Shown here: one piece after another, positions 1-14,285 of the stretch
Position numbering within the stretch: the stretch's first letter is position 1
How the letters are laid out: each line of letters opens with the position of its first letter
Source: a virus
Taxonomy: Duplodnaviria > Heunggongvirae > Uroviricota > Caudoviricetes
Virus record (IMG/VR): IMGVR_UViG_2660238128_000002
Length of the DNA: 14,285 nucleotides
Strand: one strand, 5' to 3'
Notes under the pieces: generated by a model
Databases searched by the model: none
What the model was told of the DNA's origin: nothing
What the model saw: only the letters and a program-made list of their open reading frames with translations
Made by a program: the position numbers and the translations under genes

Positions 1-1083
1 ATGTCGTCTAATAATCGACTCCATTATCTTGATGGTATTCGTGGCTGGGCCGCAACTATTGTTGTCTTCGGGCACACCATGGGGGGCGTGATTGCAATTG
101 ACGCACCTAATTTTGTAAATCATCAATGGATGAGCTTTTTTACAAATGCTCATCTTGCTGTTTTGGTATTTTTTGTTTTATCAGGCTACGTCCTGAGCGT
201 TAGCCAAATCTACTCATCAAAACGTAATACTGCGGTATCCACCGTTGCAAGATTATTCAGATTGGCTCTTCCGATTCTGTTCGTAAGCCTTGTCGCATAT
301 ATCATGATGAGGTTAAACCTATTTTTCAATGTTCAAGCCGCTACTAATGACATATCGAAATCGTGGTTAGGGACATTTTTCAGGTTTGAGCCGTCACTAC
401 CTGGTGTATTTTCCTTTTCATTTTTCGATGTATTTTTCGCTTATGATACTCCGACATCATACAACTCTTCATTATGGACCATGCCTATAGAAATGGCTGG
501 GTCAATTCTAATTTATTCATACATAGCTATATTCAGAACTGAAAAATTCAACTGGATAATTTCTTCCATTTTAATAGTTTATTTCTATTTTTATAGCCCA
601 TTCATGTTCTGCTTTATGGTTGGGTATGTTCTGGCTGAACTGAAAAAAATTAACAACCTATACCTGAGTGGTAGAAATGAAATACCGTTGATATTTATTT
701 TCTTTGCCATGATCTATCTGGATACATACCATAGGCCGGTTGATGAGATTATTCAGGCGCTTGAGGCGGTAGTATTTGTTGTTGTAATATCTTACAGCAA
801 AACTTTATCATCGCTGTTCTCATCAAGAGCATCAAGATTTATGGGCAGGATTTCGTTTTCTCTATATCTAGTTCAGATACTGGTTATTTGCTCATGGTCT
901 TCGTACATGAAGATTTTACTATCAAACTCTGGTATTAATATAAATATTGCAGCCTCAATAAACCTCATATCATCCATGGCTTTGTGCATATTAACAGCAA
1001 GAGCCATGACTCCTATTGATGAATTTAGTGTTAAACACTCCAAAACCATTGCTTTTAAATTATTAAATTTATGCTCTAGGTAA
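1..1083 (+). CDS. Integral-membrane acyltransferase, acyltransferase-3 family (O-antigen O-acetyltransferase-like; lysogenic-conversion candidate)
   Basis: 360-aa ORF. N-terminal motif LDGIRGWAA...VVFGH matches the conserved N-terminal Arg/His region of acyltransferase-3 (Oac/OafA-type) enzymes. Protein is very hydrophobic, consistent with a multi-pass membrane protein. Gene is AT-rich relative to the tail genes and convergent to the tail fiber gene. Family assignment from memory of the motif, not a search. Confidence 0.7.
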   Translation: MSSNNRLHYLDGIRGWAATIVVFGHTMGGVIAIDAPNFVNHQWMSFFTNAHLAVLVFFVLSGYVLSVSQIYSSKRNTAVSTVARLFRLALPILFVSLVAYIMMRLNLFFNVQAATNDISKSWLGTFFRFEPSLPGVFSFSFFDVFFAYDTPTSYNSSLWTMPIEMAGSILIYSYIAIFRTEKFNWIISSILIVYFYFYSPFMFCFMVGYVLAELKKINNLYLSGRNEIPLIFIFFAMIYLDTYHRPVDEIIQALEAVVFVVVISYSKTLSSLFSSRASRFMGRISFSLYLVQILVICSWSSYMKILLSNSGININIAASINLISSMALCILTARAMTPIDEFSVKHSKTIAFKLLNLCSR

Positions 1084-1266
1084 CCAAGTCGTCAAAATGC
1101 ACTTTAAGCCCCATAAGGGGCTTTCCATTCGCTCAGGTCTATCGAATCCACCATCCTGGCATACTAAAATGTTAATCGATATGCCATCAATCACTTCTTT
1201 CTCTTCATCCATTTCTGCCACGTAAATTGCGGCAATCGTATGGACGCTTTTCCTCAATTGGTTCAT
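1069..1266 (-). CDS. Hypothetical small protein (65 aa), doubtful
   Basis: ORF from the six-frame track. It overlaps the 3' end of the acyltransferase gene and the putative terminator hairpin. No recognisable motif. May be spurious or a gene remnant. Confidence 0.15.
   Translation of the reverse strand: MNQLRKSVHTIAAIYVAEMDEEKEVIDGISINILVCQDGGFDRPERMESPLWGLKCILTTWLPRA
1107..1126 (+). terminator. Possible weak intrinsic terminator after the acyltransferase gene
   Basis: Hairpin AGCCCC-ATAA-GGGGCT (6-bp GC-rich stem) about 25 nt after the stop codon, followed by a short, imperfect T-tract (TTTCCATT). Confidence 0.3.
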
Positions 1267-1573
1267 TATTTTTCCGATATGTCACACCCCATATTTAGAT
1301 TTCAACGTTATTAGATCACTCGCAAACTGTTCCTTCAGCATTGGATATTTAGCTTGCTAATGCTGCATGATTGCTTCCATCAGTTAAAGATGCAGAACTA
1401 AAAGCTAACGTAAGAAATGAAACATTCTCTTGATATGCTTTACTTAAGCTTTCCAGCTCTTTTTTGTATAGATAAGCATTTATTGTTGATTCTGAAATAA
1501 TTTTATACTCCAGCTACTGACAGAATTTACTATTTGATGAATTGTGTTTATCTCCTAATGAGTGCTTAACATT

Positions 1574-1687
1574 TTAATTCATTACAATTTCCTTATATTC
1601 AAGGTATTTTTCAAGATCTTGCTCACAACGGAATATTGATACTAATTGACTTTCATCATTAGTTGAAAGTTGGATGTATAGATTCAT
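1574..1687 (-). CDS. Small ORF (37 aa) immediately downstream of the tail fiber gene; possible remnant or mini tail-fiber chaperone
   Basis: ATG at 1687 lies 10 nt after the tail fiber stop and is preceded by AAGGA at 6-nt spacing. Translation: MNLYIQLSTNDESQLVSIFRCEQDLEKYLEYKEIVMN. Not in the ORF track (below its length cutoff). Sits where a tail fiber assembly gene would be expected. Confidence 0.3.
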   Translation of the reverse strand: MNLYIQLSTNDESQLVSIFRCEQDLEKYLEYKEIVMN

Positions 1688-1696
1688 CAATAGTCC

Positions 1697-2851
1697 TTAA
1701 ATAGTATACCCACTTACACCAACAGTTAAGCTAGATACTGATGATGTTGTCCAAGTGAATGTATAATAAATTGTTTGAGGGTTCTGGATTAGAAGCTCAT
1801 AGTAAAAATCGACGCCAGTAGATCTACTTAAACCAGCATATGCCTGGAAATACCCTACATCCTGGGTATCAGAAGCAATTGAAGCAGCTGCATAACCATC
1901 ACCTTCCCCTGTGTTACAAAACACATAACCAGTACAGGTTGCTGCGTTTTTCGGGATCGCGTTTGTAAGAGAAATTGGAGTATACCCACCTGGGTTGCTA
2001 CTGGTTGACAGTACATCAACTCGCTGGGTAGCGAACTTTCTCCCTCTTTGGTACCCAATTTTTAACAGCGCCCCAGATGTTGTTCCCCACACCGATACCA
2101 AAGCGCTCGCCGTATATCCTGCTGGCATGTTTGCACCACCATATACCGTGGGAGCAATAATAGAAGTGACGTCCTGAGCAAGTAATGCCGAGGTATCTGT
2201 CGTCGGGTTATAAATCAGGTAAATTGCAACCCAACCACTGGCTGGCGCACTACCAGTATCCATGCCACCCGCCCCAGTCGTGGTGAGATTGATGGTTTTG
2301 TTGACCGAGCTTAAACGGTACTGCTTACCAGATAATGACTCACCAACAATGACTTGATCAGCAGTGAACGTTGCTGATGCCGACGCTATTGCCACGCTCA
2401 TTTTCTGGTTAACAGCCTGACCAACCACGCCGGTGAATGATTCTCGCATCTTGAGGTAATCACTTAGCGGCGACCACCCAGCTGAAGAAGTATTAGGGTC
2501 GTTTGTGTTGTTGTTGATAGTGCTGATATAAATCGTTGCGCCGTCATCACTGATGAGAACAGCTCCAAGAGGATACCCTCCAACCGCCGTTGAAAAATCT
2601 GAGTCAAAAGCATTAAGAGCGCCTGCGCTAGACCATCTGCAAAGGGAAGACAACTCATACAAGATTTGATTCATGTCCTGCCCTTTGGGAGGAAGGCCCC
2701 CGGCAGATTTCAAAATCATTGTTATTGGTGGGAATCCTAAATCGTAGGATGCTGTATTATCTCCAGCTGGAGTTGTCGGCAGAAGATCCTCTCTTTGACC
2801 ATTTACTCCAAAAGGTTTTGGTTGTTTTTTGGGTGAGTCAGAGCGATTCAT
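1697..2851 (-). CDS. Phage tail fiber protein
   Basis: 384-aa ORF, last gene of the baseplate operon, directly after the gp48-like gene (3-nt gap). Gly/Ser/Thr/Asn-rich with repetitive beta-rich character (e.g. TINLTTTGAGG, YTFTWTTSSVSSLTVGVSGYTI), typical of fiber proteins. Position matches Mu gene S. Confidence 0.75.
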   Translation of the reverse strand: MNRSDSPKKQPKPFGVNGQREDLLPTTPAGDNTASYDLGFPPITMILKSAGGLPPKGQDMNQILYELSSLCRWSSAGALNAFDSDFSTAVGGYPLGAVLISDDGATIYISTINNNTNDPNTSSAGWSPLSDYLKMRESFTGVVGQAVNQKMSVAIASASATFTADQVIVGESLSGKQYRLSSVNKTINLTTTGAGGMDTGSAPASGWVAIYLIYNPTTDTSALLAQDVTSIIAPTVYGGANMPAGYTASALVSVWGTTSGALLKIGYQRGRKFATQRVDVLSTSSNPGGYTPISLTNAIPKNAATCTGYVFCNTGEGDGYAAASIASDTQDVGYFQAYAGLSRSTGVDFYYELLIQNPQTIYYTFTWTTSSVSSLTVGVSGYTI

Positions 2852-2853
2852 AC

Positions 2854-3492
2854 TTAATTCCTATAAAATGTGCCATCATTAAACGGGTAGGCGTCAGATG
2901 AAAAACCGAAATAAGGACTAATAATTTTTCGAATATTTACCTGAACACCACTAGGAACTGGCATTACTTCATAATTTGTGAGAATAGATTCCTCGTATGG
3001 TGCAAGTTCAAACTCGAATGTTATTCCAATGGTCATATCTCGATAATTCACACAGTATGCCCTTCCTCTTTGAAAAAATAATATCTTTAAAAACTTGTTG
3101 ATTTCTGGAATCGTAGCAATACTTATGTTCGTAAACGCTTTGCAAAATATGAGTGTTCTGTAAGCCTCGTCACTCAATCTAACATTTGTTGTCTCCTGTG
3201 CTCCTCCAAAAAAAGGAGAGTTGTTGAACGGAGCGGGGTAATTTGGTTCTGCATTATCAGCTTCACTGAATCCGAAGGAATTGGTCTCTATAGGTGAGTT
3301 AATATAGCGACTTATCCCTACTATTTTCCCCCACATATCCAGGCCGAATGTATCACAGGTAGTCAAATCCCATACTTTTTTAATAAACTCATCAGTGAAA
3401 TCATCAAGGCTAATTGCCTGATTAAAGGTATCAATGATGGATAGTAATTTTTTGCTTGCAGAGTACTGGGTAAGAATTGTGTCCTCCCACAT
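2854..3492 (-). CDS. Baseplate/tail protein, Mu gp48-position (DUF2612-like)
   Basis: 212-aa ORF between the baseplate J-like gene and the tail fiber gene. Size and position match Mu gp48. Family call by synteny and recollection only. Confidence 0.6.
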   Translation of the reverse strand: MWEDTILTQYSASKKLLSIIDTFNQAISLDDFTDEFIKKVWDLTTCDTFGLDMWGKIVGISRYINSPIETNSFGFSEADNAEPNYPAPFNNSPFFGGAQETTNVRLSDEAYRTLIFCKAFTNISIATIPEINKFLKILFFQRGRAYCVNYRDMTIGITFEFELAPYEESILTNYEVMPVPSGVQVNIRKIISPYFGFSSDAYPFNDGTFYRN

Positions 3493-3502
3493 ACATTTCC
3501 CC

Positions 3503-4732
3503 CTACGATAATGTAACAGTGATATCTGATTCCTGAATGGTTGGAACCTGGTCTATGCCCATAGTCACAGCCGGTCCGTATAGTGAACCATCGAGAGAAA
3601 CTTCAAGAGACAAAATTCCAACTGTATCAGGAGATATTGAAATAACAGGGGCATAGTATTTACCAGCATTTATCGTCGAACCAATTCGTGCCTTTCCAAT
3701 ACCCTCATATCCTCCATTGAACACAGTGACAATCATTTCCTTTACTTGTTTAGTAATATCACTTGGGGGATTTAGTGAAGCATCGACATTTACCTTAAAG
3801 TAAACCCGCGTAGGTGATGCCTTTTGCCATTGCATTACATAAGATGGATATGGCGGCATGTAATTAACGTTATCGTAAACAGTGAACGTTGTATTACCAT
3901 TCATATTGGCCCCGGGGTTATAAGTATTGAATATTGACTCAGCAACATCCGTATCAGCCCCGCCATAAACACAAATATAAACAGAATGCGCAAGAATCGG
4001 GAAATTCGTTGTTCCTTTATTTACTGTTTCTGCAGTTCTGTTTGACCATACGTAAGCATCAAGCACACCATCAGTCGCAAGTAACGCGGCTAATGTAGAT
4101 GCGTCCTGATTTCGACTGTTTCTGGCAACTGATTGTCTCCGGCGAGTTTCAAAGGCGATCCGTGATTCAACATCAACACCAACGACTCCAGGGCTAGTAT
4201 TATTTACAGCATCCCACCCGGAAACGGCTCGATAAATCTGGTTCAGTGAACCTGCGGCACACGGAATCGGCCCGGTTGTTGTGTTGACAAACTGCACATC
4301 AACAGAGCCTGATGAGGGTATTACAGCATTATCAATTGACTGATATATATACCCGCTCGTATCCACAGCGGTACTCCCTGCTGGTATTGTTGTTCCAACC
4401 TGACCAATGCATGTTGCTGTAACAACTGTCCCCTGAGCAGCGATCCGCTCCATAAAGTAAATCCGACCAATCCCGTCCTGGAATCTGCCGGTTGAAAAGT
4501 CAGGGTTAATTTGATTAAACAAACAAAGAAGCTTGTCGTATTCCTGAGCGATAATTTCAGTGTCAGACTGGGCGATCTGCCCTTGCGGTGAACTCAGTGA
4601 CTGACTTGCGCCACCGCCAAGGGCCGTTGACATGTCTGTAAGTCTTCCCGCCAATACATCTGCTATATCGGGGACTGAAAGACCGTTTTCAGTGATGGTT
4701 ACATCAGGAACAGCCGTATTTAATGTCGTCAT
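3503..4732 (-). CDS. Baseplate J-like wedge protein (Mu gp47 / P2 gpJ-like)
   Basis: 409-aa ORF. Its stop overlaps the start of the upstream 119-aa gene by 4 nt. Size and position are typical of baseplate J family proteins in Mu-like tail modules. Confidence 0.65.
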   Translation of the reverse strand: MTTLNTAVPDVTITENGLSVPDIADVLAGRLTDMSTALGGGASQSLSSPQGQIAQSDTEIIAQEYDKLLCLFNQINPDFSTGRFQDGIGRIYFMERIAAQGTVVTATCIGQVGTTIPAGSTAVDTSGYIYQSIDNAVIPSSGSVDVQFVNTTTGPIPCAAGSLNQIYRAVSGWDAVNNTSPGVVGVDVESRIAFETRRRQSVARNSRNQDASTLAALLATDGVLDAYVWSNRTAETVNKGTTNFPILAHSVYICVYGGADTDVAESIFNTYNPGANMNGNTTFTVYDNVNYMPPYPSYVMQWQKASPTRVYFKVNVDASLNPPSDITKQVKEMIVTVFNGGYEGIGKARIGSTINAGKYYAPVISISPDTVGILSLEVSLDGSLYGPAVTMGIDQVPTIQESDITVTLS

Positions 4733-5088
4733 AAGGTGGCCTGTGCAATATTACCATTGATATCTGTAACGCGGATTGTCCCGCGAGTTGTGCGTGTATT
4801 CTTGTCAAAGAAAACTGACGCCAGAGCATCCTCAACAACGGGTAATTTGAGTGCTTCAGCCTGCATTTTCTGAGCAATAAAACCAGGAGATGGTCGCCTG
4901 CCAAGAACTTCTGCCTTCCATGGGATCCCAAGTGTATTGTCGTAATAACACTCTCCTGAAAACACCAGGCATGCACTGGCGACATCCTGAGCAACAGAAT
5001 ATGATTCTTCTGCGATCGCCAGATTGCCATTTCCGTCAAGCGTCAAGTCCCACGTAGAAGTGTCCAGCTGCATAGTTCTGTATGTCAT
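4729..5088 (-). CDS. Small baseplate assembly protein (Mu gp46 / gpW-like position)
   Basis: 119-aa ORF translationally coupled (4-nt overlaps) to both neighbours. It is the small protein that conventionally precedes baseplate J. Confidence 0.55.
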   Translation of the reverse strand: MTYRTMQLDTSTWDLTLDGNGNLAIAEESYSVAQDVASACLVFSGECYYDNTLGIPWKAEVLGRRPSPGFIAQKMQAEALKLPVVEDALASVFFDKNTRTTRGTIRVTDINGNIAQATL

Positions 5089-5777
5089 GTCGGTTTATCC
5101 GTTGCATTGGAATTTATTGTTGACCCACCACTTTGTATTCCTGAAACAGAATGTTTGTGATTGTTATAGTTGTCCCTTAAATTTTTAACAGTAGATGACT
5201 GTGAGTCTGCGTTATCCTGAATATCGCCACTAACTTTAAGTAAAGGCGTATTCATGTTGACTCCATCAGGAGCATCAATATTTAACGATGAGCATTTGAT
5301 ATTTAGTGGGTTAGGCGTGGTTATATTTATTGCACCGTCAGCGAATTCAATGAATTGAGTAGGTGAAATGTTTAATACCCCACCAAGATAAATCGCATCC
5401 GATTTACTGTGTCGTCTTTTGCTTCCAGGTACTGATTCTTTACGATTTTTTCTTACCAGTGATGTGTCTTTGTCGCATACCGCAATCAGACCAATATCAC
5501 CTGCCACAGGGTCCATAATTACAGCGCTGTTTCCTCTCTGCAACCGCCATACGGGAAGATCATATAAAACCGAGTTGGAAATCATTTTTCCTGTACGGTC
5601 TGTTCTGGTTAGTAAAGGAAGAACATCAACAACTAAATCTGGTGCTTCCCCTCTGACTTCCTGAACTTTCGCTAACTCAATGAAGAAATATCCAGACATC
5701 AGCATCTCAAAAATATATTCCTGAGATTGAGCCTCACTTACCTGAGCAGGCGTTGGAGTAAATAGTTGCTTATCCAT
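5085..5777 (-). CDS. Baseplate spike / assembly protein V-like (Mu gp45 position)
   Basis: The ORF track gives 5085..5870 (261 aa), but its first ~31 codons overlap the upstream gene. The internal ATG at 5777 (MDKQLF...) gives an 8-nt ATGGATAA start/stop overlap typical of coupled phage genes. Start choice is uncertain (alternatives at 5846 and 5870). The C-terminal region is Gly/Ser/Asn-rich. Confidence 0.6.
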   Translation of the reverse strand: MDKQLFTPTPAQVSEAQSQEYIFEMLMSGYFFIELAKVQEVRGEAPDLVVDVLPLLTRTDRTGKMISNSVLYDLPVWRLQRGNSAVIMDPVAGDIGLIAVCDKDTSLVRKNRKESVPGSKRRHSKSDAIYLGGVLNISPTQFIEFADGAINITTPNPLNIKCSSLNIDAPDGVNMNTPLLKVSGDIQDNADSQSSTVKNLRDNYNNHKHSVSGIQSGGSTINSNATDKPT

Positions 5778-6946
5778 TATTCTGTTGCGCCTCTGCTCTT
5801 TGTTCCGCTGTTCTGGCGGCAATACATATTGAGTGCCATGAACCATTTGGCATCCATGATGATAATTCATGCCGAACGGAGGTTAACTTATACCTTCCGC
5901 TTGCATGTGGTAGTTCTGTTTTGATATCCACATATCTTCCAATGCAAAGGAGAGATGAATATTGCGTCTGAAACATCAGCCCCCCATTTGAAAATACAGG
6001 ATATCCAACAAGTCCGTATTCTCTGGATATAAACGGAATTACATCATCTCTGTTTTTTTCTGAAGGCCAGAACTCTACTTTTGCAGGTGGCGTAGCTGAC
6101 ATTGCCAGTCCATAATCTGAACAGACTCTATAAAGTTGCTCAAAAACACTTCCTTCAAAATGCGGACTTCCTGATGTTGTCATCCCTTTTACATTATTAA
6201 ACACAGCTTCATAACCTGCACTTGCACAAATGGATGAGATGACATCTTCAACACTTTGCGCCCCCTGTGCTGTAAACGGACTTGCTGGCATGTTCTGCAA
6301 ATCAACATTAGAAGAAGCTGTTATCATCAGGCTGCTTTCAGGAGCAGAATTCATGTTTGCTATTGATGAAAGCATCGTGCCAGAGAAAACAAGAGAATCA
6401 TCGGCAAATACTTCAACATTTAGCTTCTGCCCTTCTCCAATAATACCATCAGCCTTCCCTGATATATCAGCAAGCCTTTCAATTCCTAACCCGTAAAGAG
6501 ATATATCAGCCTGAGCGCCTCCCCGACCGGTAACAAAGTTCAGGGATACTGTTGACTTAACATTTCTGATGGAGATTTTATTGTTCCCATTTTTATCAAA
6601 TGCTGATGATTCATTCGTGAAGTCAAACCGAAGACTGTGATTTTTATACAAGCTCGTTTTCCTCGATGTAGTACAGCAAGTAACGGCTACCCAAGCCTTC
6701 CCATTGCGGATCCGATTCCCCATCATTATCAATGAAAATAAGGTCTCCCTTAAATCCAAGGTAGGAATATCTTACCATCTTATTCCCATACAGACATGGA
6801 ACGCCCTGCATAATTGGGACTTCATTAACAGTTAAATCCATGTACATAAAACTCTGTCGCTGAACAAGTTTTATATTACATTGCTGACCAGACAGACTTA
6901 CCGAAATGGACTGAGATTTGCTGGGAAGAACAGATACTGTAATCAT
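5770..6946 (-). pseudogene. Baseplate hub-like gene (Mu gpP/gp44 position) split into two overlapping reading frames
   Basis: A 100-aa ORF (6644..6946) and a 329-aa ORF (5770..6759) overlap by 116 nt in different frames. The downstream frame is +1 relative to the upstream one and begins at a TTG. Together they would encode about 390 aa, the size expected for a gpP-like protein. Both frames look protein-like across the overlap. Interpreted as a frameshift mutation, sequencing error or unusual +1 recoding. Confidence 0.5.
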
Positions 6947-7758
6947 GTACTCGCCTTAACTATATTTTTTGCAATATCTGCCGCTTTTTTTGTTGCGCTG
7001 TTTGTGACTTCGAGTATTGGTTTGGATACCGTATCAAGAGCACTCTGGAATTCAGTCTTGATTGTGTCGGAGATTTTTCCAGTGATTTCGCCAACAGATG
7101 ACTTCAGTGATGACCATGATTTACTTAGCTCATCGACAGTAGATTCCCTGGCTCCGCCATTGGTTATTTGCGGATCAACTCCTACACCTCCCTGTGACTT
7201 ATTGTTATCCGTTGGCTTCTGTTCTGACTGAGATCCAGAGAGGATAACCTCCATTTGCTGAATGACCTCCTGAAAATCAAGATAAACCGTCAGAAGAGTC
7301 ACCCCTTTTTGAGAGTTAACTTCGTAATAGTGGTCAACAAGGTCGAAACTCTCCAGAGTTTCCTTTGGCGTTTCAATATCGTATGTTTTTGCAGAGGACA
7401 GCATCATTTTGATTGTGTTCAGCGTGCTGTTCTGGCTTGTGAATGTGAGATCGAAAATATTCGGGATGTTGCCGGAAAAACCAGTAAGACCATTTACGAT
7501 GATTGCGCATCTTACCCTGGCGGGTTCTTTAACTTTGTTGATGGACTGGTATTTCCCTTTCTCCACCGGAGCGTTTGTTATTTGCGCCCTGCCACTTGGC
7601 TGCACGGATGCCATACCACTGAACTCAAGAGCAACCTCGCCAGTTTCCCTGTCACGAATCACATACTGAGGATGCAGAACGCTGTCGATGATCGAAAGCG
7701 GAGAGCCACCACCGATAGCATTGAATATGTCTGCTGTGTTTAAATCGATTATGCCCAT
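6943..7758 (-). CDS. Tail/baseplate protein in the Mu gpN position (function unassigned)
   Basis: 271-aa ORF, first gene after the immI-like cassette. Good RBS (GGAGAG, then 3 nt, then ATG). Stop overlaps the next gene's start. Assignment by position only. Confidence 0.5.
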   Translation of the reverse strand: MGIIDLNTADIFNAIGGGSPLSIIDSVLHPQYVIRDRETGEVALEFSGMASVQPSGRAQITNAPVEKGKYQSINKVKEPARVRCAIIVNGLTGFSGNIPNIFDLTFTSQNSTLNTIKMMLSSAKTYDIETPKETLESFDLVDHYYEVNSQKGVTLLTVYLDFQEVIQQMEVILSGSQSEQKPTDNNKSQGGVGVDPQITNGGARESTVDELSKSWSSLKSSVGEITGKISDTIKTEFQSALDTVSKPILEVTNSATKKAADIAKNIVKAST

Positions 7759-7770
7759 CTACTCTCCATT

Positions 7771-7795
7771 AAACAAAAACCCAGCCGAAGCTGGG
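7771..7795 (-). terminator. Intrinsic terminator downstream of the Bro-N antirepressor gene
   Basis: On the minus strand: CCCAGC-TTCG-GCTGGG hairpin (6-bp GC-rich stem, tetraloop) followed immediately by TTTTTGTTT. Lies between the antirepressor stop (7815) and the next gene's start (7758). Confidence 0.6.
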
Positions 7796-7814
7796 TCGTT
7801 GCGTTGGTTATCTG

Positions 7815-8693
7815 TCAGTAGTTATGTACTGAAGGAGGTAATTCTTTATTCTTAAGTCTCATCCATGCGGAAAGATTCGTTGGTCCGTCTGGCTCATTGA
7901 TATCAACATCTCGTGTGTGATTGATTAAAACGTCTCTCGCTATATCGATAATACGGGAGAACTCATAACCGCAGTCATGACATCTGCCGGAATAGTTCGA
8001 TTGAATTTGTTTTAATGCCGGATACAGTTCGCGGAATAATGCCTGTGAACGGTTGGCATAATCCCATAACCATACAAGGCTGTTTGCTTCTTTTGCAGAA
8101 ATCTCGTTGGTTTTCTTCTCTTGTTTGCCGATGAACTCACCTTCAAGCACTACCCTGTGGATGTACTCTACGGCCAGCGGGATTTGTTCAATTGAAAGTT
8201 CATCAATGCTGTCAATACCAAAACGCTGATGAACCATATTGTATGCATCGTCATAGCGAAGTCCTTTCTTTCCTACCAGCATGTTTACTGCATCGCGTAG
8301 CGGTGTTCTTTCCTCAACAGTGGTTTTCTTTCCTTTTACATACTCGCCATGTTTGCGAATTGAAGGCAGAACTTCTGCTGTTACCCACTTGCGGAATTTG
8401 TGTGGGACTGAACCTTTATTGACTGCATCGCGGCAGCGCAGAACCAATGTATACATACCTGATTCGCTCACAATGCTTAGATTCTGCTCACCACCAAGGG
8501 TGTAACTTAAAGTTACTCCCTTTTCATCGTCATCAAGTGCAGTAAGCGCCTTGCGTGAGTTAGTCAAAGCTAAAGCATCACAAACATCTTTAGCTACAAA
8601 CCACGGCTCGCCGCACTTGTTAATGACGCGAATTTCACTGTCGCCAAATTTGAAGATGGTGAAATCGTTTTGTGCCTTTGCTATACTTTTCAT
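7815..8693 (-). CDS. Bro-N domain antirepressor (Ant-like)
   Basis: 292-aa ORF. The N-terminus carries the Bro-N signature ([10 protein letters not shown]...[16 protein letters not shown]...[19 protein letters not shown]). The C-terminal half is a separate region of unassigned fold. It is the second gene of an operon headed by a small ribbon-helix-helix gene, as in P22 arc-ant. Confidence 0.75.
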
Positions 8694-8768
8694 GTCAATA
8701 TTTCCCGATCAGATTTGTTGATGTAGAAGCCTCGCCAGTTCCCGCTGTCGGGGCTTCGTTATTTTTAG
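8679..8768 (+). ncRNA. Candidate Sar-like cis-antisense small RNA covering the antirepressor ribosome-binding site
   Basis: Plus-strand extended -10 element TGcTATACT (8679-8687) inside the first codons of the antirepressor gene. About 40 nt further on the plus strand is a hairpin GAAGCCTCG...CGGGGCTTC (8726-8757, 9 bp including one G-U pair) followed by GTTATTTTT. The predicted ~75-nt transcript is antisense to the antirepressor RBS and the intercistronic region. The terminator is oriented for the plus strand only. Confidence 0.4.
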
Positions 8769-8926
8769 AGAGCATTCCGCATTTTCTCCCGGTACTTCAA
8801 CCACCAAGCAAGTCCCTGAACCAACACTGAGTTTTCTGACATCCCCTCTTCCTTGGCGATGCGTTTCACCTCCTCCTTAAAACGGTACGGATACCGAAGA
8901 GTTGTCTTCACTTCATTCTTTTCCAT
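8765..8926 (-). CDS. Arc-like ribbon-helix-helix transcriptional repressor (53 aa)
   Basis: ORF absent from the supplied track (below its cutoff). ATG at 8926 is preceded by GGAGTG with an in-frame stop immediately upstream. Translation: MEKNEVKTTLRYPYRFKEEVKRIAKEEGMSENSVLVQGLAWWLKYREKMRNAL. Shows the ribbon-helix-helix pattern (beta-strand TTLRYP, helix A, turn, helix B). Same length as P22 Arc and directly upstream of the antirepressor. Confidence 0.65.
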   Translation of the reverse strand: MEKNEVKTTLRYPYRFKEEVKRIAKEEGMSENSVLVQGLAWWLKYREKMRNAL

Positions 8927-9027
8927 TGATCACTCCTTTTACGTAATGGCATTATGCCTTGAAAGCAATATGCTATCATTGAATATAAATAGCAATATGC
9001 CATCATTGTTTTTTTTGAGGTGATGTT
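8927..9027. promoter_or_regulatory. Divergent promoter/operator region between the Arc-like and Mnt-like genes
   Basis: 100-bp AT-rich intergenic region. Two 18-bp direct repeats, AGCAATATGCTATCATTG (8964-8981) and AGCAATATGCCATCATTG (8991-9008), 17/18 identical, 27 bp apart. Perfect palindrome GGCAT-T-ATGCC at 8948-8958. Plus-strand -35-like TTGAAA (8959-8964) with a TATAAA -10-like element (8984-8989). Minus-strand CATAAT -10-like element within the palindrome. Confidence 0.5.
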
Positions 9028-9348
9028 ATGGCTGAAAAGCAGGTTAAAGATTACGAAAAGTTTGTTGTGCGTTTCCCTGACGGGATGAGGGACGCGATTG
9101 CGGAGAGAGCCAAACGAAACGGGCGCTCTATGAACTCAGAGATTGTGCAGATACTGGAAGATGCCTTGAATGCAGAAAATACTCTTGGGGAAATAGCAGA
9201 CAAAATCAACAGCGTCTCGGTTCCGTTAAATGTTGATGCGCTAGTTCAACTTCAAGCCCAAGTGATCGCCATGCAAAAAGAAATACAGGAAAAGTTCAGA
9301 GAGCAGAACGAAAAGTTGAGAGAACTGCTAAACAAAAAACCCACCTGA
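9028..9348 (+). CDS. Mnt-like (Arc/Mnt family) ribbon-helix-helix repressor with C-terminal coiled coil
   Basis: 106-aa ORF with RBS GAGG. N-terminal FVVRFPDGMRDAIAERAKRNGRSMNSEIVQILEDAL closely resembles the Mnt/Arc DNA-binding motif as I recall it (...NGRSMNSE...DAL). The C-terminal half is heptad-like and charged (oligomerisation). Divergently transcribed from the Arc-like/antirepressor operon. Confidence 0.75.
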   Translation: MAEKQVKDYEKFVVRFPDGMRDAIAERAKRNGRSMNSEIVQILEDALNAENTLGEIADKINSVSVPLNVDALVQLQAQVIAMQKEIQEKFREQNEKLRELLNKKPT

Positions 9349-9365
9349 CGGTGGGTTTTCATTTT
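9332..9365. terminator. Bidirectional intrinsic terminator
   Basis: Hairpin AACCCACC-TGAC-GGTGGGTT (8-bp stem), flanked by an A-run upstream and a T-run downstream, so it is followed by U-tracts on either strand. The Mnt-like stop codon TGA lies in the loop. The hairpin is about 50 nt downstream of the tape measure stop on the minus strand. Confidence 0.7.
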
Positions 9366-9416
9366 TACCGTCCGACTTCAGTCAACAGGCACAAACAGAG
9401 AAAACGTTACAGGTGA

Positions 9417-11231
9417 CTAAGGCATTGCACTGGAAAATGCCGCGTTTGTTGACGCCCGGCTAACTTGCTGATTGACGCTTCTGGTAAGAGCATCAACTGT
9501 TGTCGGGTTACTGTTAACAACTACCGTGCCAATAGTTGTACTGCTGCTACGGCTGTTGTCAATTTTTGATGTTGTCTGGCTTGGTGTTGAGGCGATGCGT
9601 TGCTGCTGCTGATAGTAAGCCAGCGTCTCGTTTTCTTTTGCATTAAGAGCGGCGCGAATCTTTGGTACATATTCTCGCGTTTCTTTCGGCAGGGTGTTCC
9701 AGTATTTGGATGATGGTGAATCAAACCCGGTACTGGATATATATTTTAACTTTTTGTCTACATTACCCATCCCCCAGTTGTAAGCCATCAGCGCATGGTT
9801 AACATTGCCTTTATAGTGCTTTAGCAAATCCCTCATGAACCTTTCAGCAGCAGCGCGAGATTTCACCTCATCAAGGCGCTCATCAATCCCATCCCCGACC
9901 TTTAACCCGTACGCTATGGCAGTATCCTTCATGAACTGATACGGACCAACAGCACCTTTCGGACTATAAAGTTTTTTACCACCACTCGATTCCACCTCAC
10001 GAATGGCGTCAAGGAGAGAATCCATGCTTACTGGCTTTACTCCGTCAGGGAGAGGGATATCTGGCTGAATGTTATTGCCATAAATCTCATCTCCTCTACG
10101 CCCAAAATCAGTATCAAAACCCATGCTGCGCATGGTATCTCCAAGTTCACGTTTAGAGTAATCAAACGATCCTTTAGCTGCCCCCTCAATGTTTTCCCTG
10201 TCATTGTAGAGATACAAACCATATGCTATTAACCCTGCTAACCATGGAGGAAGGGCGCCGCCTGTAAGTTTGCTTCCTACATATGCTGCTGCCAATAGTT
10301 TCAGAGCCTCTTCCGCACCACCAACTGCCTTTGTGAATTGCTTCGTCATATTCCCGGCGTCATTGAAAAAGCCAATGATGTCGCCATGATGTTTCTCAAT
10401 CCAGGAACCAAAAGCCTTCATCCCGTCAATAACGTCTGGAGCGAATGCCATGGCTAAATTTTGCTTTAATCGGGAAAACTCTGAATCAAGTTGCCCAAGG
10501 GTGGCAGCAACCTTCTCCTGCTCTTTTACCTGCTGTGCTGTAATACGGGATTTCTTTGTTTCTGAATCGACAAGCTGCTTAAGTTCCCCTGATTTTATTT
10601 TAGCGGCATCTGTCGGATCGAACCCTGCGGCAGCCATCACCTGCATCAGGTTTTCTTGAGAATGAGTCTTGCCATAGCGAGAAAACTCAGCAAGAGCCTT
10701 GTTTGGGTCGCCGAGCTTATTGATATCTAATCCGGTACGAGCTCCAAGAATCAGCAAATTTTGGGCAGCGCCAGTAAGCCCTCCCATAACAGTCGGATCG
10801 GCAATATTTGCCAAAGCCATTCTGGCATTCCCAGAAGATGAAATGAACGAGTCACCGTTAAGACCAGCCTGGCGAAATCCCCGCTGAACACCAAACATCT
10901 TATTAACATCAGAGCCGAAAAACTTGGCCTGTTGGCTGGCCCTCACAATTTCGTTGGCAGTAGATGTAAAAAGTTGCTTGACTCCATACAACCCTGCGCC
11001 AATTCCCAAAAATCCAGCGGCTGCTGTTGTCACGTTGCGGAAAGCTGAAACAGCGGTTTTACCGAACCTCTCCGTTTCCTGCCGCTGTTTTTCAAGTTCC
11101 TTTAGCCTTTCCTTCTCAGCCCTAGAAAGATCTTTGTTTAATTTACTAACTTCATCTTTTACTTTCCGTTTTCCATTCAGGAATTCATCGGCCTTAATTG
11201 TGACCTTGTAGGCCAACTCATTGATAATCAT
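9417..11231 (-). CDS. Tail tape measure protein with C-terminal soluble lytic transglycosylase (SLT) domain
   Basis: 604-aa ORF after the chaperone pair. N-terminal coiled-coil/charged region (EKERLKELEKQRQETERFGK) and Gly/Ala-rich hydrophobic segments. The C-terminal part has the SLT-type motif (EVESSGG...GAVGPYQFMKDTA...AYNWGMGNV, with the catalytic Glu in the E-S context). Confidence 0.75.
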   Translation of the reverse strand: MIINELAYKVTIKADEFLNGKRKVKDEVSKLNKDLSRAEKERLKELEKQRQETERFGKTAVSAFRNVTTAAAGFLGIGAGLYGVKQLFTSTANEIVRASQQAKFFGSDVNKMFGVQRGFRQAGLNGDSFISSSGNARMALANIADPTVMGGLTGAAQNLLILGARTGLDINKLGDPNKALAEFSRYGKTHSQENLMQVMAAAGFDPTDAAKIKSGELKQLVDSETKKSRITAQQVKEQEKVAATLGQLDSEFSRLKQNLAMAFAPDVIDGMKAFGSWIEKHHGDIIGFFNDAGNMTKQFTKAVGGAEEALKLLAAAYVGSKLTGGALPPWLAGLIAYGLYLYNDRENIEGAAKGSFDYSKRELGDTMRSMGFDTDFGRRGDEIYGNNIQPDIPLPDGVKPVSMDSLLDAIREVESSGGKKLYSPKGAVGPYQFMKDTAIAYGLKVGDGIDERLDEVKSRAAAERFMRDLLKHYKGNVNHALMAYNWGMGNVDKKLKYISSTGFDSPSSKYWNTLPKETREYVPKIRAALNAKENETLAYYQQQQRIASTPSQTTSKIDNSRSSSTTIGTVVVNSNPTTVDALTRSVNQQVSRASTNAAFSSAMP

Positions 11232-11446
11232 CGCTGCTCCTGATGTTTATTCCAGACCCGCTTGTTAAATGATTCCACCGAGATAATTTCCAGCAGGTTA
11301 TACATATCACGAACAGATAACCTTTCCTGCAAATCGGTATAAGTGGCTTTTCCTGAACAGATAATGGCGTTCATTGATGGTGTGACGTTTACGGGGATAA
11401 CGAGTTTTGCCGGAAGAGTCTCCTCTTCCATGAACGGGTACTTCAC
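11228..11446 (-). CDS. Tail assembly chaperone, T-like frame (probably expressed as a G-T fusion by -1 frameshift)
   Basis: 72-aa ORF (GTG start in the track) in the -1 frame relative to the upstream 135-aa gene. Its frame is open from 11467, and its stop overlaps the tape measure start. Position between tube and tape measure matches the conserved G/GT chaperone pair. Confidence 0.55.
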   Translation of the reverse strand: MKYPFMEEETLPAKLVIPVNVTPSMNAIICSGKATYTDLQERLSVRDMYNLLEIISVESFNKRVWNKHQEQR

Positions 11447-11850
11447 TCTCCGGCGATCGTTAAAAAATCAAAATTGACTTTAAATACCTTGTCCATTACC
11501 TGACGAATGGTTGATACCTCTTCAAAGTCGACAGGCTTCACGGTTCGCACCTGTCTGCTGCCTTCGTGTGTAATCACAATTTGCACAGTTGACATCAGGC
11601 GATCACGAAGTTTTCTGGCAACTTCCGGCGATGCGGCAGAAAGAACATTCAGACCAAGGGTGGCAAGGCCAGCGCACCCCATGGCAATCACATCAGCAGG
11701 GATACCAGAGAATCCCGATTCCCCCATGGAGCGGAATAAATCCTGTGCCAGTTCGTCGGCATCCCATGCCGACATCTCTATGATAATGAACTCCTTCCCA
11801 TTGTCGCGATTATCGTCTTCCACGATAAAGGGGATTTCTTTACGTGCCAT
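11443..11850 (-). CDS. Tail assembly chaperone, G-like
   Basis: 135-aa acidic protein. Start overlaps the tube gene stop (TGATG). Lies between the tube and tape measure genes. Contains the slippery heptamer near its 3' end. Confidence 0.6.
   Translation of the reverse strand: MARKEIPFIVEDDNRDNGKEFIIIEMSAWDADELAQDLFRSMGESGFSGIPADVIAMGCAGLATLGLNVLSAASPEVARKLRDRLMSTVQIVITHEGSRQVRTVKPVDFEEVSTIRQVMDKVFKVNFDFLTIAGE
11461..11467 (-). other. Candidate -1 programmed ribosomal frameshift slippery heptamer T_TTT_TTA
   Basis: In the zero frame of the 135-aa gene the sequence reads GAT TTT TTA (D F L), giving the X_XXY_YYZ heptamer U_UUU_UUA eight codons before the stop. The -1 frame is open from exactly this point into the 72-aa ORF. 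Confidence 0.5.
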
Positions 11851-12284
11851 CAGATAGTGCTCCGTGTTACAGACTCAAAGTGAAATACTGCCGGGCGTGG
11901 TTGCAGTACGCGCCGACCCGGAGGGGTTGGAGTCCATGTATAAAGAACCCCGTTCACAAAATTCCACTTCGCGCCGAGAGCCGGAACTGTAAGCACCGCA
12001 TTACACTGAAACGCTGAAATTGCAGTTCTCTCCGCTGCATACCAGTCATCAATCAGCGAGCCAGCATTGGATGTGGGCATCAGGTTGATGGTGAACTCTG
12101 TCGGGTTAAAGATAAAACCAGCATGGTATTTACCGTCCGCTGACATCATGTCTTCTTTGTTCTGTAGTGCGCCAGTTTCAAACATGTTATCAGCTGCGTA
12201 GTCGTCAACATCAAAACCGCCAGGGTAGTAAGCGGGTACGACGATTCGCAGCTTACTGTTTGCCGAGGTGATATCTATAGGCAT
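11850..12284 (-). CDS. Tail tube protein
   Basis: 144-aa ORF immediately downstream of the sheath gene with RBS AAGGGA. Size and position match a contractile-tail tube protein (Mu gpM position). Confidence 0.65.
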   Translation of the reverse strand: MPIDITSANSKLRIVVPAYYPGGFDVDDYAADNMFETGALQNKEDMMSADGKYHAGFIFNPTEFTINLMPTSNAGSLIDDWYAAERTAISAFQCNAVLTVPALGAKWNFVNGVLYTWTPTPPGRRVLQPRPAVFHFESVTRSTI

Positions 12285-12295
12285 GATTTATTCCC

Positions 12296-13786
12296 TTATA
12301 AAATCGCGGTTGAGGACATTGTGATGGACTGGATTAACTGACCATCGACATAATAAAAAATGACACCTTTCAGGTCGCGCTCAATGCGTGCAGAGCCTGA
12401 CTGTGTCGGGATGTACAGGAACCAGCCCTGTGAATACAGCGTCGATGAGATATCTTTTCCAACTGTGTTATTCACAATTCTGGTTTGCGCATTATCAAGT
12501 TTCACGCCACGCTGAATAGCCCCGAAATTGAGAGCCTGTTCAGCAACATCAATAACAGCAGCAGAAACTGCGCCGTATCCTGTCTCATTGAACGGGTAAG
12601 ACTGGTTATTGGTGAACAGGTTGGCAAAAGCACTAACCAGATTGGCATTAATCCATACCTGATTAATAAAACTGTCCAGCCATACAAACTTGCCAGTAAT
12701 GGCGCCATCAGATGCGTACTGCGCCATTGTTTTGTTCAGGCTGTATGAGCCGTAGAAGTTGTAACCGTTTGACTTCAGTGCCTGAGCGGTCGCCAGATCG
12801 CTTACGTTGGGTGCTAACCCTGAAAATCCACGGAACTTGAACGAGATACGCCCATTGGTGCGTGCAAAATCCACGGATGCAGCATATGCCAGTGCTGTAA
12901 CGCTATACAGGTATGTTCCGTACACCGGAAAAATGTTCTCGTAGCCATTTGCCACAACCACTTTCTGCACAAAGCAATTGGCATTATTGGCTACCGTTCC
13001 TGCTGAAGTGGTGTCGTGAACAACATATCCAAACCGGTTTTTACTGCTGCTTGCCCATGCGCACAATTCTGTTTTCTGGTCATCGGCCAGTTCGACCAGC
13101 GAGTTAAACAGGATCCAGTTCTGGTTGACGTTGATGATGTTGTTCATCGTGTCTGTCAGAGTTACCGCATCAGAACCCGGTGATACAATCGCTGCGGAAT
13201 CCTGCGTCAGTAATAACCCGGCAGCCAGAGCGCCAGCAGAGGCATAAGACACTTCACTCTCTGCGCCAGTAGTGGCAGAGCGAATGATGAATCGGTTAGC
13301 GATTGGCAACCATTCAACCACCACCTTGCTTGCACCAATTCCAACCTGCAACTTGGACGCAATGTCACTAAAACTTGTGGCTGTGGACAAATCAATTGAT
13401 GTGCTGGTAGTCGACTCACCGTCAATGGAAAGGGTGATTGTTCCTGCTGGAATCGCTTTCAGTGTTGCCAGGGCAACACCTTTCAGGTTGCCGGACAGAA
13501 GATACCCAGCCACTGGTGAAGTAACAATACGATACATCAGCAGTTCACCAGGAATAACGGATGAATTTTCGTATCCGTTAAAATACTGTTGTGCTGCGAG
13601 GAATTCTTTCGATTCACTCCCCATCAAAGCTGATACATCAGATGAGGAGTAATAAGATTGTACCGCGCCAACCGGGATAAGCTCGTTATCGGTCAACATC
13701 AGGCCGTTAGCATCAACCGCAGAACCGGCAGGCGTAACGACATTGGGCGTGATATTAAAATCTACAGATAAAGGGATTGTGCTCAT
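12296..13786 (-). CDS. Tail sheath protein
   Basis: 496-aa ORF, first large gene of the tail operon and followed by the tube gene. Size is almost identical to the Mu sheath protein gpL (495 aa). Call is by size and synteny; resemblance to a DUF3383-type sheath is my recollection only. Confidence 0.7.
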   Translation of the reverse strand: MSTIPLSVDFNITPNVVTPAGSAVDANGLMLTDNELIPVGAVQSYYSSSDVSALMGSESKEFLAAQQYFNGYENSSVIPGELLMYRIVTSPVAGYLLSGNLKGVALATLKAIPAGTITLSIDGESTTSTSIDLSTATSFSDIASKLQVGIGASKVVVEWLPIANRFIIRSATTGAESEVSYASAGALAAGLLLTQDSAAIVSPGSDAVTLTDTMNNIINVNQNWILFNSLVELADDQKTELCAWASSSKNRFGYVVHDTTSAGTVANNANCFVQKVVVANGYENIFPVYGTYLYSVTALAYAASVDFARTNGRISFKFRGFSGLAPNVSDLATAQALKSNGYNFYGSYSLNKTMAQYASDGAITGKFVWLDSFINQVWINANLVSAFANLFTNNQSYPFNETGYGAVSAAVIDVAEQALNFGAIQRGVKLDNAQTRIVNNTVGKDISSTLYSQGWFLYIPTQSGSARIERDLKGVIFYYVDGQLIQSITMSSTAIL

Positions 13787-13988
13787 GGGCGGTTATCCAC
13801 CTGTTCAGTTGAAATTTCTGCTTTGTCGAAATAGTCCTGCTGGAACGACACGGTGATGTGTGCTTGCAGGGAAAGAGTTAACGTGTAACGCTCCTGCCAC
13901 TGACTCTCGGCGTTGATCATCGGCGCCTGAATGGCAGGAGATGAGTAAAGCGGTGCAAGCCGTGCATCAATAGCCTTGATGATGTCGT
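13783..13988 (-). pseudogene. 5'-truncated phage gene upstream of the sheath gene, interrupted by IS insertion
   Basis: The 84-aa track ORF (13783..14037) draws its first ~16 codons from IS terminal sequence. Native coding sequence begins at about 13988, so the original start and promoter are missing. Its stop overlaps the sheath start. Confidence 0.45.
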
Positions 13989-14285
13989 TGAAGTGGTTTA
14001 CTGAATTTGGCCACCTGAACAGAGGTGATATGCTCACCTCAGAACAACACAGGTGCCATAATGAAAAAAAGAAATTTCAGCGCAGAGTTTAAACGCGAAT
14101 CCGCTCAACTGGTCGTTGACCAGAATTACACCGTGGCAGATGCAGCCAGCGCTATGGATGTCGGCCTTTCCACAATGACGCGATGGGTGAAACAATTACG
14201 TGATGAGCGGCAGGGAAAAACACCAAAAGCCTCCCCCATTACCCCGGAACAAATTGAAATCCGTGAGCTCAGGAAAAAGCTACAA
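13989..14285 (+). mobile_element. IS3-family insertion sequence (IS911-like), left end; runs off the window
   Basis: Terminus begins TGAAGTGG... (IS3-family ends are TG...CA). OrfA starts about 72 nt inside the end. The OrfA protein matches IS911 OrfA as I recall it. Confidence 0.8.
14061..14285 (+). CDS. insN: IS911-like transposase OrfA (partial; continues beyond the window)
   Basis: Translation [75 protein letters not shown]: helix-turn-helix N-terminus followed by the start of the leucine-zipper region characteristic of IS3-family OrfA. Preceded by a purine-rich RBS region. Confidence 0.85.

Follow-up and report, generated by a model that had tools for sequence, protein, structure and literature searches.

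A prophage-terminal acyltransferase gene facing the tail fibre gene, and the remains of a fibre-chaperone gene between them

Why does a gene for a membrane acyltransferase stand tail-to-tail with the tail fibre gene of a phage, and what has become of the fibre-assembly gene expected between the two? The question is raised by one end of a 14,285-nucleotide stretch of caudoviral DNA (IMG/VR record IMGVR_UViG_2660238128_000002), the whole of which is called the window here. The acyltransferase-3 (AT3) gene (1-1083, + strand) and the fibre gene (1697-2851, - strand) converge across a gap of 613 bp (1084-1696), which has 34.7% GC against 44.7% in the remainder of the window. A sequence-only reading had pointed out these two genes, their tail-to-tail orientation, the gap and two small open reading frames (ORFs) in it, and all of them were found where it had put them, with correct coordinates. 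The window sequence is identical to the chromosome of Escherichia coli 720632, and three independent assemblies carry the sequence with only 2 SNPs.

Is the product of 1-1083 a true acyltransferase? Its 360 residues match Pfam PF01757 (Acyl_transf_3) with 80.9 bits (cutoff 31; E 1.2e-22), residues 8-333 corresponding to profile positions 2-325 of 326, so that the family assignment made from the letters alone stands across the whole domain; PHROG 3333 (phrog_3333), 'O-acetyltransferase', is matched at E 1.3e-23. Hallmarks of the AT3 domain are an R-X10-H motif in TMH1 and an RXXR motif at TMH3 (PMC9833829). The protein has both, as R14-X10-H25, the N-terminal Oac/OafA-type motif that had been noticed before, and as R84-L-F-R87; in a comparison of 42 homologues neither R84 nor R87 varies, and conservation of R14 and H25 is 90% or higher. 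The AlphaFold2 model (pLDDT 95, pTM 0.92) is all-helical, with 10-11 long helices and short helices in the TMH3-4 loop, and the hydropathy peaks agree with it in giving the polytopic AT3 fold of about 10 transmembrane helices. Unlike the case of the peptidoglycan O-acetyltransferase OatA, no SGNH domain was revealed by the Pfam search. Since an in-frame stop lies upstream and there is no alternative start, translation begins at the ATG at position 1. The gene is intact, and its product is a genuine AT3-only membrane acyltransferase.

As to its relatives, 453 homologues were collected, the closest being from Leminorella (70%), Duffyella (63%) and Enterobacter (53%). Those of Leminorella and Enterobacter lie at prophage ends, convergent to a tailspike gene and to a tail fibre assembly gene (tfa), respectively, while the Duffyella homologue stands alone in the chromosome with no phage genes adjacent to it. 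Among 50,697 phage genomes, tblastn with the AT3 protein gave one weak match, in Pantoea phage PA-1 (28% identity), and megablast or blastn of 1-2600 or 1-3500 against phages gave no near relative. Sequence searches of the PDB and Foldseek found no solved relative, HGSNAT appearing at noise level only, and NCBIfam held no model and no equivalog for either the AT3 protein or the fibre; a search of BFVD was uninformative.

How, then, did such a gene come to its place? Position 1 of the window is the ATG itself, so that both the promoter and attR fall beyond the window. On the 720632 chromosome, a prophage occupies att-lambda, and the AT3 gene is its last gene, lying some 390 bp inward of attR: after ybhB come the att-lambda core and P arm, and then homology to the sister prophage breaks 186 bp upstream of the ATG. 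The gene has a promoter of its own, TTGACG-16-TATAAT, located 33-60 bp upstream of the ATG and matching sigma-70 at 11 of 12 positions. Comparison of GC contents, which had been proposed as a check, gives 36.5% for the gene and 44.7% for other window DNA, and, although the tail module is common in E. coli, with 93-96% identity, just one complete genome out of 5,426 has the AT3 cassette. The suggestion that the gene is a moron is thus borne out by its terminal place at att-lambda, its own promoter, its AT-richness and its rarity. The same slot is used for other cargoes as well. STEC299, a sister prophage, has a hexapeptide acetyltransferase there, and the closest sister, FDAARGOS_1288, has gtrABC. 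This last prophage belongs to the same lineage (96.5% nucleotide identity over tail genes), also sits at att-lambda next to ybhB, and its gtrABC fills the corresponding slot, with attR on one side and the fibre and tfa genes on the other, both cargoes being read inward from attR and convergent on the fibre genes. Clusters of the gtrABC type (annotated as GtrA and family-2 glycosyltransferase) glucosylate O-antigen. The chemistry differs, glucosylation by three genes in the one and acylation by a single gene in the other, and FDAARGOS_1288, whose fibre tip differs, still has an intact Caudo_TAP tfa of 134 aa, which the window no longer has.

A more classical counterpart is oac of phage Sf6. Like the window gene, it encodes an AT3-only membrane protein (333 versus 360 aa), and it is convergent to the tailspike gene, next to attP, with a promoter of its own and an intergenic terminator, a layout similar to that of the window. 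Differences are also clear: the two genes are 34 bp apart in Sf6 but 613 bp apart in the window, and Sf6 has a P22-like tailspike, whereas the window phage has a contractile-tail baseplate with a fibre. Moreover, the proposed comparison with known Oac proteins did not bring out an equivalent enzyme. Sf6 Oac is 24% identical to the window protein over 140 aa, with a profile match to the first ~100 residues only, and neither this direct comparison nor NCBIfam disclosed a close relation to the characterised Oac, OacB, OacC, OacD or OafA. Still, an AT3-only gene of a temperate phage, placed beside a receptor-binding gene and an att site and having its own promoter, is what the window contains, and the locus is a well-known kind of lysogenic-conversion cassette; its prophage-end location and its own promoter are both plain on the chromosome.

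What would the enzyme modify? A lysogen would transcribe the AT3 gene from its own sigma-70 promoter, and the protein of about 10 helices would move an acyl group, probably acetyl, from cytoplasmic acyl-CoA through its pore via R14/H25 and R84/R87. At the periplasmic side the group would be put on a surface polysaccharide, most probably the O-antigen bound by the phage's own fibre tip, by which the serotype would be changed and adsorption of the same and related phages hindered. From the context, we infer O-antigen as the likely substrate, with serotype change and blocking of superinfection as the expected consequences. Another glycan, such as the enterobacterial common antigen (ECA), capsule or colanic acid, LPS core or the osmoregulated periplasmic glucans (OPG), might be acylated instead, in which case the gain would lie in the fitness of the host or in evading immunity, and not in a masked phage receptor. 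PF01757 is indeed a broad family, and a review (PMC9558356) has AT3-only proteins acting on ECA, capsules, OPG and others. The distance from any characterised O-antigen enzyme (24% to Sf6 Oac, no NCBIfam model), the solitary Duffyella homologue (63%) without phage neighbours and a faint MdoC-like match given by the AT3 of BcepMu all point the same way. Nevertheless, AT3 genes are repeatedly found beside receptor-binding genes at prophage ends, the very same slot holds gtrABC in a sister, and the protein has no SGNH domain, so another glycan is, in our estimate, unlikely. We consider it rather probable that the AT3 gene is a standalone, autonomously expressed moron at the att-proximal end, convergent to the fibre gene, that it acylates a surface glycan, most probably O-antigen, and that the spacer is a decayed chaperone gene. 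Prophage AT3 genes alter surface antigens and so affect serotyping, vaccine targets and the host range of phages in therapy; the one in the window, from a human stool isolate, is a rare and divergent member of them.

The fibre gene itself (1697-2851, -; 384 aa) is a mosaic. It matches tail-fibre PHROGs with E 4e-55 in its N-terminal part and 1e-44 in its C-terminal part. The first ~85 aa are common to the sister prophages, which match only from about window position 2594 onward, and aa 135-384 (1697-2449) form a tip of the kind seen in BcepMu gp52, 41-58% identical by tblastn to fibres from phages of Burkholderia, Yersinia, Pseudomonas and Ralstonia. In BcepMu, the gp52 fibre is accompanied by the gp53 acyltransferase, and PE067, vB_PL1, vB_E433 and YeP1 (Yersinia) have the same tip family (41-58%); in loci of this type, an ORF of the family phrog_20339 comes directly after the fibre gene and is followed by an AT3 gene, usually convergent, as in the window. 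An AT3 gene adjoins a BcepMu-type tip in 9 of 23 loci, and the pairing thus recurs in phages of Burkholderia, Pseudomonas, Yersinia and E. coli. Co-inheritance of tip and AT3 as one cassette was ruled out: the AT3 proteins of BcepMu-type loci are only 22-24% identical to that of the window, while the tips are 41-74% identical. That one tip class goes with such dissimilar AT3 genes in different bacterial orders would fit a tip that reads an acylatable glycan. A second prophage in the same genome has a fibre tip 74% identical to the window tip; recent exchange between the genome's two tips was ruled out, as their nucleotide identity is only 73%.

If the tip is of the BcepMu type, is the small gene behind it also conserved? 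The 37-aa ORF (1574-1698, - strand, including its ribosome-binding site) starts with ATG at 1687, 9 nt after the fibre stop, is preceded by AAGGA (1698-1694) and ends with TAA (1576-1574), so that the earlier remark of a good ribosome-binding site and a spacing of about 10 nt was accurate; the ORF listing gives 38 aa because the start was taken at a TTG one codon upstream. It matches phrog_20339 with E 4.3e-4 over profile positions 2-34 of 62, and hhalign against 12 members gives P 93% and E 2.8e-7 over residues 1-30. Of 23 loci with a BcepMu-gp52-type tip, 20 have a small phrog_20339 gene behind it, on the strand of the fibre gene. Members beside these tips are 49-78 aa long (intact at 54-66 aa in the BcepMu-type loci, compared with 37 aa in the window) and have invariant D39 and R41, two of the three family invariants, which the window ORF lacks, ending as it does at codon 38. 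It takes the position of the family after the fibre tip but does not give a full-length match of 49-78 aa. Judged from its similarity, the 37-aa ORF retains only the N-half of a post-fibre protein of the phrog_20339 type. It had been suggested to compare it with the N-termini of tail fibre assembly proteins; it resembles instead phrog_20339, a family not detectably homologous to N-domains of Tfa, and identity of phrog_20339 with the Caudo_TAP N-domain was not supported by hhalign (P 0.2%).

The ORF might nonetheless encode a working chaperone or adaptor of minimal size; the remaining spacer would then be non-coding and its Tfa similarity, described below, fortuitous or an irrelevant relic, so that no function was ever lost. 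The good ribosome-binding site, the spacing of 9-10 nt shared with intact family members and the retained N-terminal motif Y-[IV]-Q-[LF]-S...V-S-[IV]-F-x-C-x-Q-D speak for such an idea, as do a fibre gene and an entire tail module that are intact, and the persistence of the sequence, apart from those 2 SNPs, in the three assemblies. Against it, the shortest of the 103 database members of phrog_20339 has 49 aa and the longest 110, the ORF stops before D39 and R41, and its match to the family profile (E 0.0067) is far poorer than those of other members (1e-9 to 1e-35). We regard a working 37-aa protein as very unlikely.

Decay of a longer gene is the preferred reading, and the remaining part of that gene can be seen further along the spacer. 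When the Tfa-family HMM was compared with 542 six-frame segments of the window, one significant match emerged, at 1352-1513 (-) with E 1.1e-6 and 23.9 bits, corresponding to HMM positions 69-110, and a colinear weak continuation at 1285-1356 (-) corresponds to positions 121-138. The fossil (1282-1513, -) runs in one frame from 1513 to 1352 and in another from 1350 to 1285, with a frameshift near 1351 and a TGA stop at 1284-1282, and has no start codon. By hhalign it aligns to Tfa with P 89% and E 2.3e-6, residues 68-133 matching columns 69-138 of 139 with the C-termini aligned. The support thus consists of a 24-bit and a 40-score match, which, in a search space as small and defined as this, are significant; Pfam PF02413 found no match in the gap at E <= 1. 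The 141-aa Caudo_TAP (PF02413) Tfa of LR778141, encoded downstream of the fibre gene on the same strand as the window fossil is, gives 18 bits by phmmer, and the C-terminal 66 residues of the fossil align to Caudo_TAP Tfa at 30% identity with the C-termini in register. An intact ORF of about 130-200 aa is not present, and the profile similarity covers the C-terminal half only. The 613-bp spacer is a decayed fibre-chaperone gene with the fossil of a Tfa C-half.

Do the two pieces belong together? The 37-aa ORF and the first Tfa-like segment are in the same reading frame, and residue 68 of the pseudogene aligns to Tfa column 69, so that full Tfa spacing is retained. Frame and spacing suggest that 1687-1285 may have been one gene, with a phrog_20339-type N-domain and a Tfa-type C-domain; as a whole, the tfa-like pseudogene (1282-1687, -) would have 134 codons, interrupted by TAA at 1576-1574, TAG at 1516-1514 and the one frameshift. 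The still open 37-aa ORF would be its N-terminal fragment, and 1513-1285 the C-half inactivated by two stops and the frameshift. In this the stretch differs from the Caudo_TAP Tfa of LR778141 both in having no ORF and in its N-part, which is like phrog_20339 and not like the Caudo_TAP N-domain, and it differs from BcepMu-type loci, in which no Tfa-like C-terminal remnant was seen. The conceptual 134-aa product has no match among 5.8 billion proteins, so no intact close orthologue is known. Fusions of phrog_20339 to C-domains are found intact elsewhere, as L025 (167 aa) and P0217 (110 aa, with PF16778).

The earlier guess that the chaperone gene had been lost is thus supported by the Tfa fossil (E 1.1e-6), and the description of the gap as largely non-coding, AT-rich DNA of about 600 bp is right in that no intact gene is left, yet overlooks a recognizable tfa pseudogene. 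The expectation of a tfa of 150-200 aa holds in so far as tfa directly follows the fibre gene in all five sister prophages examined, at 134-200 aa; the usual partner of a BcepMu-type tip is instead the phrog_20339 gene of 49-78 aa. The seemingly non-coding spacer becomes a datable fossil, which would record chaperone loss after a swap of the fibre tip. Might the broken gene mean that the whole region is a decaying, non-inducible prophage remnant, in which the host keeps AT3 while fibre and chaperone are being lost and the logic of receptors is moot? Besides having a tfa that is already a pseudogene, strain 720632 has an IS600 in the tail cluster (window position 7032), and rearrangements or frameshifts affect further portions of the prophage. 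On the other hand, the provirus contig has 43 kb, the tail genes in the window from sheath to fibre are all intact ORFs, and the chaperone gene alone is broken; a mere remnant seems rather doubtful to us.

It might be possible, though we put it forward tentatively and with less belief than doubt, that BcepMu-type tip, phrog_20339 and AT3 make up a recurrent 'recognise-and-mask' module repeatedly assembled in unrelated temperate phages, in which phrog_20339 would be a minimal fibre chaperone or adaptor domain and the 55-aa copy of the second prophage could compensate in trans for the broken copy. All phrog_20339 proteins are annotated 'hypothetical' and have no Pfam match; strict synteny with one fibre-tip class and occasional fusion to tail-assembly-chaperone domains now link this uncharacterised family to a testable function. 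The fused C-domains are sometimes Tfa-like and sometimes DUF4376. The E. coli strain has the tip module twice, in two prophages unrelated to each other and with different AT3 enzymes, and the phrog_20339 copy of the second prophage is intact, with 55 aa.

The rest of the spacer offers little else. The 65-aa ORF (1069-1266, -), which overlaps the 3' end of the AT3 gene by 15 nt and had been called doubtful, has no Pfam or PHROG match and finds itself only among 1.84 billion representative proteins; as an orphan it was rejected as a real gene and is probably spurious. An Rfam search of 900-1900 at E <= 1 returned nothing, so that the gap has no known sRNA or riboswitch, and repeats at 1000-1800 are short and at chance level, with no IS ends and no att-like repeats. 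Within the 65-aa ORF, and 23 nt past the AT3 stop, is a hairpin, AAGCCCC-ATAA-GGGGCTT (1106-1123). The consensus terminator scan missed it because it lacks a T-run, and without a strong T-run termination there is uncertain. The surrounding 1084-1135 (+) folds with an MFE of -13.5 kcal/mol (z -2.97; none of 200 shuffles folds as well), and the hairpin is possibly a weak terminator for the convergent transcripts.

Window position 1 is the first base of the ATG that opens a 360-aa ORF (1-1083, + strand), and this start is fixed: an in-frame stop lies upstream and no other start codon is available. The acyltransferase-3 (AT3) homology expected in the sequence-only reading is borne out by Acyl_transf_3 of Pfam, which spans the whole domain (80.9 bits against a cutoff of 31, E 1.2e-22), and the product also matches PHROG 3333, 'O-acetyltransferase'. 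Hallmarks of AT3 domains are R-X10-H in TMH1 and RXXR at TMH3 (PMC9833829). Both are found in the protein and conserved across 42 aligned homologues: R14/H25, which is the Oac/OafA-type N-terminal motif already noticed and has the same numbering as in OafB, and R84/R87. An AlphaFold2 model built on this alignment (pLDDT 95, pTM 0.92) is all-helical, with 10-11 long helices. The protein has no SGNH domain and is therefore 'AT3-only'.

How is such a gene placed in the prophage? Positions 1-7032 match the E. coli 720632 chromosome (human stool, Pakistan) at 100% identity, and the IMG/VR provirus UViG_2703718829_000008 is the counterpart of the window. In 720632 the order is bioA, ybhB, the lambda att core (TTAGTATAAAAAAGC), lambda P-arm sequence and then the AT3 gene, with the integrase gene at the opposite end of the prophage; thus, the AT3 gene is the last one before attR, and it occupies the place of the b region of lambda. 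Homology to FDAARGOS_1288, the closest of five sister E. coli prophages sharing the tail module, extends over ybhB, the att core and the P arm, and breaks off 186 bp before the AT3 gene begins. Inside this non-homologous stretch, 33-60 bp before the ATG, lies TTGACG-16-TATAAT, the only 11/12 sigma-70 match in the region. The AT3 cassette is AT-rich, as had been thought (36.5% GC versus 44.7% for the rest of the window), and among 5,426 complete E. coli genomes only one has it; the tail module from ~2594 onward is common to many E. coli genomes at 93-96% identity. Such a location, a predicted promoter of its own, AT-richness and rarity are classic marks of a moron. The AT3 gene is a prophage-borne moron of the lysogenic-conversion type facing the fibre gene, with a predicted effect on phenotype, and the earlier proposal of a lysogenic-conversion cassette was largely right.

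What would such a protein modify? The best reading is that it would act in surface-glycan modification. The acceptor is suggested by context, not by orthology, because the protein resembles Sf6 Oac only distantly (24% identity over 140 aa), no NCBIfam equivalog model matches it, and sequence and structure searches found no solved structural relative. As for the context, gtrA-gtrB-gtrC occupy exactly the AT3 slot in FDAARGOS_1288 (same prophage lineage, same att site), and in STEC299 the slot is filled by a hexapeptide-repeat acetyltransferase gene convergent to tfa, the gene for the tail fibre assembly chaperone (Tfa). The closest AT3 homologues also sit at prophage ends beside receptor-binding genes: that of Leminorella grimontii (70% identity) is convergent to a Tail_spike_N/Peptidase_S74 tailspike gene, and that of Enterobacter asburiae (53%) lies between DinI and a convergent Caudo_TAP (PF02413) tfa, in a prophage of the DUF2612/baseplate-J type adjoining smpB. 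The textbook case, Sf6, shares the layout (tailspike -> terminator <- oac, then int/attP). Elements of this kind are familiar from Sf6 oac, BcepMu gp53 and gtr cassettes, and the AT3 gene of the window is a rare, divergent member. A 63%-identical homologue in Duffyella gerundensis (locus L012, 8001-10513) stands isolated, with no phage genes around it: DUF421 genes flank it on one side and sbcB on the other, dacD is close by, and the ~1.4 kb downstream contain no called gene. Possibly a prophage was lost there and left this moron behind. dacD also adjoins the sister prophage in E. coli KCJ3K291.

The 384-aa tail fibre gene (1697-2851, - strand; tail-fibre PHROGs, E 4e-55 and 1e-44) is indeed tail-to-tail with the AT3 gene, and upstream of it are DUF2612, baseplate-J and the rest of the contractile-tail module, all ORFs being intact. 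The fibre is a mosaic: its first ~85 residues alone are shared with the sister prophages, and residues 135-384 form a tip of the Burkholderia phage BcepMu gp52 family, with 41-58% identity to fibres from phages of Burkholderia, Yersinia, Pseudomonas and Ralstonia. Of 23 distinct loci having such a tip plus downstream sequence, 20 have as next gene an ORF of 54-66 aa, or one for a longer protein that starts with the same domain (motif YVQFSDxxExxIVSVFGxPQDPExYPxQGEVxxDDxRY). This is PHROG 20339 (phrog_20339), 'unknown function'. A profile search of 5.8 billion proteins gave 103 cluster representatives, 102 of them 49-78 aa long and one of 110 aa; those named by a source all bear the label hypothetical or uncharacterised, and the sole Pfam domain in the set is the Phage_tail_APC to which the 110-aa member is fused. 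The natural partner of this tip is a small uncharacterised protein, not the classical 150-200-aa Tfa. It was reasonable to expect the latter, since the fibre gene is immediately followed by a tfa (134-200 aa) in five of five sister prophages inspected, but the expectation does not suit this tip class. The phrog_20339 domain is also the N-terminus of longer proteins (loci L025, 4701-5204, and L046, 2536-3021; database protein P0217), with a Caudo_TAP/Phage_tail_APC-like C-part in L025 (167 aa) and P0217 (110 aa), and with DUF4376 in Ralstonia phage Hyacinthe (161 aa). These fusions hint at a modular fibre-chaperone role. The post-fibre small ORFs of BcepMu (L007, ~3241-3432) and PE067 (L045, 2539-2721) are unannotated in GenBank despite their strong conservation (family HMM, E 1e-16 to 1e-34); that of PE067 and the convergent AT3 gene overlap at the 3' end of the latter.

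The spacer between the two genes (1084-1696) is AT-rich and about as long as first described (613 bp, 34.7% GC), and all the features noted in the sequence-only reading are indeed present. It was called largely non-coding, which holds in that no intact tfa is present, but it carries a recognisable tfa pseudogene. Just after the fibre stop is the 37-aa ORF, whose good RBS was confirmed (AAGGA, 9-nt spacer). Comparison with tail fibre assembly N-termini had been proposed for it; the match is instead to phrog_20339 (PHROG E 4.3e-4, profile positions 2-34 of 62; hhalign P 93%, E 2.8e-7, residues 1-30), a family with no detectable relationship to the Caudo_TAP N-domain. The ORF stops short of D39 and R41, two of the three invariant residues, is shorter than every family member in the database, and is a diverged member.

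To avoid hand-picking, the six-frame translation of the entire 14.3-kb window was cut at every stop, and all 542 segments were scanned with an HMM made from 12 Tfa proteins of the LR778141 type (Caudo_TAP). Its sole significant match is 1352-1513 (- strand, E 1.1e-6, HMM positions 69-110); all others have E >2, including a colinear one at 1285-1356 (- strand, positions 121-138). The remnant of the Tfa C-terminal half, which agrees with the suspected loss of the chaperone gene, runs from 1513 to 1352 and, after a frameshift, from 1350 to 1285 (- strand), with no start codon. The conceptual 134-residue product aligns with the Tfa alignment (hhalign P 89%, E 2.3e-6), residues 68-133 pairing with columns 69-138 of 139 and the C-termini being in register (…KYGV* vs …QYPV*); a large protein database gave no intact close orthologue. 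A single ancestral gene of 134 codons, broken by TAA (1576-1574), TAG (1516-1514) and a frameshift near 1351, is favoured, because the 37-codon N-part is in frame with the first C-part, their spacing equals that of a full Tfa, and intact fusions of a phrog_20339 N-domain to a tail-assembly-chaperone-like C-part are known (L025, P0217). The C-half (1513-1285) could otherwise be a leftover of the resident tfa after a tip swap, or could have entered along with the AT3 cassette, which is just as AT-rich. On each of the three readings, a chaperone gene has decayed in the spacer. Under the favoured single-gene reading, it survives as a recognisable pseudogene, with the open 37-aa stub as its N-terminus. 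Compared with 720632 and UViG_2925914267_000005, the window differs only at positions 1096 and 1453 in 3.5 kb; therefore, the pseudogene state is shared and the cassette is recently clonal. At the other end of the spacer, a GC-rich 7-bp hairpin (1106-1123, 23 nt past the AT3 stop codon, z -2.97) has no T-run and therefore counts only as a candidate terminator. The 65-aa ORF (1069-1266, - strand) contains this hairpin, overlaps the AT3 3' end and matches only itself among 1.84 billion representative proteins; it is best regarded as spurious.

An AT3 gene lies right after the small ORF in 9 of the 23 tip loci. It is convergent in eight: BcepMu (gp53), PE067, vB_PL1 (with an additional SGNH gene), vB_E433, a Pseudomonas brassicacearum prophage, one IMG/VR provirus, the window and a second prophage of E. 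coli 720632; in the ninth, Yersinia YeP1, it is co-directional. Ralstonia phage Hyacinthe has a GDSL/SGNH gene in place of AT3. The 9/23 count is only suggestive of an AT3 enrichment beside these tips over other fibre types. The AT3 proteins of the window, the second prophage and BcepMu, the three compared directly, are pairwise only 22-24% identical, and therefore the pairing was not passed down as one block but put together repeatedly. Only one of the 5,426 complete genomes, that of 720632, has a tip of this type, and there in two copies. The second belongs to an e14/Mu-like prophage near yfdC, unrelated to that of the window (L021, 3707-6400; NZ_CP025842.1, 4489616-4492409), with an intact 55-aa phrog_20339 ORF and a different convergent AT3 gene (22% identical); this cassette is likewise unique to 720632 among the 5,426. 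The two tips share 74% protein and 73% nucleotide identity, the latter ruling out a recent exchange between them.

In 720632, IS600 breaks the prophage exactly where identity to the window ends, at ~7032 (L001, ~22032-23252), and lambda-like early genes lie beyond it; the 720632 copy is rearranged, and that of the window keeps an uninterrupted tail cluster. Amid this cluster are genes for a P22AR-type antirepressor (7815-8693, - strand) and an Arc-family repressor (9028-9348, + strand). The block 7775-9357 looks like a mobile immI-like insert; Stx phages, Kapi1 and EC.P3 carry segments with 88-97% identity to it, and it is present in thousands of E. coli genomes.

Follow-up and report, generated by a model that had tools for sequence, protein, structure and literature searches.

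The window, a stretch of 14,285 nt from a virus of the class Caudoviricetes (IMG/VR record IMGVR_UViG_2660238128_000002), carries between two tail genes what, judged from its sequence, is an accessory element: an immI-type cassette with the P22-type arrangement of mnt and arc-ant and with a Bro-N antirepressor. The cassette extends from position 7778 to position 9359, and a terminator scan places an intrinsic terminator at either end. According to the ORF coordinates, the mnt-like gene on the plus strand diverges from arc-ant on the minus strand over a spacer of 101 bp. A preliminary description, made from the letters of the window, had proposed three genes in the architecture of the immI region of phage P22, with mnt divergent from arc-ant. 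All three ORFs were found where it had placed them (ant, 292 aa; arc-like gene, 53 aa; mnt-like gene, 106 aa), and their topology equals that of the annotated P22 record. The terminators, which it had located at 7771-7795 and 9332-9365, lie nearby in the scan, at 7797-7778 (minus strand) and 9336-9359 (plus strand). The features of the locus are as follows:

6943-7758, minus strand: Dit-like first gene of the baseplate cluster (271 aa; PHROG 1830), downstream flank
7778-7797, minus strand: intrinsic terminator after ant (terminator scan), with 19 nt between it and the tail gene downstream
7815-8693, minus strand: ant antirepressor gene (ORF, 292 aa; Pfam, PHROG and P22 Ant homology)
7818-8330, minus strand: part of ant homologous to P22 Ant (residues 122-292)
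7902-8120, minus strand: P22_AR_C of ant (Pfam PF10548, residues 192-264)
8364-8636, minus strand: Bro-N domain of ant (Pfam PF02498, residues 20-110)
8659-8687, plus strand: Psar-like promoter, GTGAAA-17-TGcTATACT with extended -10 (promoter scan), antisense within ant codons 3-12
8694-8766, plus strand: putative sar-type antisense RNA (Rfam RF00262 match, fold, covariation, P22 geometry)
8765-8926, minus strand: arc-like ribbon-helix-helix gene (ORF, 53 aa), first gene of the ant operon
8927-9027, no strand: control region between mnt and arc with candidate Arc/Mnt operators (repeats; binding inferred)
8949-8958, 8965-8974 and 8992-9001, no strand: three copies of GCAWTATGCY, each within a 15-bp imperfect dyad
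8951-8979, minus strand: Pant-like sigma-70 promoter candidate, ATGATA-17-CATAAT (promoter scan, 9/12 matches), reading into arc-ant
8964-8981 and 8991-9008, no strand: 18-nt direct repeats (repeat search)
9028-9348, plus strand: mnt-like maintenance repressor gene (ORF, 106 aa), N-terminal ribbon-helix-helix of the Arc/Mnt family
9336-9359, both strands: bidirectional intrinsic terminator (terminator scan and folds), overlapping the mnt end
9417-11231, minus strand: tape-measure-type tail protein with C-terminal SLT transglycosylase domain (Pfam SLT, 604 aa), upstream flank

Genes and terminators of the cassette

Ant consists of a swapped N-terminal domain and a conserved P22-type C-terminal part. 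The protein matches PHROG 245 'anti-repressor Ant' with an E-value of 4e-108 and belongs to a cluster of 1319 members at 99% identity, which is named antirepressor Ant. In agreement with the Bro-N type antirepressor proposed for this gene, the Pfam Bro-N model exceeds its gathering cut-off (E 7e-20, 71.9 bits vs 25.6), as does P22_AR_C (E 5e-28, 97.4 bits vs 22.4). Residues 122-292 are 83% identical to residues 130-300 of P22 Ant over 171 aa, whereas the N-termini of the two proteins are unrelated. The Pfam search revealed no P22_AR_N domain (PF10547) in the Ant of the window, which carries Bro-N in its place; P22_AR_N is seen in P22 Ant and in the E423 relative. Since the N-terminal domain is Bro-N and not P22_AR_N, the target range of Ant may differ from that of P22 Ant. 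The C-terminal half had been described as having no assigned fold and as a possible specificity domain; however, its family is assigned (PF10548), and it is the conserved P22 Ant part, whereas the N-terminal domain is the one that gets swapped. The recombination joints at the Ant domain borders could direct domain-swap tests of antirepressor specificity. A CHDC sequence in the C-terminal half was rejected as a metal-binding or specificity motif, as P22 Ant has CYDY at this place. No solved relative of Ant was found by PDB sequence search, and the AF2 model, which was built from a 16-sequence alignment, is of low confidence (pLDDT 61, pTM 0.34) and gave nothing significant in a Foldseek search against the PDB. 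Within this low-confidence model, residues 200-260 are predicted to be helical (pLDDT 75-87). The terminator after ant folds with -17.7 kcal/mol (z -4.5) and is followed by UUUUUGUUU.

The 53-aa protein encoded upstream of ant matches PHROG 582 'Arc-like repressor' (E 1.6e-10) and aligns with P22 Arc in BLASTP (38% over 29 aa, E 3e-5) and in hhalign (89% probability). When its profile was searched against the PDB, Arc ranked first (E 1e-4); the Pfam Arc model, however, scores only 17.5 bits, below the cut-off of 20.4. The ribbon-helix-helix fold that had been suggested for the protein is consistent with its AF2 model (pLDDT 80), which has a strand-helix-helix topology with helices at residues 14-27 and 31-52. 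The structures closest to the model in superposition are Arc, CopG and AmrZ, with an rmsd of 1-1.9 A at non-significant Foldseek E-values of about 1; as the lack of significance is attributed to the shortness of the protein, only the ranking and the rmsd were used. The RefSeq entry for this gene reads 'hypothetical protein', and we propose the name Arc-like.

The family of the mnt-like protein is clearer: residues 8-54 match Pfam Arc (PF03869) at 69.9 bits (cut-off 20.4), 43 aa are 47% identical to residues 2-44 of P22 Mnt, and PDB searches return Mnt (1mnt, E 3e-6) and AmrZ (E 6e-9). The profile searches thereby bear out the proposed families for Ant and the 106-aa protein, and PHROG 582 supports that of the 53-aa protein, with its sub-cut-off Pfam score. 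The 106-aa protein matches PHROG 1287 over its full length (E 3e-50), including the C-terminal half; this half shows no similarity to the tetramerisation domain of P22 Mnt, and the BLASTP and PDB alignments end at about residue 51-54. Weak ParD-like, HicB and FitA-like matches were also obtained. Some Mnt homologues bear the PHROG label 'partition protein ATPase', which is uninformative on function because P22 mnt carries the identical product line in its RefSeq record. The terminator at the end of mnt folds on the plus strand with -15.1 kcal/mol (z -3.8), followed by CAUUUUU. It is regarded as bidirectional, since the minus strand, facing the tape-measure gene, likewise folds (-19.4 kcal/mol, z -4.4) and has a U-run, UUUUUUGUUU.

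Control region and antisense RNA

The three GCAWTATGCY sites in the spacer between mnt and arc are candidate Arc/Mnt operators, as suggested by their repetition: 0.17 copies are expected, and none of 200 shuffles gets to three. The repeats are conserved among relatives and can still be recognised in GF-2; this comparison was made by alignment, with a 1-nt indel among the sequences. One operator repeat of the window contains a substitution, T8973, and the same repeat is perfect in relatives. The consensus promoter scan gave three hits where 3.0 are expected, which is a chance count, and Pant and Psar were therefore accepted solely on position and conservation. Taken alone, the Pant-like match is a chance-level consensus; its placement relative to the operators and to arc, however, follows P22 and makes it a candidate promoter, which overlaps both arc-proximal GCAWTATGCY copies. 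The consensus scan yielded no convincing Pmnt; the top candidate is TTGAAA-19-TATAAA at 8959-8989.

The preliminary description had overlooked a fourth part of the cassette, the sar-type antisense RNA. Its sequence is the complement of the stretch between arc and ant and of the ant ribosome-binding site. The RNA folds into two hairpins (MFE -26.4 kcal/mol, z -4.9): the one at the 5' end has an anti-SD loop, and the other is a terminator hairpin of 14 bp, after which comes a U-run. It aligns with Rfam RF00262 over the full length of the model (1-68/68; 28.5 bits, E 0.007), but misses the gathering score of 43 bits, and comparative structure was used for this reason. Both hairpins are kept in 14 sequence types drawn from more than 100 viral contigs; across these types the 5' stem covaries fully, and 6 of 13 terminator pairs are compensated. 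MAFFT/RNAalifold on 22 sar sequences had recovered the terminator helix only, with misaligned 5' hairpins, and the conserved 5' hairpin emerged upon folding every type individually. Merely 3 of the 12 related sar sequence types pass the RF00262 gathering threshold, which is thus narrow relative to the structural family; at this score, the Rfam model detects a minority of the sar variants sharing the two-hairpin structure. The geometry of the RNA equals that of the annotated P22 sar, and the offset from Psar to the ant ATG is the same as for the annotated P22 Psar. Moreover, the Psar -10 region and the ant start TTGCTATACTnTTCATG are the same as in P22 and are present in at least 120 IMG/VR contigs. 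Taken together, these features point to a putative sar antisense RNA that covers the ant ribosome-binding site and is read from a promoter within ant.

Tail-operon setting of the cassette

The position of the cassette between the tape-measure gene and the first baseplate gene, as originally proposed, agrees with the identity of both neighbours, the SLT-domain protein at 9417-11231 and the Dit-like protein at 6943-7758. The former matches PHROG 2013 'lytic tail protein' as well as tape-measure PHROGs, and its gene is preceded by chaperone-sized ORFs. The latter scores 22 bits against Pfam Dit_like, slightly under the cut-off, and its gene is syntenic with GF-2 ORF-24, Edno5 gp24 and PA-1 ORF072. 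The tail operon had been called Mu-like; however, its families are not of the Mu type but include a DUF3383 sheath, an E217_Gp32 tube, a Pam3_gp18 plug, DUF2612, Baseplate_J and the SLT tape-measure protein. The nearest phages are GF-2, Edno5 and Vibrio IKEMa6-1, followed by phages of Pantoea, Klebsiella, Burkholderia and Pseudomonas.

A comparison with relatives, which had been suggested as a check, shows that the flanking genes can adjoin without the cassette. In Pantoea phage PA-1, the cassette is absent and the tape-measure-type gene and the next tail gene are 1 nt apart, and E. coli SC407 has no immI within this slot; other related E. coli prophages carry variant cassettes there. Breakpoints of the slot lie at 7796 and at about 9376-9428. 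Homology on the baseplate side stops at window position 7796 in 7 of 7 relatives, including one without immI, and the terminator at 7778-7797 marks the right-hand end of the variable slot, a conserved joint that is duplicated in L001. The borders of the cassette are the same points at which homology to other phages breaks off, which argues against boundaries set by chance. The cassette thus has the properties of a moron: some of the syntenic relatives lack it, it brings along candidate promoter(s) of its own, and it is terminated at both ends. Among 5426 complete E. coli genomes, 1097 contain parts of it, whereas only 12 of the 5426 have the whole window combination (coverage of at least 80%). 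The tape-measure/baseplate junction of GF-2-like E. coli prophages therefore appears as a hot spot in which antirepressor variants gather along with other passengers.

Regulation of the lambdoid kind is seen in a close relative, which encodes a LexA-family CI together with cro, cII, N and a Q antiterminator; for the prophage in the window, the genes for the primary repressor and Q fall beyond the window ends. It is doubtful that the cassette is insulated from the late operon, as had been claimed, since the Q-family antiterminator of this relative suggests that late transcripts should read through the cassette, as in P22. Nor is the location in a tail operon unusual, as had been supposed: P22 immI itself sits in the late operon, and GF-2 and Edno5 use the same slot.

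Interpretation and comparison with known immunity regions

The best explanation, to which we give a probability of about 0.85, is that the cassette is a P22-type immI ('ant moron') that serves as an accessory regulatory cassette in the late operon of an E. coli prophage which is GF-2-like, has a contractile tail and is regulated in the lambdoid manner. Established directly were the genes present with their order and orientation, homology at the level of domains and sequences, the terminators, sar structure and promoter conservation, and the accessory, mosaic character; the steps of the mechanism are inferred by homology with P22. In the lysogen, the Mnt-like ribbon-helix-helix repressor, expressed from its own promoter, would occupy the GCAWTATGCY operators, thereby keeping Pant off and the antirepressor absent. 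If Pant fires, for instance upon infection or when Mnt is missing, arc and ant would be co-transcribed, and the Arc-like protein would subsequently turn Pant off again. The sar-type RNA, starting one base past the ant ATG, would pair with the ant ribosome-binding site and block the translation of Ant, a block that would extend to read-through late transcripts. Ant may inactivate a CI/C2-type primary repressor by binding to it, either that of its own prophage or that of a co-resident lambdoid prophage, resulting in induction or a break of immunity. Late transcription, presumably Q-antiterminated, would have to pass both terminators before arriving at the baseplate genes, in the way that late transcription of P22 runs through immI to gene 9.

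A possible, though tentative, variant of this reading is that Ant mainly speeds or coordinates induction or acts in trans on other prophages (cf. Gifsy-type antirepressors) rather than serving immunity. In Stx phage Phi24B, whose Ant has a P22-like C-terminus like that of the window, deletion of ant had no effect on superinfection immunity, and a role in efficient induction was proposed (PMC3064807); over parts of its length, the cassette shares about 89% identity with regions of Stx phages. Lambda CI, moreover, is one of the heterologous repressors on which P22 Ant is known to act (PMC3064807), which fits a role in trans. However, this variant differs in biological role and not in mechanism, and the full Mnt/Arc/sar control layer, the basis of bipartite immunity in P22, is intact in the window.

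It is unlikely that the cassette is an inert relic of a defective prophage, with genes kept intact through recent descent but non-functional. E. coli strain 720632 contains an identical left part of this prophage (window 1-7032, 100%) that is cut off by IS600, the slot of some relatives holds a P63C pseudogene or an interrupted ant gene, and the T8973 substitution also counts for a relic; however, none of the three ORFs is shortened, the two terminators, Psar and the hairpins of sar are all preserved, and the presence of a 99%-identical Ant on 740 contigs speaks against decay. Improbable as well is a joint reading in which immI doubles as a regulated gate splitting the myovirus tail operon and the Bro-N domain, not the P22-type C-terminal part, sets the repressor range; if true, module exchange at the joints at Ant aa ~121 and ~182 would re-target antirepressors among co-resident prophages. 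Very doubtful is the idea that the cassette is chiefly a transcriptional gate, in which the terminators and the Mnt/Arc-controlled Pant set baseplate against sheath, tube and tape-measure transcription. The bidirectional terminator after the tape-measure gene and the other ahead of the baseplate genes would suit a gate, but PA-1 and SC407 make the same tail type without immI, and the authors of published work deem any such role possibly accidental; the first of these arguments is tempered by SC407, which retains the 7778-7797 terminator despite the absence of immI. Ribbon-helix-helix proteins often serve as antitoxins, and the weak matches and the partition label of the Mnt-like family could hint at a type II toxin-antitoxin or partition-like pair of an antitoxin and a downstream effector; this is highly improbable and was rejected, as the downstream gene matches antirepressor families only and no toxin family, its product is highly similar to P22 Ant, and sar and the P22 geometry are present.

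Under the preferred immI reading, the cassette is an ordinary immunity I region of a kind already described, which the preliminary description had identified correctly. We advise annotating it as immI (mnt, arc, sar, ant); the wider consequence is otherwise small. P22 immI (NC_002371, 14212-16035) shares the gene order and strands, the length of Arc (53 aa in both), a sar antisense RNA across the arc-ant spacer, a Psar in ant at equal offset and a terminator after ant. It lies between gene 16/sieA and gene 9, which encodes the tailspike, and its arc-ant genes run in the direction of the late genes, as they do in the window. The two regions differ in the mnt-arc spacer (90 bp in P22, 101 bp in the window), in the N-terminal domain of Ant (P22_AR_N vs Bro-N) and in Mnt (83 vs 106 aa, with unrelated C-terminal halves). 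Arc is about 38% identical between them, the sar of the window is of a different sequence type (28.5 bits to Rfam), and its operator-like sequences have no resemblance to P22 Oarc and Omnt. P22 immI is flanked by ejection protein and tailspike genes, whereas the window has tape-measure and baseplate genes of a contractile tail, and the P22 passengers sieA, hkcC and orf59a are absent from its cassette.

In P22-like phages, immI has been described as the 'ant moron' of the late operon, immediately ahead of the gene for the tailspike (Villafane et al. 2008, PMC2629481). The cassette of the window is likewise a variable, independently expressed, non-structural insert in one fixed slot of a morphogenetic operon, with high turnover among close relatives, which range from having none to carrying variants with extra genes. 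The 'ant moron', however, was described in podoviruses, whereas the slot of the window lies in a myovirus tail cluster. Stx and lambdoid phages of E. coli (2851, YYZ-2008, 1717; Kapi1) show 87-97% nucleotide identity over parts of the cassette; the similarity of Kapi1 spans 7775-8757, and the Stx phages match pieces of 7775-9355. These ant regions lie in siphovirus or podovirus genomes with module combinations other than that of the window. Synteny of the tail module extends to two Edwardsiella phages of the genus Gofduovirus, GF-2 and Edno5, whose sheath is 73-75% identical to that of the window; for the GF-2 cassette, the nucleotide identity across arc, mnt and the first part of ant is only about 74%. 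The Edwardsiella phages differ from the E. coli prophage in host, in additional small ORFs beside mnt and, in Edno5, in a shorter Ant (201 vs 292 aa). Their mnt, arc and ant are annotated in the corresponding slot, with the transglycosylase/tape-measure gene on one side and the first baseplate gene on the other, as in the window, and the cassette of Edno5 was named ImmI in its paper (PMC6372524).

Genes and ends of the cassette

The feature is a real P22-type mnt/arc-ant module and was correctly named in the preliminary description, whose three ORFs were all confirmed by ORF calls. The two hairpins at its ends fold far better than shuffled sequence, in agreement with the proposed bracketing by terminators. 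The hairpin at 9336-9359 also qualifies as a good terminator when read on the minus strand and is thus bidirectional.

Features of the cassette and its flanks
6943-7758: Dit-like flank, first gene of the baseplate cluster (Pfam, PHROG)
7797-7778 (-): terminator-like hairpin after ant (terminator scan and fold)
7815-8693 (-): ant, 292-aa ORF with Bro-N and P22_AR_C
8765-8926 (-): arc-like gene, 53-aa ORF
9028-9348 (+): mnt-like gene, 106-aa ORF matching Arc (PF03869)
9336-9359 (+): terminator-like hairpin at the mnt end (terminator scan and fold)
9417-11231: tape-measure-type flank, 604 aa, with SLT domain (Pfam, PHROG)

Judged by its sequence, the 106-aa protein is clearly a ribbon-helix-helix (RHH) protein of the Arc/Mnt family: it matches the Pfam family Arc with 69.9 bits, finds AmrZ (E 6e-9) and Mnt (E 3e-6) in the PDB and shares 47% identity with residues 2-44 of P22 Mnt, while similarity of its C-terminal half to that of P22 Mnt was not found. 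The mnt genes of P22 (NC_002371, 14519-14770) and of the Edwardsiella phage Edno5 (13826-14104) carry the RefSeq product name "partition protein ATPase", an annotation error propagated from a PHROG label, which could mislead automated readers.

The RHH assignment of the 53-aa protein fell below the Pfam cut-off for Arc (17.5 versus 20.4 bits) and is otherwise supported by several independent lines, all in favour of an Arc-like protein. It belongs to PHROG 582, "Arc-like repressor" (E 1.6e-10), and matches P22 Arc in BLASTP (E 3e-5); a profile built from 10 database relatives has Arc structures as its top PDB matches (E 1e-4) and aligns to P22 Arc with an hhalign probability of 89%. In the AF2 model (pLDDT 80), the N-terminus is extended and residues 14-27 and 31-52 are helical; the model superposes best on Arc, CopG, AmrZ and VapB (rmsd 1-1.9 Å), with Foldseek E-values that are non-significant because the chain is so short.

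The antirepressor Ant is of the proposed Bro-N type (Pfam E 7e-20) and also contains P22_AR_C (E 5e-28). Its residues 122-292 are 83% identical to residues 130-300 of P22 Ant, which consists of P22_AR_N and P22_AR_C, whereas its first 121 residues are unrelated to P22 Ant; the protein is therefore a Bro-N/P22-Ant-C chimera. This architecture is common: a cluster of 99%-identical proteins, named "antirepressor Ant", comprises 1319 member sequences from 740 contigs. Variants with other terminal modules include KilA-N with P22_AR_C and Bro-N with a different C-terminus. A sequence search of the PDB detected no solved structure, the model is too poor for fold assignment, and Foldseek found nothing significant there. 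Hence, although no fold could be assigned to the C-terminal part, in line with the earlier description, it belongs to a known family and has a well-known homologue. CHDC was rejected as a conserved motif, as the aligned P22 residues are CYDY. A recurrent homology breakpoint lies inside ant at about 8147/8148 (residue ~182), and three related loci (L002, L006 and L007) share with the window only the part downstream of ~8147. Since the P22 homology starts at residue ~122 (window ~8330), Ant seems, from these sequence comparisons, to consist of three modules that can be exchanged.

Control region and sar antisense RNA

The mnt-arc spacer of 101 bp contains three copies of GCAWTATGCY, where 0.17 would be expected in the whole window; three copies were reached in none of 200 shuffles. 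Each copy lies inside a 15-bp imperfect dyad. The spacer also contains two 18-nt direct repeats, which are perfect in close relatives and recognizable in the Edwardsiella phage GF-2. These are candidate operators for the two repressors, with any assignment of one repressor to one site inferred. At 8973, the window has a T in the first 18-nt operator-like repeat; all close relatives have a C, which makes both repeats identical there, and this change could affect the binding of a repressor. On the minus strand, a Pant-like promoter (ATGATA-17-CATAAT, 8979-8951), which by its consensus match alone would not stand out from chance, overlaps the two arc-proximal GCAWTATGCY sites. A consensus promoter scan revealed no convincing candidate for Pmnt.

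A component missed in the preliminary description is the antisense RNA sar. A full-length, sub-threshold match to the Rfam family RF00262 (28.5 bits, E 0.007) was found at 8695-8761 on the plus strand, antisense to the arc-ant spacer. A promoter scan placed a Psar-like extended -10 promoter (GTGAAA-17-TGcTATACT, 8659-8687, plus strand) within the first ant codons, reading in the same direction. The geometry is identical to that of the annotated P22 record, in which sar spans 15021-15090, Psar lies inside ant at 15097-15125 and ant starts at 15091; the -10 region and ant start codon are also identical in sequence. Using the conserved 17-mer of -10 region and ant start as an anchor, at least 120 IMG/VR contigs were retrieved. 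Among the matches listed, the sar-like element is present in 111 extracted segments (61 unique sequences), and 14 distinct sequence types, including that of the window, all form the same two hairpins: a 5' hairpin with a stem of 6-7 bp and an anti-Shine-Dalgarno UUCC/CUCC in the loop, and a terminator stem of ~14 bp. The 5' stem of the window type (GUCAAUA/UGUUGAU) differs wholly in sequence from that of P22 (GUUGGU/ACUGAC), yet both pair, and the terminator stem carries compensatory changes in 6 of 13 pairs. The window's sar folds with -26.4 kcal/mol (z = -4.9). Scoring of sar types from the window (8694-8766) and from the compared loci L004, L010, L017, L037, L045, L050, L090, L108 and L110 revealed that RF00262 at gathering score finds only 3 of 12 types with common promoter, position and two-hairpin structure; the family thus appears broader than the curated Rfam threshold captures.

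Host prophage and variable slot

The window is part of an E. coli prophage, whose relatives are 93-96% identical over ~80% of the window; positions 1-7032 are 100% identical to a remnant adjoining ybhB/bio in strain 720632. The tail had been described as Mu-like; its gene families (DUF3383, E217_Gp32, Pam3_gp18, DUF2612 and Baseplate_J) contradict this, and its sheath shares 73-75% identity with the sheaths of Edno5 and GF-2, both Edwardsiella myoviruses. The gene for the baseplate plug (Pam3_gp18 family, 6644-6946) shares ~80 nt with the next tail gene (6644-6759 region), as it also does in the annotations of all relatives; either the overlap is conserved at an unusual length or the start is mis-called throughout. 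A close relative has a lambdoid early region containing a LexA-family CI, cro, cII, N, nin genes, a Q-family antiterminator and a lambda-type holin; cI/cro/cII homologues have also been reported for Edno5 (PMC6372524). A 360-aa Acyl_transf_3 family gene (1-1083, plus strand), located at the end of the prophage that adjoins ybhB in strain 720632, is transcribed in the direction opposite to the tail-fibre genes and probably encodes an O-antigen or surface-polysaccharide acetyltransferase, a lysogenic-conversion moron.

The cassette is an accessory insert. Pantoea phage PA-1, which is syntenic, has a spacing of 1 nt between its tape-measure-type gene and the tail gene that follows, the cassette-free adjacency envisaged in the preliminary description. 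Among the E. coli relatives inspected, the slot of SC407 is empty apart from a P63C pseudogene and a hypothetical gene; those of others carry additional passengers, namely P63C, a Panacea-domain pair, and 242-aa and 73-aa ORFs. Some relatives have the Ant N-terminal domain swapped to P22_AR_N, others a disrupted ant. In E423 (7366-8233), a Panacea-domain protein and an adjacent hypothetical gene, likely a toxin-antitoxin-type passenger, lie between mnt and the tape-measure gene, a place occupied by P63C-domain genes in other relatives. In STEC299 (NZ_CP022279, 7277-8891, corresponding to window slot 7798-9375), the Mnt-like protein is replaced by a 213-aa HTH_3 and Peptidase_S24 protein, whose gene diverges from the genes of a 57-aa RHH-like product and of a 208-aa Bro-N/P22_AR_C Ant. 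The replacing protein is LexA/CI-like and potentially RecA-cleavable, an arrangement that would couple the antirepressor directly to SOS.

Homology breaks at the ant terminator (7796) and just past the tape-measure stop (9376-9428). The terminator hairpin (7778-7797) is conserved as the slot's right-hand joint across the seven relatives compared, one of which lacks immI. FDAARGOS_1288 has it twice (8183-8204 and 9054-9075), on either side of two extra ORFs; the hairpin has the appearance of a joint at which modules are exchanged by recombination. Of 5426 complete E. coli genomes, 1097 contain pieces of the cassette and 12 the whole combination; with the P22-like phage Kapi1 and with Stx phages, parts of it share 87-97% identity.

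Proposed working and comparison with known phages

By homology with P22, as described in the papers cited here and the classical work that they cite, Mnt would be made in the lysogen and keep Pant off. Once Pant fires, Arc would feed back on it, and sar would pair with the ant ribosome-binding site, thereby blocking ant translation. Ant would bind and inactivate a repressor of the CI/C2 type, acting in cis or in trans. For the Ant of Phi24B, which has a P22-like C-terminus, superinfection immunity was unaffected; the authors instead suggested that it contributes to efficient induction (PMC3064807).

The suggested insulation of the cassette from the late operon is not supported: Villafane et al., who named the corresponding P22-like variable slot "ant moron" and described ten types in sixteen genomes, noted read-through of the slot by late transcription (PMC2629481), and the close relative encodes a Q-family antiterminator. 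Q-modified late transcription would be expected to cross both terminators into the baseplate genes. Nor is the position unusual, as had been assumed. In P22, immI lies inside the late operon between genes 16 (with sieA) and 9, with a terminator before gene 9 and arc-ant in the orientation of the late operon; GF-2 and Edno5 have annotated mnt/arc/ant in exactly the window's slot, explicitly called ImmI in the Edno5 paper (PMC6372524). Thus, the cassette is a well-known module in a canonical kind of location and widespread in enterobacterial genomes; for the nearest cultured phages it has been annotated and discussed before.

Follow-up and report, generated by a model that had tools for sequence, protein, structure and literature searches.

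The question raised by this locus is whether the short interval between its arc-like and antirepressor genes encodes an antisense RNA, as the corresponding interval does in phage P22. According to reviews, the sar RNA of P22 is 68/69 nt long and pairs with the ant mRNA, whose ribosome-binding site it blocks (PMC12197685, PMC7968456), and it was detected in recent small-RNA sequencing of that phage (PMC13397905). The first-pass annotation of the window (the whole 14,285-bp stretch of DNA analyzed here) had proposed a Sar-like antisense RNA in a P22 immI-like module, and this proposal is supported by position, sequence, fold, covariance model, and gene context. We consider it highly probable that a homologue of P22 sar is encoded in the interval, and that this cis-antisense RNA, about 70 nt long, lowers the translation of Ant at the ant ribosome-binding site.

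The genes surrounding the interval form an immI module, with a divergent mnt, an arc-ant operon, and an Ant containing the P22AR_C domain; only the Arc-like gene is weak by Pfam. The ant gene, the predicted target of the RNA, is found in the ORF list at 7815..8693 on the minus strand and encodes a 292-aa antirepressor with an N-terminal Bro-N domain (E 7e-20) and a C-terminal P22AR_C domain (E 5e-28). Over the C-terminal 171 aa this protein and P22 Ant have 83% identity, and protein comparison found no significant similarity between the N-terminal approximately 120 aa (Bro-N) and P22 Ant. Relative to P22 Ant the protein is a domain chimera, and the first five codons (M-x-S-I-A), which carry the predicted promoter Psar, are still common to both. 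The arc-like repressor gene, also from the ORF list (8765..8926, minus strand), is the first gene of the arc-ant operon. Its 53-aa product is equal in length to P22 Arc, and over 29 aa the two are 38% identical (E 3e-5); the gene also occupies the position of arc in P22, and its product has a sub-threshold match to Pfam Arc (E 0.0038, 17.5 bits against a cutoff of 20.4). The mnt-like repressor gene (9028..9348, plus strand) is divergent from arc-ant and encodes a 106-aa protein with an Arc/ribbon-helix-helix domain (Pfam Arc, E 1.6e-19) that is 47% identical to P22 Mnt over 43 aa.

The arc-mnt intergenic region contains a candidate Pant for the arc-ant operon (ATGATA-17-CATAAT, 8951..8979, minus strand), which is a consensus match from the promoter scan only. 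Two direct copies of AGCAATATGC[T/C]ATCATTG occur in the same region at 8964-8981 and 8991-9008, with a spacing of 27 bp, and a related partial palindrome, AATGGCATTATGCC, occurs at 8945-8958. The repeats and partial palindrome between 8945 and 9008 are probably the Arc and Mnt operators, overlapping the candidate Pant (8979..8951, minus strand).

In the P22 RefSeq record, sar is annotated as a misc_RNA at 15021-15090 on the minus strand, with its promoter at 15097-15125 (minus strand) inside ant and its terminator at 15021-15058 (minus strand). The P22 ant ATG is at 15091 and arc, on whose stop codon the sar terminator ends, finishes at 15022. When reverse-complemented, this region aligns in register with positions 8640-8790 of the window, and TTGCTATACT, TTCATGT, and GAAGCC...GGGGCTTC are invariant in the alignment. 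As judged by sequence, the window element is a homologue of P22 sar. The two have in common a promoter in the first ant codons, a 5' end abutting the ant ATG, and a terminator on the arc stop codon, as well as the mnt, arc, and ant gene set and the location of the module inside the late (virion) operon, in the same orientation. The RNAs themselves have diverged, with the window RNA being 59% identical to P22 sar in an alignment of 80 variants (described below).

The leave-out covariance model (below), Rfam family RF00262, and the predicted fold place the predicted sar-like RNA at 8694..8765 on the plus strand, flanked by the ant ATG (8693) and the arc stop codon (8765-8767), with the 3' end falling within the U-run at 8762-8766. 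The predicted transcript most likely starts at G8694, the base adjoining the ant ATG, because this base is aligned with the annotated 5' end of P22 sar. The same alignment predicts a length of 69-73 nt (about 70) and not the approximately 75 nt originally proposed. The predicted RNA is an exact complement of the minus-strand mRNA over all 71 nt of the arc-ant intercistronic region. It had been suggested that the transcript would cover both the ribosome-binding site and the start codon of ant; the ribosome-binding site is covered, but the start codon probably is not, since by the P22 alignment the RNA begins past the ATG.

The ant start codon reads as 'cat' at 8691-8693 on the plus strand, which puts the extended -10 element of the predicted Psar, TGcTATACT (TGCTATACT, 8679..8687, plus strand), within ant codons 2-5. 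The coordinates of this element, already noted in the first-pass annotation, were confirmed, and a consensus scan found it independently as GTGAAA-17-TATACT with an upstream TG (8659..8687, plus strand). The -35-like hexamer GTGAAA (8659..8664, plus strand), 17 bp upstream of the -10, is weak, and GGTG at the -35 position is invariant among the window, P22, and Escherichia phage Kapi1. The extended -10 in TTGCTATACT is identical in the window and P22 and is in register with the annotated P22 sar promoter. At the sequence level, then, the element has a putative promoter of its own in the first ant codons, reading away from ant. Promoter-like and terminator-like sites are not enriched over shuffled sequence in a 1-kb scan (2 found and 1.3 expected for promoters, 2 found and 0.9 expected for terminators). 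The motifs alone are therefore unconvincing, and it is the fold and the homology to P22 sar that raise the case above chance.

Conservation of the promoter was followed in two collections. BLAST with 8600-9030 identified relatives in Kapi1, Edwardsiella phage GF-2, a Klebsiella phage, PhiR5_1, and the Stx-type phage 2851, giving a small set of 7 sequences with the window and P22. TTGCTAnAnT followed by TCAT is kept in all 7, while the residues encoded over the -10 differ (S-I, T-I, S-L, and I-V). Because the -10 consensus (TG-n-TAnnnT) is kept while the residues vary, selection appears to act on the promoter and not on the protein. The second collection consisted of 80 loci, with the Ant C-terminal domain as the only criterion of selection. 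These loci are close relatives and not 80 independent observations; by regular expression, 79 of the 80 have the hairpin together with a -10 of the form TTGCTA(T/A)A... or TTGCTAAGCT. At the remaining locus, L127, the hairpin expression found nothing, but the covariance model found sar there with 68.4 bits, and it was not counted as an exception.

The predicted transcript folds into two stem-loops, a 5' hairpin presenting the anti-Shine-Dalgarno sequence and a 3' terminator hairpin followed by a U-tract. In the minimum free energy fold, stem-loop 1 extends over 8694..8722 (plus strand), and its loop contains UUUCCC (8701..8706, plus strand), which is complementary to the Shine-Dalgarno sequence of ant (GGGAAA, minus strand, 9 nt before the ATG). 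The equivalent loop of P22 sar has UUUCUCC. The stems differ between the two phages, being GUUGGU/ACUGAC in P22 and GUCAAUA/UGUUGAU in the window. Stem-loop 2, the 32-nt terminator hairpin (GAAGCCTCG.CCAG....CTGT.CGGGGCTTC, 8726..8757, plus strand), differs from that of P22 in having an internal 1x1 mismatch and another inner helix. Folding of the predicted transcript, which had been suggested as a check, gave -26.4 kcal/mol (z = -5.19), with none of 200 shuffled sequences folding as well; for P22 sar the values are -29.5 kcal/mol and z = -5.26, with the same two hairpins and the anti-Shine-Dalgarno sequence again in loop 1.

The hairpin and U-tract are present in the sequence at the positions first reported for them. 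Directly 3' of the hairpin is GTTATTTTT (8758-8766), running into the arc stop codon at 8765-8767, and the U-tract of the intrinsic terminator within it (TTATTTTT, 8759..8766, plus strand) overlaps that codon. The terminator is oriented for the plus strand only, as had been claimed, because the hairpin is followed on the minus strand by TACATCAACAAA and not by a T-run. The scan found terminator-like hairpins on the plus strand alone. No plus-strand gene requires a terminator at this position, since the called genes from 1697 to 8693 are all on the minus strand; the plus-strand ORFs in that interval are short and overlap called genes.

Rfam at its gathering threshold has no match anywhere in the window. 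In a permissive scan of 8600-8850 the best family is sar (RF00262), at 8695..8761 on the plus strand over the full model length (1-68), with 28.5 bits and an E value of 5.7e-4. The element has gone unannotated because this score falls below the RF00262 gathering score of 43 bits. P22 sar itself scores 97.8 bits against the model. Among the relatives, Kapi1 passes with 72.4 bits, and L016 (41.5), the Klebsiella phage (38.6), PhiR5_1 (34), GF-2 (32.1), and phage 2851 (29.5) are all below threshold; RF00262 misses two further sar variants altogether. Since several other variants also score below 43 bits, the model appears to be narrow and P22-centred, and its threshold to be a score cutoff and not a biological feature. 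The permissive scan also gave a match to ctRNA_pGA1 (RF00236), a plasmid copy-number antisense RNA, with 23.2 bits against a gathering score of 45 (E 0.011); the context is a prophage tail operon. This match and those to ceN125 and BcKCsr2 are weak, far under their thresholds, and in the wrong context, and they are explained by the GC-rich hairpin and U-run. The c4 RNA has no match in the window at the gathering threshold and none in 8600-8850 at E values up to 10.

Compensatory changes in the hairpin are seen among the 7 sequences of the BLAST set. For a larger sample, a pattern scan of viral contigs was made, which yielded 80 distinct sar-like variants after removal of six false positives lacking the 3' half of the hairpin (L056, L085, L089, L095, L120, and L121). 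The scan pattern required the -10 motif and GAAGCC, and the conservation of these two elements was therefore judged only from the BLAST set and the Ant-selected loci. Across the 80 variants, 91.3% of the cells in the two helices are paired, compared with 26-48% in controls that have the 3' partners slid by 1-3 columns, and the covariation score, with 137 double-change cells, is 0.365, compared with at most 0.163 in the slid controls. Hairpin 2 is paired in 97.2% of its cells, and RNAalifold gives it a 13-bp consensus with 6 covarying pairs changed on both sides. In helix 1, both-side changes occur in 4 of the 7 pairs. Folded individually, all 80 variants form two hairpins, with helix 1 beginning at nucleotide 1 in 78 of them.

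A covariance model that excluded the query and its close relatives was then used for the homology search. This model, R1, was built from 25 variants including P22, none of which exceeds 67% identity to the window or has the window's type of stem 1. In the MAFFT alignment of these 25 sequences the variant classes are out of register with one another at stem 1, so R1 was given hairpin 2 alone as its structure; for stem 1, the 80-sequence alignment and single-sequence folding served as the test. Searched against both strands of the 14,285 bp with filters off, R1 has a sole significant match, at 8694..8765 on the plus strand, with 58.6 bits and an E value of 8.1e-11, spanning the full length of the model. 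The window variant is among the lowest-scoring true matches, and no other distinct variant in the sample is more than 81% identical to it. Each of the 80 Ant-selected loci has exactly one covariance-model match, antisense to ant.

The closest genomic relatives are E. coli prophages, with 98.4% identity over 8500-9400 (Z1323CEC0001); E. coli LWY24 is 100% identical over 8655-8775. In E. coli Z1323CEC0001 the related prophage adjoins tRNA-Arg and intS, and its immI module is between a gene for an SLT-domain protein and baseplate genes, with DUF3383 and baseplate J/gp47 nearby. The window has the same organization, with the module inside the tail operon, the gene for an SLT-domain protein (9417..11231, minus strand) on one side of it and the baseplate genes (7758 and lower) on the other. 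The host phage is a contractile-tail-type E. coli prophage (baseplate J, DUF3383) and not a P22-like podovirus; apart from the ant module, a comparison of the rest of the window with sequenced phages found only a weak match, of 70% identity, to a Vibrio phage. The module is arranged like the 'ant moron' described for P22-like phages (PMC2629481), among which epsilon34 is annotated with Sar and the ant moron (PMC2629481). Directly downstream of ant, at 7778..7797 on the minus strand, is a terminator-like hairpin (GACCCAGCTTCGGCTGGGTT followed by TTTGTTT), and P22 has an annotated terminator at the equivalent relative position. The window hairpin is strong and lies inside the tail operon, and late transcription would have to read through it to reach the baseplate genes.

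In Kapi1, a P22-like phage, the ant DNA is 96.6% identical to that of the window, and the two have stem-loop 1 in common. The Megablast homology to Kapi1, and likewise to EC.P3, stops precisely where the hairpin does, at its last base (8757), and beyond that point the window has a different arc/mnt allele, closest to that of GF-2. The window sar is a hybrid, with stem-loop 1 of the Kapi1 type and hairpin 2 of another type. Among the Ant-selected loci L127-L206, whose ant/sar sides are nearly identical, at least 11 different arc-side sequences start right after the hairpin. The sar hairpin has the look of a mosaic joint, with ant alleles on one side and arc/mnt alleles on the other.

Of 5,426 complete E. 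coli genomes, 456 (about 8%) contain sequence related to 8655-8775, in up to three places each; O157:H7 EDL933 and O104:H4 are among them. Among the E. coli matches listed, only protein-coding genes are annotated under the sar element. In Kapi1 (L001, 2482-2485), GF-2 (L003, 765-775), and phage 2851 (L006, 1635-1645), the annotated ant start is upstream, overlapping arc and crossing sar. As judged by alignment with P22, the true ant start in these three phages is probably the ATG adjoining the putative Psar, and the annotated N-terminal extensions of Ant (approximately 22 aa in Kapi1) are probably artefacts.

By analogy with P22, we infer that the RNA is produced from the window locus and represses the translation of Ant. 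Psar, inside ant codons 2-5, would fire away from ant on the plus strand, with transcription proceeding from G8694 and stopping at the intrinsic terminator (8726-8757 and the U-tract) that overlaps the arc stop codon. Loop 1 of the folded RNA would present UUUCCC to the ant Shine-Dalgarno sequence, and pairing with the ant mRNA would occlude the ribosome-binding site and reduce the translation of Ant. Because arc-ant is co-oriented with the surrounding tail genes, the same brake would also act on read-through late transcripts, which would escape the action of Arc and Mnt at Pant. Late read-through of this kind would carry ant beyond the reach of the two repressors, which suggests a clear role for an antisense RNA.

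The RNA could also be made but act mainly in other ways, by transcriptional interference (collision with, or occlusion of, transcription from Pant and the late operon) or by causing termination or degradation of the duplexed mRNA. Psar is head-on to both Pant and late transcription and is about 260 bp from the candidate Pant, and none of the results computed here separates these mechanisms from occlusion of the ribosome-binding site. We nevertheless regard them as improbable main activities, given that the conserved two-hairpin fold with the anti-Shine-Dalgarno sequence in loop 1 suits pairing in trans and would be unneeded for interference alone, and that base pairing at the ant ribosome-binding site is the action ascribed to P22 sar in reviews (PMC12197685, PMC7968456).

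It is slightly less probable still that there is no antisense RNA and that the hairpins serve the arc-ant mRNA only, in processing, stability, or arc-ant translational coupling, with the -10-like motif conserved for some other reason. The reverse complements of both hairpins do form in the minus-strand mRNA, covariation cannot distinguish the two strands, and R1 has a weak minus-strand match at 8721-8757 (16.5 bits, E 0.096). The strands are distinguished, however, by the G-U pairs, which are common in the plus-strand reading (at three pairs, UG in 51, GU in 46, and GU in 39 sequences) and which would be A-C mismatches on the opposite strand, arguing that the plus-strand RNA is the selected molecule. 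The U-tract likewise follows the hairpin on the plus strand only, in most of the variants, and TG-n-TAnnnT is retained where the encoded amino acids change. The orthologous P22 RNA, moreover, has been demonstrated experimentally (PMC12197685, PMC13397905). Least probable is that the interval is part of a small plus-strand coding ORF: two such ORFs, 8672..8830 (52 aa, GTG start) and 8551..8721 (56 aa, TTG start), are in the mechanical ORF list. A plus-strand ORF is not conserved, however, because loci alike on the sar/ant side have entirely different sequences 3' of the hairpin. In addition, the predicted transcript holds only AUG-UAG (8721-8726), and the covariation points to selection at the RNA level.

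The preferred reading, a cis-encoded antisense RNA homologous to P22 sar, can be set beside two other small phage RNAs. The c4 antisense RNA of P1 and P7 also acts on an antirepressor mRNA, blocking the ribosome-binding region of ant, with loop sequences that set its specificity (PMC12197685). Unlike the window RNA, which would be a convergent cis-antisense transcript, c4 is processed from its target's own transcript, and it is an analogue and not a relative. The OOP RNA of lambdoid phages, also cis-antisense, is 77 nt long, has a promoter and an intrinsic terminator of its own, and opposes a lysis-lysogeny regulator (PMC12197685). It differs in targeting the 3' end of cII and triggering mRNA decay, and its sequence and location are also different.

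A literature search found nothing on sar outside the P22-like phages. The present finding is modestly new in that it concerns a divergent sar below the Rfam threshold, in a different type of phage, with an Ant whose N-terminal part resembles that of P22 in no significant way; it leaves the understanding of how sar works unchanged. It completes the immI annotation of the window, in which two ribbon-helix-helix repressors and a predicted antisense RNA control the output of the antirepressor, the RNA being the layer that would still be able to act on read-through from the late operon.

The ant genes with which sar apparently occurs have at least three types of N-terminal domain (P22-type, Bro-N, and Rha), and the phages differ in the type of their virion genes. 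Most of the variants tested, with the exception of Kapi1, score under the Rfam threshold, and the curated sar family misses the window and several other clades (28-42 bits, compared with the required 43). With a broader sar model, a conserved regulator of prophage induction would be recognized in several hundred E. coli genomes, Shiga-toxin prophages among them. We suggest only tentatively that sar is a broad family of antisense RNAs of variable specificity and not a curiosity of the P22 group, and the co-resident sar variants in E. coli genomes could cross-talk. If this is true, variants of stem-loop 1 could constitute specificity classes, and on these it could depend whether prophages in one host silence each other's antirepressors, and the conserved terminator hairpin could be a recombination joint for the swapping of arc/mnt immunity alleles.

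What the first reader, a model, noticed from the sequence alone, without database searches (positions are those of the whole stretch)
11228..11850. Conserved-type -1 programmed frameshift predicted in the tail assembly chaperone pair
The 135-aa chaperone gene contains the canonical slippery heptamer U_UUU_UUA (11461-11467, minus strand) eight codons before its stop, and the -1 frame is open from exactly there into the 72-aa ORF, which ends overlapping the tape measure start. This reproduces the G/GT arrangement conserved in long-tailed phages. The predicted products are a ~135-aa G-like protein and a ~200-aa fusion. The downstream ORF is therefore probably not an independent GTG-initiated gene as the ORF track implies.
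Basis: partly seen in the sequence, partly recalled or inferred. Interest (0 to 1): 0.45.

Follow-up and report, generated by a model that had tools for sequence, protein, structure and literature searches.

The report
Unannotated tail-chaperone −1 frameshift site
An E. coli prophage almost certainly makes its two tail-assembly chaperones, a short one and a longer fusion, by the ribosome slipping back one base at a UUUUUUA run; this trick is already well known in long-tailed phages, but gene annotation has missed it in this phage group.

Summary
On the minus strand, the 135-aa gene (11850-11443) reads GA T_TTT_TTA, with the heptamer at 11467-11461 in the correct zero-frame register. The -1 frame has a TGA just upstream (11470-11468). 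It then stays open for 77 codons to a TGA (11230-11228) that overlaps the ATG of the 604-aa tape-measure gene.

The gene order is sheath, tube, chaperone, small ORF, tape measure.

- Of 151 distinct related loci, 146 keep T_TTT_TTN at the same DF[L/F] site, although the distance to the stop varies from 6 to 46 codons. One uses G_GGT_TTT.
- The small ORF has no conserved start codon or ribosome-binding site.
- Just after the heptamer, the -1 frame residues (RRRV) are more conserved than the zero-frame residues.
- A Ralstonia phage encodes the whole fusion as one uninterrupted ORF.

Predicted products are G (135 aa, 14.9 kDa) and GT (207 aa, 23.6 kDa).

A hairpin 6 nt downstream is plausible but weakly supported.

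Verdict: an ordinary, previously unannotated member of the conserved G/GT-type frameshift. Its main value is correcting annotation.

The parts
11443..11850 (-). G-like tail assembly chaperone gene (135 aa, 14.9 kDa). Its ATG shares a base with the stop codon of the tube gene.
   Evidence: ORF and translation. phrog_1932 'tail assembly chaperone' E 6e-51. Pfam Phage_TAC_15 is below threshold at 17.7 bits against a 22-bit cut-off. AlphaFold model pLDDT 76.8, matching BFVD proteins named tail assembly chaperone.
11461..11467 (-). Slippery heptamer U_UUU_UUA in the zero-frame register (P-site codon F129 UUU, A-site codon L130 UUA).
   Evidence: Read directly. Register computed. T_TTT_TTN is kept in 146 of 151 distinct homologous loci. 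The P-site codon is TTT in 125 of 125 unique proteins, against 39% TTT among Phe codons elsewhere in the same genes.
11228..11460 (-). -1 frame extension (T part): 77 codons from AAC (11461-11459, sharing its first base with the heptamer) to the stop TGA at 11230-11228. It encodes NDRRRVKYPF...HQEQR. Together with residues 1-130 it gives a 207-aa, 23.6-kDa GT fusion.
   Evidence: Translation. phrog_3976 E 1e-14. The -1 frame residues RRR(V/L) are more conserved than the zero-frame residues in the overlap. Colinear with an uninterrupted 191-aa ORF of Ralstonia phage PQ43W.
11468..11470 (-). TGA stop in the -1 frame immediately 5' of the heptamer. It confines any shift into the T frame to the 25 nt between 11467 and 11443.
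11409..11454 (-). Candidate stimulatory hairpin. 5' arm GCCGGAGAGU (11454-11445), 25-nt loop, 3' arm ACUCUUCCGGC (11419-11409, one bulged U). It starts 6 nt after the heptamer.
   Evidence: Part of the minimum-free-energy fold. 76.6% of cells are paired across 57 relatives, against 30-53% in slid controls, with compensatory changes at two pairs. The local z-score is -2.1 against other 55-nt windows of the locus. However, z is only -0.26 against dinucleotide shuffles and RNAalifold finds no consensus structure.
9417..11231 (-). Tape-measure protein gene (604 aa) with a C-terminal SLT lytic transglycosylase domain. Its ATG overlaps the T-frame stop (ATGA).
   Evidence: Pfam SLT E 1.6e-19. phrog_2013 'lytic tail protein', and phrog_9570 and phrog_2276 'tail length tape measure protein'.
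11850..12284 (-). Tail tube gene (144 aa).
   Evidence: Pfam E217_Gp32 E 5.5e-17. phrog_1964.
12296..13786 (-). Tail sheath gene (496 aa).
   Evidence: Pfam DUF3383 E 9e-107. phrog_205 'tail sheath' E 8e-103.

Best explanation
This is a programmed -1 ribosomal frameshift of the lambda G/GT and P2 E/E+E' type, in the tail module of an E. coli myovirus-type prophage.

**Shown from sequence.** Most ribosomes translating the chaperone gene should stop at TGA 11445-11443 and release the 135-aa G-like chaperone.

**Inferred mechanism.** A minority, with tRNA-Phe on UUU (F129) in the P site and tRNA-Leu on UUA (L130) in the A site, slip back one base on U_UUU_UUA. They then continue in the -1 frame for 77 more codons, giving a 207-aa GT-like fusion that ends at the start codon of the tape-measure gene.

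**Inferred function, by analogy with lambda (PMC5009743).** The shared G part binds the tape-measure protein, and the T part recruits the tube protein. A fixed low GT:G ratio would be set by the efficiency of slippage.

**Tentative.** A hairpin that starts 6 nt after the heptamer may raise the efficiency of this rather weak motif.

The small downstream ORF is not an independent gene.
For: **Anatomy.** The heptamer is in the correct register. The -1 frame is closed just before it and open from it to the tape-measure start.

**Synteny.** Sheath, tube, chaperone, small ORF, tape measure.

**Conservation.**
- 146 of 151 distinct loci from Enterobacterales, Vibrio, Pseudomonas, Acetobacter and Stenotrophomonas phages and prophages keep T_TTT_TTN at the homologous DF[L/F] site.
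- Burkholderia phage PE067 has G_GGT_TTT there.
- The distance from heptamer to stop varies from 6 to 46 codons, so the heptamer is conserved rather than the stop.

**Synonymous constraint.** The P-site codon is TTT in 125 of 125 unique proteins (background 39%). The preceding codon ends in T in 123 of 125.

**No independent start.** The first possible start in the -1 ORF ranges from residue 8 to residue 55, with no Shine-Dalgarno motif at the window's own candidate starts. Gene callers give 48-73 aa products with inconsistent starts.

**The -1 frame is under selection upstream of the G stop.** Entropy at the three positions is 0.32/0.88/1.85 in the -1 frame against 1.36/2.07/2.99 in the zero frame.

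**Fusion seen as one ORF elsewhere.** The conceptual fusion aligns without a break across the junction to the uninterrupted 191-aa gp47 of Ralstonia phage PQ43W (E 8e-12). That protein belongs to phrog_18181 and matches both phrog_1932 (G) and phrog_3976 (T).

**Literature.** G/T-type frameshifting is conserved among long-tailed dsDNA phages (PMC5009743, citing Xu et al. 2004).
Against: - There is no experimental evidence of any kind for this locus.
- U_UUU_UUA is not among the efficient motifs in E. coli. PMC4066793 lists H_HH.U_UU.Y, meaning C- or U-ending motifs, as efficient. PMC5009743 reports A_AAA_AAG as much more shift-prone.
- Support for the downstream hairpin is mixed, and it is absent in Edno5-like relatives.
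- A few relatives lack a canonical heptamer: Klebsiella KP12-type phages have GCT TTT GTA and L035 has GAA TTT TTA.
- In this window alone, a run of six T cannot formally exclude RNA polymerase slippage giving the same protein.
Confidence: 0.83

Rival explanations
1. Transcriptional slippage. RNA polymerase occasionally adds one U on the T6 run, so a subset of mRNAs encodes the same GT fusion in a single frame, with no ribosomal slippage.
For: The site is a homopolymer run of 6 T in 116 of 124 unique proteins counted and 7 T in six. In-register conservation cannot separate the two mechanisms, because the amino-acid motif fixes the register. PMC4066793 notes that U7 and A7 runs are avoided in E. 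coli genes, possibly because of transcriptional slippage.
Against: - By general knowledge, efficient bacterial transcriptional slippage needs about 8-9 or more identical bases.
- Burkholderia phage PE067 has only T4 at the site but a canonical two-triplet heptamer, G_GGT_TTT. This fits tandem tRNA slippage and not a homopolymer mechanism.
- The base before the run is held as T even where the amino acid changes: GAT, GGT, AAT, AGT and TCT. That keeps an X_XXY_YYZ pattern.
Confidence: 0.06
2. Two independent genes. The small ORF is translated on its own from GTG 11446 (72 aa) or ATG 11431 (67 aa, as annotated by PGAP), possibly by re-initiation after the G stop. No fusion is made.
For: PGAP and other gene callers annotate it this way. 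The window does have a GTG and an ATG near the 5' end of the ORF. Termination-reinitiation is conceivable, because the G stop overlaps the GTG (GTGA).
Against: - Neither start is conserved. The GTG is GTA in most relatives, because their G stop is TAA. The ATG is CTT, ATC, TTA and so on in others. In some loci the first possible start is at residue 55 of 79, which would delete the conserved core.
- There is no Shine-Dalgarno motif at a usable distance. GGAG lies 0 nt before the GTG and about 14-16 nt before the ATG.
- The -1 frame peptide upstream of these starts (FFxxRRRV) is conserved more strongly than the zero frame.
- A homologue encodes the fusion as one ORF.
Confidence: 0.07
3. Chance heptamer plus a decayed or non-coding downstream ORF, for example a frameshift mutation or assembly error in a once-continuous gene.
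For: In-register heptamers are common by chance: 17 in 3812 codons.
Against: The same two-frame arrangement recurs in about 150 distinct loci from independent assemblies. The T peptide is conserved from 26% to 97% identity and belongs to a PHROG family. The T-frame stop is coupled to the tape-measure start.
Confidence: 0.02

Closest known systems
Phage lambda G/GT tail assembly chaperones (Levin et al. 1993; Xu et al. 2004, 2013, 2014, as summarised in PMC5009743)
   Same: - Two overlapping ORFs immediately upstream of the tape-measure gene.
[quoted passage not shown]
- A short product plus an N-terminally identical fusion.
- The arrangement is conserved despite low sequence similarity.
   Different: - The heptamer is U_UUU_UUA, not G_GGA_AAG.
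- The host phage has a contractile tail (sheath plus tube), so the T part would act on a tube protein of the E217_Gp32 type.
- Sequence homology to lambda gpG and gpT was not tested.
- A possible downstream hairpin is present here; to my knowledge lambda needs none.
Phage P2 E/E+E' frameshift in the FETUD tail operon (Christie et al. 2002; cited as B141 in PMC5009743)
   Same: - Myovirus context: the chaperone pair lies between the tube gene and the tape-measure gene.
- From my own knowledge, P2 uses a U-rich heptamer (T_TTT_TTG). The same TTTTTTG variant occurs in 10 relatives of this locus.
   Different: - The protein families differ: phrog_1932 and phrog_3976 here, with no Pfam GpE-type hit.
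- The tail module here is of the DUF3383-sheath / E217_Gp32-tube type, not P2-like.
HIV-1 gag-pol frameshift signal (U_UUU_UUA plus stem-loop; PMC4373837, PMC5009743)
   Same: The heptamer is identical, with a candidate stem-loop after a short spacer. The same ambiguity is expected at the junction residue, Leu against Phe.
   Different: The HIV-1 signal is eukaryotic and viral, the proteins are unrelated, and its stem-loop is experimentally established. Here the hairpin is only inferred.
E. coli dnaX gamma/tau frameshift
   Same: A bacterial -1 programmed frameshift on a heptamer with a downstream hairpin.
   Different: dnaX uses A_AAA_AAG with an upstream Shine-Dalgarno-like stimulator, and the shifted frame terminates almost at once. 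No Shine-Dalgarno-like element lies 10-14 nt upstream here.

Membership tests
G/GT-type tail assembly chaperone -1 frameshift (Xu et al. 2004) | A gene pair located between the major tail or tube gene and the tape-measure gene. | tested here: met
   Sheath 12296-13786, tube 11850-12284, pair 11228-11850, tape measure 9417-11231.
G/GT-type tail assembly chaperone -1 frameshift (Xu et al. 2004) | The second ORF is in the -1 frame relative to the first, overlaps its 3' end, and runs to the tape-measure gene. | tested here: met
   The -1 frame is open from 11467 to 11228, with an 8-codon overlap with G and an ATGA junction with the tape-measure ATG.
G/GT-type tail assembly chaperone -1 frameshift (Xu et al. 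2004) | A canonical slippery heptamer X_XXY_YYZ in the zero-frame register inside the overlap. | tested here: met
   GA T_TTT_TTA at 11467-11461. It is the only such motif in the 25-nt window where a shift is possible.
G/GT-type tail assembly chaperone -1 frameshift (Xu et al. 2004) | [quoted passage not shown] | tested here: met
   146 of 151 distinct loci carry T_TTT_TTN and one carries G_GGT_TTT. TTT is the P-site codon in 125 of 125 unique proteins.
G/GT-type tail assembly chaperone -1 frameshift (Xu et al. 2004) | The downstream ORF lacks its own conserved start and ribosome-binding site. | tested here: met
   The first candidate start varies from residue 8 to residue 55, with no Shine-Dalgarno motif at the window's own candidate starts. 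Annotated lengths are inconsistent, 48-73 aa.
G/GT-type tail assembly chaperone -1 frameshift (Xu et al. 2004) | The upstream protein belongs to a tail assembly chaperone family or has that fold. | tested here: met
   phrog_1932 E 6e-51. BFVD fold matches to proteins named tail assembly chaperone or tape measure chaperone, E 1e-6 to 1e-2, TM up to 0.77. Caveats: Pfam Phage_TAC_15 is sub-threshold (17.7 against 22 bits), and there is no solved-structure relative.
G/GT-type tail assembly chaperone -1 frameshift (Xu et al. 2004) | The fusion protein is made in vivo at a low fixed ratio, both products are needed for tail assembly, and both are absent from virions. | not testable with these tools
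   This needs western blotting or mass spectrometry, and genetics.
G/GT-type tail assembly chaperone -1 frameshift (Xu et al. 2004) | Sequence homology to lambda gpG and gpT themselves. | not tested
   No lambda sequences were compared. The literature states that similarity among such pairs is low (PMC5009743), so this feature is not required for membership.
-1 frameshift signals with a 3' stimulatory RNA structure (dnaX, IS3, HIV-1 type) | A stable, conserved hairpin or pseudoknot 5-9 nt downstream of the heptamer. | tested here: inconclusive
   A 10-bp hairpin follows a 6-nt spacer. For: 76.6% of cells paired against at most 53% in slid controls, two covarying pairs, and local z -2.1. Against: the covariation score is not above the slid controls, z is -0.26 against shuffles, RNAalifold gives no consensus, there is no Rfam hit, and the hairpin is absent in Edno5-like and most TTC-type relatives.

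The most novel reading that the evidence does not exclude
This chaperone family (phrog_1932 plus phrog_3976) may hold several natural solutions to making G and GT.

- Most members use U_UUU_UUN slippage.
- Burkholderia phages use G_GGU_UUU.
- Klebsiella KP12-type phages keep the two-frame layout with only a U_UUU tetramer.
- Ralstonia phage PQ43W has resolved the system into an uninterrupted GT gene (phrog_18181) plus a separate G gene that ends exactly at the position equivalent to the shift site.

If these variants are all functional, the family is a ready-made comparative system. It could be used to ask why a frameshift, rather than two genes, is so widely retained, and how motif strength (TTA with a hairpin against TTC without one) tunes the G:GT ratio.
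Probability: 0.35. Interest if true: 0.4.

Novelty: new member of a known kind. Interest (0 to 1): 0.25.

Why it matters
The main value is correcting annotation. RefSeq (PGAP) and every protein record found label both ORFs 'hypothetical protein', and the second has arbitrary starts giving 48-73 aa.

This prophage is present in 20 of 5426 complete E. coli genomes. About 150 related phage and prophage loci, including Edwardsiella phages GF-2 and Edno5 and Pantoea phage PA-1, should carry a joined 'tail assembly chaperone' CDS with ribosomal slippage.

The finding extends the conserved G/GT rule to the DUF3383-sheath / E217_Gp32-tube class of contractile tails. It also supplies a large set of aligned natural sites for training frameshift predictors. 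It does not change any concept.

Tried and rejected
- **Megablast of 11000-12300 against the phage collection:** no match. Relatives had to be found at the protein level.
- **Locus scan with the 13-sequence alignment A1:** I split it into A2 and A3.
- **RNAalifold on 57 relatives:** no consensus structure.
- **Alternative local hairpin GGAAGAG/CUCUUCC, 31 nt downstream:** only 59% of cells paired and too far from the site. Rejected as a stimulator.
- **Rfam scan of the whole window:** nothing.
- **PDB sequence search with the fusion:** nothing. The PDB fold search gave only an insignificant top hit, 5ir0_B at E 0.28.
- **Single-sequence AlphaFold model of the fusion:** unusable, pLDDT 35.
- **Pfam:** no family for the T part and only a sub-threshold Phage_TAC_15 hit for G.
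- **Upstream Shine-Dalgarno-like stimulator of the dnaX type:** none at 10-14 nt.
- **Literature:** a paper retrieved for 'E217 and frameshift' (PMC13274417) was irrelevant. The paper describing the Edno5 prophage (PMC6372524) showed no occurrences of 'frameshift'.
- **tblastn 'single piece' alignments for PA-1 and KP12:** these looked like continuous ORFs. Frame-by-frame translation showed they are two-frame loci.
Full report
**1. What is in the sequence**

On the minus strand, the ORF 11850..11443 encodes 135 aa and ends ...AAT TTT GAT TTT TTA ACG ATC GCC GGA GAG TGA. The run TTTTTTA occupies 11467-11461. It lies in the X_XXY_YYZ register of the zero frame: T is the third base of D128, TTT is F129 and TTA is L130.

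The -1 frame has a TGA at 11470-11468, directly before the heptamer. It is then open for 77 codons (NDRRRVKYPFMEEE...HQEQR) to TGA at 11230-11228. That stop overlaps the ATG at 11231 of the 604-aa ORF as ATGA. A shift into this frame can therefore only happen within the 25 nt between 11467 and the G stop, and the heptamer is the only slippery motif there. The fusion would be 207 aa and 23.6 kDa, against 135 aa and 14.9 kDa for the unshifted product.

**2. Context**

The window is an E. coli prophage. The 1.3-kb segment around the site (11000-12300) is 98-99% identical to segments in 20 of 5426 complete E. coli genomes. The genes run sheath, tube, the 135-aa gene, the small ORF, and a 604-aa protein, followed by baseplate genes:
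- Sheath: DUF3383 / phrog_205.
- Tube: Pfam E217_Gp32.
- The 604-aa protein: its N-terminal two-thirds match tape-measure and 'lytic tail protein' PHROGs, and it carries an SLT lytic transglycosylase domain.

The 135-aa protein matches phrog_1932 'tail assembly chaperone' at E 6e-51. Pfam gives only a sub-threshold Phage_TAC_15 hit. An AlphaFold model built on 23 homologues (pLDDT 76.8) matches BFVD models named tail assembly chaperone, tail assembly protein or tape measure chaperone, with E from 1e-6 to 1e-2. No solved structure is related.

PGAP annotates the two ORFs as separate hypothetical proteins, the second starting at ATG 11431.

**3. Is it more than chance?**

A heptamer by itself is not. 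In-register XXXYYYZ motifs occur 17 times in 3812 codons of this window's genes, and TTTTTT is not enriched. Only this one leads into a long -1 ORF: 77 codons, against at most 31 for the other sixteen.

**4. Comparative evidence**

I gathered homologous loci from three sources: annotated phages, one genome per species and IMG/VR. This gave 151 distinct nucleotide versions of the gene pair.

*The heptamer is conserved.* 146 versions carry T_TTT_TTN in register at the homologous DF[L/F] motif. The totals of in-register motifs in the overlap window are TTA in 89 loci, TTC 41, TTG 11 and TTT 7. Two loci carry two such motifs, hence 148 across 146 loci. Burkholderia phage PE067 has G_GGT_TTT there.

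*The heptamer is held, not the stop.* The distance from the heptamer to the G stop ranges from 6 to 46 codons.

*Synonymous sites are constrained.* Among 125 unique proteins, the P-site Phe codon is TTT in every one, whereas Phe codons elsewhere in the same genes are TTT only 39% of the time. The preceding codon ends in T in 123 of 125, even when the amino acid changes: GAT, GGT, AAT, AGT or TCT. These counts are not phylogenetically independent. However, neighbouring Phe codons in the same alignments do toggle between TTT and TTC.

**5. The small ORF is not an independent gene**

The first ATG, GTG or TTG in the -1 ORF falls at residue 8, 13, 14, 22, 23, 28, 36, 46, 53 or 55, depending on the locus. 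The window's GTG is GTA wherever the G stop is TAA. The scan found no Shine-Dalgarno motif upstream of either of the window's candidate starts, and one upstream of only a few scattered candidates in the relatives. In the window, GGAG abuts the GTG and lies about 14-16 nt from the ATG.

Database entries for the small ORF are 48-73 aa 'hypothetical proteins' with inconsistent starts, and none is a fusion.

In the few codons between the heptamer and the G stop, the -1 frame residues are far better conserved than the zero-frame residues. R is found in 68 of 71, R in 59 of 71, then R or P, then V or L. Entropies are 0.32/0.88/1.85 for the -1 frame against 1.36/2.07/2.99 for the zero frame. That stretch has no possible start codon upstream, so it can only be translated by ribosomes arriving from the G frame.

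**6. The fusion exists as a single ORF elsewhere**

The conceptual fusion aligns without a gap at the junction (KVNFDFFNDRRRVKYPF against HLHVGFLFEREVLDVPV) to the uninterrupted 191-aa gp47 of Ralstonia phage PQ43W, over residues 58-207 at E 8e-12. That protein is a full-length member of phrog_18181 and also matches phrog_1932 (G) and phrog_3976 (T). The window's fusion matches phrog_18181 and phrog_4774 across the junction. PQ43W additionally has a separate G-like gene (phrog_1932, E 9e-21) that ends at the position equivalent to the shift site.

**7. Mechanism and stimulators**

The best reading is tandem -1 tRNA slippage on U_UUU_UUA, giving Leu or Phe at residue 130, as discussed for the same heptamer in HIV-1 (PMC5009743).

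In E. coli this motif is not among the efficient ones. PMC4066793 lists H_HH.U_UU.Y as efficient, and PMC5009743 reports A_AAA_AAG as far more shift-prone than U_UUU_UUA. This fits the low fusion:chaperone ratio known for lambda, about 1:30, and a 2- to 3-fold higher efficiency in P2 (PMC5009743).

Six nucleotides after the heptamer lies a hairpin, GCCGGAGAGU...ACUCUUCCGGC (11454-11409).
- For it: it is part of the minimum-free-energy fold. Across 57 relatives, 76.6% of cells pair, against 30-53% when the partner is slid. Compensatory changes are seen at two pairs, A-U to G-C and A-U to C-G, both at sites that are synonymous in the -1 frame. The 55 nt after the site fold better than 99.6% of equal windows in the same locus (z -2.1). 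The mean z is -1.0 in the close TTA clade and -0.3 in the mostly TTC clade.
- Against it: the covariation score does not exceed the slid controls. z is only -0.26 against dinucleotide shuffles. RNAalifold finds no consensus. Both arms are also protein-coding. Edno5-like relatives lack the hairpin.

I rate the hairpin as a stimulator at about 0.4. No Rfam family matches.

**8. Rivals**

- *Transcriptional slippage on T6* would give the same protein and cannot be excluded for this window alone. The G_GGT_TTT variant, with only four T, and the maintained X position argue for the ribosomal mechanism family-wide.
- *Independent initiation* is contradicted by section 5.
- *A decayed gene or an assembly error* is excluded by about 150 independent loci.

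**9. Comparison with what is known, and novelty**

This works like lambda G/GT and P2 E/E+E', and it meets every sequence-level criterion of that class (see the membership table). Production of the fusion in vivo is untested. It is a new, unannotated member of a known kind, in the DUF3383-sheath / E217_Gp32-tube class of contractile tails. Its interest is modest: annotation correction plus a large natural alignment of sites. The mildly novel angle is the set of variants within the family: the G_GGU_UUU heptamer, the tetramer-only Klebsiella phages, and the PQ43W arrangement with two separate genes.

Noticed in passing
L005 (Ralstonia phage PQ43W, PP405626.1) 1738-2313 and 2310-2714: The GT-equivalent is a single uninterrupted 191-aa ORF (phrog_18181). 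It is followed by a separate 134-aa G-like chaperone gene that ends at the position equivalent to the slippery site. This is a two-gene alternative to the frameshift.
   Followed up: partly
L004 and L016 (Klebsiella phages KP12 and ST899-OXA48phi17.1), around L004:2950-2960: These loci have the same two-frame chaperone layout and a conserved -1 peptide, but no canonical heptamer. The sequence is GCT TTT GTA, with only a U_UUU tetramer. This suggests P-site-only slippage or a defective site.
   Followed up: partly
L014 (Burkholderia phage PE067) 1878-1884: The homologous site uses G_GGT_TTT instead of T_TTT_TTN. In this record the neighbouring sheath and tube genes are annotated as 'cobalamin biosynthesis protein' and 'two-component system response regulator', which look like misannotations.
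   Followed up: no
window 7815-9348: An Arc-family repressor gene on the plus strand (9028-9348), a second small Arc-like ORF (8765-8926, minus strand) and a Bro-N/P22 antirepressor gene (7815-8693, minus strand) are inserted in the middle of the tail operon, between the tape-measure and baseplate genes.
   Followed up: no
window 9417-11231: The tape-measure protein carries an SLT lytic transglycosylase domain (residues 402-498), so the ruler protein doubles as a cell-wall-degrading injection protein.
   Followed up: no
window 1-1083 (+): An Acyl_transf_3 family acyltransferase ORF lies at the end of the tail-fibre region on the opposite strand. It could be a lysogenic-conversion (O-antigen acetylation) gene.
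   Followed up: no
window 5770-6946: The baseplate plug gene (6644-6946, Pam3_gp18 family) and the next gene overlap by 80-116 nt, depending on the start chosen (TTG in the ORF list; PGAP gives an 80-nt overlap in L001). This is unusually long for this tightly coupled operon, and the start may be mis-called.
   Followed up: no
L001 14325-15136 compared with window 7758-7815: The reference E. coli prophage (NZ_CP070007) has an extra pseudogene and a small ORF between the antirepressor and the Dit-like gene. The window lacks them.
   Followed up: no
A4 alignment and (clade A against clade B loci): Relatives with the weaker TTA-ending heptamer tend to have a stable structure just downstream (mean z -1.0). 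Relatives with the stronger TTC-ending heptamer mostly do not (mean z -0.3). This could be compensation between motif strength and stimulator, but it is confounded by phylogeny.
   Followed up: partly

Follow-up and report, generated by a model that had tools for sequence, protein, structure and literature searches.

Very probable ISEc52 insertion in the neck/tail-terminator gene of a myovirus-type Escherichia coli prophage

The DNA analysed here, a stretch of 14,285 nt to which we refer as the window, ends inside an insertion sequence (IS) that adjoins the remnant of a neck/tail-terminator gene directly upstream of an intact tail sheath gene. From our point of view, this arrangement very probably reflects an ISEc52 insertion in codon 104 that split the terminator gene of an E. 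coli myovirus-type prophage, and the terminator gene is destroyed irrespective of whether the event was a simple insertion or a deletion. Disruption of prophage genes by IS elements is commonplace, and only the insertion site is new here, the IS being catalogued and the disrupted gene family described. The event is an ordinary one that matters little beyond annotation, for which the 84-codon open reading frame (ORF) at the junction represents a chimeric pseudogene fragment of the tail terminator and the window end represents ISEc52. It nevertheless offers a clean example of the first step of IS-driven prophage decay, in a prophage family that has been hit repeatedly and independently.

The insertion-sequence end

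The IS tip, TGAAGTGG, begins exactly at position 13989, and the left terminal inverted repeat (IRL) opens precisely where the phage homology ends, the last homologous base being 13988. The initial annotation had placed an IS terminus at about this position and assigned it to the IS3 family as an IS911-like element, and both proposals held up. From 13989 to the window end at 14285 (plus strand), the DNA constitutes the left end of ISEc52, as all 297 nt are 100% identical to annotated copies in the best matches among the complete E. coli genomes (E = 3e-153), and PGAP labels these identical copies 'IS3-like element ISEc52 family transposase'. Thousands of match places exist for the segment across the complete E. 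coli genomes. Its identity to IS911A of K-12 MG1655 is 98.7%, and to copies that PGAP labels 'IS911 family' it is about 90%. Judged by sequence, the window end is an IS3-family, IS911-like element with ISEc52 as the nearest named element, and the match of junction and IS lies far beyond chance.

A complete ISEc52 copy of 1250 bp (L034:1501-2750) served as reference, with the first part of which (L034:1501-1797) positions 13989-14285 are collinear; the window hence displays the first 297 of the 1250 bp, and about 950 bp lie beyond its end. The IRL, TGAAGTGGTTTACTGAATTTGGCCACC (13989-14015, plus strand), is identical to that of the reference copy, where it pairs with the right end ...GGTGGCCAGTTTTTGTTGACCACTTCA (27 nt, 78% complementary). 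The right repeat itself is located outside the window. The imperfect terminal repeats of the IS3 family, 5'-TG ... CA-3', can accordingly be read at the left end in the window and at the right end in the reference copy.

The orfA gene starts with an ATG at 14061, which is 72 nt from the IS tip and in line with the distance of about 70 nt inside the left end that characterises IS3-family elements. Its first 75 codons (14061-14285, plus strand) encode the N-terminal part of a helix-turn-helix transposase protein and match PF01527 (HTH_Tnp_1, E = 1.9e-14) over profile positions 1-74 of 75. With codon 75 of orfA the window comes to its end, and orfB and the right repeat lie beyond. The full reference copy carries a slippery site, A AAA AAG, at IS position 324, and in another locus (L039) PGAP annotates the ISEc52 transposase with a programmed frameshift; Pfam rve domains were seen solely on other IS3-family transposases in the prophage relatives. 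With a left repeat and an orfA N-terminus identical to those of ISEc52, and with the TG...CA termini, the element itself is no different from what is known of ISEc52 and IS911, which belong to the IS3 group of the IS3 family.

The interrupted terminator gene and its junction

The relatives of this DNA are temperate prophages with lambda-like early genes, a Q-like antiterminator, lysis, terminase and head genes and, after these, a contractile tail module whose sheath and tube genes are of the E217 type, all on one strand. In the window, the order from the attachment end is acyltransferase (1-1083), fibre, baseplate, immI-like cassette, tape measure, tube and sheath. The sheath gene (12296-13786, minus strand; 496 aa; PF11863, E = 9e-107) is intact and represents the first complete gene downstream of the break. 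Its exact protein occurs in 370 blocks of the contig index, the cluster entry comprises 165 contigs, and the named cluster members are all E. coli.

Directly upstream of the sheath gene, intact relatives carry a gene of 516 nt that encodes a protein of 171 aa annotated as 'phage neck terminator protein', which matches PF23961 with 79 bits over profile positions 1-148 of 153. Most of the 120 listed homologues have 169-172 aa, and proteins of this length are spread widely across Enterobacterales, including E. coli, Salmonella, Citrobacter, Cronobacter, Edwardsiella, Yersinia and others. What the window retains of this gene (13783-13988, minus strand) is identical to the last 206 nt of the intact gene and consists of two nt of codon 104, codons 105-171 and the stop. 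The comparison with intact relatives that had been suggested for defining the missing 5' segment thus gives a precise answer: the window lacks the N-terminal 103 codons and keeps the last 67 (39% of the protein). Compared with homologues of 169-172 aa, these 67 codons confirm the view that the gene upstream of the sheath is truncated. The window ORF still scores 31.2 bits against PF23961 (cut-off 27), with only profile positions 99-148 of 153 covered, and has to be regarded as a fragment, not as a complete member of the family. Its position is that of the family, immediately before the sheath gene within the late operon, and the same gene order is found in all relatives.

An AlphaFold model of the 171-aa protein of an intact relative (pLDDT 76.8) was compared by Foldseek with known structures and matched the neck/terminator chains of PhiTE, E217, Pa193, XM1 and Pam3 (E = 2e-8 to 1e-7, TM 0.62-0.68). 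Weaker matches were obtained to lambda gpU (E about 2e-3), a distant likeness, and to the collar of the R2 pyocin. A terminator/neck fold is thus predicted on the model of the intact relative only. With the neck 'gateway'/terminator proteins of the five phages, the intact homologue shares this predicted fold and membership in PF23961, although its sequence is only 10-15% identical to those of the solved proteins, and a phmmer search of the PDB sequences with the terminator returned no match. The E217-type layout is shared as well, with the terminator immediately upstream of E217_gp31-type sheath and E217_Gp32-type tube genes. Terminator calls of 104 aa in three relatives (L002, L004, L011) were considered as independent mutations and rejected, as the DNA is identical to that of 171-aa genes and merely the choice of start codon differs.

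The initial annotation had also stated that the ORF leading into the sheath gene takes its first codons from the IS, and the open frame does extend 49 nt into the antisense strand of the IS, which corresponds to 16 whole codons plus one base of the next. The resulting chimeric ORF is a purely mechanical one of 84 codons (13783-14037, minus strand), with a GTG start at 14037, in which IS antisense sequence is fused to the terminator remnant and whose stop overlaps the start codon of the sheath gene (ATGA, 13783-13786). Upon reading the sequence, no clear Shine-Dalgarno motif was seen before this GTG or before the internal ATG at 13920.

The prophage part left of 13989 is present in 20 of 5,426 complete E. 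coli genomes, and each of these alignments ends at 13988. Likewise, all fetched relatives that reach the junction align through 13988 and none further, with a few short contigs stopping earlier. In the base-by-base alignment with the copy of strain A41, identity runs through ...GATGATGTCGT, after which the window continues with TGAAGTGG... and the intact phage with AGCCATATCC.... The three phage bases that adjoin the IRL are CGT (13986-13988, no strand assigned), which would be expected in duplicate at the far end if the event was a simple insertion. The junction string itself is absent from the 5,426 complete E. coli genomes, the GTDB species representatives, IMG/VR and the JGI metagenome contigs, and no second sequence with the insertion or its far side was found in those collections. 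An exact-protein look-up of the 84-aa chimeric ORF returned no record, and those of the internal 45-aa ORF, the sheath and the acyltransferase led only to relatives that are intact or broken in other ways.

Short 'partial' hits (P0001, P0005, P0043) were evaluated as further IS junctions and rejected, as the native sequence continues and these are contig-end truncations. The draft contigs of many relatives (L013, L014, L016, L018, L021, P0001) end at about 13921-13975, that is within about 70 nt of the site on its sheath side. These ends do not reflect the IS and may partly result from the variable base 13954 between co-resident prophage variants. Also, the left flanks of several independent ISEc52 sites (L036-L040) are loosely similar to ...GATGATG..., as at 13970-13988, which is probably a selection effect since these were the extremes of about 8,400 BLAST places.

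Simple insertion and the alternatives

IS3-family elements move by copy-out/paste-in transposition and usually generate a 3-bp target duplication. The present structure very probably arose by transposition of an ISEc52 copy into the neck/tail-terminator gene at codon 104, in a temperate E. coli prophage of the contractile-tail (myovirus) type whose early and lysis genes are lambda-like. The element is oriented with its left repeat and orfA pointing away from the tail genes. This split the terminator and left only its C-terminal 67 codons joined to a sheath-to-fibre module that is otherwise untouched. In the case of a simple insertion, the element would be flanked by CGT on both sides, and the far side is predicted to read ...CCACTTCA-CGT-AGCCATATCC..., or at other lengths ...TTGTTGACCACTTCA-CGT-AGCCATATCCACTGG... 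and ...GACCACTTCA-CGT-AGCCATATCC..., with the right repeat first, then CGT as the duplicate and then the remainder of the terminator gene. Such a simple insertion is the reading that we favour, at slightly better than even odds, over an IS-bounded deletion or rearrangement.

The latter has a somewhat less than even chance and would mean that the IS forms the border of an IS-mediated deletion or inversion and that the window is a true tail-only remnant, the 103 N-terminal codons, the head, terminase and lysis genes and the late promoter no longer being adjacent. There is precedent for both outcomes within the family. The copies of this prophage in strain 720632 (IS600, L022/L024) and in CP170291.1 (IS3-family element, L032), both located at the lambda attachment site, carry IS-bounded internal deletions that extend from a tail gene to the ral/cIII region, and L026 and L029 have simple IS insertions in other prophage genes. 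The behaviour of ISEc52 itself points both ways, since 3-bp duplications (ttt, ctt, gtc and ctg) identify four of the five full copies examined as simple insertions, whereas the fifth (L037) has no duplication, joins cas3 to cas7 and is associated with a deletion. The near-identity of the window to intact relatives indicates a very recent event, which also speaks against a deletion. A homology search for the N-terminal chimera predicted for a simple insertion (155 aa, assuming the 3-bp duplication) found no such protein, which speaks for a deletion, but this is weak evidence, since the 84-aa ORF of the window is also absent from the records.

It could further be imagined that a contig end or a chimeric join has placed a repeated IS onto uninterrupted prophage DNA. 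The window does end inside the IS, as draft contigs often do, and no other sequence with the junction was found in the collections searched; yet the switch to the terminal repeat (TG...) occurs precisely at its first base, as in transposition, whereas a random mis-join would rarely fall there, and the 297 nt of IS follow without a mismatch, which makes an assembly artefact highly improbable. Still more remote, to a degree that we consider negligible, is the idea that the sheath gene is preceded by a naturally short gene and that nothing has been truncated. Beyond the existence of an open frame nothing argues for it, and a native start near 13988 is ruled out by homologues of 169-172 aa across genera, by a remnant that covers only PF23961 positions 99-148 of 153, and by a DNA identity with intact genes that runs to 13988 and then ends.

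Under the simple insertion as well as under the deletion, the prophage has probably lost the ability to produce complete virions, as suggested by the family, the fold and the role of tail terminators. Proteins of this kind are required for tail completion and for joining of the tail to the head. Hence, without it the tail would remain uncapped and unjoined to the head and no infectious particles would be formed, which makes 'defective prophage' a reasonable description. One could speculate that the sheath-to-fibre module, being almost unchanged, is instead retained, along with the immI-like cassette and the acyltransferase gene, as a functional unit, in which case the locus might represent a nascent tailocin or a remnant kept for its conversion gene, and the 84-codon chimera might still be translated and thereby preserve the coupling into the sheath gene. 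We rate this scenario as very unlikely, partly because a tail that lacks its terminator is unlikely to be functional.

Transcription, prophage context and age

The initial annotation had further concluded that the native 5' end and the promoter of the interrupted gene are gone. The 5' part of this statement applies to the 103 codons that are absent from the window; the promoter part does not, because in intact relatives the terminator gene shares 4 nt with the gene upstream and is embedded deep in a long late operon that the Q-like antiterminator precedes, so that no promoter of its own existed to be lost. Q-modified late transcription might pass through the IS, provided that the remaining prophage is present. 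In this case, transcription from the distant Q-dependent promoter would proceed in antisense direction through 1.25 kb of IS before the sheath gene is reached; should the element also mark a deletion, it would instead be lost completely.

Entry of transcription into the tail operon from the IS end had also been proposed. The tail genes lie immediately next to the IRL and are oriented away from it. In IS911, the outward -35 element lies in the right repeat, whereas the -10 element of the IRL points inward toward the transposase (PMC9330008). The ISEc52 ends display the same layout as the IS911 junction promoter (PMC9330008) when they are abutted with a 3-bp spacer, with TTGACC of the right repeat located 17 bp from TTTACT of the left repeat. 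Because of this IS911-type layout, and since a consensus scan found no promoter-like site on either strand of 13600-14285 or of the full ISEc52 copy, transcription from the IS end is without support.

The immI-like cassette, the second promoter source that had been suggested for the tail operon, is located downstream of the sheath, tube and tape-measure genes and could consequently feed only the baseplate and fibre genes. This P22 immI-like cassette (7815-9348) is inserted between the tape-measure and baseplate genes and consists of an Arc-domain repressor gene (9028-9348, plus strand, 106 aa), which is divergently oriented, an Arc-like gene (8765-8926, minus strand, 53 aa) and the antirepressor gene ant (7815-8693, minus strand, 292 aa, Bro-N and P22_AR_C). 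It is bracketed by terminator-like hairpins at 9336-9359 and, after ant, at 7797-7778 (minus strand). At the same place, relatives carry quite different cassettes with PIN, P63C, LexA-like or Panacea genes.

Over 11,693 nt, the window differs from the intact relative L010 at two positions, both of them synonymous, and the retained 206 nt of the terminator gene are identical. With only these two synonymous changes, the tail genes are undecayed and, from the sequence, the insertion event looks recent. Other IS-decayed prophages of E. coli, such as CP4-6 of K-12, a cryptic prophage with IS911A inside, and the IS600-truncated copy of the present prophage in strain 720632, are comparable in that the structural region of a prophage is interrupted or truncated by an IS3-family element. 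In contrast to both, decay is at its first step here, with 11.7 kb of tail genes that carry two synonymous changes relative to intact relatives.

Several other IS hits were observed across this prophage family. IS600 resides in the baseplate-plug gene in L022/L024 and an IS3-family element follows the baseplate J gene in L032, each with a deletion that reaches ral. Simple IS insertions are found in ant and in a gene for a 271-aa protein (L026, L029; L009 is the same prophage copy as L029), and another IS truncates terL, the independent hits being those of L022/L024, L032, L026, L029 and L005.

Among the isolated phages in INPHARED, none shares the tail module (9417-13988) at the DNA level, the best match having 70% identity over 16% of the window, and a search of Rfam with the window returned no match. 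The closest sheath proteins are those of the Edwardsiella phages Edno5 and GF-2 (73-75% aa identity) and of Vibrio phage IKEMa6-1 (66%).

At the attachment-site end of the window, the gene at 1-1083 (plus strand) encodes an Acyl_transf_3 protein (PF01757, E = 1e-22) that may be a conversion gene of the O-antigen acyltransferase type. Relatives that possess the acyltransferase gene are integrated at the lambda attachment site between ybhB and ybhC, and the copy of strain A41 is integrated at the tRNA-Arg gene that adjoins intS. Window positions 1-1700 occur in one of the 5,426 complete E. coli genomes, that of strain 720632, where they lie next to ybhB at the lambda attachment site, and the GC content is 33-41% in positions 1-2000 compared with about 45% elsewhere.
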